From the IMG/VR virus record IMGVR_UViG_3300042881_003464, positions 32,001 to 96,000 of that record: DNA of 64,000 nucleotides; one strand, 5' to 3'. This DNA is from a virus. The notes below the pieces were generated by a model, which made no database searches, was not told the origin of the DNA, and saw only the letters and a program-made list of their open reading frames with translations. The number at the start of each line of letters is the position of its first letter. The stretch's first letter is position 1. The position numbers and the translations under genes are program-made. Positions 1-64,000 of this stretch are shown here, one piece after another.

Positions 1-388
1 TAAAAGTAAGACCCTGCCTACGACACCATTTGGTAGCTGCATCCCATTTGGCATAATTCACAGCCACAGCAGCGCGATCTCGGGCGCTTTGTTTGCTTTC
101 AATTACGCTTTGTTTTTTGGGTTTGATTTCTATTACTTCGGCTCGGACTTGGTTGTCCTTGGTTCTATAAGTGATAAAAAAGTCTGGAACATAGATGGTC
201 TGTTTGCCACTGAGTGGATTGAGATAAGGAATGCTTATGCTTTCACTGGCCCACTGAAGTATGTTGTCGTTGTTATCACAAAATGCCATAAAAGCAAACT
301 CCCATCCTGATCGGTATCTTGGTTTGCTTTTGCCCACGTACTTGGTGGGATTTTTTACTTCATAAACACCTTGTGCCCAACGTTTCAT
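1..388 (-). CDS. gp4: Head completion nuclease (T4 gp4-like), truncated by window edge; not in ORF track
   Basis: Manual translation from ATG at 388: MKRWAQGVYEVKNPTKYVGKSKPRYRSGWEFAFMAFCDNNDNILQWASESISIPY..YVPDF..EIKP, with gp4/TnsA-like YRSxWE, W.SE, Y.PDF and EIKP motifs. ATGA overlap with the upstream gene. Confidence 0.85.
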   Translation of the reverse strand, partial: MKRWAQGVYEVKNPTKYVGKSKPRYRSGWEFAFMAFCDNNDNILQWASESISIPYLNPLSGKQTIYVPDFFITYRTKDNQVRAEVIEIKPKKQSVIESKQSARDRAAVAVNYAKWDAATKWCRRQGLTF

Positions 389-744
389 GGTATAACATTT
401 CTAGCCACATATTTGTTAGGCAACACACGTGCCTGAACACCCAGCAGCGTAGCTGAACTTTGAAGTCCATTTAGATAGTAAGCCAACACCGAAGTTAGTT
501 CAGGTTGTCCATACCGTTGAAGTTCCTGCAATAGGTCCATGACATTGATGCCTGACTCTCCGCTGACTCTAAACAGTGTGGTAGTAAAGTTCGCAGCAGC
601 TTGGTCAGTATTAAACACAGATCTCATGTAGGAAAACACAGCGTCGTACTGTGCAACTGGAATGCTGGAATCAAAGCCATAGAATTCATCAAACACTCTC
701 ACAGTTTGATCAATTTTTAAATTTGGTTCGTTGACTGATGCCAT
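385..744 (-). CDS. Hypothetical phage protein
   Basis: 119-aa ORF tightly packed in the tail operon. Confidence 0.75.
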   Translation of the reverse strand: MASVNEPNLKIDQTVRVFDEFYGFDSSIPVAQYDAVFSYMRSVFNTDQAAANFTTTLFRVSGESGINVMDLLQELQRYGQPELTSVLAYYLNGLQSSATLLGVQARVLPNKYVARNVIP

Positions 745-754
745 GGTTTAATGT

Positions 755-1927
755 TTATCGCTTGGGTGGAGTTGGGAAGAATACACTGTCACTCTTGTTG
801 ATAATGGCTCTTGTGGCGCCTGGTGCACCTGCACGAATAATATCCTTGGCTGAACCAGTGGCTTCTTCTCTGATAATGCCGCCAATGTCTGCGCCTTTGA
901 AAGTACCGTAGGCAGTGCCAGCTTTTTGAACCGCACCAAGAATGCCGGCTGTGCCACCACGTTGCAGATCGCTGATGATACCAAGACCTGTGTCCAACAA
1001 ACCACCTTGACCCAATACACTGGCTGTGCTGCCAGGGCGTGCCAAAGGACTGCGTTGAGTATCATATCTTGATGGGTCAGCAAAACCTTTGACGTTGACA
1101 TCGCTGTCTGTGGGTTGATCCGATCCTGCTGGCGATCTAGATCCTATAGCACCACTGTAATACTTCACTGTTTCGTACTGAATGGTCATTTGATGCTGCA
1201 TTGGACCTGAATCACTGTAATCAAAGGTATCATGATTCCAGGCTGTGATCACAGGATTGATAAGCACATAACTCACAAACTTGTGTTGATTTAGACCATA
1301 GATTCTAATGTCTCTGAAAAACGGCGGTTTACCGCTGGTGTCAGTGCCATTGCTAAACGCCGCAGGATTTTGATAGCTTTCACCAATAAAGCCCCAATCA
1401 TTACCGTTGCGAGTGTTTTGATAGATATCTCTACCATTGTAATCAAATCCACTGCTGACATTTTCCGCAAGTCCATTGGTTCCTGCTGTACCTGCTCCAC
1501 CATTGTAGGCTTGACTAGGATCTTTGTAGTAGTAACTGAAATAGTTGTACCACATGTTTCTCACAAGATCACTACCGTCATCATGAAATGTAACAGTCAC
1601 AGGTTGATAGTTGATCTTGGTTTGCACCAGTCGTTTACGGTTGTATTGATTTAGAGTGTTTACTGCTAGTTCGTACTGCGGAAGTTGAATGTTTTTAACT
1701 GTTAAGCCAAGATTAGAAACGTCGGTGTTACTAAAAGCACCAGTGGGACCAAACATTTGTGGTATGTTGGCCGCATTGATTGTGAAGCTTACATGATAAA
1801 GAAACTTAAAACGAGGAGCCAGCTCGTATCCGTTTGTACGGAATACTTTGCTGGCATGTTTGTAGTCTCTAAAGGAATCAACACCAACGAATCCTTTAAG
1901 GAAGTCTTGACCCCAAGAAGCTGCCAT
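755..1927 (-). CDS. Tail tube-like protein (tube initiator / gp19-gp54 fold)
   Basis: Tube-type motifs (LPQY..NQYNRKR..KINYQPVTVTFHDD; final 'MTIQYE' strand); next to the tail tube gene. Confidence 0.65.
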   Translation of the reverse strand: MAASWGQDFLKGFVGVDSFRDYKHASKVFRTNGYELAPRFKFLYHVSFTINAANIPQMFGPTGAFSNTDVSNLGLTVKNIQLPQYELAVNTLNQYNRKRLVQTKINYQPVTVTFHDDGSDLVRNMWYNYFSYYYKDPSQAYNGGAGTAGTNGLAENVSSGFDYNGRDIYQNTRNGNDWGFIGESYQNPAAFSNGTDTSGKPPFFRDIRIYGLNQHKFVSYVLINPVITAWNHDTFDYSDSGPMQHQMTIQYETVKYYSGAIGSRSPAGSDQPTDSDVNVKGFADPSRYDTQRSPLARPGSTASVLGQGGLLDTGLGIISDLQRGGTAGILGAVQKAGTAYGTFKGADIGGIIREEATGSAKDIIRAGAPGATRAIINKSDSVFFPTPPKR

Positions 1928-1934
1928 CTATGGT

Positions 1935-2576
1935 TTACGCTGCTGGAGCGCCCGTTAGTGATCCAGTGATTACATCGCCAACTGTTCGTCCAATGGTTGC
2001 GCCAACGCCAGAACCAATTGGTGTCTGCAGAGCATTGTCAAATGCCATGGTCATAGTAATTGTTACAGCTTCGCTTGATCCATAGTTTAGATCATTGTAG
2101 TTGACGCCTTTTAGGTAGCAACCGTAAATTTCCCAGGTTTCAAGAACCACTGGAGCACTGGTACCATTGCCGCCGTCTAGGATCTCGCAACGTGTGGTAA
2201 ATTTATAATCAATACCAGATGCAGCTGATGCCTGTTCCATGAAATCTAGTTGTTTCTGTAGTTGCTCACCAACACGTTTTTGAACATTACCACCTGCATC
2301 GTCACGTAGGTTAACTGTGACGTCACTCCAGCTGTGCTTGCCAGCTAGTTTCAAAGTGCTGTTATAGATTGGCACCAAGATTTCCTCAAAGGTAACCTCG
2401 GGGCGGGTAAAATCAATAACCTGCTTGGTAAGTTCAGTACGCGGTGTGCTCACACCCAAACCTTCAAATATCACTCTAAAGCGATACTTTAGTTTGGGCA
2501 TTAACAGGCCCTGGGTCGATGAACTTTGATCGCTGGCCAGTGGCACTGTCATTCTTGTTAGCGATGATACGGCCAT
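1935..2576 (-). CDS. gp19: Tail tube protein (gp19-like)
   Basis: 213 aa directly after the sheath; KLAGKHSW.DVTVNLRDD, WEIYGCY, LNYGSSEAVTI motifs; SD GGAG and TAAATA promoter. Confidence 0.85.
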   Translation of the reverse strand: MAVSSLTRMTVPLASDQSSSTQGLLMPKLKYRFRVIFEGLGVSTPRTELTKQVIDFTRPEVTFEEILVPIYNSTLKLAGKHSWSDVTVNLRDDAGGNVQKRVGEQLQKQLDFMEQASAASGIDYKFTTRCEILDGGNGTSAPVVLETWEIYGCYLKGVNYNDLNYGSSEAVTITMTMAFDNALQTPIGSGVGATIGRTVGDVITGSLTGAPAA

Positions 2577-2595
2577 GTTTATCTCCTATATACAG

Positions 2596-2602
2596 TATTT
2601 AT
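2596..2602 (-). promoter_or_regulatory. T4-type late promoter (ATAAATA) for tail tube
   Basis: The same TAAATA motif recurs upstream of many structural genes; a gp55-like gene is in the window. Confidence 0.7.
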
Positions 2603-2638
2603 GGCACAACAATCCTGGAAAATCATGTCCATATTCTA

Positions 2639-5600
2639 TTAGATAGCCTGTGCTGATGCTGTTTGTCCAGCACTGATTTCACCAGTGTTCTTGATTCGCA
2701 GCGGAATGTAGATAAATTCAACTGCTTTAACAGGTTCAATAGCAATATCTACATAGAGCTCGTTACGATCAATTGTGGCTGGTGTGTTGTTGCTGAGATC
2801 GCATACCACAAGATAATCATATACACCACGCTTGGCCACAAGGTCAATCATGAGACTTTCACAGCTATTCTTGATTTCGTCTCGTGTGATTTGATCATTT
2901 GGTTCAAACAAGAACTGTTTACCAATTTGCTCTAGTCTGCCACGGATAAATGCAACCAAACGGGCTACATTGATACGATTTAGAGCAGAGCTAATGCTGG
3001 TAGCTGTCTTATTACCAAAGTTAGTGATGCCCACACCTGGAATAAAGGTAATTGGGTTGATAGCGTTTTCATACAACACATCTCTCAGGCCTTGACGCAC
3101 ACCAAGTTGTACAAACTCACCAGTTTGAGCATTGATATAACCAATGCGATCTGCATTGTCTACTAGACCACGACGTGTACCAGCAGGTGCCATCCAGGGG
3201 AAAGCCACTTCGTCGTTACGAATAAATGTACGCAGCATCATGTGAGTAGCTGGCTGCACAATTGGGTTGCCGCTGAGATCAGTAGTCTGACAGCTGGGAT
3301 AGAACGTTGCCATGTATTGATTAGCAGTGTTCAATCCATCACCAGTAGGCAAGCCTTCACCGTTGTTGTCAGTTACCCAATCAGTGATACCAGTGCCTTC
3401 TGGACTTAGACGCAGAGGTGTGTCAACCAACACAAAACCAGTGTTGTTACGCTCGTTGTTTAAGGCCACCATGTTCACAGCAAGTTCTGGATACTGTGGA
3501 GTAGCAATCAGCTGATATACCAACTGTTCTTCACGAAGTTGTGTGTTTGAATCAATGCCTGCTTTCAATGCCTGTACGACCAAGGCACGCTGTGCTTGAC
3601 GTCCCATGTATGGGCTACCGTCGTTCTTAAGTCCGCTGGCACTAACCCATGCATTTCTTTCAGCTGGCAGAGTTACATCTGGATAGTCAGTTGGGTTGAA
3701 GTAATTGACTGCAAATCTCTTGACATTGAATCCCGAACGACGTGTGTTAAACAACAGCATGCCTGTGGGATATAGATCAGGATCAGGTGCATCAAGATCC
3801 AGATAATCCGAAGTCAACAGACTCACAATACTTGGAATAGCATCAGTGATTGGATTCACTGATCCATTTGTGCCCCAACGTGCATCTGCAAATAGAATAC
3901 CATTTTCTGTGGTTTGATCAGCGTTGCTGATCTTGACCCATTGATCTTCACCATCAACATTTTCCCAGCGGTAGAGCTGTGGATAGTTTTCTAGGTCGCT
4001 GGTATCAATCCAAAGATCACCATACACCAGTGGACTCTGAGCCACATCATTTTGTGTGGTTGGAGCTGTGGTGCTGAACTGTGGACCAGTTGCATTGGTC
4101 AAGCTTAGGTTAAAGCCTCGCACATCATTGGTGACGTTTTGATAACCTTGCCATCCGTTGTCACCATTGATCATGATATCTGCTTGATCAACAGCGGAAT
4201 AGTACCATAGACGTCCATTGGCTGGATCTTGATCAGGTGCGTTGTCGCTGGCTGTGTAGTCAAACTCAACCCAGTTGCTCAAAGTATATGAACCATCTGG
4301 GTTGGCTCTAGCATTGATTGACTGGTCAAAACCAGCAGTCAGTAGAGGTGTACCGCTGACATCTTCAACCACTATCACACCGCCTAGTGCATGTGTAAGA
4401 ACCATTTGACCATTGGCGTTTACCGAAGCCGACACCTTGGGCACGTTGGCTGCACTCACAGCAGTCACAAAAGCTGCTGGGGTAGATCCATTAATAACCA
4501 CTGTCACAGGGTTTGTTAATGTATCGCTGTTGGCAGTGCTGGCTTGAATTGTAAATGATGTGCCATTGATAAACACTGGATCAATTTCGCTACCTGTGGC
4601 ATTGGTTGGTCCTGTGGCCAGGCGTTTTAGAATTTCTAGTGTAAATGTTTCGTCTTGTTCAACATTGGTAACTGCATAGGTTGAGTTAGCAGGAATATTT
4701 TGTCCACCGCCTGCAGGATCAAGTGCTTTGTTAGCAGCTTGGTCGCTGGAATAGATTGGACAGCCTTGCTGAACAAATGCGCCCAACACGCTGTCATAGC
4801 GTTTGATCACAAGATTAGCACCAAGATTGCTTGCAGTTGTTTTGTTCCATACACTGCCAGTGGCCTTGGGCTCAGCATCAGTTTCACGCCAGCGAGGTAC
4901 CTGGAAGTTAGGACTCTGTTGTAGTGCAGGAGCATAATATGATCTTGGAGTAATTCCAAGTTCGCCCAGCGGATTGCCTGTTACATTGTACAATGTAACA
5001 ATACCACCATTGGCTGTTGAACCATCACTTGTGGCCTGACTATCTGCATAGATTGTCAAGCGTCCGTCAACTTCTGCGGCTGTAACACCAGTGATGCTAG
5101 CAGCATTGATAGCAGTTACCACGTCAGTGATTGTGTTGTTTGGTGCCACTGAAATATTGATTGGCACATCGTTTACTGTGAAAACGGTGTTTGGAGTCAG
5201 TGATACTGGAGCCAGGTTACCCTGTACAGTTGGCCAGCTCAGTTTCCATGGATCACTACCAACCAATACCCAGTCATTCACTGAGTTCTTGTAGTAAACA
5301 GGATTGTTCGCATTCAAGGCATTGATAGCATAGCTACCAATTGTGCCAATTGATTGAAGTGGCAGTGTGCTAGGTGCTGGCTCAAGCTGATCAGTGCTTG
5401 TGATCACAATCGGAGTGATTTCACTAAAGGTGCCTGTGGCCAGGTTCCATTGGAAGATGCCCCAGCGAGTGGTTGCTGTGTCAAACCAGAAAGTGCCATT
5501 GTCAGGATCGCCAGTGGGGCGTACCAGTGTAGCAGTGAGTTCTGCTAGGTCAACGTCAGCACGCTGAACATAAGCACGGTTACTGATACCCAGGCATGAA

Positions 5601-5893
5601 TATGCAGCCATTAGGCCATATTCATTGAGTTCGTATCCATTGATTGGTGTTCCAGCTGATGTTTGATAGAAGAATGGTACACCAAAAGTAGCGGCTAAGT
5701 CACGCTGACTTGTGATAGTGTACACACGGTTAGCGTTTGCCGCTAGTGTTCCAGGTGCTACGCCGACGCCAGTGCCAGAAATTTTGTTCTGGGCAGTGGC
5801 TATCATGATAAACGGTACGGTATTGGTGGCTGCAGGGATGTAGTTACTTTCGTCAATAACGGTAACTTCTACGCCAGGTGATGTAAGTGCCAT
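2639..5893 (-). CDS. gp18: Tail sheath protein (gp18-like) with large insertion domains
   Basis: N-terminal SPGVEVTVIDES; C-terminal WMAPAGTRRG, LYENAINPI, RINVARL, FEPND, EPVKAVEFIYI. Confidence 0.95.
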   Translation of the reverse strand: MALTSPGVEVTVIDESNYIPAATNTVPFIMIATAQNKISGTGVGVAPGTLAANANRVYTITSQRDLAATFGVPFFYQTSAGTPINGYELNEYGLMAAYSCLGISNRAYVQRADVDLAELTATLVRPTGDPDNGTFWFDTATTRWGIFQWNLATGTFSEITPIVITSTDQLEPAPSTLPLQSIGTIGSYAINALNANNPVYYKNSVNDWVLVGSDPWKLSWPTVQGNLAPVSLTPNTVFTVNDVPINISVAPNNTITDVVTAINAASITGVTAAEVDGRLTIYADSQATSDGSTANGGIVTLYNVTGNPLGELGITPRSYYAPALQQSPNFQVPRWRETDAEPKATGSVWNKTTASNLGANLVIKRYDSVLGAFVQQGCPIYSSDQAANKALDPAGGGQNIPANSTYAVTNVEQDETFTLEILKRLATGPTNATGSEIDPVFINGTSFTIQASTANSDTLTNPVTVVINGSTPAAFVTAVSAANVPKVSASVNANGQMVLTHALGGVIVVEDVSGTPLLTAGFDQSINARANPDGSYTLSNWVEFDYTASDNAPDQDPANGRLWYYSAVDQADIMINGDNGWQGYQNVTNDVRGFNLSLTNATGPQFSTTAPTTQNDVAQSPLVYGDLWIDTSDLENYPQLYRWENVDGEDQWVKISNADQTTENGILFADARWGTNGSVNPITDAIPSIVSLLTSDYLDLDAPDPDLYPTGMLLFNTRRSGFNVKRFAVNYFNPTDYPDVTLPAERNAWVSASGLKNDGSPYMGRQAQRALVVQALKAGIDSNTQLREEQLVYQLIATPQYPELAVNMVALNNERNNTGFVLVDTPLRLSPEGTGITDWVTDNNGEGLPTGDGLNTANQYMATFYPSCQTTDLSGNPIVQPATHMMLRTFIRNDEVAFPWMAPAGTRRGLVDNADRIGYINAQTGEFVQLGVRQGLRDVLYENAINPITFIPGVGITNFGNKTATSISSALNRINVARLVAFIRGRLEQIGKQFLFEPNDQITRDEIKNSCESLMIDLVAKRGVYDYLVVCDLSNNTPATIDRNELYVDIAIEPVKAVEFIYIPLRIKNTGEISAGQTASAQAI

Positions 5894-5921
5894 GTTGATG
5901 GTTCCTTTTACAAGTTATTGA

Positions 5922-5986
5922 TATTTATCGGAAACACCAAAAACTGCTGAGATACGTTGCCCTTTGCAAAGGTCCGCTAGTAAATA
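5922..5986. promoter_or_regulatory. Divergent pair of late promoters (ATAAATA on minus for sheath; TAAATA at 5981 on plus)
   Basis: tatttat at 5922-5928 and taaata at 5981-5986. Confidence 0.6.
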
Positions 5987-5991
5987 CTCAC

Positions 5992-6339
5992 ATGAAACGT
6001 CCTATATGCACTGTGTGCCAACAAAGACCTTGTGCCGTGAATTATCATAGTCAAGACACAGTACACTATCGTAGCAAGTGTGATACTTGTTCGAGAAAAC
6101 ACAAGAAACTCAAGCCAAGAGAGCCCAAGTGGAAAAAGCAGGGATACAAAAAGAAATCAATCTGCGACTTGTGCGGATTCAAAGCCCGCATAGCCAGCCA
6201 GATCCTAGTGTATCACATAGACGGGGATCTAAACAACGTAGAACACCGCAACCTTCGCAGTGTGTGTAGAAACTGTGTAGAGGATATCAAACGGCAAGAC
6301 CGTCCTTGGCGGCGTGGTGATCTTGAACCAGACTTTTAA
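5992..6339 (+). CDS. Zn-finger / HNH-like protein
   Basis: Four CxxC pairs; VYHIDGDLNN...NLRSVCRNC is HNH-like. Confidence 0.7.
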   Translation: MKRPICTVCQQRPCAVNYHSQDTVHYRSKCDTCSRKHKKLKPREPKWKKQGYKKKSICDLCGFKARIASQILVYHIDGDLNNVEHRNLRSVCRNCVEDIKRQDRPWRRGDLEPDF

Positions 6340-6961
6340 GCTGCTGGTAAAGATCTTGTATAGAACCATTGTTGTCAAGCTCAGCATCAAACCGCTGTCC
6401 TATCCAGGCCCACTCGCTGTGATGTACGTCTGGAAAACGCTGCGCCATGAGTTCATGGGCGTCTTCCAGTAACCACTGATCGTCTTCTCCAGTGGTATTT
6501 TCCTTGAGCGCACACTGGTACCATTTGGGCAGGTCGCCGCGTTTGATCCAATAGATGCGTCCACCGGCCCTGCGAATTGCAGCTATTTCATTAGGAAAAC
6601 GCACGTCAGAAATCACCACGTGATCACTGCTGGTGTGAAGTTTGTTTTCTAAACTGGCTATCCAGATGTCATCATGAAATCCCTGGCGGCACACTTCTGT
6701 GCCCCAGTTTTGCAATATCCAACGAGGAGTTAGATCCGGCATGCCTAATCTCTGGCTCCACCAGGGATCAACTTTTTCTCTCCAGGCTCGACTTTCTGCT
6801 GTGCGTCCTTCCAACATCACTCGATCCCAGCCAAACACCGCACTCACAGCATCTTTGAGTGTGTTTGCAAAACTGTCACGTCTAAAACCATGAAAGTTTA
6901 CCAAATAATCAGCAGCAGTGTCTTTACCTGACCCAATTAATCCCACGAACCCTACTATCAT
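6287..6961 (-). CDS. Deoxynucleoside monophosphate kinase (T4 gp1-like)
   Basis: P-loop GLIGSGKDT; SFANTLKD, TPRWILQNWGTE, ISDVRFPNE, HHSE. Confidence 0.9.
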   Translation of the reverse strand: MIVGFVGLIGSGKDTAADYLVNFHGFRRDSFANTLKDAVSAVFGWDRVMLEGRTAESRAWREKVDPWWSQRLGMPDLTPRWILQNWGTEVCRQGFHDDIWIASLENKLHTSSDHVVISDVRFPNEIAAIRRAGGRIYWIKRGDLPKWYQCALKENTTGEDDQWLLEDAHELMAQRFPDVHHSEWAWIGQRFDAELDNNGSIQDLYQQLKSLVQDHHAAKDGLAV

Positions 6962-7524
6962 GCCATGTCCTTTATACCAATACGCCGGAGTGTTTCTTGC
7001 AGTAAATCAATCTGTCTGCGACAGTCGTCAAGAGCATGGTGGCTTGCGGGCCGGTGCGCTTGATTATTAATCAACATTGGAGCAACTGGTGTGTCGTTAA
7101 ATTTTTCATTGGGCCACAGCATATACACAGTACGGCAGTCTCGTACCTTGTAGTACTGCCAGGGCAAGGGCTTTTGATAGCTCTTGTACGCATGCTCCAA
7201 AATAGTCATGTCAAAGGTTGGCCCATTGGCCCAGATAGCACTGCTTTTCCAAATAAGTTTGCCCAGTTCGTCCAGCACTTGGTCCAGAGGCTTACGATTG
7301 TCTTCAGCAAAGGCTTCTTCTCTAGCAAAGTCACTTTGCTTGGCCCACCAATCCAGTGTTCCTTGTTCTATGCTACGATTGGATTGACTTTCAAGATCCA
7401 CCCTGGCATAGTAGTTAGAGTCGTAGTAACCCTGTCCTAGGGGGTCAAAGGCCTGTGCTGCCACAGTAAGGATTGTGGCTTCTGGAGCGGTGGCTAGAGT
7501 TTCTATGTCAATCATGAGATGCAT
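6958..7524 (-). CDS. DEDD 3'-5' exonuclease (DexA / RNase AS-like)
   Basis: HLMIDIETL, WANGPTFD..IL, RDCRT, HHALDDC. Confidence 0.85.
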   Translation of the reverse strand: MHLMIDIETLATAPEATILTVAAQAFDPLGQGYYDSNYYARVDLESQSNRSIEQGTLDWWAKQSDFAREEAFAEDNRKPLDQVLDELGKLIWKSSAIWANGPTFDMTILEHAYKSYQKPLPWQYYKVRDCRTVYMLWPNEKFNDTPVAPMLINNQAHRPASHHALDDCRRQIDLLQETLRRIGIKDMA

Positions 7525-7530
7525 AGAAGT

Positions 7531-7558
7531 ATTATAACAGAAGTTGTGGTAAAGTCAA
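7531..7558 (-). promoter_or_regulatory. Sigma70-type promoter for exonuclease/kinase operon
   Basis: TTGACT-N16-TATAAT ending 6 nt before the ATG. Confidence 0.75.
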
Positions 7559-7566
7559 AGACTAGA

Positions 7567-8328
7567 TCAACCAATCACCCAGGTCAAGGGCTGTGATCCG
7601 TCTACGTAGTTTTTGAGCTGTTCGACCAAAGCATCCATTTGTGTCTGTGCTTCGGCTTTCATTGCTGTACCGTTGAGTGTGGTGCCGCCACCGGGTCCTG
7701 CTATGGTGGCAAATTTTTCACGAGCCTCGCCTACCATCATTTTGCTGGCAGCTACCATATAGTCCCTAATCCATTGACTGATTTGATAGTCTGACAACAG
7801 TTGCACCTCGGGCTTGAGTTGATACACCCACAGCAACACCTGTTCTCCGGAGCCTTTGGGATCACGTATCAGTTGCAACTTCTTGGTCACAGGATTCCAG
7901 GTAAAGTTGATAAAGCCACCAAACATACGTGCTGCTAGCTCAACATACTGAGTGTAAAAATCGTATGTGGCTAGGCCGCCGCTTTGGTTGAAGTTCATGA
8001 GATAAACCTGCATCTGAGCCTGGCTAAAAGGATCAAAAGCCGAACTAAAAGGTCCAGTGGCAATACCAAATGTTCTACGAAAGATCTGCTTGACCTGTAT
8101 CACTTCTTGGGGCAAGAAATACTCGTTTTGATCTGTGATCAACTCCATGAAGATGTAACATTCTTCATAGGCATTTTGCGCACGTTGTCTGTAGGTTCCT
8201 ATGGTTCGCTGATAAGCAGCCTCATAATGTGCTGGATCAAGCTCAACATCAATCATGAAATTGCCCAGCTGAAGCTGTGTATACTCAATTAGTTCTTGTT
8301 TTTTGGTTTCTAGGCTACCCTCGTGCAT
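7567..8328 (-). CDS. gp13: Neck protein (gp13-like)
   Basis: LG...IDVELD; GEAREKFATIAGPGGGTTLNG..MKAEA; TAAATA upstream at ~8346. Confidence 0.8.
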   Translation of the reverse strand: MHEGSLETKKQELIEYTQLQLGNFMIDVELDPAHYEAAYQRTIGTYRQRAQNAYEECYIFMELITDQNEYFLPQEVIQVKQIFRRTFGIATGPFSSAFDPFSQAQMQVYLMNFNQSGGLATYDFYTQYVELAARMFGGFINFTWNPVTKKLQLIRDPKGSGEQVLLWVYQLKPEVQLLSDYQISQWIRDYMVAASKMMVGEAREKFATIAGPGGGTTLNGTAMKAEAQTQMDALVEQLKNYVDGSQPLTWVIG

Positions 8329-8348
8329 GATCGCTCCTGATCCAGTAT

Positions 8349-9503
8349 TTACCGGATTCGCAGCAGCAGCAAGTTCTCGTTTCCACGCCCATTGAACTTG
8401 GTTTCAGTGCTCTTGATATCTTTGAAATACTTTCTAGCAGCAGGAGCACCACCGCTCATCAGCGCCTTGATTTGCTCAGCTGGTTTACGCAGAGTTTTCT
8501 GTATGCTGTTTGTGGCATCATAGCCCAGTATAGCACTGTTCTTGACCGACAAGCTTTGTACATGACTGTCGGCCACAACATGAATCAGCTTGCGTTTTTT
8601 GCTGTCATACAACCAAGCTTCAGTGGCGCCAACTAACTTGGTCACAGGTTCCGAAGTAAGCTTGAGCTCTGGAAACTCTTTGAGGTACTTGAACTTGGCA
8701 GTGAGTTTTTCTGCACTCACTGGCTTTTTCTTGCGTGGTTTTCGCTCTACTTTTTTAATCTGCACATAACTGTCGCAGTCTGCTAGTACCTGCTCCGCAA
8801 ACTTGACTAGATTGCGTAGTTGTATTTTGCCAAAGCGACCGTAACCTTCGGCTAGTTGTGCATCTTTGCCTAGCACAGCTTCTGCAAATTCATCACGATG
8901 CTTGATCCAACTGTCTCGCACCACGCTGATATGCTGTGGACTGATGTTCATGCCGCGCAGTAGGTTTATGGGTTTGTGTTCTGCTGTGATCTTAACATCA
9001 TTGGCAATCACTGCATCTAGCATGCCTTCTAGTTCGCCTGCTACTTCCGCGGCTTTTTCGCGCAGCCTGTCTTGAATGTTGGGCTTGCTCACAGACTCTT
9101 CCACTTCTTCTACTACCTGTTTGACAGATTTAGCAGCAGCGATCAAATCAGCAATGTGAGTGTCTAGTTTTGCTCGTTCATCGGCCAAGAGTTCTAGCCC
9201 ACGTAGATTCATTCGGCTCAGCCAACCTATGGTGCAGCTAACAGATTGTTCGGGCACTCGCCCCAAGGCCTTAGCATCAGCTGATCTATCATTGCGTGCC
9301 AGCCAATCAATCAAGAGTTCTTTGGCTTCTTTTTTGCCAAAGCTATAGTGATACCATCCAAATGCCCGACTCAAGCTACTAACTCTGTTGTCGCTGTCCG
9401 GCTGCACTTTCCATTCTGGTTCTGACCCAGTGTACTTGACATCAGATTTTGAAGTCATTGCTTTGAGTGGGCGGTTTGTTTTCACAGATTTTGTAGCGTT
9501 CAT
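8349..9503 (-). CDS. Hypothetical early protein, Lys-rich
   Basis: 384-aa ORF with SD (GGAG) and its own sigma70 promoter. Confidence 0.75.
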   Translation of the reverse strand: MNATKSVKTNRPLKAMTSKSDVKYTGSEPEWKVQPDSDNRVSSLSRAFGWYHYSFGKKEAKELLIDWLARNDRSADAKALGRVPEQSVSCTIGWLSRMNLRGLELLADERAKLDTHIADLIAAAKSVKQVVEEVEESVSKPNIQDRLREKAAEVAGELEGMLDAVIANDVKITAEHKPINLLRGMNISPQHISVVRDSWIKHRDEFAEAVLGKDAQLAEGYGRFGKIQLRNLVKFAEQVLADCDSYVQIKKVERKPRKKKPVSAEKLTAKFKYLKEFPELKLTSEPVTKLVGATEAWLYDSKKRKLIHVVADSHVQSLSVKNSAILGYDATNSIQKTLRKPAEQIKALMSGGAPAARKYFKDIKSTETKFNGRGNENLLLLRIR

Positions 9504-9529
9504 AGTAGCTCCGTATTCAACACCTAGTA

Positions 9530-9558
9530 ATTATAGCATTCCAAGCTTATTTGGTCAA
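9530..9558 (-). promoter_or_regulatory. Sigma70-type promoter
   Basis: TTGACC-N17-TATAAT with TG extended -10. Confidence 0.8.
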
Positions 9559-9619
9559 CCAAATTGATAGGTGCTCTACACCTGGGCTTGTCCGGTAAAT
9601 ACTACGAGGAACAGCCAAA

Positions 9620-10996
9620 ATGCCCAGATTAAGCCTATACCGCCCAAATCGCACCCGCGACTATCAGTTTTTGGACCGAACCATTTCGGAACAATACACC
9701 GTGGGCGGACTAGATATCTACCTACACAAGTATCTAGGCCCCAAGGTTACGGGCGATAGTTCAACAGACACTCAGCACGATGCTACCATGCCAAACTACG
9801 CAGGGGAAAGCCCGCTGTTTATTCAAGATCTGCTGTTGTTGGAAAACCGCGACAGAGCCTATGATCCAGATGTGTATGTGATGCGAGGAGTCTATCGCGC
9901 TCAAGACATTGATTTTGATCTAACCCAGTTTGGTTTGTTTTTAAACAATGACACACTGTTTGTGACTTTTCATTACAATGACATGATTGACAGTTTGGGT
10001 CGCAAGATCATGAACGGTGACGTACTGGAAGTGCCAAATCTACGTGATTACCATCCACTGGATTCAAACATTCCACGAGCACTGCCCAAGTTCTACGTGG
10101 TACAGGATGCTGCTTTTGCCAGCGAAGGTTTCAGTCAAACTTGGTTGCCACACCTTTGGCGTGTAAAAGCCACACCCATGGTCAATGCTCAAGAGTATCA
10201 AGACATACTACAACAGCCATTTGAACCAGAAAACGTCTGGGATCCAGGTAATTTTTATCCAGCCGGCAGTATTGTGAACTATGACAATGTTTACTATGTG
10301 GCTCTTAAAAACACACCTGCGGACATAGACATCACAAATACTGAATACTGGGCTGAAAAGAGTCGTATCAACACACTGGCGGATAGTGCTTCAACTCGCA
10401 ACAAAGATCTTGAGATTAATGATGCTATCTTGGTACAGGCCGAAGAAGAAGTACCAAAGAGTGGTTACGATACAGTAAAATTCTACATTCTGCCTACTAA
10501 CCCTGATGGATCGCCTGCTGATCCTAGCACTTATACTGCTGACTACACACAGACTGACGCCAGTCGTACTGTGAGCAATGAAAATCTAACACCAAGAGCA
10601 GATGGTTATACATCAGGTTATCTCACTGGTGATGGTATCGCGCCCAATGGTTTGCCTGTTACGCCCGGAGTTCGTTTTCCTTTACAGGCTGAAGTTGGAC
10701 AGTATTGCCTACGTCTAGATTACTTCCCTAATAGATTGTTTAGATTCAACGGCAGTCGTTGGGTAAAGATCGAAGAGGTTGTACGCACCAACCTTACACC
10801 TGGTGCGGACAACAATACCTTGCGTTCAGGCTTTGTGAACAATACATACACTGTGAACAGCACTGATCTTGGTCCAATACCCAGTAGACAAAGTCTTAGT
10901 CAAGCCCTTAAACCTAGAGCTGATAATGGAGATCAAGGTGGTAATAAAACGCCTAAGCCATATCCGCCTACCAAGCCCGGACAACCATCAAGTTAA
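9620..10996 (+). CDS. gp14: Neck / head closure protein (gp14-like) with inserted carbohydrate-binding-like module
   Basis: LTQFGLF..ND..F, GDVLEVP; position between gp13-like and gp15-like genes; TAAATA at ~9596 and SD GAGGA. Confidence 0.65.
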   Translation: MPRLSLYRPNRTRDYQFLDRTISEQYTVGGLDIYLHKYLGPKVTGDSSTDTQHDATMPNYAGESPLFIQDLLLLENRDRAYDPDVYVMRGVYRAQDIDFDLTQFGLFLNNDTLFVTFHYNDMIDSLGRKIMNGDVLEVPNLRDYHPLDSNIPRALPKFYVVQDAAFASEGFSQTWLPHLWRVKATPMVNAQEYQDILQQPFEPENVWDPGNFYPAGSIVNYDNVYYVALKNTPADIDITNTEYWAEKSRINTLADSASTRNKDLEINDAILVQAEEEVPKSGYDTVKFYILPTNPDGSPADPSTYTADYTQTDASRTVSNENLTPRADGYTSGYLTGDGIAPNGLPVTPGVRFPLQAEVGQYCLRLDYFPNRLFRFNGSRWVKIEEVVRTNLTPGADNNTLRSGFVNNTYTVNSTDLGPIPSRQSLSQALKPRADNGDQGGNKTPKPYPPTKPGQPSS

Positions 10997-10999
10997 CCT

Positions 11000-12448
11000 A
11001 TGCAACAGTTCTTTTATGACGGTCAAATACGCAGATTCTTGTTGCAGTTCACAAGAATTTTTTCAAACTTCCAAGTGGAGTTTGGACAGAATCTAGCAGG
11101 AGTATCACCACCAGATACCTTGTATCGTGTGCCTGTGCGTTATGGTGATTCTAGTCGTAATGCGCAGACCATTATTCAGCAGAACTCTGCAAACAGCATG
11201 CCCAGCACGCCAATCATGACGTTTTACATTTCTAGTCTTGATTATGATCGTGGCAGAATCCAAGAACCAACCTTTGTTGACAAAATCAATGTAAGACAGC
11301 GTTACTACGACACAGACAGTGACACCTATGAGGTCACCCAAGGCAATGCGTTTACGATTGAACGTCTAATGCCTGTGCCCTACAAACTTACTATTACTCT
11401 GGATATCTGGACCAGTAATACCAACCAAAAAATGCAGATACTTGAACAAATACTGACCTTGTTCAATCCTGCTCTAGAAATACAAAGTACAGACAACTAT
11501 ATTGATTGGACCAGTTTGAGTGTGGTTGAACTTGAGTCAGTGTCCTGGAGTTCGCGTACCATTCCCATGGGCACTGAAGATCCTATTGATATCTGTAGTC
11601 TTAGATTTGGTTTGCCAATTTGGATTTCAAGCCCAGCAAAGATCAAAAAACTTGGTGTTGTGGAACGTGTTATTGCCAGCATCTACGATTCACAAGGCGA
11701 TGCTTCCAATGCAGTTATTGACAGCGATCTACTGTTAGGCACTAGAGTCAAGGTCACACCATATAGCTATCAGGTACTGCTGTTGAATGGACAGTTGCAG
11801 ATACTACAACCTCAAGATGTGATATCACAACCTATTACCAGTTTGACCCCACCCGACTCACCAGTGGACGATGAACTAGTATGGCCCAGCGTGATCAACT
11901 TGTATGGCGTACTGCGTCCGGGTATCAGTTATGTAACCTTGGACAATCCTTGGGATCCAGACAGTTACATTGTTGGCACTGTGGCACTTAATCCAGCTGA
12001 TGATAGATTTTTGCTGTTTAACATTGATCCAGATACAGTGCCACAAAACACACTGCCACCAATTGATGCAGTGATCAATCCTTTGAAAAGTGCGCCTGGA
12101 GACGGACTAGATTCCAGCATGACTGGACAACGTTACTTGTTTACCGAGGCCACTGGCAGTGCGGAGAACTACACCACCCGCACGGATCCCTTTGGTGATC
12201 CATATAGTTTTGATGCTAACCCAACTGCCTGGAGAGGTATAAACGGTCAGCCTTTGATTGCCAATGCCAATGATATCGTTGAATTTGATGGTCAACGCTG
12301 GCGTGTGGTATTTGACAGCCAAAGCCTGGCGGATGTACAATACGTGACAAATATCACTACTGGAATACAGTACAAATGGACAGGCGAAGACTGGGTAAAA
12401 AGCTATGATGGATTGTATCCGGGGGGATCGTGGAATCTAATTCTCTAA
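11000..12448 (+). CDS. gp15: Tail sheath stabiliser / terminator (gp15-like)
   Basis: FFYD.QIRR...QF..IFSN, VPVRYG, PVPY.L..LDIW, QILEQILTLFNP. Confidence 0.85.
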   Translation: MQQFFYDGQIRRFLLQFTRIFSNFQVEFGQNLAGVSPPDTLYRVPVRYGDSSRNAQTIIQQNSANSMPSTPIMTFYISSLDYDRGRIQEPTFVDKINVRQRYYDTDSDTYEVTQGNAFTIERLMPVPYKLTITLDIWTSNTNQKMQILEQILTLFNPALEIQSTDNYIDWTSLSVVELESVSWSSRTIPMGTEDPIDICSLRFGLPIWISSPAKIKKLGVVERVIASIYDSQGDASNAVIDSDLLLGTRVKVTPYSYQVLLLNGQLQILQPQDVISQPITSLTPPDSPVDDELVWPSVINLYGVLRPGISYVTLDNPWDPDSYIVGTVALNPADDRFLLFNIDPDTVPQNTLPPIDAVINPLKSAPGDGLDSSMTGQRYLFTEATGSAENYTTRTDPFGDPYSFDANPTAWRGINGQPLIANANDIVEFDGQRWRVVFDSQSLADVQYVTNITTGIQYKWTGEDWVKSYDGLYPGGSWNLIL

Positions 12449-12927
12449 ACGCAGTTGGTGTGTTGTTTTTCAGCGTACACACACGCCGATATCTATATGT
12501 TATGCGTAATGATGTGCGCCATCCCAACACCTGGGGACTGCCTGGTGGCAAATGCGATGCAGGCGAAAGTCTGTTAGACACCATACATCGTGAATGTAAA
12601 GAAGAACTTAATCTAGATTTTGTAAACGCAAAATTTTTACCGCTTGAGAAATGGACATCGGGGGATCAAAGTTTTAGCTATCACACTTTTTTCTGTCAAG
12701 TTGATCAAGAATTTGTACCAGTGCTCAATGACGAGCATCTAGGTTATGCTTGGATAGATAGTGGAATATGGCCTAAGCCCATGCACCCAGGTCTTTGGAA
12801 CACCATGCACATGCAGGCTATTCAAGAAAAAATTGCTACACTAGAAGAAAACTTAGAGTCTACCAACTACTACGTTGATGACTCCCGTCCCTCCCTGGGA
12901 TTCCTCCAAAGCCTTGCCAATAACTGA
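12430..12927 (+). CDS. Nudix hydrolase
   Basis: Nudix box GGKCDAGESLLDTIHRECKEEL; EHLGYAW. Confidence 0.9.
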   Translation: MESNSLNAVGVLFFSVHTRRYLYVMRNDVRHPNTWGLPGGKCDAGESLLDTIHRECKEELNLDFVNAKFLPLEKWTSGDQSFSYHTFFCQVDQEFVPVLNDEHLGYAWIDSGIWPKPMHPGLWNTMHMQAIQEKIATLEENLESTNYYVDDSRPSLGFLQSLANN

Positions 12928-13866
12928 TCCAATACTGGGATTGGCGTCGGCTCTAGCATAACCATTGCCTGCGCTGACCATTAGATCACCTTTGCTCACC
13001 GGACCAATGACCTTGGTTGGCACTTTGCCCATCAAGGCCACAGGAGTGGCATTTGGCGCATCCATAACAGAGTTCATGATATAAGCGGGATCAGTAGACA
13101 CTACTCCTGCTACTCTACGATCACTGTCAACTACGCTGATAGTGACATCATTGGGTCCACCAAAACTCAAAACAGTACCAGGTTCGTAATATTCATCAGC
13201 TTGATACATCTCTGCCAAGTCAGCGTACTGTGCTGATGTGGCCTTGACAAACGCAGTGTTAAAGTAACCAGAACTGCTGCCAATGTTTCCCACAGCATTA
13301 CTGCCACCATTTATAATAGCAGATACAGCATTGTTAGAGTTCACTGTTAGAACTCCAGCTGTGGTTAGATTGCCGCCTGTGATGTTGCCTGTGATCTCAG
13401 CAAGACCTCCAGCATAGATATTGCCCGCAATGCCAGCACCGCCTGAAACTCTCAAGGCGCCTGAAGTTGTGCTGGTGCTGTTTGTGGTTGCAGCTACCAG
13501 TGCTGAATTTACATTAGCCAACCCTGTCACAGTAATATTACCGCCTGTGATATTACCTGTCACACTGGCAATGCCAGTGGTTATTAAGTTTCCACCTGTG
13601 ACATTTGCAGTGGCAGTGACATTACCACCTGTAATATTACCTGTGATGCTGACCAAGCCCACGCCCTGTATAGTAGGGGATGTGAGTGTTTTGTTGGTCA
13701 AAGTTTGCGCACCATCTGTGCTGACCAACGCTGTCCCCCCTGCGGTGGTACCGTCATGTACCCGCACAGTGTTGATAGTTGTATCAACTGTGATTTCGCC
13801 CACAGCACCTGTAAAAGCGTTGTTTTGCGAAGTTGTTCCACGTCTAAGTTGTACTTGTATGGCCAT
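12853..13866 (-). CDS. Tail fibre protein (Mtd-like N-terminus, C-terminal chaperone-like domain)
   Basis: IQVQLRRGT..GEITVDT..HDGTTAGG N-terminus; GNITGGN repeats; YADLAE..GVVSTDPAY..KGDL..IGKALE C-terminus. Confidence 0.75.
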   Translation of the reverse strand: MAIQVQLRRGTTSQNNAFTGAVGEITVDTTINTVRVHDGTTAGGTALVSTDGAQTLTNKTLTSPTIQGVGLVSITGNITGGNVTATANVTGGNLITTGIASVTGNITGGNITVTGLANVNSALVAATTNSTSTTSGALRVSGGAGIAGNIYAGGLAEITGNITGGNLTTAGVLTVNSNNAVSAIINGGSNAVGNIGSSSGYFNTAFVKATSAQYADLAEMYQADEYYEPGTVLSFGGPNDVTISVVDSDRRVAGVVSTDPAYIMNSVMDAPNATPVALMGKVPTKVIGPVSKGDLMVSAGNGYARADANPSIGSVIGKALEESQGGTGVINVVVGRL

Positions 13867-13896
13867 TTGATCGTTCCTGTTAGATATTTAGTTTGG

Positions 13897-14202
13897 TTAG
13901 GAATTATCAGGTTTTGGGTACTTGGCTTTGATAGCGGCTATCTGTGTGTGCCAAGCATCAAATCCACCGTGAAACAGGGTATCCAGCTGATCTTCTATTT
14001 TTGGGTATTCTGCTCGACGCTGTCTAGCATAGTTTTGGTCATCGTAGAGTTTTTTGAGTCTAGCCATTTCAGCTTCACACTCAGCGCGACTTGGGGCTGG
14101 GCTGGAATCTCGCCAGTCAAGTCCTACATAATCGTCCCCGGTTAGAGCCCACTGCGCTCCAGGACGCAAACTCAATAGAGCTGCTGCTAAATCATATGCC
14201 AT
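13897..14202 (-). CDS. Small tail-fibre-associated/chaperone protein
   Basis: LRPGAQW..W.D..P; YARQRRAEYP.I.DQLD.L..IKAKYPKP; located in the fibre cluster. Confidence 0.65.
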   Translation of the reverse strand: MAYDLAAALLSLRPGAQWALTGDDYVGLDWRDSSPAPSRAECEAEMARLKKLYDDQNYARQRRAEYPKIEDQLDTLFHGGFDAWHTQIAAIKAKYPKPDNS

Positions 14203-14203
14203 T

Positions 14204-14776
14204 TTAATCTCCTAATCTTTCTACAAAATAATCAACCATGCGTCCAATGTCACCTGTGGTGTTGCCGCACAGTGCTGAATAGTTGGTCCATCCTGGATTA
14301 CCACCACTAAAATCACTGGTAACAGTTTTACCAGCTGTTGACCATTGTTGCAGTTGATAGGTAGCGGAAGTGCTGTCAACTGTGTAAACAATACTGTAGT
14401 TTTCATTATGGCTGTCTTCGCTACCAGTTCTTGCACTGACTCCCACTGCCACACTGTTTCCTGCCTTGGTCACTGCTAACACTGTCCATACGTCTCCACC
14501 ACTGGCTTGCCTATAAGCTGTGTACACTCTATAGGTACCAGTGTAGGCATGTGTCCAGGTTGATGTAGCAGTGTTTACTGTTATATTTTGGCTTGGTCCA
14601 GCATTATTAAACAACATCTGTGTGCCTGTGCTACCAGTACTAGAAATAGTCAATGTAACTGCTGCATCATTCACAGCATAGTACATACTGGCATAGGCGG
14701 TACGACCAATGTTTTGTGTTGGTATGGTAAAATTACCCGTTGTGGTAGCTAGGTTGTTTACTCTTAGTGTGCTCAT
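14204..14776 (-). CDS. Putative tail-fibre / receptor-binding protein
   Basis: MSTLRVNNL N-terminus shared with neighbours; beta-rich. Confidence 0.55.
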   Translation of the reverse strand: MSTLRVNNLATTTGNFTIPTQNIGRTAYASMYYAVNDAAVTLTISSTGSTGTQMLFNNAGPSQNITVNTATSTWTHAYTGTYRVYTAYRQASGGDVWTVLAVTKAGNSVAVGVSARTGSEDSHNENYSIVYTVDSTSATYQLQQWSTAGKTVTSDFSGGNPGWTNYSALCGNTTGDIGRMVDYFVERLGD

Positions 14777-15294
14777 GCTACTACCTCTATTAAAGTAACT
14801 GTGCTTATTCCTCTTTTACCTGTGGTGTTATCTGCATCACTTACACTGCGATTGATATAGATCGCATTGGTATTGTCATTGTTTACGTAAAACTGATAGG
14901 TCAGCTGACTGGTTGTGTTTGGGGAATCAAGGTATGAATAAACAAAGGTGTTTGATTGATTACTATCAGAAGCCAGTGCCATGCCCATGGAAACTCGCTG
15001 CCTGCTGCCTGCGCCATCACCTAGACCAATATTAGTCGTTCCTCTCTTGAACCAACCACCATATGTAGTGCCAGTAGATGAATACATTATGTGACCTAGA
15101 ATTAAGATCTTGTTTGTAGATGCTGTGGGAGTTATATTAGCAGCCAAACCTGTTACCAGTAGTTCTGTGCCGTTAGCAGCAGCCACAAAAGTATCAGTTT
15201 TCACTGTTTGAACCACTTGTAGAATACTGCCGGTGGTTTGCAGTATGGTCTTGCCAGTTAAACTTTGCACTTGATTCAGCAGTAAAGTGCTCAT
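14773..15294 (-). CDS. Putative tail-fibre tip protein (paralog family)
   Basis: GSILQVVQT..ITP...NKILI..YLDSP.TT...Y..STVTLIEV. Confidence 0.6.
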   Translation of the reverse strand: MSTLLLNQVQSLTGKTILQTTGSILQVVQTVKTDTFVAAANGTELLVTGLAANITPTASTNKILILGHIMYSSTGTTYGGWFKRGTTNIGLGDGAGSRQRVSMGMALASDSNQSNTFVYSYLDSPNTTSQLTYQFYVNNDNTNAIYINRSVSDADNTTGKRGISTVTLIEVVA

Positions 15295-15866
15295 TGTTCT
15301 ATCTCCATTATTGTTCCTGTGCTAACTTGATATTCATGCGAATCACCTTGGTTTAAACTTCTATTTAAGTTAAATGTGAACTGTGACCCGTTTGCGGATC
15401 TTATGGCAGGAGTATAGGTCCTAGCCGCAGTAGATCCTGAAATTTCGCTGTATAGAATATACCAGTTTTGCGGAGTGCTACCATCATCACCGTCATACAT
15501 AGACGGCACATATCCGCTCCAACGCTGATTACCTGCTTGACTGTTGTAACCCTGATAACCAGCGGTAGTGATCAAACTGTCATTTTTGTGTATTACCCAA
15601 ACATTATCGTTGTTTACTTCGCCGCATATCATCCATTCTATGATCAACAAACTATTTGCATATACAGGAGTAAACGGCATAGCCAATGGGCCAATTAGTG
15701 TGCCATCACCCGAGGGAAATGAGCTATAGGAACTTACAGCATCAGCCCGAGTCAGAGTAGTTTGAATTATTCTACCTGGAAAACTAAACACCGAACCGTT
15801 GTTCATGGTAATAACGTTGCCGTTGTTAGCAGGGCCTTGAATTTGATTTACTGCCACTGTGCTCAT
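15291..15866 (-). CDS. Putative tail-fibre tip protein (paralog family)
   Basis: Visibly paralogous to 15863-16447 and to the C-terminus of 16444-17982. Confidence 0.6.
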   Translation of the reverse strand: MSTVAVNQIQGPANNGNVITMNNGSVFSFPGRIIQTTLTRADAVSSYSSFPSGDGTLIGPLAMPFTPVYANSLLIIEWMICGEVNNDNVWVIHKNDSLITTAGYQGYNSQAGNQRWSGYVPSMYDGDDGSTPQNWYILYSEISGSTAARTYTPAIRSANGSQFTFNLNRSLNQGDSHEYQVSTGTIMEIEQ

Positions 15867-16447
15867 GGTACTATCTCCATTACTATACCGTTACTAACAG
15901 CGTTCTCTTGATTGTCTTGGCCGGCACTAGCAGCTACCCTGTTGAAGAAAAATGTATAGGCAGCCCCATTTTCACTGGATCTCACCGCAGGTGCATAGGT
16001 TCTTGAATTAGTATTACTTGGCCTAATATAATATTGAATCCAATACATGGTGCCGGTACTGTCAGTGTTGTTGTCATACCAAGATGTAACATATCCACTT
16101 TGCAGATTCACGTTGCCAACCACATTGTTAAATCCTTGATAGCCTGAATCTGTGATCAATGCACCGTCGCGATGGATCAAAAAGTTTACGTTATGATTGC
16201 TTTCACCTGCAATGCTCCAACGAAACAGCAGATAGTTGTTGGCACTTTTTGGAGCAATGGTTAGATTCAAATCAGTTATGGTTGTACCTATACCCGAGTT
16301 GGGAGCGGAGTAAGTGGTAATTACGTCCGACCGTGCCGTGCGCACTTGTATCACTGATCCACCGGGTCTAATGTTTGTAGCTGAAGGAACTGAGATGGCT
16401 GTCTGTCCGTACACAGGTGACACATTGCCTACAATAATCTTGCTCAC
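15863..16447 (-). CDS. Putative tail-fibre tip protein (paralog family)
   Basis: GSVIQV..W.I.GE..GYQG.N..RTY.PA..NR..S.G.VMEI. Confidence 0.6.
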   Translation of the reverse strand: MSKIIVGNVSPVYGQTAISVPSATNIRPGGSVIQVRTARSDVITTYSAPNSGIGTTITDLNLTIAPKSANNYLLFRWSIAGESNHNVNFLIHRDGALITDSGYQGFNNVVGNVNLQSGYVTSWYDNNTDSTGTMYWIQYYIRPSNTNSRTYAPAVRSSENGAAYTFFFNRVAASAGQDNQENAVSNGIVMEIVP

Positions 16448-17982
16448 TGTGCAATCTCCATTACGTAGCCTGCGCTGACTGAGACTTCGTATGAATCTTG
16501 TCCGCTGCTACCATAGGTTCTGTTAAGACAAAAACTTGTGCTGCCGGCATTGGCTATTGCAATGGCAGGTTGATAGGTTCTAGTTTGAATACCATATGCT
16601 GGTATCAAATATTGAATACATAGGTTAGACATTGTAGAGTTATCGTCTCCTCGATCGTATCTTGACATAGCATAACCTGCAAAGTTAGCCAGTCCTTTTT
16701 GATTGTTAGTACCTTCAAAACCTGGTTGCACAATTACCTGTCCGTCTTGAAAAATTCGCCAGACCGTATCGTGATTTACTTCGCCGTTTATCATCCAACG
16801 ACACAAAATCAAACTAGTAGGACTTTTAGGAGTAATAGTAAGGCCAAGTTCACCTATGGCAGTGCCAGGACCGGCCGGTACGGAATAAACTGTTCTATTG
16901 TCTGTTCTAATATACTTGACCTGTATGATAGTTCCCGGCACAGCCACCACACCACCGTTGTCTACAGGAATCTTCTGATCTTCAGCGGTTAAAGGATATC
17001 GTACAACCACAATACCGGAACCACCGTTACCACCTTGGTTGTTGGCATTGTAATGGCTTCCGCCACCACCACCTCCGCCGGTGTTTGTGCCTCCATTGCC
17101 GCCCGGAGTATTGGTCTGCGAGCCAGTGCTGCCTCCACCGCCCGGACTGCCATTGTTGTATCCCAGTCCGCCTGAAGTGGTTCCTACTGCTCCGCCGCCA
17201 CCGCCGCCTATGCCACCGTTACCGCCATTGATACTGTATCCCGAACCACCTCCACCACCGCCCCAGTAGTAACCAACGCCAAGAATGTCACTGTATTTTC
17301 CAGGTCCACCATCGCTGAAAAAAGTGGAAGGAATACCAGCACCACCTGCACCACCACCGCCGCCACTGTAATACTGTCCGCCACCTTGGCCACCTGCATA
17401 GCCTTGTCCAGCAGTACCAGCACCACCAGATCTTGTGCCACCGTCACTGTATCCGCTGGCGCCACCACCTGAACCACCACTGTTGCCTGTGGGTCCTGGT
17501 GTGTATTGATAGTAGCTGCTGCCGCCGGCTCCTCCGCCCACAGCGGTTAGACCAAAAATTGAAGAATTGCTGCCATTGTAGGCCGGTTGTGTGAATTGAT
17601 GTGCGGTAGGCTGTCCTGATGTTCTTCCTGCAGGCCATTGACCTCCGCCAGGCGCACCTTGACCGCCTGCACCCACAACCACCATGTAGTCGCCGCGACT
17701 CACGGTAAACTTGCCTGTGAGAACTCCGCCTCCTCCACCACCACCGCCCATGTCCATACCACCGCCACCACCACCACCAACAATTAGGTAGTCAACTATG
17801 CCATTGGTTCCTGGACTGTTCACACTAAACCTACCATTAGCAGTAAAAATTTGAACTTGATACTGCACGCCATTTACAGTTATGGTATTGGTAATATCAC
17901 CGCCGTGAGCGTTTACAGGCACAAATGAGCTGGCTGCTGTGGTGTTTGCTTGTATGTTTCCAACTGTGAGTATGCTAGGCAT
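16444..17982 (-). CDS. Glycine-rich adhesin-like virion protein
   Basis: YLIVGGGGGGG..GGGGGGG, GTNTGGGGGG, GGSGIVVVRY Gly-rich domain fused to the paralog-family domain. Confidence 0.7.
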   Translation of the reverse strand: MPSILTVGNIQANTTAASSFVPVNAHGGDITNTITVNGVQYQVQIFTANGRFSVNSPGTNGIVDYLIVGGGGGGGMDMGGGGGGGGVLTGKFTVSRGDYMVVVGAGGQGAPGGGQWPAGRTSGQPTAHQFTQPAYNGSNSSIFGLTAVGGGAGGSSYYQYTPGPTGNSGGSGGGASGYSDGGTRSGGAGTAGQGYAGGQGGGQYYSGGGGGAGGAGIPSTFFSDGGPGKYSDILGVGYYWGGGGGGSGYSINGGNGGIGGGGGGAVGTTSGGLGYNNGSPGGGGSTGSQTNTPGGNGGTNTGGGGGGGSHYNANNQGGNGGSGIVVVRYPLTAEDQKIPVDNGGVVAVPGTIIQVKYIRTDNRTVYSVPAGPGTAIGELGLTITPKSPTSLILCRWMINGEVNHDTVWRIFQDGQVIVQPGFEGTNNQKGLANFAGYAMSRYDRGDDNSTMSNLCIQYLIPAYGIQTRTYQPAIAIANAGSTSFCLNRTYGSSGQDSYEVSVSAGYVMEIAQ

Positions 17983-18753
17983 TTAGGCTATGGTCCAAAA
18001 AGCTCCGCTGGCCACGGTCACAGTGACATTACTGTTAATAGTCACAGGCCCTGCACTGAAGTTGTTGTAGCTAGTGGGCAAGGTAGTGTTCACGGTGATA
18101 TTAGCAGGATTCTGTTGATATCCAGATGTGTTTAAGAATTGTCCTGGAGTAGTGCCATCAGCACCATAAACGCCCATGGCGTTGCCCCCGGTATCTCTCA
18201 ATACCACATTGCCAAGAATTATGGTATTGCCAGCCATCCAAAGATTAGCCCATCGCAACGAGCTACTGCCAAGACTGTAGACATTGTCAGCGATGGGAAC
18301 AAAATTAGCCTTGAGAGTGGTATCCCCGTTTGAAAACACCGCAACATTTGAATTACCTGCGACAGAAATAGCAATGTTGCCATTGGCTGTGGTCACTGCC
18401 ACGTTGGAATTTCCGCTGACTATGTTGCTTACAGTAACGGCCACTCCTGTAATACAGGCACCGTTTCCCAAGAGAAAATTAGCTGATACGTTGCCAGTGG
18501 CAGTAATATTACCAAGTGAGCTTACCTGATTAGCATTTAACCAATCACCTGTGACGTTGCCAGTGGCAGTTACTGTGCCGGATGCAGTGATTGATGTAAA
18601 CGCTCCGGTGTTGGCCTGTACATTACCGATTGGAGTGTTGTTGATTGATGATGTGGCCAACAATGCCCAGGCACTGCCGTTGTACTGCCAGGTTCTGTTG
18701 TTATATGTATAAAGGTCACCAACTAAGGGCGAGCTAGGAAAATCTAATGGCAT
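17983..18753 (-). CDS. Putative tail-fibre protein
   Basis: LDFPSSP..G..Y..W.YNG.AW N-terminus; GN repeats. Confidence 0.65.
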   Translation of the reverse strand: MPLDFPSSPLVGDLYTYNNRTWQYNGSAWALLATSSINNTPIGNVQANTGAFTSITASGTVTATGNVTGDWLNANQVSSLGNITATGNVSANFLLGNGACITGVAVTVSNIVSGNSNVAVTTANGNIAISVAGNSNVAVFSNGDTTLKANFVPIADNVYSLGSSSLRWANLWMAGNTIILGNVVLRDTGGNAMGVYGADGTTPGQFLNTSGYQQNPANITVNTTLPTSYNNFSAGPVTINSNVTVTVASGAFWTIA

Positions 18754-18778
18754 AGTTCTAGTCTTTCTCCGATGTAGT

Positions 18779-19018
18779 TCACAAAGAGTTTACCTCTTGT
18801 GCTTGCTGGGTTTCTTGTGATTTTTCATCAGGTCCCCATTTTCCAACTGGACAACTGGCTCTTGCCAAAGTGGTTTTCATTGGCATATAGCAACTGCATT
18901 TTTGACAGCGTTCTGATCCAAGCCAATTTAACTTTTTGTCAGGCATTCCATAGAACTCGCATGATTCACAAATGGTCATGCGTGCTGCGCTGACTGTTTT
19001 ATCTACTAAGATATGCAT
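18779..19018 (-). CDS. Small Cys-rich protein (DUF6171-like)
   Basis: R..IC..C, C..C.C.M..KT....SCP.GKW. Confidence 0.65.
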   Translation of the reverse strand: MHILVDKTVSAARMTICESCEFYGMPDKKLNWLGSERCQKCSCYMPMKTTLARASCPVGKWGPDEKSQETQQAQEVNSL

Positions 19019-19391
19019 TCAAAACCTCTTGATCGATTTCACCGTCCCCGGGCACTGCCATGGGTAACCATGTTGTCATTTGTTGTTCATTGTTAACAAT
19101 TCTAGCGTTTCGTAACACCGTACCATCAATGCTGTCCTTGACATGGCGTAAAAACTCTGGATCAAGTCTGTCAAACAACCATTGAGTTAAGAGATCTTTG
19201 GTTACCTGTTCAACTGGCACAAAATTTGGTTGATTAGGATCATGTTCAAGAGGTGTGGTACCTGCCACCGATGCATAGACTCCATTGGGATTTTTCCCCG
19301 TATAAACCCATGAAATATCACGAATCACCCATTTGGTGCCTTGATCAATCACAGTTAAATTAAAACCAGTTATGTTAAACTTGTAAATCAT
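18999..19391 (-). CDS. Hypothetical protein (fibre-associated)
   Basis: 130-aa ORF coupled to both neighbours. Confidence 0.65.
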   Translation of the reverse strand: MIYKFNITGFNLTVIDQGTKWVIRDISWVYTGKNPNGVYASVAGTTPLEHDPNQPNFVPVEQVTKDLLTQWLFDRLDPEFLRHVKDSIDGTVLRNARIVNNEQQMTTWLPMAVPGDGEIDQEVLNAYLSR

Positions 19392-20317
19392 GATGGAACT
19401 CTATATCTAATTACAACTATACCTGCTGTACCTGCGCCTTGACTACCGCCAGTTGCTCCTGTGCCATATCCACTACCGGCCCATCCAGCCCAGGTATAAC
19501 TAGGTCCTGCTGCGGTGCCGCTTTGCCCGCCGTTGTTGCCATTGGCTGAATATACCACTGATACTCCTGATGCTACGTTGCTACCACCGCCGCTGGTATT
19601 GCCGCCATTTTGTCCGTTGCCACCAAACCAACCACCGCCACCAGCTCCATATCCACCGCCATCACCGCCGCCATATCCAAAGCCGGCTTGGCCTGATAGT
19701 GTGCCTGTGTTGCCAATTCCTTGCACGTTGCCGCCGCACGCTGGCGAATCATTTGCTGGTCCTTCATTTGATCCACCACCTCCGGCACCGCCTCCTGCTA
19801 CCACTCTAGCGCCGCTTAGATCCACTGTGGAGAAAAATAAACCGCTAAGGCCACCACTACCACCGCCACCTCCTGAACAACAGCTGGAGCCAGCAGCGCC
19901 GCCTGCTGCGCCAAAATTAGCACCTGCACTACCGTTGCAACCACCGCAGCAACAGCCAGTGCCACCACCTCCACCACCGCCTACACTTGCATACCAAGTG
20001 CCTGCTACCGCAGTGACATTGGCTACCATGATTGCACCAGCTCCGCCACCTGCACCATTGGGACCATCATTTCCGCCAGCTCCGCCACCTGCACCCACAC
20101 ACAGCACTTCTAGAGTGTTGAAATCTGATGAACCTGTGCTGGAGATCGTAAAAGTTGTGTTGCCTGTGGAAGTAAAGGTATGCACTTTGTAATTAAACCC
20201 GCCGCTGGACACTGTGCTTTCAGTGCCACCTGTGGCCACAATCGCGCTGATGTTGGTGGTCATTGTGGCGTTGGCCATTGTGTATTTTTGCGATGTTCCA
20301 ATCAATCCAACAGTCAT
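19388..20317 (-). CDS. Glycine-rich adhesin-like virion protein
   Basis: ATGG...YKVHTFT, VGAGGGAG, GIVVIRY; Cys clusters CCC and CC. Confidence 0.7.
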   Translation of the reverse strand: MTVGLIGTSQKYTMANATMTTNISAIVATGGTESTVSSGGFNYKVHTFTSTGNTTFTISSTGSSDFNTLEVLCVGAGGGAGGNDGPNGAGGGAGAIMVANVTAVAGTWYASVGGGGGGGTGCCCGGCNGSAGANFGAAGGAAGSSCCSGGGGGSGGLSGLFFSTVDLSGARVVAGGGAGGGGSNEGPANDSPACGGNVQGIGNTGTLSGQAGFGYGGGDGGGYGAGGGGWFGGNGQNGGNTSGGGSNVASGVSVVYSANGNNGGQSGTAAGPSYTWAGWAGSGYGTGATGGSQGAGTAGIVVIRYRVPS

Positions 20318-21219
20318 CTTATGTACACCTCTACTCTGGCTGAACGATTAATACCAGTTGTGTCTTGACAACAATTAATTCTGTCCCCGGCACTAAAACT
20401 TCCAAAACTTGAATCCATGCCTATGCCACCGCTGACATCGTCAGAACCTGGGGCACCGCCTGACGCCAAAGTTGATGGTCCTGTGTAATTGCCTTCGCCG
20501 TTTTCATTCCATCCAAATCCCCACCTAACATTTGCTTGAGTGCCATAATTTTTATTGTTTTTAAAGTTGAATCCATAGAAATTGATATCTGCCTGACTTG
20601 AAAAAATACCATTGCCCCAGTTAGAAGAACTTTTTGCCAGACCTGTAAAATACCCGCCATAATTACCAGAATCATTTACTGTACCAGTATTATAAGTACC
20701 TTGGGTATTAAAGAAGTTAACAAGTGTAGTAGCTGTGCCTGCAAAAAAATTGTTTTGTAACCAACTCCAACAACTGTAAGGATTAGATCCTAGGCCACCA
20801 CCATTGGTACCAATGTCCGGCCAAAGAGCCATGATGTCTTTAGCAGCAAAGTAATTCATGGTATTAAATTTAGCATCCCCATTGTTGCGATTATTTTCTG
20901 TGGGGTTGAGTGTGTTGATAGTGTTCCAATAGTTTGCGCTGTAATTAAATGTGGTTCCTGTTGTGGCTTTCATGGCCATCATCCAGCCTCCACCGTTAGC
21001 CGAAGAGTTCATCAAACAGTAAACTTCGGTGGGCCCAACAGTGGGCAAATTTATCCAGTAGACTCCGTCGGTGTTTGTTCCTGTAAGCGATTTGATAGCA
21101 GCAGCACTCACAGCGGCCTTGGCCGCTGATGAACCATCGTTTAATACTTGTCCAATAAAGTATGGTCCACCTTGAGCTCCAATGGCTATGTTGGCATTAC
21201 CTAGGAACTTCACTGACAT
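20314..21219 (-). CDS. Fibrinogen-like domain protein
   Basis: DGVYWI..VYCLM...GGGWM motif of fibrinogen/intelectin-type N-terminal subdomain. Confidence 0.7.
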   Translation of the reverse strand: MSVKFLGNANIAIGAQGGPYFIGQVLNDGSSAAKAAVSAAAIKSLTGTNTDGVYWINLPTVGPTEVYCLMNSSANGGGWMMAMKATTGTTFNYSANYWNTINTLNPTENNRNNGDAKFNTMNYFAAKDIMALWPDIGTNGGGLGSNPYSCWSWLQNNFFAGTATTLVNFFNTQGTYNTGTVNDSGNYGGYFTGLAKSSSNWGNGIFSSQADINFYGFNFKNNKNYGTQANVRWGFGWNENGEGNYTGPSTLASGGAPGSDDVSGGIGMDSSFGSFSAGDRINCCQDTTGINRSARVEVYIR

Positions 21220-21548
21220 TAGGTAATCTCCGACCCAAACACATTAACAGCAATGTTTGCAGTTGAGCAGTTTGCTCTTATGGTATCTCCTGCTCCCAAG
21301 GTCACACCAAGAGTCAACGCTAGACTATTTTGAGTACTCACAGCAATGTTGTTGGCAATCTGCTGACTGGCTGTCCAGGTAGCATTACCTACATGCACAG
21401 ACAATGACACGTTGCTTGTAGTGGCACCAAAATTTGCACAGGTAATCGTGCTGACCACTGCTTGGGTGTTAGCTGGCACGGTATACACAGTGGTCAAAGT
21501 TGTTGCACTAGGGTTTGACTGTCCTAATATTTTATAGTTTGTTGGCAT
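21219..21548 (-). CDS. Small virion protein
   Basis: YKILGQ..P..TT..YTVP..VST...N..FGSEI. Confidence 0.65.
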   Translation of the reverse strand: MPTNYKILGQSNPSATTLTTVYTVPANTQAVVSTITCANFGATTSNVSLSVHVGNATWTASQQIANNIAVSTQNSLALTLGVTLGAGDTIRANCSTANIAVNVFGSEIT

Positions 21549-21549
21549 T

Positions 21550-24500
21550 TTACATTCCTGCTAATAAAAATGGGTTGAGTATACCAGCACCTGAAATGTT
21601 GCCAGTAATTGATACATTACTTACGGTCATTACAGAAGTATCAATAGAAATTGGGACACCTGTACTACCTGCTGCGTCTTGATAGAACACACGGAAGCTA
21701 TTTGCAGAGTTGACGTCAATATTCCAGGTTGAGTTGCCTTGCCCTGTAAGCCCTGAGACCCCTTTCCATCCTAGAACAACCTGTCCACCTTCTGGTGCCC
21801 CTGTGAAAGAATTTATTATGATGTTGTTGTTGGCGCTTACTAAACCAGTGGTGTAGATTCCATTGTCAGAAATCACCAAAACATTTGCCGACGAACCAAC
21901 ATTTGCTGCGATGTTTCCGCTTGAAGTTGTGACTCTTAGGTTAGATGAGCCGCTGTTGATATTTGCTACGCTAGTAATCACACCTGTGAGCAATGCGCCG
22001 TTACCAAAGATGTAGTTTCCTGTAACGTTGCCCGTAGCCGTTAATGCACCTGATGCGATAACATTGTTGGCATAGATATTGTTCCACTGTAGACTTGAAC
22101 TACCAATGTCATAAGAAGCATTAGCTGCGGGCAACAAATTAGCACTAACGTTGCCAAAAGGATTACCGTTTTCAATACTGTACACAGAAGCCATCTGTGC
22201 CCACTGGCTACCAGATCCATCGTCAAAGTATAGATACAGAGTACCATCAACAACGTCAATCCATTGATCACCAATGCTGGGATTAGGAGGTGCTGAAGCC
22301 CCAACTGTGAGTGTACCACCAGCTGCTAATCCATATTCAAACACCCCTAGATCGTATGCTGATGTCACTGCATCTGTGATCAAGCCATTGTCTGTGATGC
22401 TGGTGGTTCCTTGAGTAACCAAGCCGGCATCGCCACCTGCACCCCATAGTGTACCATCATTGGTGCTGCCAATGATACTGATCACTATGTTACCAGTGAC
22501 AGCATTGCCCAACATGTTGATACCGTTGCCACTTTGTAACTGTAGATTACCTGAGCTATTGCTGGCGATCAGTACTGCATTACCTGTGCTGTTGCCTGTA
22601 ACATTACCTTGTAAATTGATTATACTGTACACCGACGATGCTGTGGCGATGCCTGTCATGTTTACCGCATTACCAAAATAGTAATTGGCAGTGATGTTAC
22701 CGCTGGCCACAATACCCGATGTATCAATATTTCCTGTCACATTGGCGTTGGCAGCTTCAAGCATACCAACCTGAAAATTACCATAACTGTTCACAGTGAC
22801 CAGTTCATTGGTAATAGTAACATTGGTAGCTGCAATCAGTCGGTTGCCGCTGTTGTCATAGCCAACAAAGGCAGATTTTTCTGAGCCAGAGTAATACCAA
22901 AGCTGAGTTCCGCGATCTTTACCATCATCTACTGTGAGCGGCGTGTTATTAGCGCCACGTCCTAGGCCAATTATGGGATCTTCAACGTTTAGTTCAGTAA
23001 CGTTTACATAGGTTGTGTTGCCAGATACTGTTAGGTTGCCACCAATCACAGCATCACCAGCAGTGACCAAATTGCCGCCTGTGACATTGCCAGTGGCTGA
23101 TACTGCGCCTGTGGTACTAATGTTTCCACCAGATAGGTTGCCAACCGCTGTGGCATTGCCTGTGACCTCTAGTGTGGCCACATTTGCCAAACCAGCTGTG
23201 GTAATGTTACCACCTGTAATGTTACCAGTGGCGTCAACTGCTCCTGTGGTGGTGATATTAGCTCCGCTGACATTGCCTGTGGCAATCACAGCAGCATTTG
23301 ACAGCACATTTGCACCCGTTATATTACCATTGGCTGTGATGGCTGTGGTTGCACTCACAGCACCATTGGCAAAGAAGTTTAATGCAGTAACATTGGCAGT
23401 GGCATTGATTGATCCACCTGTGGAAATATTACCAGCTGCCAAATTACCAGTAGCATCAACGTTGCCGCTGGTCACTAGATTTCCGCCTGACACATTGCCT
23501 GTGGCTAGAACCACACCAGTGGTGTTTAGATTACCACCGCTAACATTGCCAGTCGCAGATATTGTATTAGCTGTTACAGCATTTGATGCTGATACATTGT
23601 TGCCACTGACATTTGCGCTGGCCACTAGATTAGCAGCGTTTACACTGCCAGTTACATTGGCTTCTCCTGTGACATATAGACCTGTGTTGGCAAACACAGC
23701 CACATTGCTAGTGCCATCAATGTTGACTGTGGCATTGCCATTTGCAGACACAATTTTTACGTTGCTCGTACCATTTGCAATTAATGTGGTGTCAATGCCA
23801 GTGAGCAGGGCACCGTTGCCAATAAAGTAGCTGGCATGCACGTTGCCAGTGACCACAACTTGTCCAGAAGAAATTAAGTTTGCACCAGAAATATTAGCAG
23901 TGGCATTGATGTTGCCTAGACTGTTTACGTTGCCAGCACCTACATTGCCTGTGGCCTGTACTTCTTCAGTGGTTGAAATATTACCGCTGACAATCAAAAA
24001 TGACAGAGTACCAACTTGTGTAATGTTGCTTTGGACTCCGTCTGTGACTGTGTTAGCTGTGTTTGCATGACCAGTGATATCTATACCATAGGTGCCAGAC
24101 ATTCTAGCACTTGGCACTGTGCCTGACGCTAGACTTGATGCATTTGCGTTACCAATGAATTCTGCTGCTGTGACTTTGTTGGTTACACCAAGGTTACCAG
24201 AAACATTGGCCCCGTCTGTAGTAATAGCAAACACATTGGCTACACCACCCACATTGGCAAGAATGTTACCGCCAGAGCTTTCAATTCTTAGATTTGAAGA
24301 GCCATCGTTGATATTGGCCACACTGGTAATCACGCCAGTCAACAGAGCACCGTTGCCAAGAATATAGTTGCCGCTGACATTGCCCGATGCGGTGACATTA
24401 GCTATGGCATAAACATCAGTCCCTGATTCAATGTAGTTTGCATAGACATTGGCATTGGAAATCAAGTCATAAGAAGTTTCAATTGCCCCGTTGGCTCTAA

Positions 24501-27500
24501 ATATCCATGAATGCTGATTTCCTGCTTGTGTATTAGTCTCAATGTTCACGCCGGTATAATTCACATACAACCAGGCGTAGTCATCATTACCAGCAGGATT
24601 CAAATTTGCAATATTGCTGGTCCAATACAACTGTGCATAATTGTTTGAATTGATGCTGACATATTGACCATCTGCCGGTGTGATCCACAGTGGCGCAGAC
24701 TCAGTTTTGATATTAGCAGTAACGTTATTACCAAGTATCAGACCTTGGTCAGTTATAGTAATGACATTAGCTGTGCCGTTGACATTGGCTTGAATGTTGC
24801 CGTTGGCAGTTTCAATTCTTACATTTGATGTGCCATTGTTTATGTTAGCAACTGATGTAATGATGCCTGTTAGATAGTAACCGTTGCCCAAGAAGTAATT
24901 GCCGCTGATGTTACCATTGGCTGTGAGATTACCACTCAAGGTCATGCCTTGAACATCAATGTTGCCTGTTAATGTTACTAGATTGCTGGATTTATCAAAC
25001 TGGAAAGCTGTGACTGAATTCGCAATACTGTCATCATTAAACACCACACCACGATTAGGACCTTGTACAGCAAGATTACCTGAAATGTTACCTATTAGGT
25101 TGCCAATAAAATATGGAGCAGTTACATTGCCTGTGGCATACACAGGCCCTGATACAGCAAATCCGTTACCATGTTGGAATCTACCTATCTCATCACCGGT
25201 GTTTGCACCACCGGTTGAGAATATGATATCATTGTTTTCCAAGGTGCTGAGCACAAGATTACCGCCGCCGGTGGTGGTGTTTCCCGCAACATAAAGATAA
25301 CCATCGTTAACACCCTGTAATGCAAACGCAGGCTGGTTATAACCAGAACTGTTGATACCCATGTCAATATAGGTATCGTTGTCAGTGCCATTGTCAGCAG
25401 TGGCTACAAAGTCTGTGCTGGCCGCGGATCCGTTGTCTTTGTTTTGTGCTACTAATTGTACATAATTGTTAGCACTGCCAGCATATTGGAGGTTGGCATA
25501 GGCAGCACTAAAACTCAAATCTTGACCAACACGTACATTACCAATTGCACTTAGATTGCCTGAAATATTAGCAAATCCAGTTACAGTGAGATTGCCAGTT
25601 GCCACAGTGCCCGCAATGTTGGCCAATCCATTGCTGTTAATGTTTCCACCTGTGATATTTCCTGTTGCGTTAATTGTTGTGGCTGCTAGAAAACTGTTGG
25701 CAGATATATTGTTGGCGGTGATGTTGCCATTGACAATCAAACTTGTACCAGTGGCTGCTCCAATATTGGGCGTTGTCAAATTTGCACTGGCCTTGACAAC
25801 AATATTACCAGTGCCATCAAACGCTGTGGTATCGTTGTCTACCTTGGCTGTGATAATTGTGCCTGCTACATTTATGCCATTTCCACCAGTGTAAACCTGT
25901 GTGCTGCTAAACTGAGCAAATGCAATGTTGCTGGTACCAAAAGTAATTACACCGGTTGGCGAATCAACGATGTAGGCTGAGCCTTTGTTGACGTTACCTG
26001 ATGACACATAGAAATAATCATTGATAGCAAGTGTATTAGCACTGGCTACCCCATAAGTATCAGTATCTGAACTACGAGTAATCACTGTGGCGTTAGACCA
26101 AACATAGACACCGTTTAGTACCGCATTCGCTTCGTCTTTTACTAAGATTCTTGTGTTTGCTGTTTGTACATTTGCCGTATCAATCAGGTTAAATGATCCG
26201 GTTGTGGTAATTGTAGCGCCTACTCCGTTACCTGCTCCGTTGGGCTGTGAATAGGTAATTGTGCCACCTGTGGTGGTAGCCAAGTTAGCAGTGGTAGCTG
26301 CTACTACTGCCTCGTGATATGAGATAGCAGTACTCACCAAGTTATCAACATAGATCTTGGTTGCTGCATCTTGATCTTGTATAGGATTTGCAACACTGTT
26401 AATATAGTTGTTATCTAAGACAATGTTGCCAGTGCCTCCTGGATTCAACTCAATGTTATTGTTGCCGCTTGTGGTAATTACAATACCAGTAGAGCTGTTG
26501 ATATTGGCTGTGACAATATTAGCAGCAATCACATTAGCGGTGGTGTTTATGTTACCAGTTGCAACAACTTGTCCACTGGTAATTAGATTACCACCTGTGA
26601 CATTGCCAGTAGCAACAACTTGCCCAGCAGTGTTTAAATTTCCGCCAGTGACATTACTGGTTGCTGTCACGGCACCACCAACTGTTAAATTGCTGGTTAC
26701 ATTGGCATAACCTGCCACATCAAGATTACCTTGGCCGTCTTTGCCAACTTGCAAATTATTCTCAATGCCTACACTGCCAATTTCACCGTTGTTGACCAAT
26801 ACAATAGCAGTGTCACCGTTTTGGCTGTAAATATAACCGCCATTAACAATGATGTTACCACTGATCAAACTAACATTACCTGGTTCAAACAACAAGCCAG
26901 TGGTAGTTCCGGTGGTTATTTTGTTGCCAAGAATCTCAACATTGGCAGCGGCAATGATGTTGTTGCCATAGATGTTGCCAGTGACATTGGCTAAGCCGGC
27001 TGTGATCAAGTTACCACCAGTTATGTTACCTGTGGCTATTAGTTGTCCTGTGCTGCTGACATTGCCAGCATTGACATTGCCGCTAATATTAGCAGATGTA
27101 GCTGTGATTAGCTGTGTGGCAGATATGTTGTTGCCTGAAATATTAGCCGCACTTGTAATACTACCAGTAGCATCAATCAATCCAGCAGTGATTAAGTTGC
27201 CACCAGTAACATTGCCGGTAGCTGTGATCACGGCGTTTGAAACTAGATTTCCTCCAGTAACAGTGCCGTTGGCATTGATCAACCCTGCTGTGGCAATATT
27301 ACCGCCAGATAAGTTTCCTGTTACAGTTAAGGTTTGAGCAAAGGTCACAGGACCTGACACAGACATTGCACCAATGTTGGCGTTGCCTGCCCAGACATTT
27401 CTCCATTGGAAAGTGCTGGTTCCCAGTGTGTAGGTATTGCTGAATCTTGGATTTGCACTACCCCAAATAACCAAATTGTTTGTGGCAGGTGTAAGATTCA

Positions 27501-30483
27501 GGTCTGATCCACCAAGACTGCTGACATAACCAGTGATCAAGGTACCAGCAGCATTGGTCAAACTAATAGTAGGACCGGCTTTGTCAAACGTAAACAAAGC
27601 ACTGCTTGATATTAGACCATTGTCATTGAACATGACCTGTCTATTTGCTCCTGCTGCAACAAAATTGCCAGATATGTTGGCACTGCTTGTGATATTGCCT
27701 GTGGCTGACACTATGCCAGCCGTGATTAAATTGCCACCAGTGATGTTACTAGAGGCTGTGATCAAACCTGGTGTAGTGATATTACCGCTGGCTATGTTGC
27801 CAGTAACATTTACATTGCTGGTGATGTTGCCTGTGAAACTTGTAGTACCGGTTACTGCTAGAGTACCAAGATTAGCAGTACCAGCGGTTGTGATATTTCC
27901 ACCAATGATATTGCCAGACGCTGTGACCACATTGGACGATTTGTCAAAAGTAAACGCAGCACTACCTGCTAGAACATCGTTGTCATTGAACTGTATTTGG
28001 GTGTTCGCACCACCGGCATCAATGTTACCTTGGATATTTCCAATAAAGGTGTGCGCTGTAACATTACCAGTAAACGTGGCAGCAGTGGCTAGTACATTGT
28101 TAGCATTGACATTGCCGCTGGCTGTGACGTTTTCTGTGGTGACATTTTTAACAAAAGCGTTGCCAAAATAAGACGTAGCGTTACCAATTGAACCAGTGGC
28201 ATTGGTGCCAAAATTAACAATAGCCTGTGGTTGATTTCCAGTCACTGCCAGGCGGTATGCACCAGCTAGACCATTTTCGTTGTTGTAATTTAAAGTGAGA
28301 TTTCTTGAGCCGTTTGGTCCCAATAGATATCCACTGCCGCCAATTTGCACACCACTCAAAGCATCATAGCCGGTATCAGGAATCAGACTAATACTGCCAT
28401 TGTTGGTTATACGAGAATTAGATCCTGTTCCTGTCCAGCCAAATTGAGCTGCTGTGATTACATTGCCGGCGCTGACGTTGCCTGTGGCTGTGGCAGTTTG
28501 AATTGATAGATTGCCTGCTTCAACGTTGCCAAAATTATTAACAGTGACTATCTCACCGGTGATTGATACATCTTTGGCCAACAGCAAGTTACCTGAACTG
28601 TTGTCATATCCAAAGAAAGCAGATTTCTCACTGCCAGAATAATACCAAAGCTGAGTGCCTCTATCTTTACCATCATTGTTGGTCAACGGAGTGTTGTTGA
28701 CGCCTCGACCAAGAGCAATTATAGGATCTTCAACATTTAGGTCTTCAACGTTTACATAGACTAGATTGCCATTGACACTAAGATTACCATCAATCTGTGC
28801 ATCTGAAGTTACAGTTAGAATACCACCAACCAATAGGTTACCAGCTACATCAATTGAGTTGGCGGTGACCTTTCCTGTGGTGTTTATATTTGCGCCACTG
28901 ACATTGCCAGTGGCCACAACCTGTCCTGTGGTGTTTATATTTCCGCCACTGACATTGCCTGTGGCTGATACCACACCTGTGGTGTTGATGTTTGCACCAC
29001 TGATGTTGCTAGAACTAGTGATGGCACCCGTAGCAGCAACTTGACCTGGTGTACTGATGTTGCCGGCAGCAACATTGCCAGTGATGTTTAGATTACTAGT
29101 GACATTTCCTGCGAAGCTTGAAGTATTGGCTACAATCAAAGTGCCAAGATTGGCAGTGCCAGCGGTAGTGATATTACCACCAGTGATGTTGCCTGTGGCT
29201 GATACAACACCCACGGTGTTAAGATTGCCACCAGTGATGTTACCTGTGGCTGATACAACACCCACGGTGTTTAAATTAGATCCTGTGACATTACCCAAAG
29301 CACTGACTAGACCAGTGGTGTTGATATTAGCGCCACTAACATTGCCTAGAGCACTTACAACTCCAGTGGTGTTAAAGTTGGCTCCGCCCACATTGCCTGA
29401 AGCTGATAGCACTCCAGCAGTGATCAAATTACCACCAGTGATGTTGCCAGTGACAGATGCCACGCCAGAGGCATTCAAAGACACTGCTGATAGATTAGCA
29501 GATGCAATTAGATTGGCAGCTGATAGATTTCCAGACACAACTGCTGCATTGGTACTTTTGTCAAAGGTAAAACCATTGCTGCTGTTGGCCAAACCAGAAT
29601 CATTAAACACCACACCTGTGTTGCTGCCAGGCACTGTGAGGTTGCCACTGATATTACCTGCGAAATTGCCTAGGAAATATGAAGCAGTGATATTGCCAGC
29701 AGCAGTGATGGTACTATCAGATACAGTGACATTGCCAGTTTTTAAAATGTTACCAGTGATATTGCCAGTGGCCAGCACAGTGAGTGATGACACTGTGTTA
29801 CTTGCTGTTAAATTAGTGGTGTTAACTGTGACTGCATTAACGTTGCCAATGTTGGCAGTGCCATTGGCAGCTGAAATTGTACTGACTGTTAGCAGTGGAG
29901 TTGATACTAGACTTGACGCGGTAACAGTGTTAGCCTGAACATCAGTTGCCACCAAACTCTGTGACACATTGATATTGCCATTTAGATTTAGACCACTGGG
30001 AGTCACAGTAACTACATTGGTACCAGTGACTGTGAGAGTGATATTGCCGTTTACATTGGCAATGCTTAGATTGGTGTTTCCCCAGATCAATGCGCGAGGA
30101 GCTTCGGCAACAATACCTGTTAACAGACTACCATTACCAATAAAGTAGTTGCCAGTGATATTACCTACGCTATCAAATCCACCTGTGCCTAGATATAATG
30201 TGTTGTAACGTGCGCTGGGAGTGCCAAGATCATACACATTGTCCAGTCTTGGCATCACTGTGCTGTTGGTTTGTACTACCCCAATTCCGCGAGGCGCAAG
30301 TATTATGTTGCCATTGAGCTGGGAAGTAGAAATCGTGTTGTTGGCAATCTGTATGTTGCTGCCAACAGGACCAGCCTGATAAATTTCAGTGAAATTCTCG
30401 TTGGTCTTAATAAACGCAGTGCGTAATGGATCACCATCACCATTGTCTGGCTGCGATCCTACGTTGATTATTTGCTGTGCCAT
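21550..30483 (-). CDS. Giant tail fibre protein (2977 aa)
   Basis: N-terminal IINVGS.PDNG.GDPLR.AF.K.N.NF.E baseplate-attachment motif; dozens of (A/T)GN(I/V)(T/S)G(G/A)N repeats; late promoter at ~30507. Confidence 0.85.
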   Translation of the reverse strand: MAQQIINVGSQPDNGDGDPLRTAFIKTNENFTEIYQAGPVGSNIQIANNTISTSQLNGNIILAPRGIGVVQTNSTVMPRLDNVYDLGTPSARYNTLYLGTGGFDSVGNITGNYFIGNGSLLTGIVAEAPRALIWGNTNLSIANVNGNITLTVTGTNVVTVTPSGLNLNGNINVSQSLVATDVQANTVTASSLVSTPLLTVSTISAANGTANIGNVNAVTVNTTNLTASNTVSSLTVLATGNITGNILKTGNVTVSDSTITAAGNITASYFLGNFAGNISGNLTVPGSNTGVVFNDSGLANSSNGFTFDKSTNAAVVSGNLSAANLIASANLSAVSLNASGVASVTGNITGGNLITAGVLSASGNVGGANFNTTGVVSALGNVSGANINTTGLVSALGNVTGSNLNTVGVVSATGNITGGNLNTVGVVSATGNITGGNITTAGTANLGTLIVANTSSFAGNVTSNLNITGNVAAGNISTPGQVAATGAITSSSNISGANINTTGVVSATGNVSGGNINTTGQVVATGNVSGANINTTGKVTANSIDVAGNLLVGGILTVTSDAQIDGNLSVNGNLVYVNVEDLNVEDPIIALGRGVNNTPLTNNDGKDRGTQLWYYSGSEKSAFFGYDNSSGNLLLAKDVSITGEIVTVNNFGNVEAGNLSIQTATATGNVSAGNVITAAQFGWTGTGSNSRITNNGSISLIPDTGYDALSGVQIGGSGYLLGPNGSRNLTLNYNNENGLAGAYRLAVTGNQPQAIVNFGTNATGSIGNATSYFGNAFVKNVTTENVTASGNVNANNVLATAATFTGNVTAHTFIGNIQGNIDAGGANTQIQFNDNDVLAGSAAFTFDKSSNVVTASGNIIGGNITTAGTANLGTLAVTGTTSFTGNITSNVNVTGNIASGNITTPGLITASSNITGGNLITAGIVSATGNITSSANISGNFVAAGANRQVMFNDNGLISSSALFTFDKAGPTISLTNAAGTLITGYVSSLGGSDLNLTPATNNLVIWGSANPRFSNTYTLGTSTFQWRNVWAGNANIGAMSVSGPVTFAQTLTVTGNLSGGNIATAGLINANGTVTGGNLVSNAVITATGNVTGGNLITAGLIDATGSITSAANISGNNISATQLITATSANISGNVNAGNVSSTGQLIATGNITGGNLITAGLANVTGNIYGNNIIAAANVEILGNKITTGTTTGLLFEPGNVSLISGNIIVNGGYIYSQNGDTAIVLVNNGEIGSVGIENNLQVGKDGQGNLDVAGYANVTSNLTVGGAVTATSNVTGGNLNTAGQVVATGNVTGGNLITSGQVVATGNINTTANVIAANIVTANINSSTGIVITTSGNNNIELNPGGTGNIVLDNNYINSVANPIQDQDAATKIYVDNLVSTAISYHEAVVAATTANLATTTGGTITYSQPNGAGNGVGATITTTGSFNLIDTANVQTANTRILVKDEANAVLNGVYVWSNATVITRSSDTDTYGVASANTLAINDYFYVSSGNVNKGSAYIVDSPTGVITFGTSNIAFAQFSSTQVYTGGNGINVAGTIITAKVDNDTTAFDGTGNIVVKASANLTTPNIGAATGTSLIVNGNITANNISANSFLAATTINATGNITGGNINSNGLANIAGTVATGNLTVTGFANISGNLSAIGNVRVGQDLSFSAAYANLQYAGSANNYVQLVAQNKDNGSAASTDFVATADNGTDNDTYIDMGINSSGYNQPAFALQGVNDGYLYVAGNTTTGGGNLVLSTLENNDIIFSTGGANTGDEIGRFQHGNGFAVSGPVYATGNVTAPYFIGNLIGNISGNLAVQGPNRGVVFNDDSIANSVTAFQFDKSSNLVTLTGNIDVQGMTLSGNLTANGNISGNYFLGNGYYLTGIITSVANINNGTSNVRIETANGNIQANVNGTANVITITDQGLILGNNVTANIKTESAPLWITPADGQYVSINSNNYAQLYWTSNIANLNPAGNDDYAWLYVNYTGVNIETNTQAGNQHSWIFRANGAIETSYDLISNANVYANYIESGTDVYAIANVTASGNVSGNYILGNGALLTGVITSVANINDGSSNLRIESSGGNILANVGGVANVFAITTDGANVSGNLGVTNKVTAAEFIGNANASSLASGTVPSARMSGTYGIDITGHANTANTVTDGVQSNITQVGTLSFLIVSGNISTTEEVQATGNVGAGNVNSLGNINATANISGANLISSGQVVVTGNVHASYFIGNGALLTGIDTTLIANGTSNVKIVSANGNATVNIDGTSNVAVFANTGLYVTGEANVTGSVNAANLVASANVSGNNVSASNAVTANTISATGNVSGGNLNTTGVVLATGNVSGGNLVTSGNVDATGNLAAGNISTGGSINATANVTALNFFANGAVSATTAITANGNITGANVLSNAAVIATGNVSGANITTTGAVDATGNITGGNITTAGLANVATLEVTGNATAVGNLSGGNISTTGAVSATGNVTGGNLVTAGDAVIGGNLTVSGNTTYVNVTELNVEDPIIGLGRGANNTPLTVDDGKDRGTQLWYYSGSEKSAFVGYDNSGNRLIAATNVTITNELVTVNSYGNFQVGMLEAANANVTGNIDTSGIVASGNITANYYFGNAVNMTGIATASSVYSIINLQGNVTGNSTGNAVLIASNSSGNLQLQSGNGINMLGNAVTGNIVISIIGSTNDGTLWGAGGDAGLVTQGTTSITDNGLITDAVTSAYDLGVFEYGLAAGGTLTVGASAPPNPSIGDQWIDVVDGTLYLYFDDGSGSQWAQMASVYSIENGNPFGNVSANLLPAANASYDIGSSSLQWNNIYANNVIASGALTATGNVTGNYIFGNGALLTGVITSVANINSGSSNLRVTTSSGNIAANVGSSANVLVISDNGIYTTGLVSANNNIIINSFTGAPEGGQVVLGWKGVSGLTGQGNSTWNIDVNSANSFRVFYQDAAGSTGVPISIDTSVMTVSNVSITGNISGAGILNPFLLAGM

Positions 30484-30534
30484 CTCTGTCCTAGTTCCCG
30501 ATTTAATATTTATCGTGAACAGAGATTTGGCATT

Positions 30535-32439
30535 TTAGCCGGTAGAATATCGGCGTATGATTTGCCTTGGATAAGCTAGACCTGCACTAGGGCGTAGCCA
30601 CCAGCGTTTTTGAGGCCAAACGTTGCCATTTATGGGTCTATCGTTGTAGTAGCCCATGAACAGATTCTGAGCTCCTCGCAGGCCTCTTTCACTCACAGGA
30701 CCCGGTGGCAGTGGGGTTCCAAAGTCTGGAATCACACCTTCTTGCGCATAGTATCGAGCCCAACGATAAGCGTCCATTTGGCTCATGTTGGGGTATATCT
30801 CGCACAGAGAAGCAATAATACCCATGACTTGTGGACTAGCCATGCTGGTACCAGTGAGTTTTGACATGAAAAAACTAGCATTTCTTGGGTCAGGTACTCC
30901 GCTGGTATATGGTGCCATGATACCAGTTCCTGGTGCCCAGACTGTGATTCCACGGCCTGCACTGGATGTTTGTTGTACCTGCTGATTGACAGTTTGATCA
31001 ATGTTACCTGTAACTATTACACCTTTGAAGCTGTCTGTACCTGGAGTACCTGTTTCAGTTGAAGCTGGTACTGGAAATTGATTATGATACCTTGCAGCGT
31101 AAAGCACAACAGTGCCAAAAGTAGCATAGGCCACATTTAAATTGTTGTTAAAATCAGGATCTCCGCTGAGTACACCTGCTTCGCCCCACTGGTTACCTGC
31201 TGCTGCTCCCCAGATTATACCCTCGTTCATGCCATCAATAATAGCAGCTGAAGCTGCTGCATCTTGCAGAGTATAGAAAAACAGAATAACACCATATACA
31301 TTGGCATATTCAGCATAGACCTGAATACCGCCATTATAGAAGTTGGTTAAAGTCCAGTTCCCGTTGTAAGTGGCCTGCAACGACGTTTGGCCCGCAGGGG
31401 GACTGGCAGGATGATTCTGTATCGTGCCCCGGTAATCAATTCGATTACACATCAAGATGTTGTTGCTTCTTGCGAATGTGTTGCCAAACAAACCAAAACT
31501 CATGTTTACCACAGTGGGATTTTTGATACCTGTGACAGGATTACGAGTTTTAACGCTGTTGTGCCAATAGCGAATATAGTTTACCAGCTGTGTTAGGTTT
31601 GGAGTGCTAGTGCCATTGGTTTGTTCACCATAGGGCGAAATATTGTAAATGGTACTATCTCTGGCCCATCCACAGGTGTTACCTGCCATGATACCACCAA
31701 CGTTATAACCATGTCCGTTGTTGCCTGCAGAACCTGCACCATAGTTATACACACCTGCTGGTTGTCCTGTCACAGCTGGGTTGTATGCCCACCAGTTAAT
31801 CTGATTGATTCGTGATCCGCCCGACCCATCGGCATTTCTGGCATATTCTGGATGATTTCTATCCATGTTGCCATCAAATACCACTACGTCAACATTTTTT
31901 CCTGTGCTGGTCAATGTGATAGTGGCACTTTTATTTGGCTCAGATCCGTCACTGCCCCAGTTTGGCAACGTGGTCCTGTTCCAACAGCGCAGCAGACCCC
32001 AGTTTTTCATGTCGCTGGTTGTGGTACCACTTTTATCCCAAAACGCACTGAACTGTGATCCCAATGGTCTTGGTTTGATTCCCAAGAACTGTGGTTCAAC
32101 TTCAACGGCTATCACTCTAGGATCTTGCTCAAGACGTGCTGCTTCAATTGGAGTGATAAGATAGGTTGTACTCCGGCACAGTGGCATTCGATCAATGCAT
32201 TCTACCACTCGATCTGGTACATAGCCTCGACTACCTGGACTTTCCATTTCATCATAGAAATTGTCCTGTACGTCATAGCTGGCCAAGGTAATCACGTGAG
32301 GATATTCTGTAGTAGCATCCATCTGCAAGGGTTCAACATACCCCAAGGTTGCTTTGGCATGTTCCATGAGAGCTTCAGGGCTAGGATTCTCTCCTAGTTG
32401 TTTGACTAACTCTTCTTCGGATGCGGTTCTTTCAATCAT
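30535..32439 (-). CDS. Subtilisin-like (S8) serine protease
   Basis: Catalytic triad VVVFDG, HG.NVGG, GTSMASP; oxyanion AAGN; N-terminal prodomain-like region. Confidence 0.9.
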   Translation of the reverse strand: MIERTASEEELVKQLGENPSPEALMEHAKATLGYVEPLQMDATTEYPHVITLASYDVQDNFYDEMESPGSRGYVPDRVVECIDRMPLCRSTTYLITPIEAARLEQDPRVIAVEVEPQFLGIKPRPLGSQFSAFWDKSGTTTSDMKNWGLLRCWNRTTLPNWGSDGSEPNKSATITLTSTGKNVDVVVFDGNMDRNHPEYARNADGSGGSRINQINWWAYNPAVTGQPAGVYNYGAGSAGNNGHGYNVGGIMAGNTCGWARDSTIYNISPYGEQTNGTSTPNLTQLVNYIRYWHNSVKTRNPVTGIKNPTVVNMSFGLFGNTFARSNNILMCNRIDYRGTIQNHPASPPAGQTSLQATYNGNWTLTNFYNGGIQVYAEYANVYGVILFFYTLQDAAASAAIIDGMNEGIIWGAAAGNQWGEAGVLSGDPDFNNNLNVAYATFGTVVLYAARYHNQFPVPASTETGTPGTDSFKGVIVTGNIDQTVNQQVQQTSSAGRGITVWAPGTGIMAPYTSGVPDPRNASFFMSKLTGTSMASPQVMGIIASLCEIYPNMSQMDAYRWARYYAQEGVIPDFGTPLPPGPVSERGLRGAQNLFMGYYNDRPINGNVWPQKRWWLRPSAGLAYPRQIIRRYSTG

Positions 32440-33485
32440 TATGTTTCCAGTTGCAACACAGTTAATGTAACTGTGAGTGTAGCAGGTGCACCACTTAGAT
32501 TCGTGATAGTAATGGGCACAGCGTTTGAAACCGGATTGTCATCATTGAAGCCAATGGCCGCTGGGCTAACAGTCACAGTGTTTGCACCATTGGTAATAAT
32601 TTCTGCTATGACGCCTGCACCTGGTTGAGGATCTGTATCCTGATCCCGTGTAGAGTCGGCTGTTCTAGCAGCAGTGCTGGTGTATACTCTTACCCAACTA
32701 GCCGCACTAGTGGAAATTTTATAAATTGCGTAGCCTTTGTAACCAGTTAGATTAGCGTTTACACTCACAGCATTGGATACTGGACCAACTGTGGTACTGA
32801 TATTGGCACGATTTCCTGCGCCACCTCCGCCACCTGTTACCACACCAGTTAGAAAAGCACCATTGCCTAGAATAAATGTGCCGCTGACATTGCCTGTGGC
32901 ATTTACATTGCCAACGTTGATATTGCCTGTGTGAGTGGCTGAACCAGAAGTTGAAATATTACCTGCTGTGATATTACCTGTCACAGTTGCACTGGTCAAA
33001 GCCGCATTGCCAGCTAATAAAGTTGTGGTTGAAACATATGGTGATGTCACTGCATTACCAGCATTGACATTGTTAACCACTAACTGCGAACCATCTAAAT
33101 AGGCACTGCCAACTGCTACTTGTGTTGTTGCATTAACCAAACTTGCATTGAGAGTGGTCACATTGGCCGCACCTGCTGCGGTGATATTACCACCCGACGT
33201 GATGTTGCCGCCTGCTGCAATGGTCTGGCTAGCGATCATGTGCGAACCTTGAACGTTGCCAGTTGCACTGATATTACCACCTGAACTTATTCTACCAGCA
33301 AAATTTTGTTGTCCAGTACCAGTTGCGTTGAGATTACCAGTGATGTTAACTGTGATACCATCAATGATATTGGTCACTGTGGTACCAACGCGATTCCATG
33401 CACCGGTGGTACTGTTCCATTGATAGGTTATATTTCCTACATTGGCCTGCTGACCATTAACGGGACTAACGGGAAAGAATGACAT
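32439..33485 (-). CDS. Putative tail-fibre protein
   Basis: FP.SP.NGQ...YQWN...AW N-terminus; GN repeats. Confidence 0.65.
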   Translation of the reverse strand: MSFFPVSPVNGQQANVGNITYQWNSTTGAWNRVGTTVTNIIDGITVNITGNLNATGTGQQNFAGRISSGGNISATGNVQGSHMIASQTIAAGGNITSGGNITAAGAANVTTLNASLVNATTQVAVGSAYLDGSQLVVNNVNAGNAVTSPYVSTTTLLAGNAALTSATVTGNITAGNISTSGSATHTGNINVGNVNATGNVSGTFILGNGAFLTGVVTGGGGGAGNRANISTTVGPVSNAVSVNANLTGYKGYAIYKISTSAASWVRVYTSTAARTADSTRDQDTDPQPGAGVIAEIITNGANTVTVSPAAIGFNDDNPVSNAVPITITNLSGAPATLTVTLTVLQLET

Positions 33486-34855
33486 TAGAATCTCCCCACT
33501 GCAATTGTAATAGTCTGTATTGAATTATCAAGAATTGTCATCATGCTTTTACCCAGTACGCAGCCTGGTCTATATAAACTGTCATTTACTCTTTCAGCCA
33601 CCCCTGGTAAGTCACTTGTGGTCAGCAAAGTGCCTTTGTCCACCGGACCTCTCACTTTGCAGTTTACTTTGCCAGTGAGTGCAACTGCTACTCCGTCAAC
33701 ACCAGAGTTCATTAGGTAACTGGGCTTTTCACTGACTACTCCTGCCACAGCAGTGTCATGTGTACGAGAACTAATTGTAATTTCCTGTTCACCACCAAAA
33801 ATTACCACTGTACCCGGTTCATATTTGTTGTCTGATGTATAGTTTTCTGCTAAGTCAGCATAAAGTGCTGACGTTGAAGTAGCAAACACACGATTGAAAT
33901 AATTGCTGGCCGAACCAATGTTGCCTGTGGAATTAGAACCAAGGTTAGTGATGTTGCCTACTGCTAGACCTAGATTGGTTATCTGCGCCATGTTAACGTT
34001 GTTTACATTGGCAAAAATGTTACCGCTGGTAGATGGAATGGTAACAGTTGATAGACCATTGATAATAGTGCTAGGATTAGTACTGATGCCTGTTAGCAAA
34101 CTACCATTGCCAATGAAGTAAGTGCCTGCGATATTGGCCGCGGCATTTAGATTTGTTACTGTAATGGTATTGGCTGTAAATGATCCATTAACATCTCGTT
34201 GTACCACTGTGTTGGCCAGGGTGCTTGCTGATGCAGGAGGTGTAGCCACCCCACTGATATCCACCCACTGATCAGTATCACCATCATCTACATATTGATA
34301 CACAATACCGTTGACGGTGTTAAACCAAAAGTCACCAGCAGTGGGAGAACTTGGTGCTGTGCCCTGAGCATCCCATTTAACAGTTCCGCCGCTGACAAAT
34401 GGCACTCCATTGGCAAAATAGTAGTTGTCTGTTAAGATATTGCCGGTTGTAACATTACCTGGTAAAATAGCACCAGTGGTGGTCAACAGCATTACATTAG
34501 CAACACCGCCCACGTCCATTTGAATGTTGCCAGATAGATTGGGCAAATCAACTTTAGATGTACCGTTTTGAATACGATTGCCAGACGCATTACCAGTGGG
34601 AATGTTGGTAAGTCCTGATCCGTCACCAATAAAAACACCAGTGGTAACAAAGTTACCAACTGACGTAATAGAGTTACTGGTGATATTGTTTGCAGTGATG
34701 TTGGCAGTTGGGAAAGCAACAGTGCCCGTGGCAGTCAACCCTGAAGTGCGTATATTGCCTGCGACATTAACCGTGTTGGTTGTAATGTTGACGTTGTCCG
34801 TCGCTTGTATAGAGACAATATTATAGTCACCGTTGACACGTTTGTAAGTTGACAT
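33485..34855 (-). CDS. Tail fibre protein with C-terminal chaperone-like domain
   Basis: AP.SP..GDFWF motif; C-terminal YADLAE domain paralogous to 12853-13866. Confidence 0.7.
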   Translation of the reverse strand: MSTYKRVNGDYNIVSIQATDNVNITTNTVNVAGNIRTSGLTATGTVAFPTANITANNITSNSITSVGNFVTTGVFIGDGSGLTNIPTGNASGNRIQNGTSKVDLPNLSGNIQMDVGGVANVMLLTTTGAILPGNVTTGNILTDNYYFANGVPFVSGGTVKWDAQGTAPSSPTAGDFWFNTVNGIVYQYVDDGDTDQWVDISGVATPPASASTLANTVVQRDVNGSFTANTITVTNLNAAANIAGTYFIGNGSLLTGISTNPSTIINGLSTVTIPSTSGNIFANVNNVNMAQITNLGLAVGNITNLGSNSTGNIGSASNYFNRVFATSTSALYADLAENYTSDNKYEPGTVVIFGGEQEITISSRTHDTAVAGVVSEKPSYLMNSGVDGVAVALTGKVNCKVRGPVDKGTLLTTSDLPGVAERVNDSLYRPGCVLGKSMMTILDNSIQTITIAVGRF

Positions 34856-35443
34856 CTAACAATCCTTTTGCTTATTTATACGAGCCAGAAACAGCGACAT
34901 TTCAAGGTGCTCAAGATTGCTCAAACGGTCTAATTCAGCGTGTTTCATTGTGGTTTCCCCGTATACCCTGGTCCAGCGCACAGTGGGAAAATCTGATATC
35001 ACTGTGGTTATCTGCTTGATCCAGTTGCCCGTGAATGTGGGAGGAGTTCCACGTGCTTTGTAGAATTCGGTACCTGCATAAACGTTGTTGAATTTGTTAT
35101 CCGTTGTTGGTCCAAGATCATACCCCAGCAAATAGATCTGCGTGTGTCCGTCAATAGCTGCTAGTGCAGCGGCCACTGGTCCTGAGCTGTTTCCGTAGTA
35201 TTTTTTGGGGATCTGCCTTGCTCCAGAATTTGGATAGCATCTACGAGTGTAGAATGTTTTACGCTGACTGTAGCCAGAATCTTGAATTCGTCCACTGATC
35301 GGAGCGTCAGTGGCCACCAGCACGTCTGGTTCGTAATCTTTGTAGAGTGCATTGCAGCCATAAATTGAGCCGTAGTGGTGTAACCAGGCAAGATCAAGTC
35401 CTTGTCTACTAACACCATTTGCCAGTGCAAAAGCTATAGTCAT
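34856..35443 (-). CDS. Hypothetical protein, glycosyltransferase/DUF115-like Rossmann motifs
   Basis: ANG.SR, YGCNALY, PDVLVATD, SSG..A, IYLLGYD. Confidence 0.55.
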   Translation of the reverse strand: MTIAFALANGVSRQGLDLAWLHHYGSIYGCNALYKDYEPDVLVATDAPISGRIQDSGYSQRKTFYTRRCYPNSGARQIPKKYYGNSSGPVAAALAAIDGHTQIYLLGYDLGPTTDNKFNNVYAGTEFYKARGTPPTFTGNWIKQITTVISDFPTVRWTRVYGETTMKHAELDRLSNLEHLEMSLFLARINKQKDC

Positions 35444-35478
35444 AAAAAAATCCTCCCAGTATGTAGTTCTGGGAGGAT
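35444..35478 (-). terminator. Rho-independent terminator
   Basis: ATCCTCCCAG-9nt-CTGGGAGGAT 10-bp stem followed by T-run. Confidence 0.8.
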
Positions 35479-35497
35479 CCTAACAGTATTAAAAGTG

Positions 35498-36244
35498 TTA
35501 GCTAGTCCACTTCTCAACTTGCCCTGGTATCACTGTGGTATTTGCAGTACCACTCTTGATCACAGTGCCTTCGTCAGTGAAGAAGTTTGATACATAACGC
35601 ACATCATTTACCACGCTGGAGTAACCGTAGTCGTTACCTCCAGTCCAATCCAACAGCCACTTGTTGGTTAGCTTGCTGATGTAGGTAATTGTTGAATCTC
35701 CTACTGAGAAGCCAATGGCCATGCTGCCGCCAGGAGGAGTTGCATCATTGTCTAAAACGCACACACCGACTTCTTGACAGGTGCCTGTGGTACCAGCGCC
35801 TGCGGCTGCTGTAACTAAGAAAATAGTGCCTACTGCGGCACCCACTGGTGCACCCATAGCTACCCAATTGGTGTCCCCAAGGCTAGCAATGCGCACACTG
35901 ACACCCACCACTGCGTTGGCAGGGTCAATAGCTGTGTTCGTGGCCACTAGAAATTTGTGAGCACCTTTTTGACGCAGGATAACACCATCATCTACACCTG
36001 TGTAGCTGTTGGCGATGTTTACAATACACTTGACCACAGGATTAGTAGCTGATGTGGCAGTGGTACGAAGTCCGCCAACCACGCCAAGATAATCGTTTGC
36101 ACTTAGAGTTGTTGGGTTGACATTATACTCTGGATCTGTCAGTGAGCCAAAGTTTGGAAAACCAACATCAATGCCTACTGCTGCACCAGGTGCACCAATA
36201 CCAGAATTAGTAGAATATTTTTGTATTTTGAGAGGACGCCCCAT
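35498..36244 (-). CDS. Probable abundant virion structural protein
   Basis: Own late promoter (TAAATA 36327-36332), strong SD TAAGGAG, own terminator; close to capsid gene. Confidence 0.6.
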   Translation of the reverse strand: MGRPLKIQKYSTNSGIGAPGAAVGIDVGFPNFGSLTDPEYNVNPTTLSANDYLGVVGGLRTTATSATNPVVKCIVNIANSYTGVDDGVILRQKGAHKFLVATNTAIDPANAVVGVSVRIASLGDTNWVAMGAPVGAAVGTIFLVTAAAGAGTTGTCQEVGVCVLDNDATPPGGSMAIGFSVGDSTITYISKLTNKWLLDWTGGNDYGYSSVVNDVRYVSNFFTDEGTVIKSGTANTTVIPGQVEKWTS

Positions 36245-36349
36245 TTGTTTTCTCCTTAAAGAAGTCCGATGTGGGTTCTAGCCACTACGCGGTGGTTGCC
36301 GCATAAAACGCAGAGTGCGTTAATAGTATTTAGTGGTTTACCAAATTAA

Positions 36350-36378
36350 TTGACCTACTAGTTTAATTTTGGCATAAT
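36350..36378 (+). promoter_or_regulatory. Sigma70-type promoter of tRNA cassette
   Basis: TTGACC-N17-CATAAT with TG extended -10, 8 nt before the tRNA. Confidence 0.75.
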
Positions 36379-36386
36379 TACGTTAT

Positions 36387-36460
36387 GCGCTGTGAGCCGG
36401 TGGACGGCAAGGAGATTCTAAACCTCCAATGAATGGGTTCGATTCCCATACGGCGCACCA
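36387..36460 (+). tRNA. tRNA with CUA anticodon (putative amber suppressor); alternative reading is a degenerate tRNA-Arg(UCU)
   Basis: GCGCTGT/ACGGCGC acceptor plus ACCA; D-stem GCCG/CGGC; anticodon arm GGAGA-TT[CTA]AA-CCTCC; T-arm ATGGG-TTCGATT-CCCAT. Confidence 0.85.
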
Positions 36461-36579
36461 GAATCATCGGCGGACCCGTAACCATATTCCGCCTCCGCTG
36501 ACGCGAAAACGGGATGGGCTGCGCTCACGGGGTTTGGTAGTTTCCTGACACAAAAATAACTACCCATTAGGAAACTGTT

Positions 36580-36765
36580 ATGCGCTACATTTTAATGGTT
36601 TTTGCTTTGATAGCAGCAGGTTGTTCTAACAAGTACGATGAGTGCATAGAACAACAAAAAGCAGAGTATAGAGAACGTAATCCTAAAGCAAGTTACGGAC
36701 AAGTTCAAAGCAGGCAACATGATTTTGAACTAATGTGCAGTAAATTTAAAACAAAAGGAAAATAA
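36580..36765 (+). CDS. Small lipoprotein
   Basis: MRYILMVFALIAAG|C signal peptide II lipobox; SD AGGA. Confidence 0.75.
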   Translation: MRYILMVFALIAAGCSNKYDECIEQQKAEYRERNPKASYGQVQSRQHDFELMCSKFKTKGK

Positions 36766-36766
36766 A

Positions 36767-37333
36767 ATGTCATAGATTGAATACGCATGCAAGGATCTAG
36801 TGTTTCACTTCAACAAGAAACATCTAGAAGATAGTACCATCCCCATGTGGGTCGTAAAAACACACGGTGAAACTTTTTACGTAGACCACGTCACTGCTTC
36901 CATCCCATGGAGTACCAAAGAGACTCCGGACAATTACCATACCAAGGGCAGTATCAAATTCAAAGAGTGTTTGTTGGCCATCAACGATGCCAACGAAGCT
37001 GAAATCTCAGTCTTGACCTTGATTGACAAAATTAGATTGCGAAATCAAAAGCTTGGTATCACAAGAATAATTTTTACATACGGTGGAGCATTTCACAAAG
37101 CATTACAGCATAATGAATACAAACACTCGCCATTCAAAAACATCAGCGGTGGTTGTGGCACTAGCTTTGTGGTTTGCGATTTGTTAAAAAAGGAAGAAGC
37201 AACCTTTGCTGCGCTGAAATATAAAGATGGATTTAGAATCATGCAGGCCAATGAACGTTACTATCAGGCCTACGATGATCCAAGTCAAAAATGGATAGAC
37301 GAAGACGATTATCAAGACGATGACGAAGAATAA
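36767..37333 (+). CDS. Hypothetical protein; ATG start has in-frame TAG at codon 3 (alternative GTG start at 36800)
   Basis: AAAGGAAAATAAA-ATG TCA TAG ATT GAA TAC GCA TGC AAG GAT CTA GTG TTT..., in frame with the 36800-37333 ORF. Confidence 0.7.
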
Positions 37334-37343
37334 TCTGTCCAAG

Positions 37344-37366
37344 AAAAACCCCGCCGAAGCGGGGTT
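37344..37366 (-). terminator. Rho-independent terminator after major capsid gene
   Basis: AACCCCGC-TTCG-GCGGGGTT plus T-run; cUUCGg tetraloop. Confidence 0.85.
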
Positions 37367-37390
37367 GATTCCCATCCCTGAGAGTTTTGA

Positions 37391-38602
37391 TTAGCTGAAC
37401 GACAGGTTCGATACAGCGATCTCACCCAGATAGTCAGCTGCGTTACCGAAGCTGCTGGCTGTGTTGGTAAGTTCGATGTAACCATAACGAGTCATGAAGC
37501 TTACCACTGGTTCAAAAGTGGTAGGATCAAGAACAACGCCAGAGCTCATCAGCGGAATATAAGGGCAATAGAACGCGGCTGCATCAGCTTCGCTCGAACC
37601 CTTGTAACCAACTAGAACAGCTTGGCTATCGCTAGCATAGCTGTCAACGAACACACGCATTGCGCCGTTCAATGTACCAACAAACTTGGTGTTGGTAGGT
37701 GCTTCAAATGTGCCTTCAGTTGTACGTGCAAATGCTGAAGTGGTTGCGCTTTGCAGCACAGTCAGCGATGCAGGTGACACAACTGCCCAGTTACCAGCGC
37801 CACGACGTGTACGCTGAGCAATCAGGTTAGCAACACGGTTGATCAGAACTGCCAGTGCAGCATGTTCGTCACCAACGAATGTAGCAGTACCAGATACAGT
37901 TGCCTGGTTGTATGTGAACTCTGTAGCTGCCAGAGTACGCAGGCTCAGCAGGATCTCTTGATCAATTTCAGCAGTGATCTCTTGAGCCAGTGCGGCCATG
38001 ATTTCTGCTTCAACGTCAATACCGTGCATTGCTTGTGCATCTTGTGCTGCTTCAAAGGTCCAACGAGCTTGCAGCTTACGTGTTTTTGCTTCAACAGCCT
38101 GCTTCAGGATCTGAACGCTGATGTTACGACCACCAGAACCTTCAAGAACCGAAGTGTCAGCACCAGTGTAGCGAGTCTGACTTGCGCCAGGAACGCCAGC
38201 AGTCACAGTGCTTGCTGAAGAGTAAGCTGTTGCAATCTTGAACGGGCTCAGTGCTTCTTCACCAGCGATGGTTGAAGTTGCAGCAGCTGAAGTATCGTTC
38301 ATGGTGCTTGCATAGCGAACACGCAGAGTGTGGATTTGACCCACAGGGCCGGTCATTGGCTGAACACCTACCAGTTCGTTAGCGATCACAGTTGGCATCA
38401 CACGACGAATCACTGGCAGAATGACACGGTTTAGAGTTGCCACGTTACCAGCAGCGGTGCTGCCAGCAGTTGCATTCTCTTTCAGATACTTGCGAGTGTT
38501 TTCAAGAATAACACCCATGGTGCTGCGACGTGAACCTTTAAGGCCTTCCATAAGGGCTTCTTTGGTTTCGTCCCAGCGGCTTTCGAGTAATTGCTCTGAC
38601 AT
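37391..38602 (-). CDS. gp23: Major capsid protein (gp23-like)
   Basis: RRVMP..IA.ELVGVQPMTGPVGQI, RKLQARWT.E.AQD..A.HG.D.E.E, YCPYIPL, MTRYG; start moved to ATG 38602 behind AAGGAG. Confidence 0.97.
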   Translation of the reverse strand: MSEQLLESRWDETKEALMEGLKGSRRSTMGVILENTRKYLKENATAGSTAAGNVATLNRVILPVIRRVMPTVIANELVGVQPMTGPVGQIHTLRVRYASTMNDTSAAATSTIAGEEALSPFKIATAYSSASTVTAGVPGASQTRYTGADTSVLEGSGGRNISVQILKQAVEAKTRKLQARWTFEAAQDAQAMHGIDVEAEIMAALAQEITAEIDQEILLSLRTLAATEFTYNQATVSGTATFVGDEHAALAVLINRVANLIAQRTRRGAGNWAVVSPASLTVLQSATTSAFARTTEGTFEAPTNTKFVGTLNGAMRVFVDSYASDSQAVLVGYKGSSEADAAAFYCPYIPLMSSGVVLDPTTFEPVVSFMTRYGYIELTNTASSFGNAADYLGEIAVSNLSFS

Positions 38603-38618
38603 TATAGTCTCCTTTTGC

Positions 38619-39707
38619 TTATAATCCTGCCAATCTCTTGATGTCAATCACATTGCTGCGATCTTCATCTTGCTGAGGCGAGGTAGTTTTATCCCCAGTC
38701 ACTTCGCTAATCGATTCTGTAATCACTTTCTGGGCTTTCACAGATCGGTTCTCGAGCACCGCTGGTAGATATTTTTCAAAAGCGTTTTTCAGACGAGCAG
38801 TCTGTACGCTTTCAAGAAGATTGCGCATGATGTCCTGCTTCTCTTTGTTAAGAGGAGCCAACAGGTCGGCCATAATATTGGCACGTTCGTTGTTTTCACG
38901 AATCATACGAATTTCTCGTTCTTTACTTTCCACAACCACACGAGCTTGTTCGGCCACTTGTACGGCCTTGGACAACTTGGCATTTTTCTCAGCAATCACC
39001 GCATTGAGCTTGCGCACTTCTGCATTTTCATTGAGATGTGTAGCACCAAATTCAGCTGCATAGGCTTCAAAGATGCGACGGCCAAAATTGTTTTCTCGTG
39101 CAACTTGGATGTCTTCACGTAGCTGGTTGAGTTCAGCCTTGAGATGCTTGGATACCGCTTGACTCATCTTCTGCGCACTTTCTTTAACAAAGCGTGATTT
39201 CAATGACTCAAGTTTTACACGGGCATCGCGCACCAGACGCACTTGGGTTTCTACAACCTTTTGTTTGTCCTGAGCGAATTCCATGATTTCTTCTGCAAGT
39301 GCTCGCACCACAAAGGTTTCTAATTTTTCTAGTCCTTGGTTGTGAGCCTTGCGATCTCTACGCACTTCTGCGATTTCTTCAGCCAATTTCTTTACCATGA
39401 AGTCGTTGAACTTAGTGGCACTTTCTTTCATCTTGGCTTGGAACTTCACGCGATCTTCAGCAAGTTGACGCTTTTCAGCAGCAACGCCTTCGATCTCTGC
39501 GTTTAGACCTTCGGTTACCATGCGATCTAGGGCTTCAACCATCACGCTCTTGTCGTGCTCATAGCGTTGTGCAAACTCCTCGCGAAGTTCTGCACGTACC
39601 TGTTCACGAGCTTCATTTAGCTTGGTTTCCCAGGCTTCATTGATCTCGCGACTAACGTCTTCGTTAATCAGGCCGCTATCTAGTAATGGTTTGATGGCAT
39701 CTAACAT
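38619..39707 (-). CDS. gp22: Prohead core scaffold protein (gp22-like)
   Basis: Coiled-coil, Glu/Lys-rich; lies between protease and capsid. Confidence 0.85.
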   Translation of the reverse strand: MLDAIKPLLDSGLINEDVSREINEAWETKLNEAREQVRAELREEFAQRYEHDKSVMVEALDRMVTEGLNAEIEGVAAEKRQLAEDRVKFQAKMKESATKFNDFMVKKLAEEIAEVRRDRKAHNQGLEKLETFVVRALAEEIMEFAQDKQKVVETQVRLVRDARVKLESLKSRFVKESAQKMSQAVSKHLKAELNQLREDIQVARENNFGRRIFEAYAAEFGATHLNENAEVRKLNAVIAEKNAKLSKAVQVAEQARVVVESKEREIRMIRENNERANIMADLLAPLNKEKQDIMRNLLESVQTARLKNAFEKYLPAVLENRSVKAQKVITESISEVTGDKTTSPQQDEDRSNVIDIKRLAGL

Positions 39708-39720
39708 TATTAGATTCTCC

Positions 39721-40359
39721 TTAGATCTTGAGATCCTTGATAAGGCGTTTTACTTCCTCTTTCAGGTATCTCTGTACTTTGTTGTCCGTACCAACTTCTT
39801 TAGCTATCTCAAGAGCACGATGACCATATTTCATGTTCATCAAGCCCTCATAAACTGCTGTGGGATAAGCATTGGGTGCGCTGGGTTGGGCAACCACATC
39901 AACAGTAACTATTTCAAAGTCACTGACATGTCCGGTTCTATCGTCAACATTACCGCTGCCGCGGCTGCTAACGCCTAGTTTCACTCCAGAATCCAACATG
40001 GTCTTGACCAGTTGTCCCATAGGAGTTGGTAAAATTCTTAGTTTGCCGTAGCCATCGCTGCCATCCATCCACATTTTTTCAATCATGTGGCTAACCCGAT
40101 CTAGATTGATTTTGAGATCGTCTGGATGATCAACTTCGCCAAGCACACTCATACCACTGTTGATTTGTTCATTAATAGTGCCAACAGCACGATTAATTTC
40201 GCGAGTGGGATACACACGCTCATTGGCATTGCGCTTGTCACCCTGAATACAAATACCTTGCATGTAGAGTTTTTTACCACTCCCGTCAGGAGCTTCTTCT
40301 TGCAAGAGCTCCACACGGGCTTGGCTAAACGTCAGGGTTTCACGTAAACAGCGATTCAC
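39721..40359 (-). CDS. gp21: Prohead protease (gp21-like)
   Basis: NANERVYP, GEVDHP, GVSSRGSG, DVVAQPSAPNAY. Confidence 0.95.
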   Translation of the reverse strand: MNRCLRETLTFSQARVELLQEEAPDGSGKKLYMQGICIQGDKRNANERVYPTREINRAVGTINEQINSGMSVLGEVDHPDDLKINLDRVSHMIEKMWMDGSDGYGKLRILPTPMGQLVKTMLDSGVKLGVSSRGSGNVDDRTGHVSDFEIVTVDVVAQPSAPNAYPTAVYEGLMNMKYGHRALEIAKEVGTDNKVQRYLKEEVKRLIKDLKI

Positions 40360-40368
40360 AGCAAATCC

Positions 40369-41241
40369 TTACAGTGGGCTCTTGGTGTTTACACCAGTGG
40401 CCTGTGCTAGGTGTGGCTTAGGAGCAGGCTTTTGTGTTACCTTGGCCTTGGCAGGTGAATTTTGCACATCGCTGATTAGGTCTTTTACATTGTTGCTGTA
40501 AGCACCTGCTGCGTCATGCTTGCCACCCATGCTTGTGCCAGTGTGAACAGGCTTGCCTTCCATACCACGTGCGCCGCTGTTAGCAGCTACCACGCTTTTT
40601 TTGTTGATACCGCCTTCTTCAGAAGTGGTTGGCTTTGGTGCAGCTTTTAGGTTAACAGCCTCGCCCATTGGCATTGGCTCTTCGTCACCTATGTCTGCGT
40701 CCATGTCCATATCCATATCCATGTCTGCGCCGTCGTCGCCGATGTCAATGTCCAGCTCTTCTTCGCCGCCCATGTCATCGCCCATGTCTTCGTCGCCCAT
40801 TAGAGCTTCAAATTCGGCCATAAGCTCATCAAGCTTGTCTTCAATGTTCATGAGCTTGCCTTCGATATCATCACCGCCGGCTTCGTCAGCGCCCATGTCA
40901 TCGTCGCCTTCTTCATCGGCTTCCATAGAGATGCCTTCTTCTTCAACACTAACGTCGTCAATCAAGTCATCAGCGGAGTCTCCGCCCATCATTTCTTCGA
41001 CTTTTTCTTCATCGTCGTGCATGGCTTCGTCGACTTTTTCATCGTCATCGTCCATGGCTTCTTCGACTTTTTCCTCGTCATCGTCGTCGTGTTTGGCTTC
41101 ATCAATTTCTTCTTCAGCGTCCATCATTTCTTCATAGATCTGACGGCTTTTTTCAACTACGATATCGTGAAACAGGGCACGGGCCTTGTCCTCTTCATCG
41201 TTGATCACGTATTCAATTAACTGTTCGAACTTTTTGTTCAT
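40369..41241 (-). CDS. Highly acidic prohead core-like protein
   Basis: D/E/M-rich low-complexity centre; between portal and protease; start at ATG 41241 behind GAGGAG. Confidence 0.65.
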   Translation of the reverse strand: MNKKFEQLIEYVINDEEDKARALFHDIVVEKSRQIYEEMMDAEEEIDEAKHDDDDEEKVEEAMDDDDEKVDEAMHDDEEKVEEMMGGDSADDLIDDVSVEEEGISMEADEEGDDDMGADEAGGDDIEGKLMNIEDKLDELMAEFEALMGDEDMGDDMGGEEELDIDIGDDGADMDMDMDMDADIGDEEPMPMGEAVNLKAAPKPTTSEEGGINKKSVVAANSGARGMEGKPVHTGTSMGGKHDAAGAYSNNVKDLISDVQNSPAKAKVTQKPAPKPHLAQATGVNTKSPL

Positions 41242-41367
41242 GTGTAAGCTCCTCATGGGTAGAAATTTCATTTGTCCCCAAGAAGGGCAAATGTATTACT
41301 ATATTTAACGGATTGATGTAAAGAGTGCTCTAGATCGGCTGTTTTTTGCAATAAAATTACAAAAAAA

Positions 41368-41586
41368 TTAAATCGTAGGCTGTGGAGGCGGTGAATATTG
41401 ATTTTTTATGTCTTTGAGTTTTTCTTTGTATTCGTATTTTCTCAAATCATTCATTTGTCGCAGCTTGTTTAGCTGCTTGAGAGTAAGTCTGGTTTTACGG
41501 AGATTTTGTATCTGAGGACGGCTATTATCCTGTGCAGGATCTTGATAAGCAGTCGGACTACGTTGATATAATTCAGTAAGGACCAT
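41368..41586 (-). CDS. Small hypothetical head-region protein
   Basis: 72 aa, RKTRLTL.QLNKLR; TAAATA just upstream. Confidence 0.7.
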   Translation of the reverse strand: MVLTELYQRSPTAYQDPAQDNSRPQIQNLRKTRLTLKQLNKLRQMNDLRKYEYKEKLKDIKNQYSPPPQPTI

Positions 41587-41594
41587 GTTAATAT

Positions 41595-43334
41595 TTATAC
41601 CGAAGGTGGCGCTGCGGGAGCTGCTGTTGGGCCAGCTGCGTTTCCGGCAGTCGGAGGTACTCCACCAGCACCAGGTATTTCACCAGCACCAGGTTCGCCA
41701 ATATTGGCCAGTTCTTGCCCGGTTTCAAGGTCTGTTTGTAGTCCGCCTGGTGTCACACCTATACTACGTAGATCCTGACCTTGGGTGGTTTCAAGATCAG
41801 GTTCATCACGTTCTTCTTTCCAGAGTTTTTCGTTTTCTGCGATTTCGTCTTCGGTTAGCCCTAGGAAACGTTGCAGCATAAAACGCTTGCTCATGTATGG
41901 CAACGGCTCAAGTGATGTAAAACTGGCAATACGACTGGCATCTAGTTCGCTTTGACGATAGCTAGCAAAGTTCTGCGGGGGATTAAACTTAAGATCAAAT
42001 AATCCAGAGTCAATGTTAAAACCGCGCCAGGCCAAGAACATTTTGAATTCGTCGTCTAGTTTTTGCACAATACTCTGCTGCAAACGTTCACAATATTGAT
42101 TGAATCTGTATTCTTGAATCAAGGCTGTGCCTACTTTGCCGTCGTTCAATGCACGATCACTGTCGTCTGGGCCAGTGGGCAGATAGCTGCTGGGCACACG
42201 TAGACCACGTGCCATTTTGTTGTTAAAATACTTTAGATCGTCAATTTCGCCAAGGTTTTGACCGCCAGGCAGAGTATCAACTGTGCTACCTCGACCATCT
42301 GCTGTCTGTGGAAAAAAGTAATCTTCGCCAATGCTCAAGGGATTGTAAGCTGAATCCATGATGTTTTGCCCACCGCCGCCCACTGTGGGAATACGGCGTT
42401 GATGCATTTCATTTTTCACCCTCTCCACAAAGGCCATGGCCATGTGGCTGGGCATGTTGCCCACGTCAATCTTGAAAATACGCCGCTCTGGTGCACGTTG
42501 TACACGGTAAATCAAGATAGCATCTTCCAGCAGTTCTTTTTGTTTGAACACCTTGAAAATGTTTTCAAGAATACTTTGTCCAAACGGCCAAAAAGGATCT
42601 AGTCCTTCATTGAGACTAAGATGAACCACGTGCTTGGCATCAATACAGCTTTCGTTCATGGCCCTGCTGAAACGACCAGTGTTGGTCTGTGTGTTGGGCA
42701 TGGTGTAGCTTAGGTTGGTCATGTTGCCACCGGTGGGTGGGTTTACCATGTAGTCTTGTGATGTTTTTTGAGCTATGCTCAGGCTTTCAAAGTTGGGGTT
42801 GATATCCCGTATGATGTACTGTTCTGGACGCTTGCCTTCGCTTTCATTCACAATGATGCGACTGACCTTGGTCATGTCAACCCAGTACATTTCAAATGTT
42901 TCTGGATCACGCACAAACACCTGATCTCCGTACTTGATGGTGTTGCGGAACAGTTTGAAAATTCTTTGATCTAATTGATTGAGTTTGACCCACTGTTGTA
43001 ACTGTTTTTTGATGATGTCAATTTCATGATCAGTGGGCTGATCTCTAAACTTGATTTCAAAAGGTGTTTCGTTTTGTTCGTTGATCTGTGTGGAAAATTC
43101 AGCGATAATGTCTAAGCAAGCATTGATTTCCGAATCGCTGTCCATCATTTCGTATTGATTGTAGCGTTCAATACGATTTGGATGCCCGGTATAAACCTCA
43201 GGAAGTCGACTTGCATAGTTTCTAAATGCAAAGTCTGTTTGTGCTGAGTAACTTGAATACCCTTGATTCCTACCACTAATAGGACTCATTGTACCTGTGG
43301 TGTCAGCTACTTTAAAATACTTGCGCCATGTCAT
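41595..43334 (-). CDS. gp20: Portal protein (gp20-like)
   Basis: LLEDAILIYRVQRAPERRIFKIDVGNMP, EDYFFP, TLPGGQNLGEIDD. Confidence 0.97.
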   Translation of the reverse strand: MTWRKYFKVADTTGTMSPISGRNQGYSSYSAQTDFAFRNYASRLPEVYTGHPNRIERYNQYEMMDSDSEINACLDIIAEFSTQINEQNETPFEIKFRDQPTDHEIDIIKKQLQQWVKLNQLDQRIFKLFRNTIKYGDQVFVRDPETFEMYWVDMTKVSRIIVNESEGKRPEQYIIRDINPNFESLSIAQKTSQDYMVNPPTGGNMTNLSYTMPNTQTNTGRFSRAMNESCIDAKHVVHLSLNEGLDPFWPFGQSILENIFKVFKQKELLEDAILIYRVQRAPERRIFKIDVGNMPSHMAMAFVERVKNEMHQRRIPTVGGGGQNIMDSAYNPLSIGEDYFFPQTADGRGSTVDTLPGGQNLGEIDDLKYFNNKMARGLRVPSSYLPTGPDDSDRALNDGKVGTALIQEYRFNQYCERLQQSIVQKLDDEFKMFLAWRGFNIDSGLFDLKFNPPQNFASYRQSELDASRIASFTSLEPLPYMSKRFMLQRFLGLTEDEIAENEKLWKEERDEPDLETTQGQDLRSIGVTPGGLQTDLETGQELANIGEPGAGEIPGAGGVPPTAGNAAGPTAAPAAPPSV

Positions 43335-43348
43335 AGATATATTTACCG

Positions 43349-45862
43349 TTAGGCCCGCTGGTGTTGTAACATTCGAGTCAGCAGATCGTTTTGATCACGC
43401 TGTAAACGCACCATGTCTTGTATGCTACTGATCAGATCACCTGTACCTGAGCTAGACGAACTACGTGCAGCATCACTGATACTTCTCATGAATTCTTGAG
43501 GATTGAACGCTACAGGAATGCTGCTGCCGTCGGGCAGTGGTACCACAGCTTCTCTTCCGTGTAAGTTAGCCAAATAACCAGTGTCTGGACCAGACACCAC
43601 ACCTCCTCGAGCTAATTGCGGAATGTTGGCTACATCTTGAGATACTGGTGTCTGCTGATACAGACCAGTTGTAGCACCAATCATGCCTTGTCCCAACTTA
43701 TTGGACATTAGACTGTACACTTCAGCCACTGTACGAGTTCTACCTGTTTTGTCTTCAAAGATTGATCGGTTTGCTGAGTATTGTTTTAGACCAACCACCT
43801 CGCTAATCTTGGCGTTGGGCCGATTGTTCATGGCATTAAAGAAACCAATTGCACCTTCGGCACCAAGGAAGTGCATCATATAGAGTTCTTCGTTGGTTGG
43901 TGTTCTTCCAAATACCTGCTCAAAACGTCCAGCATTGCCTCGTGTAAAAAACGCAGCAGCCTCAGCACTTTTTTGTGGGTCAAACCTGTCGTCTAGGCTC
44001 CAGTTTTTGCCCATTTGCTTAGTGACACCTTTCCAAGTGTCTTCAGTGAATTGAAACAAGCCCTTGGCTGATGATGTGCCTGCTCCTGCTGTACGTTTAC
44101 CACTGCTTTCAACTAGAGCTACACTCTTGAGATAGTTCTGCATACGCGACTTGTCAAGATCGCCAGTGGTTGCTGCGCCACCCGCTGCTCCTGCTGCAGG
44201 CAAGTTAGCATAAGGGTTCCGTCCTGTCTGCTGTTCCTGTTCAATTAGCTTTTTAGCCCACTCAGGTACAGCATTGGGATTGTATTTTGAGATGTCCTTC
44301 CAATACTTGTACTGTTGTTCGTTTATTTCACGACTCATGCTGGGACCTGGGCCCGCGGCAGCTCGTGCAGCAGCAGCTTCTGCAGGACGAGCCATTTTTA
44401 GAATATCGTATTTGATGAAGTCAATTACCTCACCAATGGTATTGGTTAGGCGCAGAGTAAAACTGGATATTGACTTGTACAGATCACTTAATCCAGTGGT
44501 TATAGTGCCCGCTATACTCACAAACTTGCGAATAAGCTCTTGCATGCTCAGTGCAGCATCCAGCTGATTCTGTCTGGTCTGCACTTGATCCTCTAGTTCC
44601 TTTTCAGTGTTTTCTCTTTGTTCTTTTTGTTGCTTGAGTGCTTTTTGGTATTCTTTGTTTAGATCCCTATTGGCCATCATGGAAAGATTTTGGCCTTGAG
44701 CATAATCTATAAAAGTTTCACCAAAAGCACTGGTCAGTTGTGCTGTCTTGTTAAATGTTCTGTTGGTGTTGCCTATTGATCTACCTAACTCTGTAACGAA
44801 CTGAGCACCGTTGATCTGACCTTTGTTCAATGCATCCAAAGAACTGATAACTTGTCCTGTAGAACTGCGTACTAGTTTTTGACTTTCTGCTGCTTCTAGT
44901 GATCCACCTATCATGGCTCGGAATCCCGCAGCAGCTTCTGGACTTTGCTTGGCCAGCATTACATTGATAGCTTGATATTCTTCAGCAAGATTTGACTGTC
45001 CGTTGGCATAGAGTTCGTCAATCTTGGCACGGAACTTTTGTTCTGTCAATGCACGTTTCATTTCTTCTTCGACTTCTTTGCGCTGCTGACCCGTGATTGC
45101 TGCCAGTGCCTGTGTTTCTTGTAGGTATTTGTTTGCGCCTGAAGCAAGTTCAGCAAATGTTTTGTTTTGTGCTTGACCCAGGGTAGTTTGAAGTCTTATA
45201 TAACTGACCATGCCTTTGTTTTGCTGATCAATAGTTAGACCCATGCGTCTTAGACCCATGCGATAGTCATCAAATTGAGTGCTTACATTCGCTAGGGCTT
45301 GTCTACCTTCAAATACTGTGCCTTTAAACAAAGCCATGGTATCAGCATTTTCAGTGATCAAGTTTGTGAATGCGTTTAGACCTTCAGTGTTGTCTGCTAT
45401 GACATAGCCAAGCCGGGCAGATTCGTCACGAAGCCCTGAAAGTTGATCACTGGCAGTGCCGCCAACTTCAGCTAGTCTTGAATAGGCGTTGTAAATTCTA
45501 TCGCTGGACTCAGCTGCTAGACCAATGGCCTTGGCCAAACCAATTAGAGCCACACTCACTGCTTTAACAATTGGGCCGCCCATGAGCAAACCAAACGCTG
45601 CTACTGCTGTAGCGGTGGTTTCCACAGCATTGTTGAACACTGACATGCCCTGAGCACCGCTGTAAATCTGCTTGGTTAAATCAGAATAAGCTTTGGTGAC
45701 GTCAACTGCGCTGGTACGAACCTGCTTGGAAAATCCCTTGACCCCTACTTGTGCATCACGTACAGAATCAGCGGTGCTGGCATGCAGCTGGCCATAGGCA
45801 CGCATCTCTTCCATTACTTGACGTTGTAGCTCAGCCCGTTCTTGTTCGGTAAAATCTGCCAT
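43349..45862 (-). CDS. Tape measure / baseplate hub protein with lytic transglycosylase domain
   Basis: Long helical Ala-rich region; VESSG...SSAKGLFQF...W SLT motif; C-terminal GGVVSGP..LHGREAVVPL. Confidence 0.75.
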   Translation of the reverse strand: MADFTEQERAELQRQVMEEMRAYGQLHASTADSVRDAQVGVKGFSKQVRTSAVDVTKAYSDLTKQIYSGAQGMSVFNNAVETTATAVAAFGLLMGGPIVKAVSVALIGLAKAIGLAAESSDRIYNAYSRLAEVGGTASDQLSGLRDESARLGYVIADNTEGLNAFTNLITENADTMALFKGTVFEGRQALANVSTQFDDYRMGLRRMGLTIDQQNKGMVSYIRLQTTLGQAQNKTFAELASGANKYLQETQALAAITGQQRKEVEEEMKRALTEQKFRAKIDELYANGQSNLAEEYQAINVMLAKQSPEAAAGFRAMIGGSLEAAESQKLVRSSTGQVISSLDALNKGQINGAQFVTELGRSIGNTNRTFNKTAQLTSAFGETFIDYAQGQNLSMMANRDLNKEYQKALKQQKEQRENTEKELEDQVQTRQNQLDAALSMQELIRKFVSIAGTITTGLSDLYKSISSFTLRLTNTIGEVIDFIKYDILKMARPAEAAAARAAAGPGPSMSREINEQQYKYWKDISKYNPNAVPEWAKKLIEQEQQTGRNPYANLPAAGAAGGAATTGDLDKSRMQNYLKSVALVESSGKRTAGAGTSSAKGLFQFTEDTWKGVTKQMGKNWSLDDRFDPQKSAEAAAFFTRGNAGRFEQVFGRTPTNEELYMMHFLGAEGAIGFFNAMNNRPNAKISEVVGLKQYSANRSIFEDKTGRTRTVAEVYSLMSNKLGQGMIGATTGLYQQTPVSQDVANIPQLARGGVVSGPDTGYLANLHGREAVVPLPDGSSIPVAFNPQEFMRSISDAARSSSSSGTGDLISSIQDMVRLQRDQNDLLTRMLQHQRA

Positions 45863-45897
45863 GGTTTTCTTGGGTTATAAGTACTTTATCTATATTT

Positions 45898-46752
45898 ATG
45901 GATGTAAAAATGACCCCAACCGCTAATCCTTTACGGCAGTTTTTCCGCCAGCCAGCCATCTACCTGCGTTTACCTAGCCAAGGTAAATTCTGGCCGCCAG
46001 GCACCTTAACCATGACTGAAAACGGTGAGTTGCCAGTGTTGCCTATGACCGCGATTGATGAAATAACCTACCGCACACCTGATGCACTGTTTAACGGACA
46101 GGCAGTTGTGAGTGTGATTCAAAGCTGTGTGCCAAACATACGAAATGCCTGGGGCACTCCGGCCGTAGATATAGATGCCATACTCACAGCTATACGCATT
46201 GCCAGCTACGGACATGAACTAGAAATAGAGAGCCGCTGTCCCAAGTGTGAAGAAAGCCATACGTATGCACTGGATCTACGCCAAGTGCTTGACGGTTTCA
46301 AAATGCCAGACTATGATAGTTGTATTTCCAATGGTGATCTGGAAATACACTTTGTGCCTTTGAACTATCAGCAGATGCACGAAAACAATACCATGCAGTT
46401 TAATGACCAAAGACTGCTACAGATGTTGCCAAATGCAGAACTTCCAGAAGAAGAAAAAATCAAAATGTTAGCTGATGCTCTGCGCAAGGTCACTGAAATG
46501 ACTGTGGCCACACTAACAGCAACTATCAGCTTGATTAAAACATCAAATGCCATGGTCACAGAGCACGAACACATTGCTGATTTTTTGAAAAACTGCGATC
46601 GTAAGTTGTTTAACCGCATTCGTGATCACGTGGTTACGCTGCGAATGGACAGCGAACTTAAACCACTACAGGTTAAATGCAACAATTGTGAAAATCAGTA
46701 CACACAACCATTTACACTTGATCAAGCAAATTTTTTCGCGCCAGCCTCTTAA
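45898..46752 (+). CDS. Baseplate hub assembly / tail chaperone (gp26-like)
   Basis: LPS.G..W, MTA.DE, D.DAIL.AIR.AS.G, two CxxC, ends ..NFF. Confidence 0.75.
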   Translation: MDVKMTPTANPLRQFFRQPAIYLRLPSQGKFWPPGTLTMTENGELPVLPMTAIDEITYRTPDALFNGQAVVSVIQSCVPNIRNAWGTPAVDIDAILTAIRIASYGHELEIESRCPKCEESHTYALDLRQVLDGFKMPDYDSCISNGDLEIHFVPLNYQQMHENNTMQFNDQRLLQMLPNAELPEEEKIKMLADALRKVTEMTVATLTATISLIKTSNAMVTEHEHIADFLKNCDRKLFNRIRDHVVTLRMDSELKPLQVKCNNCENQYTQPFTLDQANFFAPAS

Positions 46753-46778
46753 CATCTAGCCCAGATGAAATTGAGGCA

Positions 46779-46967
46779 ATGGTCGCTACCATGGGCAAAG
46801 AAGCATCAGCTATCCGCCACGAAGCTCTCAAACTAAGTTGGTACATGCGTGGTGGTATCACTTACGAACAAGCACTGCAACTCAGCTACGAAGAACGCAT
46901 GGCCATAAATGACATTGTCAAAGAAAATCTTGAAACAACCAAAAAATCTGGATTACCTTTCTTCTAA
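46779..46967 (+). CDS. Small baseplate assembly ORF (gp51-like), probable -1 frameshift extension of upstream gene
   Basis: Lies in the -1 frame of 45898-46752, open back to the slippery site at 46728-46737. Confidence 0.65.
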   Translation: MVATMGKEASAIRHEALKLSWYMRGGITYEQALQLSYEERMAINDIVKENLETTKKSGLPFF

Positions 46968-47464
46968 TGGATTTTAATCAAGCACAAATTGACATCTTGC
47001 TTTGGATCACGGGTTTCGTGGAAAAGTCTAATCCACAGCTCAATGGATGGCCTCCCTGCCCATACGCACGTAGAGCTCGACTCAACGGAGAATTTGAAAT
47101 ACGTAAAGGTAAGATAGATCCCTATGTTGACCTACAGGCCATTGACATGGAAGAAAAAACCGTGGTGGCCTATGTGTATGATCCGCGACACTTTGAACCA
47201 GCTGTGTTCAATAATCTTGTGGATCAAGTCAACACTGACTTTTTAGTAGCCAGAGACCTATTGGCCTTGGCAGATCATCCTCTCAGTGAAGAAGTTGTTA
47301 ATGGTGTAAAGTTTAATCAGGGTACCTGGGCTATTGTGTTTGTGCAGCCACTTGCCAAGCTCAATGAATTTGCAAAACTACTTGCTGGCCAAGGTTATTA
47401 CAAGAACTGGCCTGAAGACTATCTACAAGGACTGTTTCAACATCGTGTTGATCCTCGCATATGA
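46967..47464 (+). CDS. DUF1415-like protein
   Basis: W...FVE....CPYA motif; DHP; Q.L.KL. Confidence 0.5.
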   Translation: MDFNQAQIDILLWITGFVEKSNPQLNGWPPCPYARRARLNGEFEIRKGKIDPYVDLQAIDMEEKTVVAYVYDPRHFEPAVFNNLVDQVNTDFLVARDLLALADHPLSEEVVNGVKFNQGTWAIVFVQPLAKLNEFAKLLAGQGYYKNWPEDYLQGLFQHRVDPRI

Positions 47465-47901
47465 ACTATCAATTTGCACGCATTAGGCTTGACGCCACAG
47501 ACTACAAACCCACTGTGTTTTGGGCATACCTTGACAAAACTGACTACAACATCGCAGCCTGTCAGGAAATCTACAAAAGCTACTGTAGATACAAAAAGTT
47601 TTCATCTGTGATGCCTATGTTTAACAGTAGATTTCAAGATCCCATGGCCGACATCATAGGATACTGGGATCAAACTCATTTGGTGGCCTTTAGCCTCATA
47701 CGCAGATTTGACGACAAAAATGCCTTGTGTGACCAGTTTGCTTGGACCTATCACGATCCAGAACTTCGCCTTGGCATAGAAACACTCAAGACCGAATGTG
47801 CTGTGTACAAACAACGTGGCTTTGATTATCTTTATCTTGAACAAGCACATCTTTATAAAAAACAGCTAGACGGATTTGAAATACTAGGACCAATTGAATG
47901 A
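47461..47901 (+). CDS. Aminoacyl-tRNA-protein transferase C-terminal-like (ATE_C / GNAT fold)
   Basis: Y...HLVAFSLI...Y.DP.LRLG..TL..E...K.RG.DYLYL...YK resembles the ATE/Bpt C-terminal signature. Confidence 0.55.
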   Translation: MNYQFARIRLDATDYKPTVFWAYLDKTDYNIAACQEIYKSYCRYKKFSSVMPMFNSRFQDPMADIIGYWDQTHLVAFSLIRRFDDKNALCDQFAWTYHDPELRLGIETLKTECAVYKQRGFDYLYLEQAHLYKKQLDGFEILGPIE

Positions 47902-48233
47902 GCGACTTATACACAATCTGGGCAGACAAACAAGGTGACATTTCTGATCTTGAATGGGTCAACAACATGCGAGGCTTTTTTGATCATTTGGTCAGTGAAG
48001 GCAAAATGTTGACCTATCGTATCACACGCTGCAAGATGGGATTCCGCAGCATTGCAGACATGCCAGAATGGATGATAATCATGGAATTTCGTGACATGGC
48101 GCAGATGGACGAGGCTTTTCGTCGTGTGGCACCACTACAGGGCGAACTAGAAGACAAACACCGTAGTTTCAATCAATTTGTAGCGGGCAACATACAACAT
48201 GCGTTGTTTCGCGATTGGCCAGATCAACTATGA
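47898..48233 (+). CDS. Dimeric alpha-beta barrel-like protein (DUF6614-like)
   Basis: YRITR.KMGFR...EW.I.MEF.D.AQMD.AF. Confidence 0.5.
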   Translation: MSDLYTIWADKQGDISDLEWVNNMRGFFDHLVSEGKMLTYRITRCKMGFRSIADMPEWMIIMEFRDMAQMDEAFRRVAPLQGELEDKHRSFNQFVAGNIQHALFRDWPDQL

Positions 48234-56765: not shown

Positions 56766-58490
56766 ATGCCCAAGATTCTTATAAATGGCCAGTTGGTAGA
56801 ACTAACACAAGCAGAGTACGATGCCTTCACACGCCCAGGTCAAGGACTTGAAGCTCCTGCTGGCGGCAGCACCCTACAGCTTGACAGAAATCAAGCCATT
56901 CTAGAACCCAACACTGCTAACCCAATCCCTGGTCAAAATCTGAGTCTGCGAGAAGAAATCATGAATCGCAACCAACAGTTGGCCTCACAAGAACTGGGAT
57001 ACGGTGTACCACCAAGCACAGCAGTGCCCGTCACAGATGTGCAAAGACAGGCCACCAACGCCAACGGGTTGGGATATATTCCCGAAGATGACTTCATTGG
57101 CCGAGTGGCAGTGGGACAGCAACCCGGACAGTTCCCCTACCCCCCGCAGCCCTTGGTTAATCAACAAGCGCAGGATTTTGAACTACAGGTTAGAGAAATC
57201 AATCTGCTTGATTCTGATGCCAATAGACAACAGGGTTTTGTGCCCTATCGAGCTGAAACCGTTGAACAGTTTCCCTATGGAGGATCTGCTGCTGCGGCCC
57301 TGGCCGGACCAAGAATCACAGAACCCACAGGCGGTAGTAGTTACTATCCTGTGCAAGGACAAACTGGTAATCCTTTTGCAATAACACAACCAACCATAGA
57401 CGATCAAGGTAGCAGTAGTTACTATCCGGTGCGTGGACAGACTGGTAATCCTTTTGCGACGCAAACTGCTCCTGAGGACACTGACCTTGGCAGCAGCAGT
57501 TACTATCCGGTGCGTGGACAGACTGGTAATCCTTTTGCTGTGCAGAATACATCTCCAACAGCAACCAATGCAAGTGATTATTATCCCACTGGTCAAGGAC
57601 AACAAGGCAATCCGTTTGCTAATCCTAGATATGTTGATGACATAGCTGCCAAGGTCACACAACTCAAGCAACAGAACGCCATACGTTCGCAGAGATCCGC
57701 GTTCAATGAAAAGGATTGGCGTGTGCGTTTGGCCTTGGCACCACAGGCTCAATATCTTTACAACGTGGCAGCACCGGGAGACCTACTGTATCCTTTGGTA
57801 GGCAAAGGTGTGATTTTCCCTTACACACCCACGATCAGTACAGCATATCGTGCGAACTACAATACGTATGATCTAACACACAGCAATATTCGTGGTTACT
57901 TTTATCAAAACAGTAGTCCGCAAGAAATACAGCTTACAGGCACGTTCACAGCGCAAGATACCAATGAGGCCAACTACCTATTAGGAGTGATTCACTTTTT
58001 AAAATCTGCTACTAAGATGTTTTATGGACAGGACGCACAAGTAGGTGCTCCGCCCCCGCCGCTGTATCTCAGTGGATATGGTGTATATGGTTTCAACGAA
58101 CACCCTGTGCTGTTGAGTTCTTTTAACTACAGTTTACCAAATGATGTAGACTATATTAGAGCACGTTCAGAAAATATCAATGGCACTGACCTTGTGGTGC
58201 GTAGACCTAGAGTACCAAGCCCACCCAATACCAGTCCTATATTTTCTGCTATATCAAGATTGAAAACAATATTCTTGCCCAAGGGTGCCGAGCCTAAACA
58301 AAAAGCAGCACAGCCATTCAATACCTCTGGTGAGAGTCTTGAACTAGGCGGAGAAACACCAACCTATGTTCCTACACAAATGGAAATACAATTGACATTG
58401 CTGCCTTTACAGAGCCGCAGCCAGATGAGCCAACAGTTTAGTCTTACACAGTTTGCTCAAGGATCATTATTAAGAGGAGGCTTCTGGTAA
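56766..58490 (+). CDS. Baseplate tail-tube cap-like protein (gp48-like) with long repetitive N-terminus
   Basis: C-terminal tube fold (FPYTPTI, FTAQ, GAPPP); TAAATA at ~56742; precedes gp53-like gene. Confidence 0.55.
   Translation: MPKILINGQLVELTQAEYDAFTRPGQGLEAPAGGSTLQLDRNQAILEPNTANPIPGQNLSLREEIMNRNQQLASQELGYGVPPSTAVPVTDVQRQATNANGLGYIPEDDFIGRVAVGQQPGQFPYPPQPLVNQQAQDFELQVREINLLDSDANRQQGFVPYRAETVEQFPYGGSAAAALAGPRITEPTGGSSYYPVQGQTGNPFAITQPTIDDQGSSSYYPVRGQTGNPFATQTAPEDTDLGSSSYYPVRGQTGNPFAVQNTSPTATNASDYYPTGQGQQGNPFANPRYVDDIAAKVTQLKQQNAIRSQRSAFNEKDWRVRLALAPQAQYLYNVAAPGDLLYPLVGKGVIFPYTPTISTAYRANYNTYDLTHSNIRGYFYQNSSPQEIQLTGTFTAQDTNEANYLLGVIHFLKSATKMFYGQDAQVGAPPPPLYLSGYGVYGFNEHPVLLSSFNYSLPNDVDYIRARSENINGTDLVVRRPRVPSPPNTSPIFSAISRLKTIFLPKGAEPKQKAAQPFNTSGESLELGGETPTYVPTQMEIQLTLLPLQSRSQMSQQFSLTQFAQGSLLRGGFW
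57335..57620 (+). repeat. Four in-frame coding repeats (SSYYPVRGQTGNPFA)
   Basis: Copies at about 57341, 57419, 57500 and 57578; periods 78/81/78 nt. Confidence 0.9.
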
Positions 58491-58789
58491 TGGCAACTTA
58501 TTCAGCTACCAGTCCATACTACAACACCGGATACACACAGTTTTATCTTGACGTCATGCGTGATCGTCCTATACCCAAGGAAGGTGACGATCTTGTGATG
58601 ACAATCAACACTGTGTATGAATACAGACCGGATCTGCTGTCATATGATCTTTATGACACTCCAAGTCTTTGGTGGGTTTTTTATCAACGCAATCCTAACA
58701 CTCTAACAGCTCCTCCGTTGGACTTCAAGGCTGGAGTGAATATCTACGTACCAAAAATTTCTACACTGCGCACTGCGCTGGGATTCTAA
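58490..58789 (+). CDS. Baseplate wedge protein (gp53-like, LysM-like)
   Basis: RPDLLSYDLY....LWWVF..RN...G..IYVP. Confidence 0.8.
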   Translation: MATYSATSPYYNTGYTQFYLDVMRDRPIPKEGDDLVMTINTVYEYRPDLLSYDLYDTPSLWWVFYQRNPNTLTAPPLDFKAGVNIYVPKISTLRTALGF

Positions 58790-58792
58790 AAT

Positions 58793-61700
58793 ATGTCTCT
58801 TCAAGAGCAGCAAGCCAAGGTATCAGCAGCCGAACAAGAACTAGCCAATATTCGATCACAGTATGATGCTATTGAAAGTCAACAGAAAGCAGCTAGTGAT
58901 GCAGCTGAAAGAGCTCGAGCCAATCTATTAGCTTCGGGTATTGATCCTGCCACAGATGAAAACTACCAACAGCTAGCGCAACAATCGTCCCAACTTTCAA
59001 GACAGGCTCAGGGTCTAGGCAATAGTTTGGCTCGAGCTAGACAAAATCTAGCCATAGCCAACGAGTCGCTGCGACGAGAGCAGCAGAATCAAACCATAAA
59101 AAACAATGCCACATCCTCTGGCGCTGTGGTAGCTGCTGGCGATGATGCAGGAGTAGTCAATCCAGCTAAAAAAGCAGAAAGAATCACACCTGAAGGTCGC
59201 ATTGCTAACCCAAATCCAGCAGGTACCAATGCAGATGCTCCGGTGACCAATACCACAGAACAAGGAGCCACGGTGTCTGAGTCACAGGATCGCAAGATCA
59301 GTGAAACTCAATTGCCAATAAAAGCCCCTAATCAAGGCGAAGTTAAACGACTGGTTGACGAACCGCCCCCTGATCCATTAACACCACCTCCTGGAGCATA
59401 CGGCTCAGGTGTAGGATCTGCTGGAGATGATGCCACTCCTACAAAAAATCTAACTCGTCAAGACATTGAATTAAACTTTAATGAAGACATTAGGCCACAG
59501 CCAAATATTCTTGACAAGTATGCGACCTACACCTATCAGATATCTTGGTATCTGCTAAATGAAGCAGATTATCGCAACGTGATCACAAGAGGCAGAACCA
59601 ACGCAGAGGACACAGGCATACGTGGTGGTCAACTGTTGATGCAAAGTGGTGGAGAAAATCAACGCGGTGGCGAAGTAATCAGCCAAGGTACAAGCGAATT
59701 TCAACCTAGCCGTAATCCTTATTTTACTCTTGATTACTACATTGACAGCCTAACCATGTCCAATCTTTTTCCAGGTCACGCCACTGGATCAGCGCATGCC
59801 TATACAGATCTAAAAATGACAGTGGTTGAACCTCAAGGCATTAGTCTTATTGATAGACTCAAGTTGGCCGTGACTGAATACTGTGGTATACAGGCATTTC
59901 AAAGTGCTATCTACTGCTTGGTTATTCGCTGGATTGGCTATGATGAAAATGGAAATATTGTATATGCTGGTAACACCAACAGTGGTGGAGCACAAACTGA
60001 TCCATATGCGATTGCTATCAAATACGTTCCTTTTGCTATAAAAGATATAAAGTTTTCAGTGGCCAACAGATTGACCACTTATGAAATTTCAGGTGTGCCT
60101 GTGATGTATAACTTTAGGCTACGCCAAACAGTGCCCTACAACACAGAAATAACTGGCAAAACTGTGCAAGAGATACTAGGCGGATCCGTGTCTCAAGGTG
60201 TAGCAGACACCGAAGGTAGAGCCAATACCTCATCCCCAACAGCTGGTAGAACAGTGGCTACAAATGCAGCGTCATTAAGAACAGCTATTGATGCCGCAGG
60301 CACAGTCTCGGCTTCTCCTACCACAGGCATAGGCGCACCAACATCCGTTAATACTTCTCCTGCAGGGTCAGGAAATGCCAATCGTGGTCTAATGAATGCC
60401 ATGAATGAGTACAATCAACAGTTGGTAAAAGATCAAATATATGAGATAGCAGATGAGTTTTATATAGAATTTGCCAATCCCAGTATCGCCAATGCTGTGG
60501 TGAAAAAACCAGGAGATCTAGCCATAGATAAAACTCCCATGGGAGACAATGCACCAAGAAATCTTTTACCTGACACCGGCAAAGTATTCAACATGTACAG
60601 AAACTTTGGTATCACAGCAGGACAGAGCGTGATACAGGCCATAGAAATGGTGATAAGAAACAGCAGTTATATTGTTGATCAACAGCTCAAGATCATTGAC
60701 GAAGAAACACAAGAGGAAAAGCCCAATGGCACTCCTATTGAAACTTTTGCTTGGTTCAAGGTCAATCTCAAAGCCGAACCCAAGGGATATGATCGCAAGC
60801 GCAACGACTATGCATATAAATTTTATTTTGTAATCAGCATCTATGAAGTTAAAAGTTCCAACAGTGTATGGTTTCCTAGAACTAGATTCCGAGGAGTCCA
60901 CAAGAGTTATCCATACTGGTTCACAGGCAAAAACACTTCAATTTTGGATTATCAACAGTCCTTTGACAATCTCTATGTCACTGTGATCAGCGGCGCAGGC
61001 GATACTATACAAGGCGACTATACCAGTGCCTTGACTGATATTCCAAGATTTGTTTATCAACCACGCAGTGGTCAGAGCAGTCAAGGCGCCGATCAAGCCA
61101 CCAATGAACCAGCGGCCAATGCAGCTGATTATCTGTATAGCCCCACTGATCTTGGCACAGTTAAGGTAAAAATTCTTGGAGATCCTGCGTGGATTCAACA
61201 AGGCGAAATTTATCAAGGCAGTGACCCACGTACATTCAGCTTTTCTCCCTTCAACGCCGACGGCGGCATAAATTTTGACAGTCAGGAAGTTTTGTTTGAA
61301 ATCGTGTGGCAAAGGCCAGTTGACTACGACATCAACGGTGACGGACTGCAAGATCCCAACAGATATGCACCAATCAACAGCACTGGTGCCAATCCACGCA
61401 GTTTGACTGGTGTGCAAAGCTATGTTTTTTATGCTACCAAGTGTCAACACGAATTTAGGCAAGGAAGATTTGAACAAACCTTGGATGGTGGACTTTATAT
61501 TTTCCCACGCAGCAAACAAACACAGATTAATGCAGGAGCAGCCAACACTGGCACAGGAGCATCCGGATTTCCTTTGGCAAGCAATCCTAACTCTTCAGGA
61601 TCGGGTGCCAGTGGAACAGGTGCATCTGGGTTTCCGATATCAGTTGGGCAGAGCAGCACTTCACAGCAAGGCAAGCGTGTTGGTAGAGTAAAACAACAAG

Positions 61701-61879
61701 TGAAAACCGGCACAGGGGCTTCAGGGTTTCCAGTGCAGGATTCAAGAGTTACTCTGCCAGCCAAGCCAGTGAATACAGGCACGGACTTTGCCACTGCCTA
61801 TGCACTACGCAATAGGCCAGGCGGTCCACCCAAGGTACAAACAACCACACCACCCATACGCGGTGGTAGAGAGTTTTAA
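58793..61879 (+). CDS. Large baseplate hub-like protein
   Basis: Lies between gp53-like and gp5-like genes; ILGDP..I, H.F..G.F.Q.L motifs. Confidence 0.5.
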   Translation: MSLQEQQAKVSAAEQELANIRSQYDAIESQQKAASDAAERARANLLASGIDPATDENYQQLAQQSSQLSRQAQGLGNSLARARQNLAIANESLRREQQNQTIKNNATSSGAVVAAGDDAGVVNPAKKAERITPEGRIANPNPAGTNADAPVTNTTEQGATVSESQDRKISETQLPIKAPNQGEVKRLVDEPPPDPLTPPPGAYGSGVGSAGDDATPTKNLTRQDIELNFNEDIRPQPNILDKYATYTYQISWYLLNEADYRNVITRGRTNAEDTGIRGGQLLMQSGGENQRGGEVISQGTSEFQPSRNPYFTLDYYIDSLTMSNLFPGHATGSAHAYTDLKMTVVEPQGISLIDRLKLAVTEYCGIQAFQSAIYCLVIRWIGYDENGNIVYAGNTNSGGAQTDPYAIAIKYVPFAIKDIKFSVANRLTTYEISGVPVMYNFRLRQTVPYNTEITGKTVQEILGGSVSQGVADTEGRANTSSPTAGRTVATNAASLRTAIDAAGTVSASPTTGIGAPTSVNTSPAGSGNANRGLMNAMNEYNQQLVKDQIYEIADEFYIEFANPSIANAVVKKPGDLAIDKTPMGDNAPRNLLPDTGKVFNMYRNFGITAGQSVIQAIEMVIRNSSYIVDQQLKIIDEETQEEKPNGTPIETFAWFKVNLKAEPKGYDRKRNDYAYKFYFVISIYEVKSSNSVWFPRTRFRGVHKSYPYWFTGKNTSILDYQQSFDNLYVTVISGAGDTIQGDYTSALTDIPRFVYQPRSGQSSQGADQATNEPAANAADYLYSPTDLGTVKVKILGDPAWIQQGEIYQGSDPRTFSFSPFNADGGINFDSQEVLFEIVWQRPVDYDINGDGLQDPNRYAPINSTGANPRSLTGVQSYVFYATKCQHEFRQGRFEQTLDGGLYIFPRSKQTQINAGAANTGTGASGFPLASNPNSSGSGASGTGASGFPISVGQSSTSQQGKRVGRVKQQVKTGTGASGFPVQDSRVTLPAKPVNTGTDFATAYALRNRPGGPPKVQTTTPPIRGGREF

Positions 61880-61888
61880 AGGTAAAAA

Positions 61889-63397
61889 ATGGCAGATAAT
61901 GTATTTTCCAGCACAGGTCGTCCCAAAGGCTACAAACTAGATCGTGGAGGTGTACCTGCGGAAAGCGGACCGTTCATTGGTGAAGTAATGAACAATGTTG
62001 ACACCATAAGATCAGGTCGCTTGCAGGTATACATTGAAGCCTTTGGTGGCGGTGACAAATACAACACAAAACTATGGCGCACAGTGAAATACCTACCGCC
62101 TTTTTATGGAACCACACAAAAGCCGCCCGGCGGAGTAGCAGGTGTTGGTTCTTACACAGGAAATCCTCACAGCTATGGTATGTGGTTTACACCGCCTGAC
62201 ATCGGAGTCAAGGTTCTATGTTTTTTTGTTGAAGGCGATCCGTTGCAAGGATACTATGTGGGCTGCGTGCCTGATGCTGGTGTGAATCACATGATCCCAG
62301 CCATTGGCAGCTCGCCCAAAGGTGAATATGTACCTGGAAATCAAACACAGGCGACCTATTTGTCAGATTCGCCTGCGCAGCCTGTTACAGAAATTAATGC
62401 CAAAGACAATGAAGTATTAAAAAACCCACAATTTTTCAACTCACCCAAGCCCGTGCATTCGGTGGTAGCGGCCACTATGTTTCAACAGGGACTAAGCAAT
62501 GATCTTGAACGTGGACCTATTACTTCTAGCTCACAACGAGAAAGTCCCAGCTATGTTTATGGAATCAGCACTCCAGGTAGACCAGTGTACCAAAGCGGAG
62601 CGCAACCAAATCAAATACGTCGTGAATTACTAGAAGGCAAGCTGTCACCTTTGGATGTGGCTGTGATTGCACGTCAAGGCGGTCATACATTTGTCATGGA
62701 CGATGGTGATCTAGAAAATTCTAATTCACACATTAGATTGCGAACCAGCAAAGGTCATCAAATAACCATGAGTGATGATGGTAATTTCTTCTACATTATT
62801 CATGCCAATGGCCAGACCTGGATTGAACTAGGAGTTGAAGGCACAGTGGATGTTTTCAGTACCAACTCTGTGAATGTGCGTACCAACGGTGATATCAATC
62901 TACACGCTGATCAAGATGTAAACATATTTGCTGGACGCAATCTACAGCTAAAGGCCAAGAAAAATCTAGCACTGGAAAGCGAAGCCACTATCACCACCTA
63001 CAGTGCTGGCAACACCAATATGTATAGCAAAGCCACTATTGGTGTGCTAGCAGATGGCAATTTGGCCTTGAAAAGTGCCAACGGTAGCTGGGATGGTGGC
63101 GGCGCTCTCAAGTTCAAAGCAGGACGCATTGATCTCAATGGCGGTGGCGCTGAAAGTGTAAGTGCTACCAAACAGATTGTGAAATACAAGTTAGATGACA
63201 CCAAGTTTGATGCCAGCAAGGGCTGGCAAGTTGAGTCAGGAAAACTAGACAGCATAGTGACTCGAGCACCAACACACGAGCCTTGGCCATATCACAACCA
63301 GGGTGTGAATGTCAGTGTAACACTTGGACAAGGTGGTGTACCTACTCCCACTGCGCAGCCAGTGCCACAGGGTTTTAACATAACTAGGAAAAAATGA
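61889..63397 (+). CDS. Baseplate central spike (gp5 / VgrG-like OB-fold and beta-helix)
   Basis: D..RSGRLQVYI, YGMWF.PPD.G..VL..F, GH.F.MDD, RTSKGHQI.M.D. Confidence 0.8.
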   Translation: MADNVFSSTGRPKGYKLDRGGVPAESGPFIGEVMNNVDTIRSGRLQVYIEAFGGGDKYNTKLWRTVKYLPPFYGTTQKPPGGVAGVGSYTGNPHSYGMWFTPPDIGVKVLCFFVEGDPLQGYYVGCVPDAGVNHMIPAIGSSPKGEYVPGNQTQATYLSDSPAQPVTEINAKDNEVLKNPQFFNSPKPVHSVVAATMFQQGLSNDLERGPITSSSQRESPSYVYGISTPGRPVYQSGAQPNQIRRELLEGKLSPLDVAVIARQGGHTFVMDDGDLENSNSHIRLRTSKGHQITMSDDGNFFYIIHANGQTWIELGVEGTVDVFSTNSVNVRTNGDINLHADQDVNIFAGRNLQLKAKKNLALESEATITTYSAGNTNMYSKATIGVLADGNLALKSANGSWDGGGALKFKAGRIDLNGGGAESVSATKQIVKYKLDDTKFDASKGWQVESGKLDSIVTRAPTHEPWPYHNQGVNVSVTLGQGGVPTPTAQPVPQGFNITRKK

Positions 63398-64000
63398 GTA
63401 AGTTTACTTTCACAAGAGCCGGTGAAATATTTGAGGTTATTGCGCCTCCTGGAACCACTGAAGCAGCGGCTAGAGCTGTGTTTGAACAGCAGGCCAAGAC
63501 CGGAGCCTTGACCAACCTAGCACCAGGTCAATCTGTTAATGCGCTCAATCAACTGCAACAAGGCCTAGTGTCTGCTGCTAGTCAACTAAAAGGTGCAGTG
63601 TCATCGGTTGTGGGCGGAGCACAAAAAGTTGTGTCGCAACTGGTTGGAGGACAGGTTCCCAAGACCATGAATGTGGCTGACTTTGTTAATGTTGGTGGAC
63701 AAGTGGGCAGCATTGGGCCCTTGAACGGAAAACAAGTGCAAGGCCTACTGGCACAGTCAGCAGCATCAGTATCACAGGCCGCAGGTGCTTTTTCAGTAGA
63801 CAAAGGCATAGGAAAATTTGGAATCAATCCTGCGTTGTTAGAAAGTTCAGGATTTTTGAAACCAGGTACTATTTCACAGTATGGCAGAGCCAACACTGTG
63901 TCGCAAGCAGACATCGCCGAAGCCACTAGAATAAACAGTCAGGGCGGCAGTATTACACCTGAACAAGTGGCTCAAAGTCGAGCACTGCAACAAGCATTGG
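63394..64000 (+). CDS. Baseplate-region protein, truncated by window edge; not in ORF track
   Basis: Open frame from ATG 63394 (ATGA overlap): MSKFTFTRAGEIFEVIAPPGTTE...GIGKFGINPALLESSGFLKPG. Confidence 0.7.
   Translation, partial: MSKFTFTRAGEIFEVIAPPGTTEAAARAVFEQQAKTGALTNLAPGQSVNALNQLQQGLVSAASQLKGAVSSVVGGAQKVVSQLVGGQVPKTMNVADFVNVGGQVGSIGPLNGKQVQGLLAQSAASVSQAAGAFSVDKGIGKFGINPALLESSGFLKPGTISQYGRANTVSQADIAEATRINSQGGSITPEQVAQSRALQQAL

What the first reader, a model, noticed from the sequence alone, without database searches (positions are those of the whole stretch)
36350..37333. Self-contained amber-suppression cassette: tRNA(CUA) co-transcribed with a gene carrying TAG at codon 3
Seen in the sequence: a plus-strand island inside a minus-strand late region, with a sigma70 promoter (36350-36378), a tRNA with a CUA anticodon (36418-36420), a structured spacer and a lipoprotein gene. 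Next comes AAAGGAAAATAAA-ATG-TCA-TAG-ATT-GAA-TAC-GCA-TGC-AAG-GAT-CTA-GTG, with ATG at 36767 and TAG at 36773-36775, in frame with the 177-aa ORF that the track starts at GTG 36800. The genome is not globally recoded: long ORFs are intact in code 11, and by my check only four called genes end in TAG. Inference: the full 188-aa protein (MS*IEYACKDLVFHFNKK...) is made only when the phage tRNA is processed and charged. That would be a one-gene translational gate or a sensor of tRNA integrity, unlike the genome-wide TAG reassignment known in some gut phages.
Basis: partly seen in the sequence, partly recalled or inferred. Interest (0 to 1): 0.9.

Follow-up and report, generated by a model that had tools for sequence, protein, structure and literature searches.

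The report
Amber-gated phage gene with suppressor tRNA
A large freshwater phage that otherwise uses the normal genetic code keeps a UAG stop as the third codon of one conserved gene beside its own UAG-reading tRNA, and about 150 distinct relatives keep the same pairing, so this looks like a natural stop-codon switch not described in the literature I could search.

Summary
A tRNA with anticodon CUA lies at 36387-36460. The downstream gene reads SD-ATG-TCA-TAG-ATT at 36767-36778, in frame with the ORF that ends at 37333.

Among 159 distinct homologous genes from 239 phage loci, 150 carry TAG (never TAA or TGA) at this spot. Of these, 120 have a tRNA(CUA) within 3-4 kb, always on the same strand. 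The nine codons after the TAG evolve as coding sequence. The Val codon that gene callers take as a GTG start is not conserved as a start. The segment forms the first beta strand of a confident model.

The genome (172 kb) and a complete 364-kb relative are otherwise code 11. Only this gene has the layout.

New here: homologs without the in-gene TAG carry a short leader ORF (Met, 1-5 codons, TAG) that runs across a terminator hairpin, which looks like an attenuator sensing amber readthrough. The N-domain also occurs fused or coupled to PTH2-like peptidyl-tRNA hydrolases.

Nothing is experimental. The inserted amino acid and the protein's function are unknown.

This scan found the same family before on other genomes (e1-5364437, e1-5370680, e1-5370690, e1-5689721).

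The parts
36350..36378 (+). Sigma70-type promoter TTGACC-17-CATAAT with an extended -10 TG. The -10 ends 8 nt before the tRNA 5' end.
   Evidence: Consensus scan, 10 of 12 matches. TTGA and the ATAATTAC block are invariant in 6 relatives, while the spacer between them varies. Function is inferred.
36387..36460 (+). tRNA with anticodon CUA (36418-36420), U33, A37, G1-C72, C2-G71, G3-C70, A73, encoded CCA and an A31-C39 mismatch: an amber-suppressor tRNA.
   Evidence: ARAGORN and Rfam tRNA at 35.2 bits. It belongs to a lineage of 73 distinct sequences in which 15 of 17 tested stem pairs show compensatory changes and 93.4% of cells are paired, against at most 46% when the partners are slid.
36469..36565 (+). 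Conserved structured RNA element: hairpin, pseudoknot, invariant core and a 3' hairpin. It is not specific to this cassette.
   Evidence: Nearly invariant in 6 relatives. 37-38 distinct copies occur in other phage contigs, after various tRNAs or genes. The hairpin pairs covary. No Rfam family matches at E<=1.
36580..36765 (+). 61-aa lipoprotein-like ORF (signal peptide ending LIAAGC). Optional passenger; its stop is 1 nt before the ATG of the gated gene.
   Evidence: ORF list. Present only in the closest relatives. No Pfam or PHROG match.
36755..36775 (+). The gate: SD AAGGA (36755-36759), ATG 36767, TCA, TAG 36773-36775.
   Evidence: Sequence. TAG is invariant in 87 aligned distinct genes, and SD plus ATG lie 1-9 codons before it in relatives.
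36767..37333 (+). Amber-gated gene of 188 codons including the TAG. It has a new beta-rich N-domain (residues 4-82, motif FHFNKKHLED), a ferredoxin-like C-domain (97-174) and an acidic tail.
   Evidence: 1427 homologs. AF2 model with pLDDT 86.5, N-domain alone 94.5. Coding periodicity starts directly after the TAG.
37347..37366 (.). GC-rich hairpin between the cassette and the convergent capsid gene. The T-run is on the minus strand only.
   Evidence: Terminator scan lists it on the minus strand. Its role as the end of the plus-strand cassette is inferred.

Best explanation
This is a two-part translational gate. The phage makes its own amber-suppressor tRNA(CUA). One conserved gene, encoding a 188-aa protein with a new 'FHFN' N-domain, starts with SD-ATG-one codon-UAG. 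Ribosomes that start at the ATG stop after a dipeptide unless the phage tRNA decodes the UAG. Only then are the conserved N-terminal strand and the rest of the protein made.

Shown by comparison: the trait under selection is dependence on UAG readthrough. The TAG is kept in about 94% of distinct family members. Lineages that lost it from the gene carry it instead in a short leader ORF that runs over a terminator hairpin.

Inferred: the tRNA is expressed from the conserved early-type promoter, is charged by a host synthetase and competes with RF1. Suppression is probably partial. It may be favoured by the very short nascent peptide and by the A after UAG.

Most likely purpose (inferred, weaker): protein output is tied to the activity of the suppressor tRNA, and the protein itself works on tRNA or translation. 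The grounds are that the gene stays next to the tRNA even without the TAG, often sits in tRNA arrays, and has its N-domain fused or coupled to PTH2-like peptidyl-tRNA hydrolases.
For: - TAG at the homologous position in 81 of 81 loci, in 96 of 100 distinct genes and in 150 of 159 pooled. It is never TAA or TGA.
- tRNA(CUA) within 3-4 kb in 120 of 150, and 120 of 120 are on the same strand. Three more were found 3.7-8 kb away in whole records.
- Codons +1 to +9 after the TAG have entropy 0.38/0.36/1.08 at codon positions 1/2/3. This matches the downstream gene (0.21/0.11/0.91) and differs from the region upstream of the ATG (1.39/1.55/1.60). The Val +9 third base has 1.6 bits, so the GTG is not a conserved start.
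- Residues 4-15 form a long beta strand in the model.
- In short forms the codon after TAG is Asn, Gln, Lys, Thr or Val, which are not start-like.
- In G000 (172 kb) and in the complete relative G003 (364 kb), only this gene has the SD-ATG-<=12 codons-stop-gene layout. There is one tRNA(CUA) per genome, and code 11 gives 94-95% ORF coverage.
- Seven TAG-less homologs (L113, L364, L090, L386, L389, L391, L393) have a leader of Met, 1-5 codons, then TAG. The frame stays open across a strong hairpin plus U-run and ends at or near the gene's ATG.
- Cultured Rhizobium phage RHph_I1_18 has an unannotated 82-codon N-domain ORF with TAG at codon 6 and a tRNA(cta) 11 nt after its stop.
- Pth2 link: P0182 is a PTH2 (32 bits)-FHFN fusion. 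In L095 the FHFN gene is coupled to an upstream Met-Lys-TAG PTH2-like gene.
Against: - Nothing is experimental. There is no evidence that the tRNA is transcribed, processed or charged, or that the full-length protein exists.
- TAG is an ordinary stop for 28 of 173 ORFs here (16%) and 38 of 448 in G003. A strong suppressor would extend those proteins, and in the window it would fuse the 195-aa and 456-aa products at the TAG-ATG junction at 34856.
- 30 of 150 gated genes have no tRNA(CUA) in the flank examined.
- The protein has no recognisable family or fold match, so the link to tRNA function rests on context and on weak PTH2 hits (one above the cut-off, one below).
- The screens for other in-frame TAGs would miss stops in short or weakly coding ORFs.
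Confidence: 0.75

Rival explanations
1. The tRNA is not needed. ATG-NNN-TAG is a two-codon mini-ORF, and ribosomes re-initiate or initiate at a non-AUG codon right after it (AUU at 36776 or GUG at 36800).
For: The codon after TAG is Ile (ATT, ATC or ATA) in 81 of 87 long-form genes. In the window a GTG with an AAGGA lies 9 codons further on.
Against: - ATT is simply the commonest Ile codon here, at 45%.
- In short forms and other members the next codon is Asn, Gln, Lys, Thr or Val.
- The Val codon uses all four third bases.
- The distance from SD to the post-TAG codon varies with leader lengths of 1-9 codons.
- This reading does not explain why a same-strand tRNA(CUA) accompanies the gene in 120 of 150 cases, nor the leader-TAG attenuators.
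Confidence: 0.07
2. Readthrough is real but the gate has no regulatory purpose. The TAG is a frozen dependency, a kind of addiction, that merely keeps the gene and a tRNA with another main job linked together. That other job could be extending host or phage TAG-terminated proteins, or acting as a decoy for host defences.
For: - The tRNA persists next to TAG-less homologs (L090, L113, L364, L095, L387).
- No second TAG-containing gene was found.
- 16% of ORFs end in TAG and would be extended.
Against: - Eight of the nine single-base changes of TAG give a sense codon, yet TAG is kept in about 94% of genes at 35-97% protein identity.
- When it is lost from the gene, it reappears in a leader ORF over a terminator in 7 independent-looking cases. 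That is hard to explain without selection for suppression-dependent expression.
Confidence: 0.12
3. The phage is (partly) recoded to TAG=Gln ('code 15'), as crAss-like or Lak phages are, and this gene is just one of many with in-frame TAG.
For: A phage-encoded tRNA(CUA) is present. Public gene callers chose a TAG=Q code for short contigs that carry this gene.
Against: - Code 11 gives 94-95% ORF coverage.
- No TAG has a coding signal on both sides beyond what adjacent genes explain.
- The candidate junctions turned out to be stop-start pairs or an opposite-strand gene.
- TAG is used as a stop at 8.5-16%.
Confidence: 0.03
4. The TAG is a sequencing or assembly error, or a nonsense mutation in a decaying gene.
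For: None beyond the bare presence of a stop codon.
Against: The same codon is found in 150 distinct genes from independent metagenomes and in a cultured phage genome. The gene is under purifying selection.
Confidence: 0.01

Closest known systems
Stop-codon-recoded phages with phage-encoded suppressor tRNAs (TAG read as Gln, 'code 15'; bioRxiv 10.1101/2021.08.26.457843, PMC9523058)
   Same: A phage-borne tRNA(CUA) overrides UAG in a host with the standard code. That paper proposes readthrough as a way to control when certain genes are made, and it describes a 'code change module' upstream of lysis genes.
   Different: - Here one gene per genome carries the in-frame TAG, at codons 3-10.
- TAG remains an ordinary stop (8.5-16% of ORFs).
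- The hosts and habitat differ: freshwater T4-like jumbo phages and a Rhizobium phage.
- The gated gene and the tRNA are a linked pair.
- Some members move the TAG into a leader-peptide attenuator.
prfB (RF2) autoregulation through an early in-frame UGA (established knowledge)
   Same: A conserved early in-frame stop makes the yield of the protein depend on competition at that stop codon.
   Different: prfB escapes by a +1 frameshift, and its product is the factor that reads the stop. Here escape is by a dedicated tRNA, and whether the product acts on UAG decoding is unknown.
Leader-peptide transcription attenuation (trp/his type; established knowledge)
   Same: In 7 TAG-less homologs a short leader ORF with a regulatory codon precedes an intrinsic terminator. 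Ribosome progress over the hairpin would decide readthrough.
   Different: The sensed codon is a stop read by a suppressor tRNA, not a run of sense codons that sense charged tRNA. No alternative antiterminator hairpin was sought or shown.
Lambda bar minigenes and peptidyl-tRNA drop-off (established knowledge)
   Same: A strong SD, ATG, one codon, then a stop. Termination on such very short peptides is inefficient and loads Pth. The family's N-domain occurs fused to PTH2-like domains.
   Different: bar minigenes are not in frame with a downstream gene and no suppressor tRNA is involved. The relevance here is a lead, not a result.
Amber-gated Pth2/HD cassettes with tRNA(CUA), noted earlier in this scan (e1-933198, e1-5618230, e1-5654171, e1-5727367)
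   Same: A tRNA(CUA) lies beside genes with TAG at codons 3-4, and some have TAG-bearing leaders.
   Different: The partner gene there is PTH2-like. Here it is the FHFN two-domain protein, and no PF01981 match exists in this genome or in five relatives. Fusion (P0182) and coupling (L095) connect the two sets.

Membership tests
Code-15 (TAG=Gln) recoded phages | In-frame TAG in many genes, typically structural and lysis genes | tested here: not met
   Only one gene has the layout in G000 (172 kb) and in complete G003 (364 kb). No TAG has coding signal on both sides beyond adjacent-gene junctions.
Code-15 (TAG=Gln) recoded phages | Phage-encoded suppressor tRNA(CUA) | tested here: met
Code-15 (TAG=Gln) recoded phages | TAG decoded as glutamine | not testable with these tools
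   The database 'Q' is a caller's assumption. The tRNA has G1-C72 and A73 and is not close to the phage tRNA-Gln (61%) or to RHph_I1_18 tRNA-Gln(CUG) (54%).
tRNA-Pyl (ARAGORN's label) | Atypical body: 3-nt variable loop, 6-bp anticodon stem, D loop without G18G19, atypical T loop (from established knowledge) | tested here: not met
   The family has an invariant GG in the D loop, the T loop GTTCRAWTC, an anticodon stem of 5 bp or less, and a 4-6 nt variable loop. The label follows from the anticodon only.
tRNA-Pyl (ARAGORN's label) | PylRS and pylBCD genes in the genome | not tested
   No search for pyl genes was run.
PTH2 peptidyl-tRNA hydrolase (PF01981) | Match to the PTH2 profile above the cut-off | tested here: not met
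   The window protein has no Pfam hit at E<=1. There is no PF01981 match in G000-G005. Only relatives of the N-domain are fused (P0182, 32 bits) or coupled (L095, 19.5 bits, below the cut-off).
prfB-type autoregulatory recoding | Conserved early in-frame stop codon required for full-length product | tested here: met
prfB-type autoregulatory recoding | The product itself controls decoding of that stop (feedback) | not testable with these tools
   Function is unknown. Fold searches were uninformative.
Leader-peptide attenuator | Short leader ORF whose frame runs into an intrinsic terminator upstream of the regulated gene | tested here: met
   This applies to 7 TAG-less homologs, not to the window gene. 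All 7 have a hairpin plus U-run, and 5 of 7 leader regions fold with z from -2.9 to -5.6.
Leader-peptide attenuator | Alternative antiterminator structure | not tested
   Not examined. The ribosome itself could melt the hairpin.
HDV-like theta ribozyme behind suppressor tRNAs (PMC10879173) | Match to HDV-like ribozyme models or the nested double-pseudoknot topology directly 3' of the tRNA | tested here: inconclusive
   No Rfam family matches at E<=1 over 36000-37600. The element has a hairpin plus pseudoknot, but read by eye its third stem encloses the 3' strand of the pseudoknot.

The most novel reading that the evidence does not exclude
The FHFN protein and the tRNA(CUA) form a suppression homeostat. 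The protein acts on the suppressor tRNA, on peptidyl-tRNA or on RF1-dependent termination. Its synthesis is feedback-controlled by UAG readthrough. Evolution has built this control in two ways: a UAG inside the ORF, and a leader-peptide transcription attenuator that senses a suppressor tRNA. The second would be the first natural attenuator keyed to stop-codon suppression.
Probability: 0.3. Interest if true: 0.9.

Novelty: new variant of a known kind. Interest (0 to 1): 0.78.

Why it matters
- If the reading holds, these phages run a private, single-gene form of genetic-code override, a tRNA-operated switch, while leaving the rest of the genome in the standard code.
- It is a candidate early step on the road to stop-codon recoding.
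- It would add a new kind of natural gene control: an in-ORF amber gate and an amber-sensing attenuator.
- It offers a ready-made orthogonal suppressor and gate pair for synthetic biology.
- It has a practical consequence. Standard gene callers truncate or miss this gene: JGI starts it at Met27, GenBank leaves it unannotated in RHph_I1_18, and other pipelines silently write Q.
- A cultured host-phage pair (Rhizobium phaseoli and RHph_I1_18) makes it directly testable.

Tried and rejected
Searches that gave nothing useful:
- blastn of the cassette against GenBank phages: no match.
- Pfam and PHROGs on the protein and on the lipoprotein: no family.
- Foldseek against PDB, whole model and N-domain: nothing at E<=0.001.
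- VIA-align wide, C-domain: only generic ferredoxin-like (ACT/RRM/EF-G-domain) matches at Z 5-6.
- VIA-align wide, N-domain: best Z 3.9, OB-fold-like proteins, too weak to use.
- BFVD: only uncharacterised phage proteins.
- ESM Atlas by sequence: no usable hit.
- phmmer of P0182 against PDB sequences: none.
- The search for related loci with P0137 and with the L113 protein: no further relatives.
- A genome-contig scan, run by mistake instead of viral contigs, found the N-domain in only 7 MAG contigs.

- Atlas fold search failed three times.

Candidate second in-frame TAGs, all rejected:
- Window 34856 is a TAG-ATG stop-start junction.
- Genome 124135 has a 21-codon gap before an ATG, and neither side has a Pfam hit.
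- G003 65803 is the antisense strand of a real gene.

Readings considered and dropped:
- Initiator-like tRNA starting at UAG: G1-C72 is paired and there is no triple G-C in the anticodon stem.
- Hammerhead or HDV reading of the spacer: no Rfam hit and the topology does not fit by eye.
- The 'conserved Gln' at the TAG position: a caller artefact.
Full report
**What is in the window.** One tRNA is predicted in the 64-kb window, at 36387-36460 on the plus strand, with anticodon CUA at 36418-36420. Rfam's tRNA model scores it at 35.2 bits. Eight bases upstream ends a sigma70-type site, TTGACC-17-CATAAT with an extended -10 TG, at 36350-36378.

After the tRNA come three features:
- a GC-rich structured stretch;
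- a 61-codon lipoprotein-like ORF (36580-36765);
- one base later, AAGGA-N7-ATG-TCA-TAG-ATT (ATG 36767, TAG 36773-36775), in frame with the ORF that code 11 starts at GTG 36800 and that ends at 37333.

The island is on the plus strand between minus-strand structural genes, one of which is the gp23-like capsid gene at 37391-38647. The window is part of a 171,839-bp IMG/VR record rated 49% complete. Relatives reach 330-364 kb, so this is a T4-like jumbo phage.

**The stop is conserved, and the 'Gln' is an artefact.** The protein has 1427 relatives in the large protein collection and no Pfam or PHROG family. Many database entries read M-S/A-Q-I-E-Y at the start. The contig behind the best one translates to that protein only with TAG=Q. 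JGI calls of the same gene start at the internal Met27.

At the DNA level, all 80 loci fetched with the closest homolog, plus the window, have TAG directly before I-E-Y/F-A-C. Pooling three fetches gives 239 loci and 159 distinct genes. Of these, 150 carry TAG 7-11 codons before the invariant FHFN motif, preceded by an SD and an ATG 1-9 codons earlier. The stop is never TAA or TGA.

**The segment after the stop is translated.** This was measured in 87 distinct long-form genes.

| Region | Entropy at codon positions 1/2/3 |
|---|---|
| TAG itself | 0/0/0 |
| Codons +1 to +9 after the TAG | 0.38/0.36/1.08 |
| Codons +10 to +19 | 0.21/0.11/0.91 |
| Upstream of the ATG | 1.39/1.55/1.60 |

The Val codon that is GTG 36800 in the window uses all four third bases (1.6 bits), so it is not a conserved start. 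In short forms the codon after TAG encodes Asn, Gln, Lys, Thr or Val, which rules out a general non-AUG start there. In the AlphaFold model (pLDDT 86.5; N-domain alone 94.5), residues 4-15, the stretch between the TAG and FHFN, form the first long beta strand. The conserved protein therefore cannot be made without passing the UAG in frame.

**The tRNA goes with the gene.**
- ARAGORN plus a covariance model built from 73 distinct tRNA(CUA) sequences find a tRNA(CUA) within the 3-4 kb flank of 120 of the 150 gated genes. All 120 are on the same strand.
- For long forms the tRNA is usually upstream, with a median distance of 320 nt and a minimum of 24 nt. In 6 of 13 short forms it lies downstream of the gene, some 300-380 nt past the TAG.
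- In three records without one in the flank, it lies 3.7-8 kb away.
- The tRNAs are real and under selection. 15 of 17 tested stem pairs show compensatory changes, and 93.4% of cells are paired, against at most 46% for slid controls.
- They share G1-C72, C2-G71, G/A3-C/U70, mostly A73, encoded CCA and the loop YU-CUA-AA. The 31-39 pair is non-standard in 51 of 73, which gives an effective 4-bp anticodon stem. A recent paper links such stems to stop-codon reading (PMC13092985, title and abstract only). I did not test this.
- The lineage is not a recent copy of the phage's own tRNAs. The closest is Arg-UCU at 71%, with Gln-UUG at 61%. It is the same lineage as in the Rhizobium phage, with the same acceptor stem.
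- The amino acid inserted cannot be told from sequence. By E. coli precedent (my knowledge), CUA tRNAs without other strong determinants take Gln or Lys, and A73 would also suit Leu.

**The rest of the genome uses the normal code.**
- In the 172-kb record, code 11 gives 173 non-overlapping ORFs covering 94%. Stops are TAA 91, TGA 54 and TAG 28.
- No TAG has coding signal on both sides apart from two junctions. One is a plain TAG-ATG stop-start. The other has a 21-codon gap before an ATG.
- Only this gene shows SD-ATG-<=12 codons-stop-gene. No TAA or TGA case exists.
- I fetched a complete relative, G003 (363,943 bp). It has 448 ORFs, 95% coverage, 38 TAG stops, one tRNA(CUA) and again only this gene with the layout. 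The single other candidate was the antisense strand of a real gene.
- The record also carries 28 other tRNAs and a tmRNA far from the cassette.

**New: the gate can sit in a leader.** Nine of the 159 distinct genes lack the in-gene TAG.
- Four are forms in which the N-domain is the C-terminal part of a longer helical protein. These have no tRNA(CUA) nearby.
- The others, together with TAG-less homologs fetched from other collections, show a different arrangement.
- In L113, L364 and L090, a tRNA(CUA) lies 130-155 nt upstream. Between tRNA and gene lies a short ORF (Met-Thr-TAG, or Met-Met-Leu-Lys-Glu-His-TAG). Its frame stays open across a strong hairpin followed by a U-run. In L113 and L364 it ends in an ATGA overlap with the gene's start; in L090 it ends at a TAA about 23 nt before the ATG.
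- L386, L389, L391 and L393 have the same design: Met-Asn-Lys-Leu-TAG, Met-Thr-Tyr-TAG or Met-Asn-TAG. In L386 the leader is in frame with the gene; in L393 it ends in an ATGA overlap.
- All seven leader regions fold into the hairpin plus U-run, and five have z-scores from -2.9 to -5.6 against shuffles.
- The simplest reading: a ribosome released at the UAG lets the terminator form, and a ribosome that reads through melts it and is then coupled to the gene's start.

Dependence on amber readthrough is therefore kept by two different mechanisms. This is the strongest argument that the dependence itself is selected.

**What the protein might do.**
- No sequence family and no convincing fold match was found. 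The C-domain (97-174) is a generic ferredoxin-like fold (Z 5-6). The N-domain's best match is Z 3.9, among OB-fold proteins.
- The N-domain is essentially phage-only, with 7 MAG contigs among 185,579 species genomes.
- It occurs alone (about 85 aa, also amber-gated), in the two-domain form, and fused to other parts.
- One cluster representative is a fusion with a PTH2 peptidyl-tRNA hydrolase domain (PF01981, 32 bits, cut-off 23).
- In L095 a TAG-less gene is coupled (TAA-A-ATG) to an upstream Met-Lys-TAG gene that matches PTH2 over its whole length, but below the cut-off (19.5 bits).
- This genome and five relatives have no PF01981 match.
- Many loci lie inside tRNA arrays. Conserved neighbours are otherwise unrelated to translation: a Zn-ribbon protein, AhpC/AhpD-like proteins and gp23.

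I therefore commit only to this: the protein's output is tied to suppressor activity, and it probably acts on tRNA or translation. A feedback loop of the prfB kind is the most interesting reading that the evidence does not exclude.

**Cultured example.** tblastn against GenBank phages finds the N-domain in Rhizobium phage RHph_I1_18, under no annotated feature. There an 82-codon ORF with TAG as codon 6 ends 11 nt before a tRNA annotated 'tRNA-Pyl(cta)'. In Agrobacterium phage Atu_ph07 the domain is the C-terminal part of an annotated CDS with no tRNA in the 2.5-kb flanks. Sinorhizobium phage Phosso has a match under an annotated hypothetical protein.

**Costs and open points.** Because 8.5-16% of ORFs end in TAG, suppression is probably partial. 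The position right after the start may favour the tRNA over RF1. Termination on very short nascent peptides is inefficient, as with lambda bar minigenes, and a purine after UAG favours suppression (both from established knowledge). Neither was tested. Expression data could not be obtained.

**Literature and earlier notes.** Full-text searches found genome-wide recoding in gut phages, 'code change modules' and theta ribozymes. They found no description of a single-gene amber gate or an amber-sensing attenuator in standard-code phages. Within this scan the same gene family was reported before on other genomes (e1-5364437, e1-5370680, e1-5370690, e1-5689721), as were related Pth2 cassettes (e1-933198, e1-5618230 and others). 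My results agree with them. They add the leader-attenuator forms, the fusion and coupling that link the two sets, the codon-position test, the complete-genome check and the caller artefact.

**Side result.** The 'structured spacer' (about 36469-36565) is not part of the module. It is a widespread, highly conserved RNA element found after various tRNAs and genes in at least 37 distinct phage contigs. It has a covarying hairpin, a covarying pseudoknot (CCYGU with ACRGG), a 40-nt invariant core and a covarying 3' hairpin. No Rfam family matches it.

Noticed in passing
window 36469-36565 (+): Highly conserved structured RNA directly 3' of the tRNA. It has hairpin GGCGGA/UCCGCC (5 of 6 pairs compensatory), loop CCYGU covarying with downstream ACRGG (a pseudoknot), an invariant core of about 40 nt, and a covarying 3' hairpin with loop UUUCCUGACACAAAAAU. 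37-38 distinct copies occur in other phage contigs, after different tRNAs (Gly, Asn, CUA) or protein genes and before diverse genes. No Rfam 15 family matches at E<=1. Possibly a mobile RNA, or a processing or ribozyme-like element.
   Followed up: partly
window 36242-36322 (-): freshwater-2 RNA motif (RF02980), 77.8 bits against a cut-off of 49.9. It is full length and ends at the AAGGAG-ATG of the minus-strand gene 35498-36244.
   Followed up: no
window 34856-34858 (-): The TAG stop of a 195-aa ORF is followed immediately and in frame by the ATG of a 456-aa fibre-like ORF (…TGT TAG ATG TCA…). An active amber suppressor would fuse the two products.
   Followed up: no
G000:C1:156922-168815 (outside the window): An array of 28 tRNAs plus a permuted tmRNA (tag ANAANDEVFALAA) on the minus strand, far from the lone tRNA(CUA). 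One 'tRNA-Leu(UAA)' is only 77 nt, without a long variable arm.
   Followed up: no
L173:2477-2814 (Rhizobium phage RHph_I1_18, MN988519.1): An unannotated 82-codon ORF (N-domain only) with in-frame TAG at codon 6. It is followed after 11 nt by the tRNA annotated tRNA-Pyl(cta). This gives a cultured system for the gate.
   Followed up: yes
L095:3625-3999: A PTH2-like gene (PF01981 E 1.2e-3, 19.5 bits, below the cut-off) that starts Met-Lys-TAG. It is coupled (TAA-A-ATG) to a TAG-less member of the family, with a tRNA(CUA) 1.9 kb upstream.
   Followed up: partly
P0001, P0009 and other database proteins; L363: Public gene calls for this gene disagree. ENA and Logan records write Q for the TAG (a TAG=Q code chosen per contig). 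JGI records start at Met27 (162 aa) or at Val12. Alignments of database proteins therefore suggest a false 'conserved Gln'.
   Followed up: yes
A5 (73 tRNA(CUA) sequences), anticodon stem pair 31-39: 51 of 73 have a non-standard 31-39 pair (A-C in the window, mostly C-A elsewhere), which gives an effective 4-bp anticodon stem. PMC13092985 discusses 4-bp anticodon stems and stop-codon reading in bacteria.
   Followed up: no
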